A stretch of DNA of 32,000 bases from Clostridia bacterium (GTDB lineage Bacteria; Bacillota; Clostridia; Monoglobales; Monoglobaceae): assembly GCA_045576075.1 (NCBI GenBank), contig JAZNFQ010000031.1:4257-36256 (forward strand), given 5' to 3'. Under the pieces are notes generated by a model that did not search any database, was not told the DNA's origin, and was given only the letters and a program-made list of their open reading frames with translations. Each line of letters begins with the position of its first letter. The stretch's first letter is position 1. Shown piece after piece: positions 1-32,000 of the stretch. The translations under genes were made by a program, and so were the position numbers.

Positions 1-580
1 AATCATCAAACGTGATTTCGTCTTTGCTTGCAAGCGGATTATCAGCACTCATAATAAGAGAGTAGGTAAATTCTGTTACAAGCTCATATACAAAGCCCTT
101 TTCTTCAAGCATTGCCTCAAAATACTTGTCATAATTTCCTGCATACCTAATAATTCCGAGCTTATAATCGTGATTGAGCATATTGTGAATAGTACGCTGG
201 GAATTTGTTTCTTTATAGAAAATCTCGGCAGGGTCATCCGTGAGTGTTTTTGAGAATTCGGCAAATGCGTCTGATATATAACAGGCACGGGGAACAGAGA
301 CCGAAAATCTTTGCTTGTCGGGGGCTCCGTCTTTGTAATATTTTTCAACCTGCTCAATCTGACCCAAAATACCTTTGGCAAAATTCATAAATTCCTCGCC
401 CTCGGGGGTCAGGCTCATACCTTTTGCTGTTCGGTCAAAAATAATTATACCTAAATCAGACTCCAGCTCTTTAATTGAGCGGCTGATATTGGGGACCGCA
501 ATAAGCAAAGCCTTCGAGGCCTTGCCAAGTGAGCCTGCCTTTGCAACCTCAACCGCATATTTCATATGCAATATATTCAT
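1..580 (-). CDS. LysR-family transcriptional regulator (partial; C-terminus runs off the left edge)
   Basis: This gene is not in the supplied ORF track because it is truncated by the window edge. My manual translation of the minus strand from ATG at 580-578 gives MNILHMKYAVEVAKAGSLGKASKALLIAVPNISRSIKELESDLGIIIFDRTAKGMSLTPEGEEF.... That is a typical LysR N-terminal wHTH followed by the start of a substrate-binding domain. The frame stays open to position 2. Confidence 0.85.
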   Translation of the reverse strand, partial: MNILHMKYAVEVAKAGSLGKASKALLIAVPNISRSIKELESDLGIIIFDRTAKGMSLTPEGEEFMNFAKGILGQIEQVEKYYKDGAPDKQRFSVSVPRACYISDAFAEFSKTLTDDPAEIFYKETNSQRTIHNMLNHDYKLGIIRYAGNYDKYFEAMLEEKGFVYELVTEFTYSLIMSADNPLASKDEITFDD

Positions 581-656
581 AACAGCACCTGTCTTTCTGT
601 TTGTTGATTCCGTAAGGTTATTGTACCACAAATCACCGTGCAGTTCAACAGGAAGA

Positions 657-685
657 TTGACGAAAGTGAATTATTACTTTATAAT
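657..685 (+). promoter_or_regulatory. Sigma-A type promoter for xth
   Basis: TTGACG (657-662), a 17-nt spacer, then TATAAT (680-685). It lies about 30 nt upstream of the AAGGAGA SD and the ATG at 716. Confidence 0.6.
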
Positions 686-715
686 ATCATAGAATAAGTC
701 AGAAAGGAGATTATT

Positions 716-1471
716 ATGACAAAGCTTATTTCGTGGAATGTGAACGGGCTTCGCGCTGTTCTTACAAAGGGATTTGAAGAAATTTTCAGCTCTTTGTCTG
801 CAGACGTTTTTTGCCTTCAGGAAATAAAGCTCAAAGAGGGGCAGACAGACTTTTGCCCTGAGGGCTATTTTGCATATTGGAATTATGCCGAAAAGGCGGG
901 ATACTCGGGAACGGCTCTCTTTTCCAAAATTGAGCCGATTTCGGTAAGCTACGGCATCGGAAAGGAAGAACACGACACAGAGGGCAGAGTGATTACGGCA
1001 GAATTTGAAGATTATTTTGTTGTTACCTGCTATACCCCGAATTCTCAGGAGGGGCTAAAGCGTCTTGATTATCGTATGAGCTGGGAGGATGATTTCCGCG
1101 ATTATCTAAAGGGGCTTGATACAAAGAAGCCTGTGATTTTGTGCGGTGATTTAAATGTTGCGCACAGCGAAATTGACCTCAAGAACCCCAAGACTAACCG
1201 CAAAAATGCGGGATTTTCGGATGAGGAGCGGGCAAAGATGACAGAGCTTCTTGCCTCGGGCTTTGTTGATACCTTCAGGCATTTCTATCCCGATAAGGAG
1301 GGAGAATATTCGTGGTGGTCATACAGGTTTCACGCAAGAGAAAAAAATGCGGGCTGGCGTATTGACTATTTTATCGTATCCGAGGCTCTTAAAGACAGAC
1401 TTGAGTCTGCCTCCATACATCAGGAGATTTTTGGCTCTGACCATTGCCCCATCGAGCTGATTTTGAGGTGA
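716..1471 (+). CDS. xth: Exodeoxyribonuclease III (AP endonuclease, EEP family)
   Basis: 251 aa. The N-terminus reads [14 protein letters not shown]. It carries the CLQE, GDLNVA and C-terminal SDHCP motifs typical of ExoIII/Xth. A strong SD (AAGGAGA) precedes the start. Confidence 0.95.
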
Positions 1472-1489
1472 AATGTCGCAAAATCCGCC

Positions 1490-1518
1490 TTGACATTAAA
1501 GGAAAAATGTTGTATTAT
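1490..1518 (+). promoter_or_regulatory. Sigma-A type promoter for mreB
   Basis: TTGACA (1490-1495), a 17-nt spacer, then TATTAT (1513-1518). Confidence 0.55.
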
Positions 1519-1523
1519 ATTCT

Positions 1524-1545
1524 TTGTAACATAATTGTAACATAA
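1524..1545 (+). repeat. Tandem direct repeat, 2 x 11 bp (TTGTAACATAA TTGTAACATAA), in the mreB leader
   Basis: Read directly from the sequence at 1524-1534 and 1535-1545. It sits immediately downstream of the candidate -10. Confidence 0.9.
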
Positions 1546-1581
1546 CGCGTTAATTGATATAGAGAATAAAAGGAGATTATT

Positions 1582-2610
1582 ATGTTTGGACAGGATATAG
1601 GTATAGATTTAGGTACGGCATCTATTTTGGTGTACGTAAAGGGCAGAGGCATTATTGCCAAGGAGCCGTCCGTTGTTGCTATCGACAAGAATACCAACCG
1701 CTTGCTTGCGGTGGGTGCAGAGGCACAGCAGATGCTTGGCAGAACTCCGGGGAATATTGTTGCTGTCCGTCCTATGAGAAACGGCGTGATTTCCGACTAT
1801 ACCGTGACAGAGCGTATGCTCAAATATTTCATTCAAAGAGCTACAAAGGGCGGGATTATGTCTGCGCTCTTTAAACCGCGTGTTGTTATCTGCGTTCCGA
1901 GCGGTGTGACCGAGGTGGAAGAGCGCGCGGTAATAGACGCGGGTATGCAGGCAGGCGCAGGGCGTGTTCATTTGATAGAAGAGCCCCTGGCGGCGGCAAT
2001 CGGTGTTGGTATCGATATATCCCAGCCGTGCGGAAGTATGGTTGTTGATATTGGTGGCGGTACAAGTGATATTGCGGTTATTTCTCTCGGTGGTATTGTG
2101 CACAGCGAGTCTATTAAGGTTGCAGGCGATACCTTTGATGAGGCGATAATCAGATACATACGCAGGAAATATAATATCCTTATAGGAGAGAGAACGGCAG
2201 AGGATTTAAAAATAAAGCTCGGCTGCGTAGTCAAGAGGGATAAGCTTCTTGCGATGGATATAAGGGGAAGAAGTCTTGTTTCGGGTCTTCCTAAAACTCT
2301 TCAGGTTACATCTGATGAGATGTATGAGGCTTTGTCAGAAACCTCGGCAACAATTGTTGACTCTGTCAAGAGTGTGCTTGAGGATACCCCGCCAGAGCTT
2401 GTGGGCGACATAAGCGCAAGGGGCATAATTTTGACAGGCGGCGGGTCGCTGATATATGGAATGAGCAGACTTATACAAAATGAAACAGGAATAAAAACAA
2501 TAATCGCGGAGGGCGCAGAGGAATGTGTCGCCCTTGGCACAGGCAAGGCACTTGATAATCTTGAGCTTTTGCGCAGCTATAACGCGGGCGAGCATCGCCG
2601 CAGTATGTAA
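1582..2610 (+). CDS. mreB: Rod shape-determining protein MreB (actin-like ATPase)
   Basis: 342 aa. The N-terminus reads GIDLGTASILVY. The VVDIGGGTSD and ILTGGGS phosphate-binding motifs are present. Confidence 0.95.
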   Translation: MFGQDIGIDLGTASILVYVKGRGIIAKEPSVVAIDKNTNRLLAVGAEAQQMLGRTPGNIVAVRPMRNGVISDYTVTERMLKYFIQRATKGGIMSALFKPRVVICVPSGVTEVEERAVIDAGMQAGAGRVHLIEEPLAAAIGVGIDISQPCGSMVVDIGGGTSDIAVISLGGIVHSESIKVAGDTFDEAIIRYIRRKYNILIGERTAEDLKIKLGCVVKRDKLLAMDIRGRSLVSGLPKTLQVTSDEMYEALSETSATIVDSVKSVLEDTPPELVGDISARGIILTGGGSLIYGMSRLIQNETGIKTIIAEGAEECVALGTGKALDNLELLRSYNAGEHRRSM

Positions 2611-2624
2611 TTGGAGGTAATAAT

Positions 2625-2924
2625 ATGATAAAACACATTATAATCTGGAGCTTTAAAGAGGATATGACCGAAGAAGAAAAGGCATTTGCGTCAAATAAAA
2701 TAAAGACAGAGCTTGAAGACCTTAAGGGCAAGATTGACGGATTGATTGATATAAAGGTCGAGGTAGAGCATTTGGCGTCGTCTACGGGCGATTTGCTCCT
2801 TGACAGCTCGTTTGAGAGCGAAGAGGCTCTTATGGGATACCAGAAAAACCCCGAGCATTTAAAGGCGGCAAATTATGTCCGCTCGGTAGTGGGAGTTCGC
2901 CGAAGCTTTGATTACGAAATATAA
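2625..2924 (+). CDS. Dabb-family (stress-responsive dimeric alpha-beta barrel) protein
   Basis: 99 aa, starting MIKHIIIWSFKEDMTEEEK..., with a C-terminal region reading HLKAANYVRSVV.... Size and pattern fit a Dabb domain. The SD is GGAGG. Confidence 0.75.
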   Translation: MIKHIIIWSFKEDMTEEEKAFASNKIKTELEDLKGKIDGLIDIKVEVEHLASSTGDLLLDSSFESEEALMGYQKNPEHLKAANYVRSVVGVRRSFDYEI

Positions 2925-2930
2925 ATAAAT

Positions 2931-2959
2931 AAAACAGGGTTGCATTGCAACCCTGTTTT
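2931..2959. terminator. Bidirectional intrinsic terminator between the convergent Dabb and M14 genes
   Basis: AAAACAGGGTTGCA (2931-2944) pairs perfectly with TGCAACCCTGTTTT (2946-2959). T-runs follow on both strands. Confidence 0.8.
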
Positions 2960-3769
2960 CTATTTTAAGCCCTCGAGCAAAATCGGCAAAACTCCTGCGT
3001 AAACCTCATCGAACGCAGAGAGGGGCAGAGGATTTTCGCCAAGCCCGATTTCGACTGTAAAGCCGGGCTTTTTAAACTGTTTGATAAACCAATCCTTAAA
3101 GCCTCCGTAAGCAGAAATTCCGCTTGGCATATCTCTGCGGTATTCGGAAACTTTTTCAAAACGAGCGAGATAATTTTCTGTCCCGCTTGGGACACTTCCG
3201 CAGAAATCATAGTATATAACCTCGCCCTGACTGTGCAGGGCTATAACCATATCAAATTTATTTTGCCTTGTAAAGTTTGCAACGGCGCGGCTTTCGGGCT
3301 CTGATTCGGGATATTCTCCGCCAAAGCGCGTGGGGCCGGGCTCTGTAATTCCGTTTGATGCCTCAAGGCTTTTAGACAGCTGCCACATTGCATCGTAGTT
3401 GTGGTTTAGGTCAACTCCGCGCGCATTTGCCTGCCAGAGATTTCCGTCGGCTGCAAGGCGCACTCCGTCAGGGTTTACCATTGGGACGATATACAGACTT
3501 ACACCATTTAGGAGCTCGTTTGCATTATGCTCCCCTGAAGCAAGGTCTGATGCAAGCTTAAATAACACCTTTGCGGTCAGCCACTCCATCCCGTGATGTG
3601 CACCGCTGTAAAAAATCCGTCTTGTGCCGCAGCCAAGCTTTATCGCAAGGAGCGAGCGCCCCTCTACGCTCTCTCCGATGGAAAAGACGGGGATATCCCG
3701 ATACAGCTTTTTAAATTCTGCAATATCAGACCACAGATGGTCATATGTGTATGCTTGATTATCTGACAA
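2960..3769 (-). CDS. M14-family zinc carboxypeptidase-like peptidase (gamma-D-glutamyl-diamino-acid peptidase type), no signal peptide
   Basis: 269 aa. It has the HxxE zinc motif (AHHGMEW), the NPDG motif (MVNPDGV) and a downstream ALHSQG histidine. The only available start is TTG at 3769, with a weak SD, so the start is uncertain. Confidence 0.78.
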   Translation of the reverse strand: MSDNQAYTYDHLWSDIAEFKKLYRDIPVFSIGESVEGRSLLAIKLGCGTRRIFYSGAHHGMEWLTAKVLFKLASDLASGEHNANELLNGVSLYIVPMVNPDGVRLAADGNLWQANARGVDLNHNYDAMWQLSKSLEASNGITEPGPTRFGGEYPESEPESRAVANFTRQNKFDMVIALHSQGEVIYYDFCGSVPSGTENYLARFEKVSEYRRDMPSGISAYGGFKDWFIKQFKKPGFTVEIGLGENPLPLSAFDEVYAGVLPILLEGLK

Positions 3770-3773
3770 AACA

Positions 3774-3821
3774 AAAACCGCCTTTCATATATATCTAATA
3801 TATATATGTATGAGCGGTTTT
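3774..3821 (-). terminator. Putative intrinsic terminator after the DnaI/DnaC-like gene
   Basis: On the minus strand, AAAACCGC pairs with GCGGTTTT around an AT-rich, internally pairing loop, and TGTTTTG follows. The stem is imperfect. Confidence 0.45.
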
Positions 3822-3852
3822 ATTTATCTTATTACAAATTTGTATGCGATAT

Positions 3853-4827
3853 TTACTTTTTAAGCCTCCGCAGGTCACCGCCCACAAAGGCAAGAACGTC
3901 AAACGAGCCTGTAATCCTCGATGCCATACGCCCGCCGTAGATGTCCTCGATTTTTGACGGACCCAAGTTAGAGGATATTACCGTACTCTTTCCTTTGAGA
4001 AGTCTTGAATTTATGATATCAAACAATGCCGCAGACGAATATCCGCTTACAAATTCCGTTCCCATATCATCTATTATAAGCAAATCAACATCATAGGCAT
4101 ATTTTGAGGCGTACTCCGCGCTTGTTTCCTCATCCTCGTCAAAACGCCCGAATTTCAGCTTTTCCAATGTGTCAAGAAGCTGAAAAGCGGATTGATAGTA
4201 CACCGAAAAGCCCCTCTCGAGAGCCTTGTTTGCAATACAGGATGAAAGATAGGTCTTCCCTGTGCCCGCACTTCCGTACATAAAAAGATTTGATTTATTT
4301 TCATCAAAGGTTGTTGCAAAATCGAGGCCCTTGTCATAAATTTTTTTGGCAATCGCAAGTGCAGAATGACCCTTTATGTCAGGGAGCTTTTCAAACATTG
4401 CAAAATCAAAATTCTCAAAGCTTTGCCCGCGCATAGCCGAGGTCAGGTTTGAGTTTGAGCCGATATGCTTTGAAATCATATTTTTCAGGCATTCACAGCG
4501 CGCGCCGTTTTTGTCAAAGCCTGTGTCACGGCACTTATTGCAGGAATAGATTTCGTCGAGATAGTCTTCGGGAAGAGAGAGCTGTTTTAAAATTTTTGCC
4601 TTTTCGCTTTGCGCGGCTTCTATATGACTGCGGATTGCAGAAATGTCACTTGTCCCGCCCAAAACACATTTAGCGAGGGCAACTCCGCCCGCGGCAAGCT
4701 TTGCCTCAACCTCTGCAAATTGGGGCGCGGCAAGACGCACCTCTGCTTCACGTCGGCGAAGCTCCTCTTTATTTTTTCTCCGAATTTCTGAAATTTCCGT
4801 ATTTGCAAGAGAGTATGCAGATTCCAC
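3853..4827 (-). CDS. dnaC: Replicative helicase loader, DnaI/DnaC-like AAA+ ATPase (IstB-like ATP-binding)
   Basis: Walker A is YGSAGTGKTY and Walker B is LLIIDDMGTE. An N-terminal Cys cluster (CNKCRDTG...CEC) matches the DnaI zinc-binding domain. I prefer GTG at 4827, which lies 7 nt after GAGGTG, over the track start TTG at 4833, which lies only 1 nt after the SD. Confidence 0.85.
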   Translation of the reverse strand: MESAYSLANTEISEIRRKNKEELRRREAEVRLAAPQFAEVEAKLAAGGVALAKCVLGGTSDISAIRSHIEAAQSEKAKILKQLSLPEDYLDEIYSCNKCRDTGFDKNGARCECLKNMISKHIGSNSNLTSAMRGQSFENFDFAMFEKLPDIKGHSALAIAKKIYDKGLDFATTFDENKSNLFMYGSAGTGKTYLSSCIANKALERGFSVYYQSAFQLLDTLEKLKFGRFDEDEETSAEYASKYAYDVDLLIIDDMGTEFVSGYSSAALFDIINSRLLKGKSTVISSNLGPSKIEDIYGGRMASRITGSFDVLAFVGGDLRRLKK

Positions 4828-4850
4828 AGTCAATCACCTCTTTTAAGTTA

Positions 4851-5855
4851 TTATACGCCCGTTTCGTCGAGCATCATTTTAAGAATTTCTTCTTCTAATT
4901 CTTTATAGTCGGATTTGTTATCATCATCATAGTTGTTAAGCTTGCTTTTCTTGGTTTTTTCGCTGGGTTTTCTCCCGCCCCCGCGATAGAATTCCTCGTC
5001 TGCGGCCTTGACTTGGGCAACTGTTGTATATCCGTTTGCAATCCAGCTACCGAGAAGCTTATCCATATAGCTCCAGCTGAGCTTGCCCGTATATGTAACT
5101 GTTTTGTCATAGGCAATAGAGATAAGCTCTGTCGGGATTTTCAGCTCGTCTGTCCAGAGACGGATATATTTTTTCTCGGTTGTTGTGAGGGCGCGGTCAT
5201 AAATGCCGAGAATGGAGCGCACAGCGTTTTCTGCGCGGTCAACCGCCTCAAGCTCGGTAACGTATGCCTCTGCCGCCTCGTATGTATCTATCCCCTTGTC
5301 TGCCCAGTCAATCGCCACTGTTTCAAGATATCGCTTGGTGGTCTTACCCTTTTTTGCGGCGTAGGAGAGAAGCATCATTATAACCTCAACGGGAAGCCCG
5401 AGCCAGTCATTAAAGGAAAAGAGCATTTCCATCTCCGACGCTGTCAATACCTTGCCGAGTATGGTTTCGGATTGGTAGAAAAGACCCGAAATCTGTTTGT
5501 TTTGGGTCGCAACCATATTGATTTCCTGTTGCGAGTACGAGGGCTTGCTGGAGAGAATTCTCTTGATTTTCTGCGGCTTGGTGTCAGCAGATGTTTTTGA
5601 ACTATTACGGCTCTTGTTCAGGGAATAACCGCCCTCTAGAGAGATAAATTCGTTTCGGCTTGCCCAATATTCAAATATAAATTCTGCCTTCCCTGAGGAT
5701 ATGTCAAGCGCCGACGCAACCTCGTCAGCAGAGGGGAATACCCCGTCCGCTTCAACGCGGTAGCAGACATACAAATAAACCTGAATATATTCGGGCTTGG
5801 TAAATCTTACATATTTATCTATAAAATCAAATGAAATTGAAACATTCCCGCTCAT
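4851..5855 (-). CDS. DnaD-domain replication initiation protein (B. subtilis DnaB/DnaD family, two DnaD-like C-terminal repeats)
   Basis: 334 aa. It contains two DnaB_2/DDBH2-like segments. The first reads MEMLFSFNDWLGLPVEVIMMLLSYAAKKGKTTKRYLETVAIDWADKGIDT. The second reads YIRLWTDELKIPTELISIAYDKTV...MDKLLGSWIANGYTT. The gene sits directly upstream of the loader, as in the B. subtilis dnaB-dnaI pair. Confidence 0.8.
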   Translation of the reverse strand: MSGNVSISFDFIDKYVRFTKPEYIQVYLYVCYRVEADGVFPSADEVASALDISSGKAEFIFEYWASRNEFISLEGGYSLNKSRNSSKTSADTKPQKIKRILSSKPSYSQQEINMVATQNKQISGLFYQSETILGKVLTASEMEMLFSFNDWLGLPVEVIMMLLSYAAKKGKTTKRYLETVAIDWADKGIDTYEAAEAYVTELEAVDRAENAVRSILGIYDRALTTTEKKYIRLWTDELKIPTELISIAYDKTVTYTGKLSWSYMDKLLGSWIANGYTTVAQVKAADEEFYRGGGRKPSEKTKKSKLNNYDDDNKSDYKELEEEILKMMLDETGV

Positions 5856-5922
5856 TTGTATATCCTTTCTTTAAGCTCGTGTCAAGTAATGAAACAAGCA
5901 TATCTGCATAAACTATAAAAAT

Positions 5923-6702
5923 TTAGCTTGTAACAATTATTATAATCTTAAAAGTTTTTGAATCCACATCGTTGCTAAACGTGGCCACCGTAACACCTTC
6001 GTGATTAGGCTCAACAGTCATCTTGGTAGAGGTTTTCCACGAATCATTATCAAAAGAAACCCTGGCAGCGTAGCCGGAATAAGAAACAGACACGTGGCCA
6101 CTATTTGGCCAGTTAGCTGTAAGTGTAAACTTTCTATTCGTCTCATTTTCATCTACTACAATTATGCTCTCGCTAGCCATGAAATTGTTTGAAGCATATC
6201 CAATATTTCCATTACTTAGTTCTTTGCAAATCGTATCGTAGTAACTACTTTTTTCTTCAAGTGAGGAAATTTTGCCTTTTTGAGAGGAAACTGTACGCTT
6301 TTGAGATGATACAGTTCCAGCAAGATTTTCTATTTCTACAAGTTGAACAATATTCAAAATTACGGATGTCACCATTACAATAGACAAAATCAACACCGTA
6401 GTCAAAAACTTATTGAATTTTACGCCTTTAAAATATTGTTTTCCGCAACCAACGCATTTTTTGCTTTGTGCATCAATTTGACCACCGCAAAACTTGCAAA
6501 ATCTAACTTTTGATTTTTTCGCTTTTTTGTTTTCTTTCAAATTCTTAACAGCTTCTTCTGTCTGAATTTTAATAACAGGATTTAATTCTTCTTTTGGCGT
6601 TGCATTTTCTTGAATTGATGTTTGTTTTTCTATTCTTTTACCGCAATACTGGCAAAACTCACTATCGTCAGGCAAAAGATGTCCGCAATTATAGCACGTC
6701 AT
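5923..6702 (-). CDS. Hypothetical membrane protein D: two N-terminal zinc ribbons, one TM segment, and a beta-rich extracytoplasmic C-terminal domain
   Basis: 259 aa. The two ribbons are CYNCGHLLPDDSEFCQYC (DNA 6643-6696) and CKFCGGQIDAQSKKCVGC (DNA 6445-6498). A Lys-rich linker follows. The TM segment is FLTTVLILSIVMVTSVILNIVQL. A short TVSSQK repeat follows, then about 115 aa of beta-rich sequence. The start overlaps the end of the upstream gene by 14 nt. Confidence 0.75.
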   Translation of the reverse strand: MTCYNCGHLLPDDSEFCQYCGKRIEKQTSIQENATPKEELNPVIKIQTEEAVKNLKENKKAKKSKVRFCKFCGGQIDAQSKKCVGCGKQYFKGVKFNKFLTTVLILSIVMVTSVILNIVQLVEIENLAGTVSSQKRTVSSQKGKISSLEEKSSYYDTICKELSNGNIGYASNNFMASESIIVVDENETNRKFTLTANWPNSGHVSVSYSGYAARVSFDNDSWKTSTKMTVEPNHEGVTVATFSNDVDSKTFKIIIIVTS

Positions 6703-7345
6703 TTTGATTCATCTCCGTATTTGCAAGGATTTTTGTACCGCATTGACTGCAAAACTCACTGTCATTTACTAATTCAAATCCACATTTCCTGCAAAACTTA
6801 ACTTGGTTTGGATTTTCGGTTTGCTCATTGCTATCGTCACTATACGCATATGTGCCCTGATTGAAATTGTCAAACAGATGAATACGTTTTTTCCAATATT
6901 TATATTCTAATGCAAAGAATATTCCATAAGCAATTAATTCGCCAAGGTTTTGCGAAAAGGTATCTTCGTCAAATCCTAAAAGAAGAAGAATTGCTACAAA
7001 CACAACAACCTGGCTTAAATATTGAATTATAAAGTAATATTGCACTCCTTTTTTATTAAAGTGCGCAAGCCAATGTCTTGTCAGTATTGTGCCTACTATT
7101 AAAATCGTATCCAATGCGATTGCAAAACAAAGATATACCGATATATTCCAACTAACTCCCCATAAATCGGCATAATTCATTGGAACGCTTGCTATATCAG
7201 ACAAAAGTCTGATTATGCCAGCAAACAGCCTGAAGTATATATTGAACTTATACCATTTCATACCCAAGCCTTCCATAGCTGCGATATTGTACTTGTGATT
7301 ACGCAATATAGTTAATTCTGAACGTTTGTTGTTTTTACTTGACAT
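6689..7345 (-). CDS. Hypothetical polytopic membrane protein C with a C-terminal zinc ribbon
   Basis: 218 aa with about four hydrophobic segments. The C-terminal ribbon reads KFCRKCGFELVNDSEFCSQCGTK. The SD GAGGAG lies inside the last codons of the upstream gene. Confidence 0.75.
   Translation of the reverse strand: MSSKNNKRSELTILRNHKYNIAAMEGLGMKWYKFNIYFRLFAGIIRLLSDIASVPMNYADLWGVSWNISVYLCFAIALDTILIVGTILTRHWLAHFNKKGVQYYFIIQYLSQVVVFVAILLLLGFDEDTFSQNLGELIAYGIFFALEYKYWKKRIHLFDNFNQGTYAYSDDSNEQTENPNQVKFCRKCGFELVNDSEFCSQCGTKILANTEMNQNDVL
6731..6799 (-). repeat. 69-bp exact repeat, copy 1 (encodes the zinc ribbon of protein C)
   Basis: TTTTGTACCGCATTGACTGCAAAACTCACTGTCATTTACTAATTCAAATCCACATTTCCTGCAAAACTT. 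It is identical base for base to 7367-7435. Confidence 0.97.
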
Positions 7346-7348
7346 TTT

Positions 7349-7663
7349 CTAATTCTCCTCGTAAACTTTTGTACCGCATTGACTGCAAAACTCACTGTCA
7401 TTTACTAATTCAAATCCACATTTCCTGCAAAACTTGATTTTATCCTTTTTGACATTTTGATTATCAGTCGGTGATTTATCATTTTGTGGGTTTTTCACCT
7501 GGTTATACTCGTCCCACTTTCTGCACAGGAAAAATGCTAATGATAGAGTTGCAAAAGTTAAAAACGCAGTGGGAATTCCTCCTAGAATAATTCCATTCTC
7601 TTTTATAACTGCTGTTATTATTGCATTTACTAAAATACATAAAAACCAAATTAAAACTTTCAT
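7349..7663 (-). CDS. Hypothetical small membrane protein B (two TM segments) with a C-terminal zinc ribbon
   Basis: 104 aa with two hydrophobic segments. The ribbon KFCRKCGFELVNDSEFCSQCGTK is identical to that of protein C. The protein ends VYEEN. Confidence 0.75.
   Translation of the reverse strand: MKVLIWFLCILVNAIITAVIKENGIILGGIPTAFLTFATLSLAFFLCRKWDEYNQVKNPQNDKSPTDNQNVKKDKIKFCRKCGFELVNDSEFCSQCGTKVYEEN
7367..7435 (-). repeat. 69-bp exact repeat, copy 2 (encodes the zinc ribbon of protein B)
   Basis: Identical to 6731-6799. The flanking bases differ on both sides (T/C at 6730/7366 and A/G at 6800/7436). Confidence 0.97.
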
Positions 7664-7666
7664 TTT

Positions 7667-8746
7667 CTAATCCTCCTCGTAAACTTTTGTCCCACATTTA
7701 TGACAAAACATACTGTTATTCGGGATAGAGGCACCGCAGTTTTTACAAACACTTACTTGTGCCGTTTCGTTGCTTTCATCAGCTTTATCTCCATCCGATA
7801 TGTTATATGACGAAGTATTCAAATCTTCACCCTCATCTTGAAATAGCAGGGGTGAGGGTTGGTAGCCTTCCAATACCTGTCTCCGTTTTAAAATATTAGT
7901 TCCTACGATGGAGAAAACACAAGTCCATAAAAAATAAGGACTACCAGAAGACTTGCCATTTATTAAAATAAAGAAAATCATTACCCCAAAATTGATACCA
8001 TAGCAAAAAAGATTGTATTTTGCTTTGGTTATAATCTTTTTTCGCATCAAGGCAAAGGCTAATGGGAATGTTGCATATGCCATAAGGGTAATCAGCAACA
8101 TAATTAAAAGTATTGGAACATATACTGTTGGTCCCTTTTGAAACAACTCATAATATGATAACGCTGTTTTTGCATTGCTGGACATAGCCGAATTATCAAC
8201 ATCGATTTTCTCTGAATATGGGTATTTAACACCTTCAATCAAAGATTTAAAATCATCATAATACTCATAATATTCTGTTTTGTTAATTAAAAAATAATAG
8301 CACCATCCATTATTAAAATGAAGAAAATGCAACTGTTCAATGTCATATTCTTGCCCATTTAGAGTGGGTGTTAGTTCTGCTTTGAAATAATCAACATCAT
8401 TATATGTTACTTTTTCAATATTACTGTATCCTGCTCCACTCAGGAGTTCTTTTGCATCCTCAATAGTCATGGCAGACATATTTAGATATTTACGAACTTC
8501 CTCGGTTTCTGCTTCTAAAAAGATTTCTGTTGCAATATCATAACTGCTATATGTAATCACTACTGTTCTGCTTTTATTCATAAACTTTGCGTCGAGATAT
8601 TGCCTTTCTTGAAGAAGAGGAACCTCTGACCAATTTTCAGGTAAGGTAATTTCTGTTCCTGTTTCCTGGTCTATATATGTTGATGCAGCAAAAACATTTG
8701 ATGAACATACCATAATTAAAATAAGAAATACTAATATTTTTTTCAC
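7667..8746 (-). CDS. Hypothetical membrane protein A: signal peptide, an extracytoplasmic domain of about 190 aa, three TM segments, an acidic linker and a C-terminal zinc ribbon
   Basis: 359 aa with a GTG start at 8746, 8 nt after GGAG. The N-terminus MKKILVFLILIMVCSSNVFA/AS looks like a Sec signal. The C-terminal ribbon is CKNCGASIPNNSMFCHKC and the protein ends VYEED. Confidence 0.75.
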   Translation of the reverse strand: MKKILVFLILIMVCSSNVFAASTYIDQETGTEITLPENWSEVPLLQERQYLDAKFMNKSRTVVITYSSYDIATEIFLEAETEEVRKYLNMSAMTIEDAKELLSGAGYSNIEKVTYNDVDYFKAELTPTLNGQEYDIEQLHFLHFNNGWCYYFLINKTEYYEYYDDFKSLIEGVKYPYSEKIDVDNSAMSSNAKTALSYYELFQKGPTVYVPILLIMLLITLMAYATFPLAFALMRKKIITKAKYNLFCYGINFGVMIFFILINGKSSGSPYFLWTCVFSIVGTNILKRRQVLEGYQPSPLLFQDEGEDLNTSSYNISDGDKADESNETAQVSVCKNCGASIPNNSMFCHKCGTKVYEED

Positions 8747-8801
8747 GTTTACAGCTCCATTCCAACATTATTCGGCAAAATGCCCGTCAAACCCATCGCA
8801 C

Positions 8802-10199
8802 TTACTTACCTACGCAGAAGTTTTCAAAAACCTTGTCGATAATCTCTTCCTGTACGGTTTCGCCCGTAACCTCGCCAAGTGCGGAGAGGGCGTCCTCAAG
8901 GTCGATAAACAGAAGGTCAAACGGCATAGAGTCCGCAAGAGAGCTCATAGCGTTTTTAATTGATGCCTGAGCGCGCAGGAGCGCATCTCTTTGTCTTTCG
9001 TTTGCAAGATATACCTCGTCTGCATTGAGCTTGCCGAGTGTAAACATATCGGATATTGCCTCTTCAAGAGCGTCAATCCCGCGGACCTCTTCCCCTTTCG
9101 GAGCGGAGGTATATATCACAGCCTCGGGAGAAATTCCGAAAACCTCTGTCAGACTTATATCCGAAATAACAGATTTCTTATCGGTTTTGTTTATTATCAA
9201 AATTGTGCGTTTACTTTTGAGAGCCTCTGCAATCTGCATATCCTCGTCGGTTATTTCGGTTGATGAGTCAATAACAAAAAGGCAAAGGTCGGCTGTGCGT
9301 ATGTTTTCCTTTGAGCGCTCAATACCGATTTTCTCAACCTCGTCGGACGCTGTGCGTATGCCCGCCGTATCAATAAGGCGAAGGGCGATGCCTCCTACCT
9401 CGGCAAGCTCCTCTATTGTGTCGCGGGTAGTGCCGGGGACATCTGTGACAATTGCGCGTTCAAAGCGGAGCAGAGCATTGAGGATTGATGATTTGCCGAC
9501 ATTCGGCTTGCCCACGATTGCAGTGCGGACACCGTCGCGCAGAATTTTGCCCGTATCAAAGCCGCCAAGCAGAGTTGAAACCTCTGCCTCTAAATACGAC
9601 AACTTTTCCTCAAGTTCCTCATTTGATAATGGGTCAACCTCGTCGGGATAGTCAGCAGTTGCAGAAACGTTTGCCGCAAGCAGCATAACCTCGGAGCGAA
9701 GATGATTTATCTTGTCTGCAAGAGCGCCCGTCAATGCCATCGCGGCATTATGGAGTCCAGGCGTTGAGCTTGAATTCATCAAATCCATAACCGCCTCGGC
9801 ACCGCTTAAATCGGTTTTTCCGTTTATAAACGCTCTGCGGGTAAATTCCCCCGCTTCGGCAAGACGCGCACCACTCTCAAGAAGGCTTGTCAGGATTTTA
9901 TCCGCTGCCAAAAAACCGCCGTGGCAGTTGATTTCCACGACGTTTTCACCCGTATATGATTTTGGGGCGCGCATAAGGGCAACAAGAGCCTCGTCTATGA
10001 TGCAATCGGGCGCGCTCGGGGTGGTTATGCGGCTCAGGGTCAGTTTGTGGCTCTCAAGCTCGGTAACAGATTTGTTGTTATACGGATGTGCCACCTTTGC
10101 TGCAATTTCTGCCGCATTCTCACCGCTCAGGCGAATAATGGCGATGCCTCCCGAACCTCTCGGGGTGGCAATCGCCGCAATAGTATCATTGAGTTTCAT
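8802..10199 (-). CDS. mnmE: tRNA modification GTPase MnmE (TrmE)
   Basis: The N-terminus is MKLNDTIAAIATPRGSGGIAIIRLSG. The G-domain carries GKPNVGKSS and DTAGIR. The C-terminus is FCVGK. I place the start at ATG 10199, preceded by a GGAG SD. The 36 extra N-terminal residues in the ORF track would overlap dnaA and do not look like protein. Confidence 0.95.
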   Translation of the reverse strand: MKLNDTIAAIATPRGSGGIAIIRLSGENAAEIAAKVAHPYNNKSVTELESHKLTLSRITTPSAPDCIIDEALVALMRAPKSYTGENVVEINCHGGFLAADKILTSLLESGARLAEAGEFTRRAFINGKTDLSGAEAVMDLMNSSSTPGLHNAAMALTGALADKINHLRSEVMLLAANVSATADYPDEVDPLSNEELEEKLSYLEAEVSTLLGGFDTGKILRDGVRTAIVGKPNVGKSSILNALLRFERAIVTDVPGTTRDTIEELAEVGGIALRLIDTAGIRTASDEVEKIGIERSKENIRTADLCLFVIDSSTEITDEDMQIAEALKSKRTILIINKTDKKSVISDISLTEVFGISPEAVIYTSAPKGEEVRGIDALEEAISDMFTLGKLNADEVYLANERQRDALLRAQASIKNAMSSLADSMPFDLLFIDLEDALSALGEVTGETVQEEIIDKVFENFCVGK

Positions 10200-10215
10200 A
10201 AAAGTTCTCCGTAAG

Positions 10216-11541
10216 TTAATTTTTGCGGATGTTGTTGACAAGCTCGCGAAGCTTTTCGCCAAGTTCCTCGTCACCGCTGAGGTTTGCGCGCACCTTTTTA
10301 ACAGCATTCATAACAGTAGAATGGTCGCGGTTGAAATCCTCACCTATTTGGGGATAGGATTCGTTTAAAACCTCTCTTGCAAGATACATCGCAATGTGGC
10401 GCGGATATGCCACGTCGTTTGAACGCTTTTTGGTTATAAGCGAGCCTTTTGGCAAATGGTAATATTTTTCAACCTCATCGATTATTACAGCGGTTGTGAT
10501 ATTGCGCTGCGGAAGTGTCGAAATTATCTCCTTAAGCGCCTTTTGCGCAAGCTCTATCGAGATGGTGTTTGTCCGCTCAATTCCCGCATAGGCAAGTATG
10601 CGCTTGACAGCGCCCTCAAGGTCACGGACGTTAGAGCGGATGTTGTTTGCAACATATTCGATTATCTCTTCGTCGAAAGTAAAATATTCAGCCTCAATCT
10701 TTGCACGAAGTATGGCAAGACGTGTTTCATAGTCAGGCGGCTGAACGTCAGCGAGTAACCCCATTTGAAACCTGCCCTTTAATCTGTCGGTCAGATGCGG
10801 GGTTTCAGACGGGAGTCTGTCCGAGGTCAGCACGATTTGGTTGCCCGCCTCGTATATTGCGTTAAAGGTATGGAAGAATTCTTCCTGCGCAAGCTCCTTT
10901 GTTGCAAGGAACTGAACGTCATCTACAAGCAAAAGGTCAACGTTTCGATATTTGTTGCGGAATTCCTGATTGGTTTTCTCGCGGATTGCGGTAACCAGTT
11001 CATATGTAAATTTCTCGCTCGTGGTATAGAGAACCTTTTTGTTTGGATAAAGCTCTGAAAAGCGATTTCCTATTGCCTGCAAAAGATGGGTCTTGCCAAG
11101 ACCGCTACCGCCGTAGAGAAAAAGTGGGTTATATTTCTGCCCCGGGGATTCAGCAACACCGAGAGCCGCCCCGTGTGCAAGGTTGTTGTTTCCGCCGACA
11201 ACAAAGCTGTCAAAGGAATATCTTGGATTAAGCGTGCTCCCGCGGTTAATCGGGTCCTCTGCTTTTTCCGCGCCTTCTGTTGCGAGAGCGGTATCGTTTT
11301 CGACAATTACATTAAGCTCAAAGGAACGGTCAGCGGCAAGCTCAAGACAGCTCTCTATCATTGACCGAAACTTTGTCATTATCATATTTTTATTAAGGCT
11401 GCTGCCGACAGACAGAGTGATAGTATCACTGCTGAGGTCTACTGCCTTTATGGGCTTTATCCATGTGTCAAAGGACACCGCAGAAACCTCCTCTGCCATT
11501 TGCGACAGAACGCTGTTCCAGATTTCGTTTAACTCATTCAC
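10216..11541 (-). CDS. dnaA: Chromosomal replication initiator protein DnaA
   Basis: 441 aa. Walker A is GGSGLGKTHLL and Walker B is LLLVDDVQF. The C-terminal domain IV (HSTVMNAVKKV) is present. The start is GTG, 8 nt after GGGAGG. Confidence 0.97.
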   Translation of the reverse strand: MNELNEIWNSVLSQMAEEVSAVSFDTWIKPIKAVDLSSDTITLSVGSSLNKNMIMTKFRSMIESCLELAADRSFELNVIVENDTALATEGAEKAEDPINRGSTLNPRYSFDSFVVGGNNNLAHGAALGVAESPGQKYNPLFLYGGSGLGKTHLLQAIGNRFSELYPNKKVLYTTSEKFTYELVTAIREKTNQEFRNKYRNVDLLLVDDVQFLATKELAQEEFFHTFNAIYEAGNQIVLTSDRLPSETPHLTDRLKGRFQMGLLADVQPPDYETRLAILRAKIEAEYFTFDEEIIEYVANNIRSNVRDLEGAVKRILAYAGIERTNTISIELAQKALKEIISTLPQRNITTAVIIDEVEKYYHLPKGSLITKKRSNDVAYPRHIAMYLAREVLNESYPQIGEDFNRDHSTVMNAVKKVRANLSGDEELGEKLRELVNNIRKN

Positions 11542-11594
11542 CTTTATATCCTCCCGTTAAAATCGCTGTAAAACCTGTATATTATCACACAAAA

Positions 11595-11620
11595 TGTCTG
11601 TTTTGTATACAAAACAGACA
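11595..11620. promoter_or_regulatory. Perfect 26-bp palindrome upstream of dnaA (candidate operator)
   Basis: TGTCTGTTTTGTA|TACAAAACAGACA, read directly from the sequence. It overlaps the candidate dnaA -10. Confidence 0.5.
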
Positions 11621-11632
11621 CCCCTACATCAA
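11604..11632 (-). promoter_or_regulatory. Candidate dnaA promoter
   Basis: On the minus strand: TTGATG (11632-11627), a 17-nt spacer, then TATACA (11609-11604). The -10 is weak, so this is tentative. Confidence 0.3.
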
Positions 11633-11753
11633 GTAAATTAATCAAAGAAATTATTGGTGTAATATTTCTGTAACATTAATAATAGCAGATAATTCAAAAT
11701 AATTCAACACCTAAATTTATGAAAAATTTGCATCAAAAGGCCGAAAAATAAGG

Positions 11754-11762
11754 ATATCCACA
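11754..11762 (+). promoter_or_regulatory. Near-consensus DnaA box (ATATCCACA, 8/9 match to TTATCCACA)
   Basis: This is the only 9-mer within 1 mismatch of the consensus that I could find on either strand of the 11542-11934 intergenic region. Confidence 0.5.
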
Positions 11763-11874
11763 AAATATTGTTGGAGTCAAAATTTACCTCAACAACATAT
11801 TTGGTTTTTGGTGTAAAAAAATTTTTTTAAAAATTTTTCTGAATTTTAAGGCAGTATAAAATTATTTGTGCGTA

Positions 11875-11903
11875 TTGACTTTTTCCCCAAAAAAGTGTAA
11901 AAT
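11875..11903 (+). promoter_or_regulatory. Sigma-A type promoter for gltX
   Basis: TTGACT (11875-11880), a 17-nt spacer, then TAAAAT (11898-11903), with TG immediately upstream of the -10. Confidence 0.55.
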
Positions 11904-11937
11904 TATATGATAAAACATTACTTGGAGGGAAACCTTG

Positions 11938-13593
11938 ATGAATAATGATTTGGCGGCTTGTAAACAGCTGGCGGAGCTTTTGTTTCCGCATATAGATAAG
12001 ACCCCGCAGGAGCTTGAAAAAATGTATCCGAAAAGGGAGCTTCCCGAGGGGGCAAAGGTGACGCGTATAGGGCCGAGTCCTACGGGCTTTGTGCATCTTG
12101 GGAACTTGTATAACGCAATAATAGGAGAGAGGCTTGCGCACCAGAGCGGCGGCGTGTTCTTTCTTCGCGTAGAGGATACAGATGCAAAGAGAGAGGTCGA
12201 GGGCGCGGTTGAGCTTGTACTCTCTGCAATGGCGTATTTTGGCATCAGCTTTGATGAGGGCGTAACCGAGAACGACGGACATAAGGGTGAGTATGGACCG
12301 TATCGTCAGCGCTTGCGCAAGGACATATATCAGTGCGTTGCAAAGGCGCTTGTAGAGCGCGGTATGGCATACCCTTGCTTTTGCAGCGAGGAAAAGCTGA
12401 CTGAAATGAGAGAAACTCAGATTTCGAAAAAACTGAATTTTGGATATTACGGAGAGTGGGCGGTTTGCCGCAATCTCACCTATGATGAAATAAAGTCAAA
12501 AATTGATGCGGGCGAGGAATACGTTCTCCGTTTCCGCTCAAACGGAAATATAGAAAATACAGTAGAAGTTTTTGACGGAATTCGCGGGACGCTCAAGCTT
12601 CAGGAAAATTATCAGGATTTTGTGCTTTTAAAGTCGGACGGAATACCGACCTATCATTTTGCACACGTTGTAGACGATCACCTTATGCATACAACCCACG
12701 TTGTAAGAGGCGAAGAATGGCTCTCTACACTTCCTATGCACGCACAGCTTTTTGACACGCTCGGTTGGGAGCGACCCGTATTCTGTCATACCCCTGTTTT
12801 GATGAAGATGGACGGGGAAACAAAGCGTAAGCTGTCAAAGAGAAAAGACCCCGAGCTTGGACTTGAATACTATCGCGCAGAGGGCTATCTGCCGGAAGCC
12901 GTATGGGAATATCTTATGACGGTTCTCAATTCCAATTTTGAGGAATGGCGCGCTGAGAACATAGACCGCGATATAGACGAATTTGACTTCACTCTTGAAA
13001 AGATGAGTAATTCAGGCGCTCTTTTTGACATAATGAAGTTTGACGATATCAGCCGCGAGCTTATTTTCAGAATGAGTCCCGATGATATTTATGAGAAGAT
13101 GTCCGACTGGCTCTTTGAATATGACAAGGAGTTTTATGAACTCTTTACAAGGGATGCAGAGCTTACCAAGAAGGCTATAAATGTCGGCAGGGATGCCGCG
13201 CGTCCGCGCAAGGATTTGACGAACTGGCGTCAGGCAAGAGAGTTTTTATCGATTTATTATGACGAGAGCCTGAAGATGGAAAATGACTTCCCCGAGAACG
13301 TCAGCGCAGGCGACAGAGCAGAGATTATAGACAGATACCTTTCAGGGTATAATCATAATGATGATAATTCAGAGTGGTTCGAGAAGGTCCGCACAATCAC
13401 GGGGGACCTTGGCTATGCAATAAAGCCCAAGGATTATAAGAAGAACCCCGAGATGTATAAGGGCAGCATCACAGATGTCAGCAATGTTATCCGTGTTGCG
13501 CTCACCGGGCGGACAAACTCGCCTGATTTGTGGGAGATATGCCATATAATCGGAGAGGGCGCAATGCGCAAGAGATTAGAGGAGGCAAAATAA
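11938..13593 (+). CDS. gltX: Glutamate--tRNA ligase (long form, about 550 aa)
   Basis: The HIGH-region reads PSPTGFVHLGN and the KMSKS-type loop reads KLSKRK. I prefer ATG at 11938, 8 nt after GGAGGG. The track begins one codon earlier, at TTG 11935. Confidence 0.88.
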   Translation: MNNDLAACKQLAELLFPHIDKTPQELEKMYPKRELPEGAKVTRIGPSPTGFVHLGNLYNAIIGERLAHQSGGVFFLRVEDTDAKREVEGAVELVLSAMAYFGISFDEGVTENDGHKGEYGPYRQRLRKDIYQCVAKALVERGMAYPCFCSEEKLTEMRETQISKKLNFGYYGEWAVCRNLTYDEIKSKIDAGEEYVLRFRSNGNIENTVEVFDGIRGTLKLQENYQDFVLLKSDGIPTYHFAHVVDDHLMHTTHVVRGEEWLSTLPMHAQLFDTLGWERPVFCHTPVLMKMDGETKRKLSKRKDPELGLEYYRAEGYLPEAVWEYLMTVLNSNFEEWRAENIDRDIDEFDFTLEKMSNSGALFDIMKFDDISRELIFRMSPDDIYEKMSDWLFEYDKEFYELFTRDAELTKKAINVGRDAARPRKDLTNWRQAREFLSIYYDESLKMENDFPENVSAGDRAEIIDRYLSGYNHNDDNSEWFEKVRTITGDLGYAIKPKDYKKNPEMYKGSITDVSNVIRVALTGRTNSPDLWEICHIIGEGAMRKRLEEAK

Positions 13594-15603
13594 ATGGGTG
13601 ACGGCAGAGAGTTCCGCAAGGAAAAACAAAATATATTTGATATGGAAAGACCGAAATTCCCCAAGAGAGCGGTTGTTACAGGCGGTATGCCCTACGGTAA
13701 CAAAAAGCTTCACTTTGGGCATGTCGGCGGAATGTTTGTGCACGCGGATGCAATGGCGAGATTTTTGCGCGACAGAATAGGCGCAGAAAATGTCATATTT
13801 GTATCGGGCACAGACTGTTACGGCTCGCCGATTGCAGAGAGCTACAGAAAGCTTTGCGAGGAAGGCTACAGCGGAACAATTGAGGATTTTGTGCGCGAAA
13901 ACCACGAGAGCCAGAAGAAAACCCTTGAGAAGTACGAAATAAGTCTTGACCTTTTTGGTGCGTCAGGAATTGGCGAAACTGCAGAAATCCACAGAGAGCT
14001 CAGCCGTGAGCTTATGGAAAAGTGGTACGAAAACGGGCATCTTGAAAAGCTTGTGACCTCACAGTTCTATGATGCAAAGGCGGGACAGTTTCTAAACGGC
14101 AGACAGGTTGTGGGAAAATGCCCCGTTGAAAACTGTAATTCTGATAAGGGCTATGCCGACGAATGCTCGATGGGACATCAGTATATGCCCGAAGAGCTTA
14201 TAGACCCGAAAAGCACGCTGACGGGCGATACCCCCGAGATGCGTGATGTTGCAAACTGGTACATTGACCTTACAAAGTTTAAAGAGCTTTTAGAGGATTA
14301 TGTCAAGGATATTTCCGAAAAAGAGAATGTGCGTCCGCTTGTGGCAAACACAATCCGCGAATTTATGACTCCTCCGCTTGTATACGTAAAAAACGAGTTT
14401 TTAGAGGATTACGAGCAGATAAAGGCGCAGCTTCCGACACATACAATGGACTCTGCGGCAAACAAGACATCATTTTCGCTTGAGTTCTCGGATTTAGCCG
14501 ACAGAGATAAGGCAAGGGCAGTGCTCGGCGCGAACAACATTCGTTTCCGCGCGGGTAAAACTCTTGTGCCATTCAGGCTTACGGGCAATATCGAGTGGGG
14601 CGTACCCGCACCAGTGCTGGACGGCGAAGAGGGGCTTACAATATGGGTATGGCCCGAGTCGCTCTGGGCGCCGATTTCGTTTACCAAGGCATATCTTAAA
14701 GGTAAGGGCGAGAGCGATGATGAATGGAAGAGATATTGGTGCTCTGATGAATCTGAGGTTTATCAGTTTATCGGTCAGGATAACATATACTTCTATGGTA
14801 TAGCAGAGCCGGCTCTGTTTATGGCAACTCAAGGCAAGGACAAGCTTACAGCGCGCCCTGCTGATGACCAGATAAAAATGCCGACACTTGTTGCCAACAA
14901 CCATATACTGTTCTTAAATAAAAAGGCAAGCAGCAGCGGGGCGGTAAAACCGCCGATGGCAGAGGATTTGTTTGAATATTATCTGCCCGAGCATCTGCGC
15001 GCCCACTTCCTCGGGCTCGGTCTTGGGCTCAAGAGCGTAAGCTTCCAGCCAAAGCCTCTTAACCCGACAGCGAATGAAAATGACGCCGACCCCGTTATGA
15101 AAGAGGGCAAGCTTCTCTCTAATGTATTTAACAGAGTTGCACGCTCTTGCTTCTATACCGCACAAAAGTATCTTGATTGCAAGCTTCCGCAAGGAGAGAT
15201 AGACGAGGATGTTCTGCGCGAGGGCAAAGAGGTTATCCTCAAGTATGAGCGAGCGATGTATAAGTTCGAGTTCCATACAGCAATGAGCCTTATGGATACC
15301 TATATAAGAAATGCCAACAAGTATTGGGCAAAGAACATTGGCGAGGCGGACAAAGCCGACGATAATGAGCTTCGCGCAAAGGTTGTGAGAAATACGTTCC
15401 ATATGGTAAGGGTTGCCGCGGTGCTTATGCACCCGATTGCACCAAAGGGCACAGAGATGCTTAGGCAGTACCTCGGCTTTGGCGAGGATTTCTGGAGCTG
15501 GGACAGAATATTTGATACAATGAATGATTTTGCGGGTGGCAAAGAGCACGAGCTTAAGTTCTTAGAGCCTCGCATTGACTTCTTCCCGATGTATGCAGAA
15601 TAG
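13594..15603 (+). CDS. Class I aminoacyl-tRNA ligase of the methionyl-tRNA synthetase family (MetRS-like, atypical KMSKS)
   Basis: 669 aa. The HIGH motif is KLHFGHVGG. A MetRS-type zinc knuckle reads GKCPVENCNSDKGYADECSMGHQY. An anticodon-domain-like segment reads FHTAMSLMDTYIRNANKYW. The ATG directly abuts the gltX stop and follows a GAGGAGG SD. Confidence 0.7.
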   Translation: MGDGREFRKEKQNIFDMERPKFPKRAVVTGGMPYGNKKLHFGHVGGMFVHADAMARFLRDRIGAENVIFVSGTDCYGSPIAESYRKLCEEGYSGTIEDFVRENHESQKKTLEKYEISLDLFGASGIGETAEIHRELSRELMEKWYENGHLEKLVTSQFYDAKAGQFLNGRQVVGKCPVENCNSDKGYADECSMGHQYMPEELIDPKSTLTGDTPEMRDVANWYIDLTKFKELLEDYVKDISEKENVRPLVANTIREFMTPPLVYVKNEFLEDYEQIKAQLPTHTMDSAANKTSFSLEFSDLADRDKARAVLGANNIRFRAGKTLVPFRLTGNIEWGVPAPVLDGEEGLTIWVWPESLWAPISFTKAYLKGKGESDDEWKRYWCSDESEVYQFIGQDNIYFYGIAEPALFMATQGKDKLTARPADDQIKMPTLVANNHILFLNKKASSSGAVKPPMAEDLFEYYLPEHLRAHFLGLGLGLKSVSFQPKPLNPTANENDADPVMKEGKLLSNVFNRVARSCFYTAQKYLDCKLPQGEIDEDVLREGKEVILKYERAMYKFEFHTAMSLMDTYIRNANKYWAKNIGEADKADDNELRAKVVRNTFHMVRVAAVLMHPIAPKGTEMLRQYLGFGEDFWSWDRIFDTMNDFAGGKEHELKFLEPRIDFFPMYAE

Positions 15604-15611
15604 GAAATAAT

Positions 15612-15638
15612 AAAAGGCACGGAAAACCGTGCCTTTTT
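15612..15638. terminator. Bidirectional intrinsic terminator between the convergent MetRS-like gene and mtnN
   Basis: AAAAGGCACGG, loop AAAA, then CCGTGCCTTTT, with a T-run. The A-run on the other side serves the minus strand. Confidence 0.85.
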
Positions 15639-15641
15639 GAT

Positions 15642-16328
15642 TTAAATTTTTTCTGCAAACAGCCTTATAACTTTTATTGAATTTTCTGCCGCGAGAGCCG
15701 CAAATTCGGGGAAGGACATATGCGATGCATCGTCGCCGCCGTCCGATATTGCACGAAGAACTCCAAACGGAACATCGTTTCTGTAGCAGACGTGCCCGAT
15801 TGCACCGCCCTCCATCTCACACGCAGCTGCGTTAAAGTCAGCAATCAGCTGTGCCTTTTTGGTGTTTGAGTTGATAAACTGGTCGCCCGATGCGATGACT
15901 CCGCAAATGTGGTTTATTCCGCAGCTTTCAACACAATCAGAAAGAGTAGCCACAATTTTTTTGTCACAGGGGATTTCAACCCCGTCAACTCCGCAAATAT
16001 ATCCGATTGGGTGACCGAGAGGCGACATATCCATATCGTGCTGAACAACACAATCAGCAACAACAATATCTGCAATTTTAAGTCCGTCTGCAAGACCGCC
16101 CGCAACGCCCGTATTTATAATCATATCGGGCGCATAGGTTAAAATCATTGTCTGCGCGCACATTGCCGCATTCACTTTTCCCTCGCCGCATACAGTTACA
16201 ACGGCATCCTTTCCGCAGAGCTTGCCGCGTGTAAAGGTCATACCTGAAATCGTCTTTTCTTCTGTTTCTGTCATAATTCCTTTTAAGCCGTCTATTTCAA
16301 TAGTCATAGCGCCTATAATTCCAAGCAT
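15642..16328 (-). CDS. mtnN: 5'-methylthioadenosine/S-adenosylhomocysteine nucleosidase
   Basis: 228 aa. The N-terminus is MLGIIGAMTIEI. The CEMEGGAIG and RAISD motifs typical of Pfs/MtnN are present. Confidence 0.9.
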   Translation of the reverse strand: MLGIIGAMTIEIDGLKGIMTETEEKTISGMTFTRGKLCGKDAVVTVCGEGKVNAAMCAQTMILTYAPDMIINTGVAGGLADGLKIADIVVADCVVQHDMDMSPLGHPIGYICGVDGVEIPCDKKIVATLSDCVESCGINHICGVIASGDQFINSNTKKAQLIADFNAAACEMEGGAIGHVCYRNDVPFGVLRAISDGGDDASHMSFPEFAALAAENSIKVIRLFAEKI

Positions 16329-16361
16329 AGTAATTCTTCCTTTCCCTGCAAAACTGCCTCT

Positions 16362-18245
16362 TTATCTTGGGATAACCGCGTCAGACGGCATACGCCACGC
16401 ACCCCTCGGGGAGAGCGCAACGCTGCCCACCTTTACGCCGTCGGGCATACAGGAGCGTTTAAACTGACTGTTGTAAAATCTTCTTATGAAAATATCAAGC
16501 CATTTTGCAATTGTTTCGATATCATATACATCTGCAAATGCAAGAGAGCAAATTCTTAAAATCTTTTCCCTCGAAAAGCCCCACCTTACCATATAATACA
16601 GGAAGAAATCGTGAAGCTCATAAGGTCCAACAATTTCCTCTGTCTGTTGTGCGATACTTCCGTCCTCCTCGGGCGGTAAAAGCTCGGGGCTGACGGGTGT
16701 GTTTACCACATCATAAAGAAGAGCCTTAAACTCGTCTGTGCCCAAATCCGCGACATATTTTACGATGTGGCGCATCATTGTTTTAGGAACAGAGGCGTTC
16801 ACGCCATACATAGACATATGGTCGCCGTTATAGGTTGCAAAGCCGAGGGCAAGCTCGGACAAATCGCCCGTACCTACAACTATTCCGCCCGTTTTGTTGG
16901 CAATATCCATCAAAATCTGCGTACGCTCGCGCGCTTGTGCGTTTTCATATGTGACGTCGTGACAGTTTATGTCTGCGCCAATATCTTTAAGATGGAGAGT
17001 CACAGCCTCTTTTATGTTTATCTCTCTCAAGGTTGCGCCTATCATTGATACAAGCGCCTTGGCGTTATTGTAGGTTCGGTCGCTTGTGCCAAAGCATGGC
17101 ATGGTAACTGCAATAATTCCCTCTTTTGATAAGCCGAGGCTTTCAAACGCCTTTGCCGTAACAAGCAAGGCAAGGGTCGAGTCAAGTCCGCCCGAGATAC
17201 CTATTGTAACTGTTTTGGCGCCTATATGAGAAAGGCGTTTTTTAAGTGCGTGATATTGAATTGTGAAAATTTCTTCGCAACGGGTCTTGATATCCTCCGC
17301 ATTGCTTGGGATAAACGGCGTCTGTGAAAATTTGCGGTGGAGCTTGGTTTCTTTTATTTTTGTATCAAAGAAAATTCTCTCATAACGGCTGTCGGATTTA
17401 TTCTGGAATGACGAAATACGACAGCGCTCTTGGCTGACTTTCTGAACATCCGCGTCAGCATATATTATTCCCTCCGAGAAAGGCTTTGACTCGGCAAGGA
17501 GCGTGCCCGCCTCGTATATCATATTGTGACCCGCAAAAACTAAATCGGTTGTTGACTCGCCCATACCCGCATTGGCGTAAATATAGACTGTTGCACACCG
17601 CGCGGACTGGACCTCTACAAGCTTTTTGCGCCACGCGCCCTTCCCGACAAGTTCATTGCCCGCAGATTGATTAACGATAATGGTTGCGCCGTTTGCACAG
17701 TGCTCGTTGCTTGGCGGTGCCATTGCCCACAAATCCTCACAGATGTCGGCAGCAACGGAGAAACCTACCATATCCTTTGCTGTAAATATGAGCTTGGGTC
17801 CAATAGGTATGTCCTTGTCACCGAGGCTCACGGTTGAGTTCTCTTCCATTGTGTTAAAGTACCGAGGCTCACAAAACTCTCCGTAATTCGGAAGGTTGCT
17901 CTTTGTGGCAAGACCGAGAATTTCTCCGTCCTTTACAAAGGCAGAGCAGTTGTAGAGCTTGCCAAAATGCAATACAGGAAGTCCTATAACAGATAAAATA
18001 TCAAGCTTTGCCGTCCCCGATGCAAGCTTTATAAGAGCATTTTTTGCTCTGTCTGTGAGATTGGTCTGAAAAAACAAATCTCCGCACGAATACGAGGTCA
18101 AGCCAAGCTCGGGAAGAACAATCAATTTTGCCCCGTGCTCTGCTGCAGATTTTATACATTCAAGTGATTTTTCTGCATTGAATTCAACGTCGGCAACCCG
18201 AAGCTCGGGCGTAGCCGCCGCAACCTTTATAAAACCATCGTACAT
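16362..18245 (-). CDS. nadE: Glutamine-dependent NAD+ synthetase (CN-hydrolase domain plus NAD synthase domain)
   Basis: About 627 aa. The N-terminal nitrilase-like domain reads IKVAAATPELRVADVEFN...LPELGLTSY. The C-terminal PP-loop is GISGGLDS. I prefer ATG at 18245, 7 nt after GGAAGG, over TTG at 18251. Confidence 0.93.
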   Translation of the reverse strand: MYDGFIKVAAATPELRVADVEFNAEKSLECIKSAAEHGAKLIVLPELGLTSYSCGDLFFQTNLTDRAKNALIKLASGTAKLDILSVIGLPVLHFGKLYNCSAFVKDGEILGLATKSNLPNYGEFCEPRYFNTMEENSTVSLGDKDIPIGPKLIFTAKDMVGFSVAADICEDLWAMAPPSNEHCANGATIIVNQSAGNELVGKGAWRKKLVEVQSARCATVYIYANAGMGESTTDLVFAGHNMIYEAGTLLAESKPFSEGIIYADADVQKVSQERCRISSFQNKSDSRYERIFFDTKIKETKLHRKFSQTPFIPSNAEDIKTRCEEIFTIQYHALKKRLSHIGAKTVTIGISGGLDSTLALLVTAKAFESLGLSKEGIIAVTMPCFGTSDRTYNNAKALVSMIGATLREINIKEAVTLHLKDIGADINCHDVTYENAQARERTQILMDIANKTGGIVVGTGDLSELALGFATYNGDHMSMYGVNASVPKTMMRHIVKYVADLGTDEFKALLYDVVNTPVSPELLPPEEDGSIAQQTEEIVGPYELHDFFLYYMVRWGFSREKILRICSLAFADVYDIETIAKWLDIFIRRFYNSQFKRSCMPDGVKVGSVALSPRGAWRMPSDAVIPR

Positions 18246-18267
18246 TTGCAATCCTTCCTTTCAGGAA

Positions 18268-18933
18268 TTAATTGGTATTTCTTTTCTTTATAAACCGCAC
18301 CGCCGCATATGCAAGCGGTGTGCCGCAAAGCGCCTCAATAGCGAGCTTTGCAAAATATTGTATGGTAATCATTGTAAATAGGTCGCGAGCAGGTGATGTT
18401 CCGCCAAAGGCTACTATTACAAACAATACCGTATCAAATATGTATCCGACTGCAGAGCTTCCTATTGTTCGCATCCACATATGCTTGCCCTGCGTAAGTT
18501 TCTTCATTTTTGCCATTACCCACGCATTTGAAAGCTCACCGCATAAAAATCCAATTAAGGATGCGATGACTATTCTCGGCACATAGCCGAAAATTATTGC
18601 GTAGGCATCTGTTGTTGCCTGCATATAATCGGGCGCGGGCAGTATAAGCCCGAGAGCCGTGCAAAGAACAAAAATAATATTGCAGAAAAAGGTCAGCCAT
18701 ATAACCTTTCTCGCTGTTTTAAAGCCCCAGATTTCTGTGAGTACATCCCCGAGCATATACGCCGCGGGAAAAGTGATTGTTCCTGCATCAAAGAGTGCCA
18801 AGTCCCCGATTGATATGACCTTTACAGCCATCGCATTAGATGCGATATAGATTGCCGAAAGCAAAGCCGCAACAACGGTCAGCGTGTTCCAATCTCGGTT
18901 TTTTGCAGGGTTTTCCGATACCTGTGTATTCAT
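18268..18933 (-). CDS. Queuosine-precursor transporter (YhhQ/VUT, DUF165 family)
   Basis: A polytopic membrane protein containing FDAGTITFPAAYMLGDVLTEIWG and a C-terminal IQYFAKLAIEAL segment. I set the start at ATG 18933, after GAGGAGA. It lies 2 nt from the mtaB stop. Confidence 0.8.
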   Translation of the reverse strand: MNTQVSENPAKNRDWNTLTVVAALLSAIYIASNAMAVKVISIGDLALFDAGTITFPAAYMLGDVLTEIWGFKTARKVIWLTFFCNIIFVLCTALGLILPAPDYMQATTDAYAIIFGYVPRIVIASLIGFLCGELSNAWVMAKMKKLTQGKHMWMRTIGSSAVGYIFDTVLFVIVAFGGTSPARDLFTMITIQYFAKLAIEALCGTPLAYAAVRFIKKRNTN

Positions 18934-18935
18934 TT

Positions 18936-20228
18936 TTAATTCTCCTCTTCTGCCAATAGGCATTCATTTATTTTATCATACTTTTTAAGTATAACATTTT
19001 TTGTTTGTCCGCGCAAGTCATTTTCGCTCTGCACGCGAACCTCCATATAATTTTCGGTAAATCCGCTCCACATACCGTCCCTCTTTTGTTCAAAAAGCAC
19101 AGGGGTGCAGGCGCCGAGATGGCTCTCGTAAAATTCCCGCTTGAGCCTTGCCGCGATGTCCAGCATTATATGGGCGCGCCGAGTTTTTTCTTCGTCCAAA
19201 ACGTGATTTTCAAGGCTTGCCGCCGCCGTTCCCTCTCTTACGGAATAGGGGAATATATGCATCTGCGAAAAGCCGATTTCTTCGCAGAAACGCTTTGATT
19301 CCTCAAAATCAGCCTCGGTTTCCCCCGGAAAGCCGACAATCAAATCGGTTGTAATCGCGGCATCCTTAAATGCCGAGCGAAGATTTTTAACCGCCCTCCT
19401 GAAATCCTCTGTGGTATAACGTCTGCGCATAGAGGACAGGGTTTTATCACAGCCGCTCTGCAGTGATAAATGGAATTGGGGGCAAAGGCTTTTAAGGGCG
19501 GCTGCGCGTTTTGTAAAGTTTTCGTCTATCATAACGGGCTCAAGTGAGCCAAGACGCAAACGTACGTTCCCGCAAGCGCTATCAACGGTTTCCATTACGT
19601 CGATTAAGCCAATTTCTTCTTTTAAGTCCTTGCCGTATGAGCCAATGTGTATACCCGTCAGCACAATCTCGGAATATCCGTCAGCGGCGAGAGCCTCTGC
19701 CTCGCGCCTGATTTGTTCCATATCACGCGAGCGGACTGGACCTCTTGCATATGGGATTTTACAATACGAGCAAAAATTGTTACAGCCGTCCTCAATTTTG
19801 ATTTCGGCGCGAATTCGCCTTTGTCTGTGAACAATCCCGAGTTCTTCATATTCTGTGACCTTTAGTATGTCCTCGATTTTATCGGTTTTATTCCCGCGCA
19901 TTGCTTCCTCACAGAGCCCCACTATATCCGCGCGGTGACGGTTTCCGATAAGTACATCTATATTTTCCCCTTGCCGAAGCTTGTCCGCTTCGGTTTGAGC
20001 AAGACAGCCCGTAACTGCCAGAATGGCATCTGGGTTTTCGCGGCGTGCTCTGCGGATTTGTTTAAGGCTTTTCGCCGCGCCCGTGCCCGTTACGGTGCAG
20101 GTATTTATAACGCATATATCCGCTATTCCTTTTGTTACGGTATAGCCCGCATCTTCAAACAGCTGTGCCATAGCCTCGCTCTCGTAGATGTTGGTCTTGC
20201 AGCCGAGTGTGATAAACTTAACTGTCAT
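18936..20228 (-). CDS. mtaB: Radical-SAM methylthiotransferase, MtaB type (tRNA t6A37 methylthiotransferase)
   Basis: 430 aa. The N-terminal UPF0004 domain reads FITLGCKTNIYESE. The radical SAM cluster motif is CNNFCSYCKIPYARG. A C-terminal TRAM-like region is present. Confidence 0.85.
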   Translation of the reverse strand: MTVKFITLGCKTNIYESEAMAQLFEDAGYTVTKGIADICVINTCTVTGTGAAKSLKQIRRARRENPDAILAVTGCLAQTEADKLRQGENIDVLIGNRHRADIVGLCEEAMRGNKTDKIEDILKVTEYEELGIVHRQRRIRAEIKIEDGCNNFCSYCKIPYARGPVRSRDMEQIRREAEALAADGYSEIVLTGIHIGSYGKDLKEEIGLIDVMETVDSACGNVRLRLGSLEPVMIDENFTKRAAALKSLCPQFHLSLQSGCDKTLSSMRRRYTTEDFRRAVKNLRSAFKDAAITTDLIVGFPGETEADFEESKRFCEEIGFSQMHIFPYSVREGTAAASLENHVLDEEKTRRAHIMLDIAARLKREFYESHLGACTPVLFEQKRDGMWSGFTENYMEVRVQSENDLRGQTKNVILKKYDKINECLLAEEEN

Positions 20229-20386
20229 TTATGGCTCTCCTTTGCATTTGGTTTTGAATATTCAAACGGGACGTCGAGGACGCCGTCCCCTACAAATTCA
20301 TAGATTTTCCCTATATTTCAGTCTATATTATGAGTATTGCATAAATTTGCAAAGATAAATCTATGAAATTATTATATAATTTTTGA

Positions 20387-20415
20387 TTGACTAATGCAAG
20401 AAAAAAATGTATAAT
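20387..20415 (+). promoter_or_regulatory. Sigma-A type promoter for the HPr-like gene
   Basis: TTGACT (20387-20392), a 17-nt spacer, then TATAAT (20410-20415). Confidence 0.55.
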
Positions 20416-20456
20416 TTAATAGGTATAAATATGAAAATTTTTAGGAGGTTAGTTAA

Positions 20457-20687
20457 ATGACAGAATTTACAGTTGTTTTAAGCTCAATCAATGACGTTAA
20501 AAGCTTTGTTAATGTGGTTACAAAATATGACTACGAGATAGATTTAACATCGGGCAGATATGTAGTTGACGCAAAGTCAATTATGGGTATTTTCAGTCTT
20601 GACCTCACCAAGCCTATAAAGGTTGAGGCTCACGGCGAGGATTGCTCAAGCCTGCTTGCTGAGCTTGATGCTTTTATTCAGAAATAA
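20457..20687 (+). CDS. HPr-family-like small protein lacking the His15 phosphorylation site
   Basis: 76 aa. KYDYEIDL...AKSIMGIFSL aligns without gaps to the HPr segment KYDADVNL...LKSIMGVMSL, which is the Ser46 region. There is no His in the first 57 residues. The SD is AGGAGG. Confidence 0.72.
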   Translation: MTEFTVVLSSINDVKSFVNVVTKYDYEIDLTSGRYVVDAKSIMGIFSLDLTKPIKVEAHGEDCSSLLAELDAFIQK

Positions 20688-20770
20688 GAAGGGTTTAAAG
20701 CTACAGTCCCTGCATACTCTATGTGGGGATTTGTCGCGTTTAAAAAACGTTTTTCAAATCGGGGTTTGCT

Positions 20771-21223
20771 ATGCAAAATGAGTTTATGCAAGCCGCAATT
20801 GAGATGGCACGCGCCGCCGCAGACGCGGGGGAGGTTCCTGTCGGTGCGGTTGTTGTAAAGGATAATAAAATTATTTCTGCGGCACATAATATGTGTGAGG
20901 CGGAAAATAATTCCTTGCGCCACGCAGAAGTTATTGCGATAGAGAGGGCTATGAAAGTGCTCGGCAATTCGCGCCTTGAAGATTGCGACCTTTATGTTAC
21001 GCTCGAGCCTTGTGCAATGTGTTGCGGGGCAATATCGCACGCACGCATCAGGCGGCTGTATTTTGGGGCATATGACAAAATCGGCGGTTGTGTGGTTTCA
21101 AACCTTGATTGCTTTAGCTCGCGCTCCCCTCTTTTATCACCCGAATATTATTGCGGTATAATGGAGAGCGAGTGTTCTGCACTTTTGTCGGATTTCTTTG
21201 CGAAACTGCGACAGAGTAAATAA
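20771..21223 (+). CDS. tadA: tRNA adenosine(34) deaminase
   Basis: 150 aa. The CDA zinc motifs HAEVIAI and TLEPCAMCCGAI are present. Confidence 0.95.
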   Translation: MQNEFMQAAIEMARAAADAGEVPVGAVVVKDNKIISAAHNMCEAENNSLRHAEVIAIERAMKVLGNSRLEDCDLYVTLEPCAMCCGAISHARIRRLYFGAYDKIGGCVVSNLDCFSSRSPLLSPEYYCGIMESECSALLSDFFAKLRQSK

Positions 21224-21268
21224 AGTTTGTAAATAAATTAAATTTATATATATTTTGGAGGTAAAACA

Positions 21269-23893
21269 ATGGCAAAAAAGTATGTATACCTTTTTAAAGA
21301 AGGCGACGCATCAATGAGAGAGCTTCTCGGCGGTAAGGGCGCAAACCTCGCTGAGATGACTAAAATCGGACTTCCTGTTCCCCAGGGCTTTACTGTTTCA
21401 ACAGAGGCTTGTACACAGTACTATGAGGACGGACGCAAGATTAATGATGCTATTCAGGCTGAAATAATGGAAAACATTGCTAAGATGGAAGAAATCTGCG
21501 GCAAGAAGTTCGGCGACAAGGAAAATCCTCTTCTCGTATCTGTTCGCTCAGGTGCAAGAGCGTCTATGCCGGGTATGATGGATACAATCCTCAACCTTGG
21601 TCTTAACGAAGATGTTGTTGAGGCAATGTCAGCTAAATCAGGCAACGCAAGATGGGCTTGGGACTGCTACAGAAGATTTATCCAGATGTACTCTGACGTA
21701 GTTATGGAAGTTGGTAAGAAGTATTTTGAACAGCTTATCGACGAAATGAAAGAAGCAAAGGGTGTAACTCAGGATATCGAGCTTACAGCAGATGACCTTA
21801 AGGTACTCGCTGGTCAGTTCAAGACTGAGTACAAGAATAAGATTGGTAAGGACTTCCCGACTGATCCGAAGGAACAGCTTATGGGCGCAGTAGAGGCCGT
21901 TTTCCGTTCATGGGACAACCCCAGAGCAAACGTTTACCGTCGTGACAATGATATCCCTTATTCATGGGGTACAGCTGTTAACGTACAGATGATGGCGTTT
22001 GGTAATATGGGTGATGACTGCGGTACAGGTGTTGCATTTACCCGTGACCCCGCTACAGGCGATAGAGGTCTTATGGGTGAGTTCCTTGTTAACGCACAGG
22101 GTGAGGACGTTGTTGCAGGTGTTCGTACACCTATGCCTATCGCTGAGATGGCAGACAAGTTCCCCGAAGCATTCGAAGAATTCAACAAGGTATGTGCAAT
22201 CCTTGAAGACCACTACAGAGATATGCAGGATATGGAGTTCACTGTAGAGAACAGAAAGCTCTATATGCTTCAGACAAGAAACGGTAAGAGAACTGCAAAG
22301 GCTGCTCTCAAAATCGCTTGTGACCTCGTTGATGAGGGTATGATTGATAAGAAGAAGGCAGTTGCAATGATCGACCCGAGAAACCTTGACACACTTCTCC
22401 ACCCGCAGTTTGATGCAAAGGCTCTCAAGGCTGCAACTCCTGCAGGCAGAGGTCTTGGCGCATCTCCCGGTGCTGCTTGCGGTAAGGTTGTATTTACAGC
22501 TGAGGACGCGGAAGACTGGAACGCAAGAGGCGAGAAGGTTATCCTCGTTCGTCTTGAAACATCACCTGAAGATATTACAGGTATGAAGGCTTCTCAGGGT
22601 ATCCTGACAGTTCGTGGTGGTATGACATCTCACGCAGCCGTTGTTGCTCGTGGTATGGGTACTTGCTGCGTATCAGGTTGGGGCGAGATTAATATGGACG
22701 AAGAAAACAAGAAGTTTACTCTTGCAGGTAAGACCTACAGCGAGGGCGACTTCATTTCAATCGATGGTTCAACAGGTAACATCTACGACGGAATTATCCC
22801 GACTGTTGACGCTGAAATCGCAGGCGAGTTCGGCAGAATTATGCAGTGGGCTGACGAGTTCAGAACACTTAAGGTTCGTACAAACGCTGACACTCCTGCA
22901 GATGCAAAGAAGGCTCGCGAGCTTGGTGCAGAGGGTATCGGTCTTTGCCGTACAGAGCATATGTTCTTTGAGGCAGAGAGAATTGCTGCTTTCCGCGAAA
23001 TGATTTGTGCAGACACAGTTGAAGAGAGAGAAGCTGCTCTTGAAAAGATATTGCCTTATCAGCAGGGCGACTTTGAGGCTCTCTACGAGGCGCTTGAAGG
23101 AAATCCTGTTACAATCAGATTCCTTGACCCGCCTCTCCACGAGTTCGTTCCGACCGAGGAAGCTGACATCCAGGCACTTGCAAAGGCACAGGGTAAGAGC
23201 GTTGAGGATATTAAGGCTCTTATCTCAAGCCTCCACGAGTTCAACCCGATGATGGGACACCGTGGCTGCCGTCTGGCTGTAACATACCCCGAGATTGCAA
23301 AGATGCAGACAAAGGCTGTTATCCGCGCGGCTATCAATGTTAAGAAGGCACATCCCGACTGGAACCTTGTTCCCGAGATTATGATCCCGCTTCCCGGCGA
23401 CCTCAAAGAGTTCAAGTATGTTAAGAACTTTGTTGTAGAAACAGCAGATGCAGAAATCGCAGCTGCAGGCGTAGAGCTTGCTTATGAGGTTGGTACAATG
23501 ATGGAAATCCCGAGAGCATGTCTGACAGCTGACGAGATTGCAACAGAAGCTGAATTCTTCTGCTTCGGTACAAACGACCTTACACAGATGACATACGGCT
23601 TCTCAAGAGATGATGCAGGTAAGTTCCTCGATGCTTACTATGATGCAAAAATCTTTGAGAACGACCCGTTTGCAAAGCTCGACCAGACAGGCGTTGGTAA
23701 GCTTATGGAAATGGCTATCACACTTGGTAAGCCCGTTAACTCAAAGCTCCACGTTGGTATCTGCGGTGAGCACGGCGGTGACCCCGTATCTGTTGAATTC
23801 TGCCACAAGATTGGACTTGACTACGTTTCATGTTCACCCTTCCGTGTTCCGATTGCAAGACTTGCAGCGGCACAGGCGGCTATCAACAACTAA
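21269..23893 (+). CDS. ppdK: Pyruvate, phosphate dikinase
   Basis: 874 aa. It starts MAKKYVYLF..GGKGANLAEM. The phosphohistidine loop is RGGMTSHAAVVARG. The C-terminal PEP/pyruvate domain carries FFCFGTNDLTQ and ICGEHGGDP. Confidence 0.97.
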   Translation: MAKKYVYLFKEGDASMRELLGGKGANLAEMTKIGLPVPQGFTVSTEACTQYYEDGRKINDAIQAEIMENIAKMEEICGKKFGDKENPLLVSVRSGARASMPGMMDTILNLGLNEDVVEAMSAKSGNARWAWDCYRRFIQMYSDVVMEVGKKYFEQLIDEMKEAKGVTQDIELTADDLKVLAGQFKTEYKNKIGKDFPTDPKEQLMGAVEAVFRSWDNPRANVYRRDNDIPYSWGTAVNVQMMAFGNMGDDCGTGVAFTRDPATGDRGLMGEFLVNAQGEDVVAGVRTPMPIAEMADKFPEAFEEFNKVCAILEDHYRDMQDMEFTVENRKLYMLQTRNGKRTAKAALKIACDLVDEGMIDKKKAVAMIDPRNLDTLLHPQFDAKALKAATPAGRGLGASPGAACGKVVFTAEDAEDWNARGEKVILVRLETSPEDITGMKASQGILTVRGGMTSHAAVVARGMGTCCVSGWGEINMDEENKKFTLAGKTYSEGDFISIDGSTGNIYDGIIPTVDAEIAGEFGRIMQWADEFRTLKVRTNADTPADAKKARELGAEGIGLCRTEHMFFEAERIAAFREMICADTVEEREAALEKILPYQQGDFEALYEALEGNPVTIRFLDPPLHEFVPTEEADIQALAKAQGKSVEDIKALISSLHEFNPMMGHRGCRLAVTYPEIAKMQTKAVIRAAINVKKAHPDWNLVPEIMIPLPGDLKEFKYVKNFVVETADAEIAAAGVELAYEVGTMMEIPRACLTADEIATEAEFFCFGTNDLTQMTYGFSRDDAGKFLDAYYDAKIFENDPFAKLDQTGVGKLMEMAITLGKPVNSKLHVGICGEHGGDPVSVEFCHKIGLDYVSCSPFRVPIARLAAAQAAINN

Positions 23894-23905
23894 TAAATGC
23901 ATTTT

Positions 23906-23942
23906 AAAACGAAGGTGTAAATTTTACACCTTCGTTTTTTTT
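23906..23942 (+). terminator. Intrinsic terminator of ppdK
   Basis: AAAACGAAGGTGTAAA pairs with TTTACACCTTCG, followed by T8. Confidence 0.85.
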
Positions 23943-23946
23943 GCGC

Positions 23947-23982
23947 AAAAAAGCGGAGGCGTAATTTCACGCCTCCGCTTTT
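23947..23982. terminator. Second hairpin, a bidirectional terminator that also serves the convergent GHL10/SLH gene
   Basis: GCGGAGGCG (23953-23961) pairs with CGCCTCCGC (23970-23978). It is flanked by A6 upstream and T4 downstream. Confidence 0.8.
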
Positions 23983-23995
23983 GTCATAGCATAAA

Positions 23996-25921
23996 TTATT
24001 TCATTAACTCTGATATACGATGGATAAAGAGTGCAACCTCAATTCTGCTTGCATTGCCCTGCGGATTTATGGTTCCGTCGCCGTAGCCGCTCATCAATCC
24101 GCTGTCTATGCATGCCGCAATAGCCTCGCGCGCATAGAAATCAATATAATCAGCATCTGTAAACTTATTAAGAACTGCAGTGTTCGGGATAGATGTCAAT
24201 ATACCCTCGCGGCTCATAACACGGTATGCAAGGGTCGCCATATCCTGTCGGCGAACAGGTGCGTCGGGGTCAAAGCGGTTATCACCAACGCCTGATGCAA
24301 TTCCGAGTGCGCGTGCTACGCCAATTTCGTTGTAGTAATAGGCACCCTTATAAACATCGTCAAAATTATCGGTAAATTCCGCTGTCTTACCAAGAATTCT
24401 AAGCAGCAAAACAGTATTATCCGCTCTCGTTATATTTGCGTCGGGGTCAAATTCGGTTTCACTTCTGCCCTTTATTACGCCTTGTGCGGCAAGGGCGTTT
24501 ACCGCATCCATTGCCCACCAATAATCGTCCATATCTGTAAATTTATTTACATACTTCCCTCCGATTGTCGGAACAACATAATCGTCGGTGTTTGACATAT
24601 TGTCGAGAGTAGGTGGAACGGTATTCTCCTGAACATCTTCAGAGGCATTATCCCCTGACACAGAAACGGCGTTTTCGGGCGGAGTGGCATCAGTGCTGTT
24701 TACTTCCTGCATAAGTGCATATATAGACGGATTTTCAAGAAAATCGTTATATGTAAAGCAGCAATAACCACCGATGCTTGGGTTTTCTCTGCCGTTTAGG
24801 ATGTGTGTGCGAAGCTCGTTTGTACCATTTTCGCCCGTCCACGCGGGGAGGGTGCTTGATGTTGTGCGATATGCGCCCTCGCCGATATAGAGATTTACGT
24901 CTGTGCCCCGAACAACGTCTGACCACCAATTGCAGAGTGTGGTATAATCCGCGATTTCATATCCAATATTCCAATAAATCTGCGGCATAATATAGTCTAC
25001 CCAGCCGTTTTTAACCCAAGCCCTTGAGTCTGCATAAATCTTGCTGTAGGAGCCGCCGCCCGCTGTATCGCTGCCATCTTGCATCTCGGTTTTATTTGCC
25101 CAAATTCCGCGCGGGCTGATACCAAAGCTTATATCGGGGTCGGCTTTGTGGAGTCTCTCATCAAGTGTGCGCACAAGCTTGTCAACATTGGCTCTTCGCC
25201 AATCATCGCGGTTTGGATATTCGTCCTTTGAATACGAATACGTAGCATCATCGTTAAAGCTTGCGTCGGGATAGAAATAATCGTCCATATGCAAGCCGTC
25301 AACATCATAATTCTCAACTATCTCTAGCGCCCCGTTTACTATAAGCTCAATAGATGCGCTGTCACCGGGGTTAAAATACATCTTCCCATTGCTGTCGGTC
25401 ATCACAAGATTGGGGTTTAAAACCGCGGGATTGTTTGAAGCGAGAAGGTCATTTTCCGATGACGAGTTTGTTATTCTGTATGGGTTAATCCACGCATGAA
25501 GCTGAAGCCCTCTTGCGTGTGCCTCCTGGATTGCAAAAGCGAGCGGGTCAAAGTTATCACTCGGGGCGAGGCCTTGTGTGCCTGTAAGATATCTTGACCA
25601 CGGGAAAATTTCTGATTTATAGAGCGCGTCAGCACTTGGGCGAACCTGAAAGAATACTGCGTTAAAGCCCATCGCCTTGCAGTTATCAAGTATTTCGATA
25701 AGCTCTTCTTTTAAAACTGATGTGTCCGTGGTAGGGGCTGACGGGTAGTCAATGTTTGCAACAACTGATACCCACACGCCTCGAAGCTCTGTATCCTCCA
25801 CCGCACTTACACTGCGGACTGCAGGCGGATAAAAAGCTGCGATAGAAATTACGGCGCAAATAAACAGCGCGAGCATTCTGAGAGTAAAACTGTGGTTCCT
25901 GCCTGTGTTTTTGTTAATCAC
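23996..25921 (-). CDS. Secreted glycoside-hydrolase-like family 10 (GHL10/YngK-type) protein with three C-terminal SLH domains
   Basis: The catalytic-like domain starts ELRGVWVSVVANIDYPS. Three SLH-like repeats follow (FTDMDDYWWAMDAVNALAAQGVIKG, FDDVYKGAYYYNEIGVARALGIASG, FTDADYIDFYAREAIAACIDSGLMSG). The likely start is GTG at 25921, 10 nt after AAGGAGA, which gives a signal peptide with a basic n-region. ATG at 25876 is the alternative. The track start at 26038 adds 39 implausible residues. Confidence 0.8.
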   Translation of the reverse strand: MINKNTGRNHSFTLRMLALFICAVISIAAFYPPAVRSVSAVEDTELRGVWVSVVANIDYPSAPTTDTSVLKEELIEILDNCKAMGFNAVFFQVRPSADALYKSEIFPWSRYLTGTQGLAPSDNFDPLAFAIQEAHARGLQLHAWINPYRITNSSSENDLLASNNPAVLNPNLVMTDSNGKMYFNPGDSASIELIVNGALEIVENYDVDGLHMDDYFYPDASFNDDATYSYSKDEYPNRDDWRRANVDKLVRTLDERLHKADPDISFGISPRGIWANKTEMQDGSDTAGGGSYSKIYADSRAWVKNGWVDYIMPQIYWNIGYEIADYTTLCNWWSDVVRGTDVNLYIGEGAYRTTSSTLPAWTGENGTNELRTHILNGRENPSIGGYCCFTYNDFLENPSIYALMQEVNSTDATPPENAVSVSGDNASEDVQENTVPPTLDNMSNTDDYVVPTIGGKYVNKFTDMDDYWWAMDAVNALAAQGVIKGRSETEFDPDANITRADNTVLLLRILGKTAEFTDNFDDVYKGAYYYNEIGVARALGIASGVGDNRFDPDAPVRRQDMATLAYRVMSREGILTSIPNTAVLNKFTDADYIDFYAREAIAACIDSGLMSGYGDGTINPQGNASRIEVALFIHRISELMK

Positions 25922-26046
25922 TATAAATGCATCTCCTTTTTTAGCAGGACAATATGCCCTGCTCGTTTTTCGCCTGAAAATACGGCACCTATACAATCTT
26001 ATGAGTATGTAATGTAACTTAATGCACCGATGGTGCAATTCATTAT

Positions 26047-26075
26047 ATTATACCATAAATATCATCAAGTTTCAA
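26047..26075 (-). promoter_or_regulatory. Sigma-A type promoter for the GHL10/SLH gene
   Basis: On the minus strand: TTGAAA (26075-26070), a 17-nt spacer, then TATAAT (26052-26047). Confidence 0.5.
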
Positions 26076-26080
26076 CTATT

Positions 26081-26115
26081 AAAAAGGCTCAAATCAAAAT
26101 TTTGATTTGAGCCTT
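26081..26115 (-). terminator. Intrinsic terminator of the Ldh_2/malic-enzyme operon
   Basis: AAGGCTCAAATCAAAA pairs perfectly with TTTTGATTTGAGCCTT (26084-26115). T5 follows on the minus strand. Confidence 0.85.
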
Positions 26116-26121
26116 AATATT

Positions 26122-27294
26122 TTAGATTCTCGCTACGCCTGTTTCTCTGGCAACTTTAACAACTGCCTCTGCAACAGCCGGTGCAACCCTCTTGTCAAGA
26201 GCTGATATAATAATATTTTCTTCGCTTATTTCATCATCAGGAATAAGTGATGCTAAAGCATATGAGGTAGCAACCTTCATTTCTTCGTTTATGCATTTTG
26301 CTCTGCAATCAAGAGCACCCCTGAATATTCCGGGGAATGCCAGAACATTGTTAATCTGATTCGGGAAATCCGATCTTCCTGTACCAACAATCCTTGCCCC
26401 TGCACTCTTTGCAAGATCAGGCATAATTTCAGGAGTGGGGTTTGCCATTGGGAAGAGTATGGCATCGTTTGCCATGGATTTTACCATTTCAGGTGTAACA
26501 AGATTTGGAGCCGATACACCTATAAAAACATCTGCTCCCATCAATGCATCCCCAAGAGTTCCTTTTTTGTTTTCTAAATTTGTTACCTTTGAAATTTCCT
26601 CTTGAGCACTGTTGTTGTTGGGATCGCCCTGGGTTATTATACCAAATCTATCGCAATATGTAAGGTTTTTAACGCCAATATTCATCAAATGTTTTCCTAT
26701 GGCAATTCCTGCTGAACCAGCACCGTTTATGACAACCTTTACCGTGCTTATTTCCTTTTTTACAAGCTTAAGTGCATTTATAAGCGCTGCAGCCACAACT
26801 ATTGCTGTGCCGTGCTGATCGTCATGGAATATAGGTATATCGCATATTTCCTTAAGTTTTTCTTCTATTTCAAAGCAACGCGGAGCAGATATATCTTCAA
26901 GATTAACTCCTCCAAAACTTCCGGAAAGGAGATATATAGTACGAACTATTTCATCAACATCCTTTGATTTTATGCAAAGAGGAAACGCATCTACATCGGC
27001 AAATTCCTTAAAGAGTGTGCATTTTCCTTCCATAACAGGCATACCTGCCTCCGGACCGATATCGCCAAGTCCCAAAACTGCTGTACCATCTGTAACAACT
27101 GCTACAAGGTTTGATCTGCGTGTAAGCTCGTAGGATTTATCTATATCCTTGTTTATAACCAGGCAAGGCTCTGCAACACCGGGTGTGTATGCAAGTGACA
27201 AATCTTCTTTTGTATTAATCTGTGCTCTGGAAACAACCTCTATCTTTCCATTCCACTCATAATGCTTTTCTAGAGATCTCTGTCTGATATCCAT
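26122..27294 (-). CDS. NAD(P)-dependent malic enzyme (short, about 390 aa type)
   Basis: The sequence contains LAYTPGVAEPC, VVTDGTAVLGLGDIG and the Rossmann motif INGAGSAGIA. The SD GGGAGG lies inside the end of the upstream gene, and the gap to that gene is 3 nt. Confidence 0.9.
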   Translation of the reverse strand: MDIRQRSLEKHYEWNGKIEVVSRAQINTKEDLSLAYTPGVAEPCLVINKDIDKSYELTRRSNLVAVVTDGTAVLGLGDIGPEAGMPVMEGKCTLFKEFADVDAFPLCIKSKDVDEIVRTIYLLSGSFGGVNLEDISAPRCFEIEEKLKEICDIPIFHDDQHGTAIVVAAALINALKLVKKEISTVKVVINGAGSAGIAIGKHLMNIGVKNLTYCDRFGIITQGDPNNNSAQEEISKVTNLENKKGTLGDALMGADVFIGVSAPNLVTPEMVKSMANDAILFPMANPTPEIMPDLAKSAGARIVGTGRSDFPNQINNVLAFPGIFRGALDCRAKCINEEMKVATSYALASLIPDDEISEENIIISALDKRVAPAVAEAVVKVARETGVARI

Positions 27295-27297
27295 TGA

Positions 27298-28410
27298 TTA
27301 ATCCTCCCATGGGAACTTATATTGTGTAAGGCCGAGCTCATCGCGGACAGCCATAATTTCTTTCTGAACAGACTCATTGATAGGAACACCGTCCGCTCTG
27401 GACAGACGTACGAGATGTTCCTTTTCTCCTGCTGAATATATTCTCTCTGCCCCGGGAGCTTTCTTTGAGTTTCTTACAGAACGGATAATTTCACCGGCTT
27501 TCTTTCTGCAGAGCTCTTCTCCAAGGAAATGATTTGTATCAATAGCTATGAAGAAATGTCCCAGATGATAAGGAGATTTATTACCCTGTGCGTCTTTGCC
27601 GTCGAGAGCCTTTCCGTATGAACCATCCTGAAGAACAGCTGAAAGCAACTCTACAACCATAGCATAACCGTAACCCTTGTATCCGCCAAGAGCCTCACCG
27701 ATACCGCCAAGAGTTGTGAGTGCCGCAGTGCCACCTCTGATCATTCGGAGAGCTTCGCCAGCATCTCCCTCTACAGGCTGTCCGTCCAAACCGATAATGG
27801 TTCCGGGATGAATTTCCTCGCCTATTCTCTCGTAATACTCAACCTTACCATTTTGTGTAATGGATGATGCGCAGTCAAGAATAAAGTCAAAATCCTCATC
27901 TGTGGGGATACCTATTGTGAGAGGGTTTGTACCAAACATTCCCTCAACTCCGAATGTAGGAGCTACAGACGGGCGTGCATTTGTTCCTGTCATACCTATA
28001 CAACCCTCTTTGCAGGCCATACTTGCATAATATCCAGCAATTCCGTAATGACAAGAGTTTCTTACAACTACCATACCCATACCATATTCTTTAGCCTTAT
28101 TTATAGCCATTTCCATAGCCTTATAGCCTATAACCTGACCCATTCCGTCGTGACCGTCTACTACTGCTGTAGCAGGGGTTTCTTTGATTATCTCAAAGTT
28201 AGTAACAGGGTTTTGAATACCATCCCTTATTCTGTCAAGATATATAGGTTTGAACCTATTTACCCCGTGAGACTCTATACCTCTTTTGTCAGATTCCAAA
28301 AGGACATCTGCACAAATCTTAGCGTCTTCCTCAGGGATTCCGTAACCAACAAATGAATCAATCACAAAGTTGGTAATGGTGTTCCAATCTACAACATTTT
28401 TCTTTACCAT
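27298..28410 (-). CDS. Ldh_2-family (type 2 malate/L-lactate/sulfolactate dehydrogenase) oxidoreductase
   Basis: 370 aa. ESDKRGIESHGVNRFKPIYLDRIRDG matches the Ldh_2 N-terminal signature. The SD is GGAGGAGAG. Confidence 0.82.
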   Translation of the reverse strand: MVKKNVVDWNTITNFVIDSFVGYGIPEEDAKICADVLLESDKRGIESHGVNRFKPIYLDRIRDGIQNPVTNFEIIKETPATAVVDGHDGMGQVIGYKAMEMAINKAKEYGMGMVVVRNSCHYGIAGYYASMACKEGCIGMTGTNARPSVAPTFGVEGMFGTNPLTIGIPTDEDFDFILDCASSITQNGKVEYYERIGEEIHPGTIIGLDGQPVEGDAGEALRMIRGGTAALTTLGGIGEALGGYKGYGYAMVVELLSAVLQDGSYGKALDGKDAQGNKSPYHLGHFFIAIDTNHFLGEELCRKKAGEIIRSVRNSKKAPGAERIYSAGEKEHLVRLSRADGVPINESVQKEIMAVRDELGLTQYKFPWED

Positions 28411-28443
28411 TTTCTCTCCTCCAAGTTATAAATTATAAAAATA

Positions 28444-28480
28444 TAAAAAGTGCACTTATTCCAAAATAAATAAGTGCACT
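28444..28480 (-). terminator. Terminator-like hairpin within the 5' leader of the Ldh_2/malic-enzyme operon (possible attenuator)
   Basis: On the minus strand, AGTGCACTTATT pairs with AATAAGTGCACT as a 12-bp perfect stem (28449-28460 and 28469-28480), followed by T5. It lies about 35 nt upstream of the start codon and downstream of the candidate promoter. Confidence 0.5.
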
Positions 28481-28500
28481 CCTCATCTCCATGCACCTAT

Positions 28501-28529
28501 ATTTTAATACATTTTTACTGCTTTGTCAA
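28501..28529 (-). promoter_or_regulatory. Sigma-A type promoter for the Ldh_2/malic-enzyme operon
   Basis: On the minus strand: TTGACA (28529-28524), a 17-nt spacer, then TAAAAT (28506-28501). Confidence 0.55.
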
Positions 28530-28600
28530 TATTTTTTTGAACATAATTTAATTTTCTGATATGGTTTTACAATATTGATGTAAAAACGCCAAACGAAGTC

Positions 28601-28629
28601 TTGCAATTTAAGGAAATATATGCTACAAT
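28601..28629 (+). promoter_or_regulatory. Sigma-A type promoter for argD-argF
   Basis: TTGCAA (28601-28606), a 17-nt spacer, then TACAAT (28624-28629). Confidence 0.5.
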
Positions 28630-28663
28630 AAAGGATAAATGAATTTTGAAAAGAGATGGGATT

Positions 28664-29860
28664 ATGACGCTTGAAGAGATTAAAGCACTTGACGCAAAAT
28701 ATTATATGAATACCTTTGGTGAGCGCACCCCTCTTTGTTTTACCAAAGGCGAGGGGATAGAGCTTACAGCAACAGACGGCAAAGTCTATCGCGATTTCTT
28801 TGCGGGAATTGCTGTAAATTGCTTGGGGTATGGTCACGAGAGGCTTTGCAGAGAGCTTTGCGACCAGATTACAAAGCTTATTCACGTATCTAACGTATAT
28901 TACGGCGAAGAACAGGCAAAACTTGCACAGATGCTTGCCCAAAATTCGTGTGCAGACAGAGTTTTCTTCTGTAACAGCGGTGCCGAGGCAAACGAGGGCG
29001 CAATAAAGCTTGCAAAGAAATATTTTACATCAAGAGGCATAGATAATAAATATGAGATTATAACTCTTAAAAATTCTTTCCACGGGCGCACTCTCGCAAC
29101 CGTTGCGGCAACAGGGCAGGAGAAATACCAAAAGCCATATAGGCCCTTGCTTGAAAAGTTTATCCACGTTGAAGCGAATGATATCGATGCATTAAGAGAG
29201 GCAGTCTGCGAAAATACTGCCGCAATAATGGTTGAGCTTATACAGGGTGAGAGCGGCGTGCATCCCCTTAAACAAGAGTATGTCGATGAAATCAAAAGCC
29301 TTTGCGAAGAGAATGACATAATCTTAATTGTAGACGAAATACAAACGGGAATAGGCAGATGCGGGAATTTGTTTGCGCATCAGAATTATGGCATAGAGCC
29401 TGATATATTCACTATGGCAAAGGGGCTTGGTGGCGGGGTTCCCGTTGGTGCCTTTGCGGCAAAGCAGAAATTTGCAGACGCTTTTACCCCCGGTGACCAC
29501 GGGACAACATTTGGCGGAAATCCGCTTGCAATGCGCGCGGGCTGTGTGGTAATAGACGAGCTTATAAATAATGGTGTTATTGAAAACGCACGGGGTGTCG
29601 GCAGATACTTTATTGAGAAATTAGAGGCTCTCTCGGAGTGTACGGACTGTATCGCAGAGGTTCGGGGGCAGGCTCTTATGATAGGGGTCGAGTTTAAAGA
29701 CGAAATCGCAAAGACAGTTGTATCAAATATGAGAGATGCGGGCTATATCGTCGGCGGTATAGGGGCAAAGGTTCTTCGTATAGTACCGCCTCTTATCTTA
29801 GGCCGTAATGATGTAGACGGATTTGTATCCGCTCTTGAAGAGGTTTTAGAAAATATATAA
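28664..29860 (+). CDS. argD: Acetylornithine aminotransferase (class III PLP aminotransferase)
   Basis: The sequence contains FFCNSGAEANEGAIKLAKKY, DEIQTGIGRCG and TMAKGLGGG, which includes the PLP lysine. It is adjacent to argF. I prefer ATG at 28664 over the track start TTG at 28646. Confidence 0.88.
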   Translation: MTLEEIKALDAKYYMNTFGERTPLCFTKGEGIELTATDGKVYRDFFAGIAVNCLGYGHERLCRELCDQITKLIHVSNVYYGEEQAKLAQMLAQNSCADRVFFCNSGAEANEGAIKLAKKYFTSRGIDNKYEIITLKNSFHGRTLATVAATGQEKYQKPYRPLLEKFIHVEANDIDALREAVCENTAAIMVELIQGESGVHPLKQEYVDEIKSLCEENDIILIVDEIQTGIGRCGNLFAHQNYGIEPDIFTMAKGLGGGVPVGAFAAKQKFADAFTPGDHGTTFGGNPLAMRAGCVVIDELINNGVIENARGVGRYFIEKLEALSECTDCIAEVRGQALMIGVEFKDEIAKTVVSNMRDAGYIVGGIGAKVLRIVPPLILGRNDVDGFVSALEEVLENI

Positions 29861-29875
29861 CGGGGGGTTGAAAAT

Positions 29876-30805
29876 ATGAGTCTTAAGCATTTTATAAGCA
29901 TACACGATATTACGGTTGATGAATTTCATCACCTTCTTGATTTGGGCGCAAAGCTGAAGGCAGAGCAAAAGGCGGGGATTGAACACCCCATTTTAAAGGG
30001 TAAGGTTCTCGGGATGATTTTTACAAAATCATCAACCCGCACAAGAGTATCCTTTGAAACGGGAATGTATCAGCTTGGCGGATATCCGATATTCTTAAGC
30101 TCTAACGATATTCAGCTTGGAAGAGGCGAGAGCATTTATGATACCGCCAATGTTATGAGCAGATTTGTAGACGGAATAATGATAAGAACATATGCGCATC
30201 AGGATGTACTTGACCTTGCTGAGTTTGGAAGTGTACCCGTTATAAACGGACTTACTGACCTTTTGCATCCGTGTCAGGTTATGGCGGATATGATGACTAT
30301 TTATGAGCACAAAGGAAGACTTGAGGGCTTGAAGATGGCATACATCGGTGACGGAAACAATATGACCCACTCACTCCTTTACGGCTGTGCAAAGGCAGGA
30401 ATGGATATAGCCGTTGCAACACCCAAGGGGTATGAGCCAAACGCCGAAATTGTCGAAACTGCCAAAGAGGACGCAAAGCTGACAGGAAGCAATATCACAA
30501 TCACATATGACCCGATTGAAGCAATGAGCGGTGCAGATGTTGTTTGCACAGACACTTGGGTAAGTATGGGACAAGAGGCAGAGAAGGCAGAGCGTATCAA
30601 AATCTTTAAGGATTATCAGATAAACGCGGATTTATTTGCAAAATCAAAAGAGGACAGTATATTTATTCATTGCCTGCCCGCATACCGCGGATATGAGGTT
30701 ACAGAGGATGTAATCGACGGACCCCGCTCGGTAATATTTGACGAGGCAGAAAACCGACTCCATGCTCAAAAGGCAGTCCTTGCGGCTGTAATGGGTAATC
30801 GGTAA
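29876..30805 (+). CDS. argF: Ornithine carbamoyltransferase
   Basis: 309 aa. The STRTR, HPCQ, DTWVSMG and HCLP motifs are present. Confidence 0.95.
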   Translation: MSLKHFISIHDITVDEFHHLLDLGAKLKAEQKAGIEHPILKGKVLGMIFTKSSTRTRVSFETGMYQLGGYPIFLSSNDIQLGRGESIYDTANVMSRFVDGIMIRTYAHQDVLDLAEFGSVPVINGLTDLLHPCQVMADMMTIYEHKGRLEGLKMAYIGDGNNMTHSLLYGCAKAGMDIAVATPKGYEPNAEIVETAKEDAKLTGSNITITYDPIEAMSGADVVCTDTWVSMGQEAEKAERIKIFKDYQINADLFAKSKEDSIFIHCLPAYRGYEVTEDVIDGPRSVIFDEAENRLHAQKAVLAAVMGNR

Positions 30806-30821
30806 GAAAGGACGGATATAT

Positions 30822-31301
30822 ATGGAAAACCTTTATGCTTTTGAAGTTAAAGTCGCAACCGAAGAAGATATTCCCGCAATACACAAAATTACACGTCATG
30901 CTTTTATTAAATATTGCGAGGATGCAGGACTTGACTTTGACATCGCCGCACTTAACGAAACGTATGATGATATAAAACGTGATATTGAAACAAAAGACGT
31001 TTTTGTGGTAAGAAAAGATGATGAGCCTGTAGGAGCGGTGAGAGTGGAAATTCTGGATAACAATGAGGCGTATTTGAGCCGCTTTGCCGTTGATGACTCT
31101 CACAGAAACAGCGGTATCGGGAAAATTCTTATGAGCGTTGTTGATAAAATTATGAAACAGCACGGGGTTAAGCTTTTGCGGCTCCATACCTGCTCTAAGG
31201 TAACAGCACTTATCAGATTTTACTACGGCAGAGGGTTTTATATCTCGAGTGTAGACTACAGCAGAGGGTATCCCAGAGCAGAACTTATAAAGGAATATTA
31301 A
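30822..31301 (+). CDS. GNAT-family N-acetyltransferase
   Basis: 159 aa. The acetyl-CoA binding motif A reads RFAVDDSHRNSGIGKILM. Confidence 0.8.
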   Translation: MENLYAFEVKVATEEDIPAIHKITRHAFIKYCEDAGLDFDIAALNETYDDIKRDIETKDVFVVRKDDEPVGAVRVEILDNNEAYLSRFAVDDSHRNSGIGKILMSVVDKIMKQHGVKLLRLHTCSKVTALIRFYYGRGFYISSVDYSRGYPRAELIKEY

Positions 31302-31318
31302 AGAAAGGATAGTCATAT

Positions 31319-32000
31319 ATGAAGATAAAACAGTTATTTATGACAGCGCAGGCAGACGGGACGCCTGTTGAGGTAAACGGTTGGGCAAGAACACTTCGCA
31401 TATCCAAAAATTTTGGATTTATTGAGCTTAACGATGGTTCATACTTCAAGAATTTACAGATTGTAATAGAAGAAGAAACTCTTTCTAACTTTAAAGAGGT
31501 TGCCAAGCTGAACGTTGGCTCGGCGCTCAGAGTAAAGGGTGTTTTGGTTTTGACGCCTGATGCAAAACAGCCGTTTGAGGTTAAGGCAACAAGCGTAGAG
31601 ATAGAAGGCGCAAGCACGCCTGATTATCCCCTCCAGAAAAAGCGTCATTCCTTTGAATATCTGCGCACAATTCCACATCTGCGTGCACGAACAAATACGT
31701 TTGCGGCAGTTTTCCGCGTTCGTTCGCTTATTGCATATGCAATCCACAAGTTCTTTAACGAGAGAGGCTTTGTATATGTTCATACCCCGCTGATAACGGG
31801 GAGTGACTGCGAGGGTGCAGGCGAGATGTTCAGGGTAACAACTCTTGATATGGACAACCTGCCAAGAACCGAAGAAGGTGCCATTGATTACAGCCGCGAC
31901 TTCTTCTCGCGCGAAACCTCGCTGACTGTAAGCGGACAGTTAGAGGGTGAGGATTTCTCTATGGCGTTTGGTGATATTTATACCTTTGGCCCGACCTTCC
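31319..32000 (+). CDS. asnS: Asparagine--tRNA ligase (partial; continues past the right edge)
   Basis: This gene is not in the ORF track because it is truncated by the window edge. My manual translation from ATG 31319 gives [49 protein letters not shown]...[13 protein letters not shown]...[22 protein letters not shown]...TVSGQLEGE...IYTFGPTF. That is the OB-fold plus class II motifs of AsnRS. Confidence 0.93.

Follow-up and report, generated by a model that had tools for sequence, protein, structure and literature searches.

Introduction

An architecture that joins a cytoplasmic zinc ribbon, transmembrane (TM) segments and an extracytoplasmic domain has precedents in TcaA, Llmg_0524/0526 and YdjG. 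In S. aureus, TcaA controls wall teichoic acid retention and sensitivity to glycopeptides and antimicrobial peptides (PMC10328498). The CX2CX10CX2C motif of Llmg_0524 and Llmg_0526 from L. lactis binds zinc, is stable and lies in the cytoplasm, and Llmg_0524 without it gives altered lysozyme resistance and growth; the authors concluded that the motif serves mainly protein stability (PMC4628341). [quoted passage not shown]

Here we analyze four genes, A to D, found in a 32 kb stretch of DNA (the window) from a Clostridia bacterium. Arrays of this kind recur in dozens of gut Clostridia, so the cassette is a real, conserved system, most likely one connected with the cell envelope. We propose, with a probability of roughly 40%, that A-D assemble into a hetero-oligomeric complex located in the cytoplasmic membrane and cell envelope, whose likeliest role would be in the wall or surface layer.

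Cassette layout and zinc ribbons

The four genes lie in the order A-B-C-D, all on the minus strand:

7667..8746, minus strand: gene A, 359 aa; signal peptide and PsbP-like ecto-domain, followed by a 3-TM module and, behind a disordered linker, the C-terminal ribbon
7349..7663, minus strand: gene B, 104 aa; hairpin of two TM helices (about residues 2-46) and a linker ahead of the C-terminal ribbon
6689..7345, minus strand: gene C, 218 aa; ~4 TM helices within about residues 30-150, then the ribbon at the C-terminus
5923..6702, minus strand: gene D, 259 aa; two ribbons, disordered linker, one TM helix, stalk, Ig-like domain

A and B are separated by 3 nt, as are B and C, while C and D overlap by 14 nt. 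These coordinates, the strand and the spacings had been given in an earlier note made from the sequence, and an ORF check reproduced all of them. The five ribbon sequences quoted in that note match the translations exactly, and scans with Pfam, NCBIfam, PADLOC and PHROG returned no enzyme, ATPase or regulator in the cassette, as it had stated. A Shine-Dalgarno sequence, GAGGAG, is located within the last codons of A and likewise within those of B, and the DNA here and in the ribbon-coding ends is repeated:

7661..7720, minus strand: A/B junction repeat (direct repeat family D1), 83% identical to 7343-7402; reads ribbon 3' end, GAGGAG in codons Y-E-E-D, TAG, AAA, ATG of B
7343..7402, minus strand: B/C junction repeat, laid out like A/B, …GTT TAC GAG GAG AAT TAG AAA ATG
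6731..6804, minus strand: C ribbon-coding segment (direct repeat D3), 97% identical over 74 nt to the B segment 7367-7440

The near identity of the B and C ribbon DNA indicates a recent duplication or gene conversion of the segment. The four genes may form a single translationally coupled operon module, a proposal that shares one joint probability with the envelope complex as a whole. No clear promoter or terminator was found at the cassette boundaries, which was counted against the envelope complex.

All five ribbon copies, one each in A, B and C and two in D, have the form CxxC-x10-CxxC:

7682..7750, minus strand: A ribbon, residues 333-355, CKNCGASIPNNSMFCHKCGTK (Pfam and motif)
7364-7432, minus strand: B ribbon, residues 78-100 (Pfam and motif)
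6728-6796, minus strand: C ribbon, residues 184-206 (Pfam and motif)
6631-6702, minus strand: D ribbon 1, residues 1-24 (Pfam DZR and motif)
6433-6504, minus strand: D ribbon 2, residues 67-90 (Pfam DZR and motif)

Among the remaining ORFs of the window that encode 60 aa or more, none contains the motif CxxC-x8-14-CxxC, so the clustering of ribbons in A-D is more than chance. A, B and C score 30.5, 29.2 and 28.9 bits against Zn_Ribbon_1 (PF13240; gathering cutoff 25), whereas D passes the cutoff of DZR (PF12773; 32.5 bits, cutoff 27.3) and falls slightly under that of PF13240 (24.3 bits). By analogy with described ribbons, those of A-D would bind zinc. The ribbon alone is common in sequence to the four proteins; they are not paralogs, a point counted in favor of the envelope complex.

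Structures of the encoded proteins

For A, a GTG start at 8746 is backed by GGAG 8 nt upstream and by homologs, all of which begin MKK...; the public annotation of A (P0001) begins 11 residues downstream. The A family comprises 2,211 representatives at E<=1e-3. Ahead of the linker and ribbon, three features were located:

8681..8746, minus strand: Sec-type signal peptide, residues 1-22, MKKILVFLILIMVCSSNVFA followed by AS (hydropathy, model, homologs)
8213..8680, minus strand: extracytoplasmic PsbP/Mog1/DcrB/LpqN-fold domain, residues 23-178 (AlphaFold2 pLDDT about 70-90, Foldseek)
7868..8131, minus strand: 3-TM module "Atm", residues 206-293 (model helices; best-conserved part of A)

The signal peptide has a hydropathy peak of 2.38, forms a helix at residues 2-16 in the AlphaFold2 model and is kept in homologs; a V-F-A motif suggests the cleavage site. 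The ecto-domain is modelled as an alpha-beta-alpha sandwich like that of PsbP, and in Foldseek searches it matched CyanoP (2lnj, E=1.4e-7; 2xb3, E=3.8e-7) with target-normalised TM-scores of 0.55-0.58. Nearly all of its 27 PDB hits at E<=1e-3 are PsbP, LpqN, Mtc28 or Apa, and DcrB is also among the matches. In sequence, A falls below the Pfam PsbP gathering cutoff of 23.5 (14.3 bits, E=0.04), and searching the PDB with the A-family profile gave no match at E<=0.1. At the level of the fold, the earlier note had correctly guessed that the ecto-domain is PsbP/DUF1795-like. Bacterial proteins with the PsbP/Mog1/DcrB/LpqN fold are extracytoplasmic envelope scaffold or binding proteins.

The cleavable signal peptide places this domain outside the cell. 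It reaches about residue 205 and is followed by TM helices at 206-233, 241-263 and 270-293 (hydropathy, AlphaFold2) and by a disordered linker (294-332, pLDDT <40) that tethers the ribbon. Mean identities are 0.75 for the 3-TM module, 0.64 for the ribbon, 0.60 for the ecto-domain and 0.36 for the linker. Most A homologs carry the ecto-domain as two tandem copies, and one TM helix follows it in most of them, against three here.

The TM region of B defines a type whose HMM matches 20 other arrays. In C, segments 70-88 and 105-123 exceed the hydropathy threshold, and two weaker segments read by eye (about 33-53 and 135-150) bring the count to ~4 helices. C-type orthologs of about 70% identity occur in four other arrays (L002, L008, L013 and L035). 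We considered DUF805 (PF05656), a family that fills the same slot elsewhere, as a candidate for C; there was no Pfam hit, hhalign gave a probability of 0.55% between the C family and DUF805-like array proteins, and the relationship was rejected.

In D, the ribbons and their linker are followed by three features:

6340-6414, minus strand: TM helix, about residues 97-121 (hydropathy, AlphaFold2)
6214-6339, minus strand: helical stalk, residues 122-163 (AlphaFold2)
5926-6213, minus strand: Ig-like beta-sandwich, residues 164-259 (AlphaFold2, Foldseek)

The AlphaFold2 model of D has a pLDDT of 78 overall and about 90 in the Ig domain, for which the best Foldseek match is to the Ig-like domains of the S-layer protein SbsC (E=7e-5, rmsd 2.2-2.4 A, 92 residues). 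Pfam and NCBIfam scans at E<=1 returned ribbon families only. There are at least 283 homologs of D, with identities of 0.68 in the Ig domain, 0.65 and 0.64 in the ribbons and 0.24 in the linker. By this comparison, A and D are alike in having both ends conserved and the tethers not. The extracytoplasmic domains previously assigned to A and D are present, but their sizes required revision: the ~190 aa given for A become about 180 aa behind the signal peptide, and the ~115 aa given for D become 138 aa, composed of a ~42-residue helical stalk and a ~95-residue Ig-like domain. Both are binding or scaffold folds (PsbP/LpqN/DcrB in A, S-layer-like Ig in D), and this was counted as support for the envelope complex.

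The N-terminal 92 residues of D contain 18 lysines and arginines. The earlier note had placed all five ribbons in the cytoplasm, and this placement holds: in A the signal peptide is followed by an odd number of TM helices, and the ribbons fall on the same face in each of the other architectures found, namely the standalone 3-TM module, a 3TM+D fusion and a B+D fusion (predicted topology). The topology of A-D is a prediction backed by this consistency, and experimental topology comes only from the Lactococcus proteins, in two of which PhoA fusions put the CX2CX10CX2C end in the cytoplasm (PMC4628341).

Arrays in other genomes

We found 41 non-redundant arrays in which 3-7 ribbon-membrane genes follow one another on the same strand; most belong to Oscillospiraceae, Acutalibacteraceae and other Clostridia. 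The earlier note had let its proposal depend on whether the genes co-occur and keep their order elsewhere, and both are conserved: an A-type gene leads in 34 of the 41 arrays, small multi-TM ribbon proteins occupy the middle, and ribbon-TM-ecto proteins stand at the end. Atm is a gene of its own in many other arrays (ORFs of 146-200 aa, Atm HMM E=1e-36 to 1e-45). The A ecto-domain and 3-TM module are fused in the cassette and in L023 and are separate genes in L016 and L030; L026 has a 3TM+D fusion and L022 a B+D fusion. A solitary D homolog is found at L028.

Close relatives have the gene sets A-B-D, A-C-D or A-B-C-D. This variability was counted, together with the 97% identical B/C ribbon DNA and the repeated junctions, in favor of the ribbon-coding ends as a recombination substrate. 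The middle slot holds non-homologous proteins (B, C, standalone 3TM, DUF805), which is unusual for a machine of fixed stoichiometry and was counted against a complex.

The consensus of 194 array ribbons is F-C-[RK]-K-C-G-x-x-L-x-[DE]-D-S-x-F-C-x-x-C-G-[TK]-K, and the 73 scanned proteins from middle and distal positions of other arrays all match PF13240 (E<=1e-3). Ribbons of one array resemble each other (0.342) no more than ribbons of different arrays do (0.350), which gives no indication that ribbons co-evolve or pair homotypically. The wall-binding domains LysM, SH3, PASTA, SLH and CWB were not found in these 73 proteins, which are the middle and distal members other than A-type, B-type, standalone 3-TM and D-ecto-matching ones. 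The absent co-evolution signal and the lack of a wall-binding domain in these 73 were also counted against a complex.

Genomic setting

The cassette adjoins dnaA, mnmE and dnaD/dnaC-like genes, with dnaA 1.5-5.6 kb away, and the GC skew switches sign in this region. Other arrays lie at different sites: between fakA and recG, where presence and absence of the array are polymorphic, beside a GH127 gene, and elsewhere. In 33 of 34 cases the array is AT-rich compared with its flanking DNA (mean -7.4 points), and GC3 is 0.28-0.33 in the cassette versus 0.45-0.54 in neighboring genes. Array GC follows host GC (0.30-0.47), which indicates long residence. In one relative most of the array is gone by a clean 1.54 kb deletion, so it is dispensable, at least there.

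The survey of neighboring genes took in 61 upstream and 62 downstream sets and the 25 commonest families on each side. Across arrays it brought out no enzyme, regulator or mobile element as a conserved partner. Sigma factor families are absent from the 25 commonest families on either side and from the window, and no envelope-stress regulator is linked to the arrays among these commonest families. The commonest upstream family is an Xre-type HTH (6/61). The missing envelope-stress regulator and the array loss in one relative were counted against the main proposal.

A candidate envelope complex and its alternatives

The proposal that A-D form a complex draws indirect support from the conserved gene order, from translational coupling and from fusions of three kinds. 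Its outer part would consist of the PsbP/Mog1-type binding domain of A and the Ig-like domain of D, held in the wall zone on a helical stalk of ~6 nm. The highly conserved 3-TM module of A and the small B and C proteins would make up the membrane core. Inside, the Zn(Cys)4 ribbon of each subunit would hang from a tether of ~30-40 residues that is flexible and little conserved. The ribbons would be stable, zinc-folded cytoplasmic modules that fix topology, and may be shared docking or clustering units that bind each other or a common partner encoded outside the array. The most likely role would be organization or maintenance of the cell wall or surface layer, as found for those proteins of such architecture that have been studied (TcaA, Llmg_0524), and arrays would gain and lose genes via recombination between their repeated ribbon-coding ends.

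Somewhat doubtful, yet to be taken seriously, is the alternative that there is no complex. Functionally independent membrane proteins would each use a fast-folding ribbon only as a topology lock or stability element, and their clustering would result from the repeats in ribbon-coding DNA, which favor tandem recombination and the accretion of cassettes. The repeated ends and junctions, the highly variable and non-homologous content of middle and distal slots, the absence of ribbon co-evolution within arrays and the solitary D homolog all fit this alternative, as does the judgment that the L. lactis motif serves mainly stability (PMC4628341). It does not readily account for A-type genes standing first across families of 30 to 58% GC, for three independent kinds of fusion joining different subunits, or for translationally coupled junctions. 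Moreover, a recently homogenised ribbon pair occurs in only 8 of the 41 arrays, so recombination alone is insufficient to explain why the genes stay together.

Transmembrane signaling is an unlikely explanation. Here the ecto-domains would sense a cue from the envelope or the environment, and the tethered ribbons would hold or release a cytoplasmic regulator, by anti-sigma-like or transcription-factor sequestration. D has a classic anti-sigma-like layout (zinc module, one TM helix, ecto-domain), the conserved ends and flexible tether would suit such a role, and the Xre-type HTH tops the upstream families. However, that gene is present at only ~10% of arrays, and the commonest neighbor families surveyed include no sigma factor, kinase or response regulator that is conserved. 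The ribbons are of the 4-Cys Zn_Ribbon_1 type and lack the HxxxCxxC of ZAS proteins, neither an adjacent ECF sigma gene nor any regulator adjoining the cassette is found in the window, and simple sequestration would not need several ribbons in one array.

It is similarly improbable that the array is a horizontally mobile conflict or surface-variation island, one whose surface changes would block phages, bacteriocins or host factors through, for instance, the masking of receptors or superinfection exclusion. The AT-richness and low GC3, the varying insertion sites with the fakA-recG polymorphism, the variation of distal ecto-domains and weak, ribbon-borne PHROG matches to "moron" membrane proteins agree with it. 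Against it, PADLOC matched none of A, B and C and gave D one spurious PtuB hit in the ribbon region (E=0.004); neither A nor D has a homolog in 50,697 phage records, nor D in 72,556 plasmids. No integrase, transposase or tRNA flanks the cassette, the ecto-domains of orthologs are well conserved (0.60-0.68) and not hypervariable, and the agreement of array and host GC argues for long residence.

Zinc ribbons of other proteins often bind nucleic acids. A replication-linked or nucleic-acid membrane tether, with the ribbon cluster binding DNA or RNA near the origin, is nevertheless very improbable: the dnaA/mnmE and dnaD/dnaC-like neighborhood and the skew change favor it, but this position is conserved in no other array (against the replication-timing link of the earlier note), the resemblance to reverse gyrase, eL40 and Nop10 ribbons in the PDB is weak and not significant (E=0.02-0.6), DnaA boxes are not enriched (10 found, 7.3 expected), one relative has deleted the array, and no sign supports the nucleic-acid docking surface suggested earlier.

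Comparison with known systems

One of the closest known systems is the llmg_0524-0525-0526 operon, in which small membrane proteins (2 TM and 1 TM) each carry CX2CX10CX2C and Llmg_0524/0526 have no recognisable domain beyond the motif (PMC4628341). The cassette shares this layout, an operon of membrane proteins with a cytoplasmic CX2CX10CX2C in each (topology predicted). It differs in having four ribbon proteins instead of two and a PsbP-like first subunit, which the Lactococcus operon lacks. The Lactococcus ribbons are N-terminal in both proteins, whereas those of the cassette are C-terminal in three of four, and the hosts belong to Lactobacillales and to Oscillospirales-type Clostridia, respectively.

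Like TcaA, D begins with a zinc finger inside the cell, crosses the membrane with one TM helix and ends in an extracellular part (layout, PMC10328498). Its two ribbons and its small, stalk-borne Ig-like domain set D apart, and this single domain of ~95 aa is far smaller than the TcaA ectodomain (PMC10328498). TcaA comes from a single gene of the tcaRAB locus and D from a multi-ribbon array, and D matched no TcaA-type family in Pfam or NCBIfam scans at E<=1. YdjG resembles the cassette proteins in that it is a membrane protein combining a TM segment with two zinc ribbons, and has been proposed to act in a membrane-associated complex (PMC11237479, PMC9239133); it has an NTF2-like domain where D has an Ig-like one, and no PspA, band-7 or TPM partner is present in the arrays found here. 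The ecto-domain of A shares its fold with PsbP, Mog1, DcrB and LpqN and is fused in this case to a 3-TM module and a cytoplasmic ribbon. The cassette is best read as a multi-gene system of the same general kind as TcaA, Llmg_0524/0526 and YdjG, and by analogy with them its function would lie in the cell envelope.

Four coupled genes for zinc-ribbon membrane proteins

The earlier note described four closely packed minus-strand genes whose products carry five CxxC-x10-CxxC ribbons between them, one each in A, B and C and two in D. Both the ORFs and the motif sequences were found as described.

Genes of the cassette
7667-8746, minus strand: gene A, 359 aa, GTG start
7349-7663, minus strand: gene B, 104 aa
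6689-7345, minus strand: gene C, 218 aa
5923-6702, minus strand: gene D, 259 aa

Successive genes are separated by gaps of 3 nt and 3 nt and then by a 14-nt overlap. At the Pfam gathering score, A, B and C pass Zn_Ribbon_1 and D passes DZR. Because, across the 32 kb window, no other ORF of 60 aa or more has a motif of the CxxC-x10-CxxC type, the clustering of the ribbons is not due to chance.

The A/B junction reads ...GTT TAC GAG GAG GAT TAG AAA ATG and the B/C junction ...GTT TAC GAG GAG AAT TAG AAA ATG. The junctions of the cassette show translational coupling: the Shine-Dalgarno GAGGAG of B (within 7661-7680) and of C (within 7343-7362) lies in the last codons of the preceding gene (V-Y-E-E-D/N). 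The conserved acidic tail past the ribbon is therefore also the ribosome-binding site of the next gene. At the C/D junction, the ATG of D lies within the 3' end of C, and a GGAG precedes it by 10 nt. Gene A has a GGAG 8 nt upstream of its GTG (8746), a start that restores the signal peptide common to all homologs (MKK... starts). The public annotation of A (P0001, 348 aa) begins MVCSS..., 11 residues downstream of the GTG (region 8714-8746), and this start removes the n-region of the signal peptide. Consensus scans found no convincing promoter or terminator at the cassette borders.

Domain anatomy and topology

Apart from the ribbon, nothing aligns by BLAST among A, B, C, D and their relatives. 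The domains of A and D are listed with their mean identity to homologs.

Domains of proteins A and D
A, residues 1-22: signal peptide, Sec-type
A, residues 23-178: ecto-domain of the PsbP/Mog1/LpqN/DcrB fold, model pLDDT 70-90; identity 0.60
A, residues 206-233, 241-263 and 270-293: transmembrane (TM) helices with a strongly basic cytoplasmic loop, MRKKIITKAK; identity of the 3-TM module 0.75
A, residues 294-332: disordered linker joining the TM part to the ribbon; identity 0.36
A, ribbon: identity 0.64
D, two ribbons: identity 0.65 and 0.64
D, linker: identity 0.24
D, TM helix: identity 0.35
D, stalk: identity 0.47
D, Ig-like domain: identity 0.68

By this per-domain measure, homologs show constraint on both membrane faces and none on the tethers. 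The ecto-domain of A matches CyanoP in Foldseek (E=1.4e-7; target-normalised TM-score 0.55-0.58). Protein B consists of a two-helix TM hairpin followed by a linker and the ribbon. In C, hydrophobic segments at 70-88 and 105-123 exceed the threshold used and two weaker ones are visible by eye at about 33-53 and 135-150, which brings the TM helices to about four, in addition to the ribbon. We considered C as a divergent DUF805 protein and rejected this assignment (hhalign probability 0.55%).

The model of D (pLDDT 78) has two ribbons with the disordered linker between them, and residues 98-163 are predicted to form one unbroken helix, in which the TM segment continues into an extracellular stalk about 42 residues long that contains TVSSQK heptads. 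The C-terminus is an Ig-like beta-sandwich (pLDDT about 90). In structural comparison it comes closest to the Ig-like domains of SbsC, an S-layer protein (E=7e-5; 21% identity; 92 residues superposed at an rmsd of 2.2-2.4 A), and after these to Ig domains of titin and filamin. Sequence searches of the PDB returned no related solved structure. At stalk residues 130-145 (window 6268-6315) the heptads read TVSSQKR, TVSSQKG and KISSLEE; their number ranges from 0 to 3 among homologs, suggesting that stalk length varies. TRF found no DNA tandem repeat beneath them.

The proposal that all ribbons face the cytoplasm was borne out. The signal peptide of A sends the PsbP-like domain across the membrane, and the ribbon, three TM helices later, comes to lie inside; in most A homologs a single TM helix follows the ecto-domains, which leaves the ribbon on the same side. 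In relatives, the standalone 3-TM module and fusions of 3-TM with D and of B with D all place their ribbons on one face. In the cassette proteins, the ribbon-side ends of TM helices are flanked by basic residues. Additionally, PhoA fusions in L. lactis located the CX2CX10CX2C end of two such proteins in the cytoplasm (PMC4628341).

Ordered ribbon-membrane arrays in related genomes

A word-indexed search recovered only 8 full-length relatives of A. An exhaustive profile search covering 1.84 billion cluster representatives (50% identity level) placed 2,211 representatives in the A family at E<=1e-3, of which 296 reach E<=1e-30. Many of these relatives, at 450-750 aa, contain the ecto-domain two or three times. 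For D the relatives number at least 283, few of which are named; apart from a generic JGI label, the name is 'zinc ribbon domain-containing protein' (NCBI), and the named relatives come from Intestinimonas butyriciproducens, Ca. Fimivivens, Ca. Choladocola and Clostridia MAGs.

Gene order at loci of close relatives (A' is an A-type protein with two ecto copies, one TM helix and a ribbon)
L002, L013: HTH, YpsA, A, C-like, D
L008: lipoprotein, A, C-like, D
L004: A, B-like, D-like with another ecto-domain, GH127
L006: fakA, A, B-like, D, recG
L009: A', DUF805 with ribbon, D
L010-L012 (Intestinimonas): YpsA, A', DUF805 with ribbon, B-like, D

We then surveyed 75 loci from a D-alignment scan of GTDB species-representative genomes, sorting all their ORFs with local HMMs for A ecto, A 3-TM, B TM, C TM, DUF805-like and D ecto. 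With the window and the previously collected loci added, this survey, which was seeded with D-derived patterns and used mechanical ORF calling, gave 41 non-redundant arrays of 3-7 consecutive same-strand ribbon-membrane genes (three genes in 20, four in 10, five in 8, six in 2 and seven in 1). An A-type gene occupies the first position in 34 of the 41. Middle slots hold B-type, C-type, DUF805-type or standalone 3-TM ribbon proteins. In the distal slot stand between one and four ribbon-TM-ecto proteins, whose ecto-domains differ. All 73 scanned middle and distal members match Zn_Ribbon_1, and other Pfam domains are rare among them (DUF805 in 8, CpXC in 4, and trypsin-like, TPR and SHOCT in 2 each).

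Several members carry additional modules. In C-like proteins (L002 2512-3375; L008 3242-4084) the ribbon is preceded by a cytoplasmic module of about 65 aa (FK..V.IYD...YYA[IV]EK...K.....C.K..W..QV) that has no Pfam match, and in the A homolog P0008 the same module replaces the C-terminal ribbon. The 152-aa B-like proteins of L004 (1705-2163) and L006 (2424-2882) have an extra Cys-rich module past the ribbon, KKCE[LM]CD...YCE...NVC.EC, which is absent from B of the window. P0214, a protein of 1,297 aa from the profile search, matches the ribbon end of the A profile in 14 separate places and appears to be a poly-ribbon protein. Two loci, L030 and L040, both come from MAG JAZQEG01 (contigs 17 and 24); a genome may therefore hold more than one locus with a D-type N-terminus.

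Fusion, recombination and the case for a complex

The conserved gene order and the coupling are evidence that the parts belong together, and to these are added three kinds of gene fusion that join different subunits. In the window and in L023 one gene encodes both the A ecto-domain and the 3-TM module, which in L016, L030 and others are products of adjacent separate genes. The 3-TM module in L026, and the B hairpin in L022, are each fused to the ribbon, TM helix, stalk and Ig domain of D. These fusions indicate that the parts of the array work together.

Our leading interpretation, to which we assign a probability of about 0.4, is that the cassette encodes a hetero-oligomeric complex of membrane and envelope. 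Outside, PsbP-type and Ig-type binding domains would be displayed in the wall zone. The membrane core would be built from the conserved 3-TM module and the small proteins B and C, and inside, every subunit would hold a zinc-folded ribbon on a flexible tether. The ribbon would set topology and act as a common docking or clustering unit. The likeness of the D Ig domain to S-layer domains, together with an SLH protein in the window, weakly and circumstantially favors an envelope role. That protein (23996-26038, minus; 680 aa) has a GHL10 glycosyl-hydrolase-like domain and three SLH domains, so the host probably anchors surface proteins to secondary wall polymers. An SLH and trypsin protein lies nearby at locus L001 as well.

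The alternative that survives best, although we consider it unlikely, is a set of independent ribbon-tagged proteins grouped by recombination. Against it stand the subunit fusions and the first position of A in most arrays.

A, B and C have 3' ends that repeat one another as DNA, through the stop codon, ribosome-binding site and next ATG, and a 74-nt stretch of ribbon-coding sequence is 97% identical between B and C. Close relatives contain A-B-D, A-C-D or A-B-C-D, and we infer that middle genes are gained and lost via recombination between the ribbon-coding repeats. Compared with L006 (2276-3817), L001 (GCA_045538835.1; position 10940) lacks 1.54 kb at the fakA-recG site. This clean deletion takes B, D and the ribbon tail of A, leaving a 318-aa ribbon-less A that abuts recG.

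Because the B and C ribbons, and two ribbons in Intestinimonas, are identical or nearly so, we also considered general concerted evolution of ribbons as evidence of ribbon-ribbon contact. As a general feature this was rejected, as mean ribbon identity within arrays (0.342) equals that between arrays (0.350). A near-identical ribbon pair (>=80% identity) occurs in only 8 of the 41 arrays, and ribbon homogenisation is local, not general.

Base composition, neighbors and genomic setting

Compared with their flanks, 33 of 34 arrays are AT-rich (mean -7.4 points), and array GC still follows host GC (0.30-0.47). The cassette itself is about 34% GC against about 46% in the flanks, and GC3 is 0.28-0.33 in its genes against 0.45-0.54 in the neighbors. 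ORF and Pfam annotation found no integrase or transposase among the annotated flanking genes, and by tblastn A and D are absent from phages and D from plasmids. A reading of the arrays as conflict or surface-variation islands, which their composition and varied distal ecto-domains would fit, has these negative searches against it, and we regard it as improbable. A phage, plasmid or defence origin was also rejected, PADLOC and PHROGs having returned nothing beyond the ribbon.

Equally improbable, in our estimate, is a signalling or sequestration module, for which cytoplasmic ribbons joined to outward binding domains would offer a plausible layout. A conserved non-ribbon partner such as YpsA, seen upstream in two early loci, was rejected on Pfam searches of 61 upstream and 62 downstream neighbors: upstream, YpsA occurs in 4 of 61 and an Xre-type HTH in 6 of 61, and no downstream neighbor recurs among the 62. 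YpsA, of the SLOG family, lies just upstream of the arrays at L002 (746-1279), L010 (4006-4476) and two other loci. Neither a YpsA nor an Xre-type HTH gene is present in the window.

The cassette sits amid housekeeping genes on the same strand.

Genes flanking the cassette
10216-11541, minus strand: dnaA, upstream
8802 to about 10199, minus strand: mnmE, upstream
4851-5855, minus strand: DnaD/DnaB_2-domain protein, downstream
3853-4833, minus strand: DnaC/IstB-like ATPase, downstream

The placement of mnmE directly downstream of dnaA, with a DnaD-like/DnaC-like pair 3 kb on, is an unusual arrangement. As listed, the mnmE ORF (8802-10307) runs into the end of dnaA; its TrmE_N domain begins at residue 42, which places the probable true start at about 10199, on the MKLND methionine immediately past the dnaA stop. 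Rfam found no RNA family anywhere in the window. The minus-strand dnaA and plus-strand gltX diverge over a 393-nt AT-rich gap (11542-11934) and the sign of the GC skew flips around 10-12 kb, which suggests the replication origin. DnaA boxes (<=1 mismatch) near dnaA are not enriched, the count being 10, one of them at 11754, where 7.3 are expected. That the cassette is a nucleic-acid or origin tether, as this neighborhood might suggest, is very improbable. Part of the probability goes to none of the readings named here.

Significance and comparison with known systems

In Firmicute genomes, few unexplained proteins are as common as membrane proteins labelled just 'zinc ribbon domain-containing protein'. 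To a specialist, ribbon-membrane genes in tandem would be no great surprise in Clostridia. The cassette is one case of a widespread ordered array in abundant gut Clostridia, and the array offers a defined genetic unit for asking what cytoplasmic ribbons do, as well as a candidate envelope system in gut-important, hard-to-study bacteria. In the searchable literature we found no description of the ordered A-middle-D array, its fusions or its AT-rich, relocating behavior. Should the complex proposed here have an envelope role, it may influence wall architecture, antibiotic or lysozyme sensitivity, or surface recognition.

A bolder extension, which we consider a long shot, is that the arrays form a new class of self-contained, multi-subunit envelope machine in Oscillospirales-type Clostridia. 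The tethered ribbons would then be a multivalent cytoplasmic hub recruiting a common partner to sites defined by the PsbP-like and Ig-like domains; candidate partners would be the ribosome or translocon, cytoskeletal or divisome proteins, or nucleic acid. If so, Firmicute 'zinc ribbon domain-containing' membrane proteins would have one docking code in common.

To our knowledge only three such proteins have been studied: TcaA, Llmg_0524/0526 and YdjG. In Llmg_0524/0526 of L. lactis the motif binds zinc, is cytoplasmic and is stable, and its deletion changes growth and lysozyme resistance (PMC4628341). TcaA of S. aureus, in which one TM helix joins an intracellular zinc finger to an ecto-domain, controls wall teichoic acid retention (PMC10328498). 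YdjG of B. subtilis has two ribbons and belongs to the pspA envelope-stress operon (PMC11237479). By analogy with these three proteins of like architecture, we infer that the arrays may have an envelope role. Judged by profile match, A, B, C and D are each members of Pfam ribbon families. The ecto-domain of A has its fold class in common with PsbP/Mog1 but lies outside the Pfam family, and D resembles TcaA in its layout.
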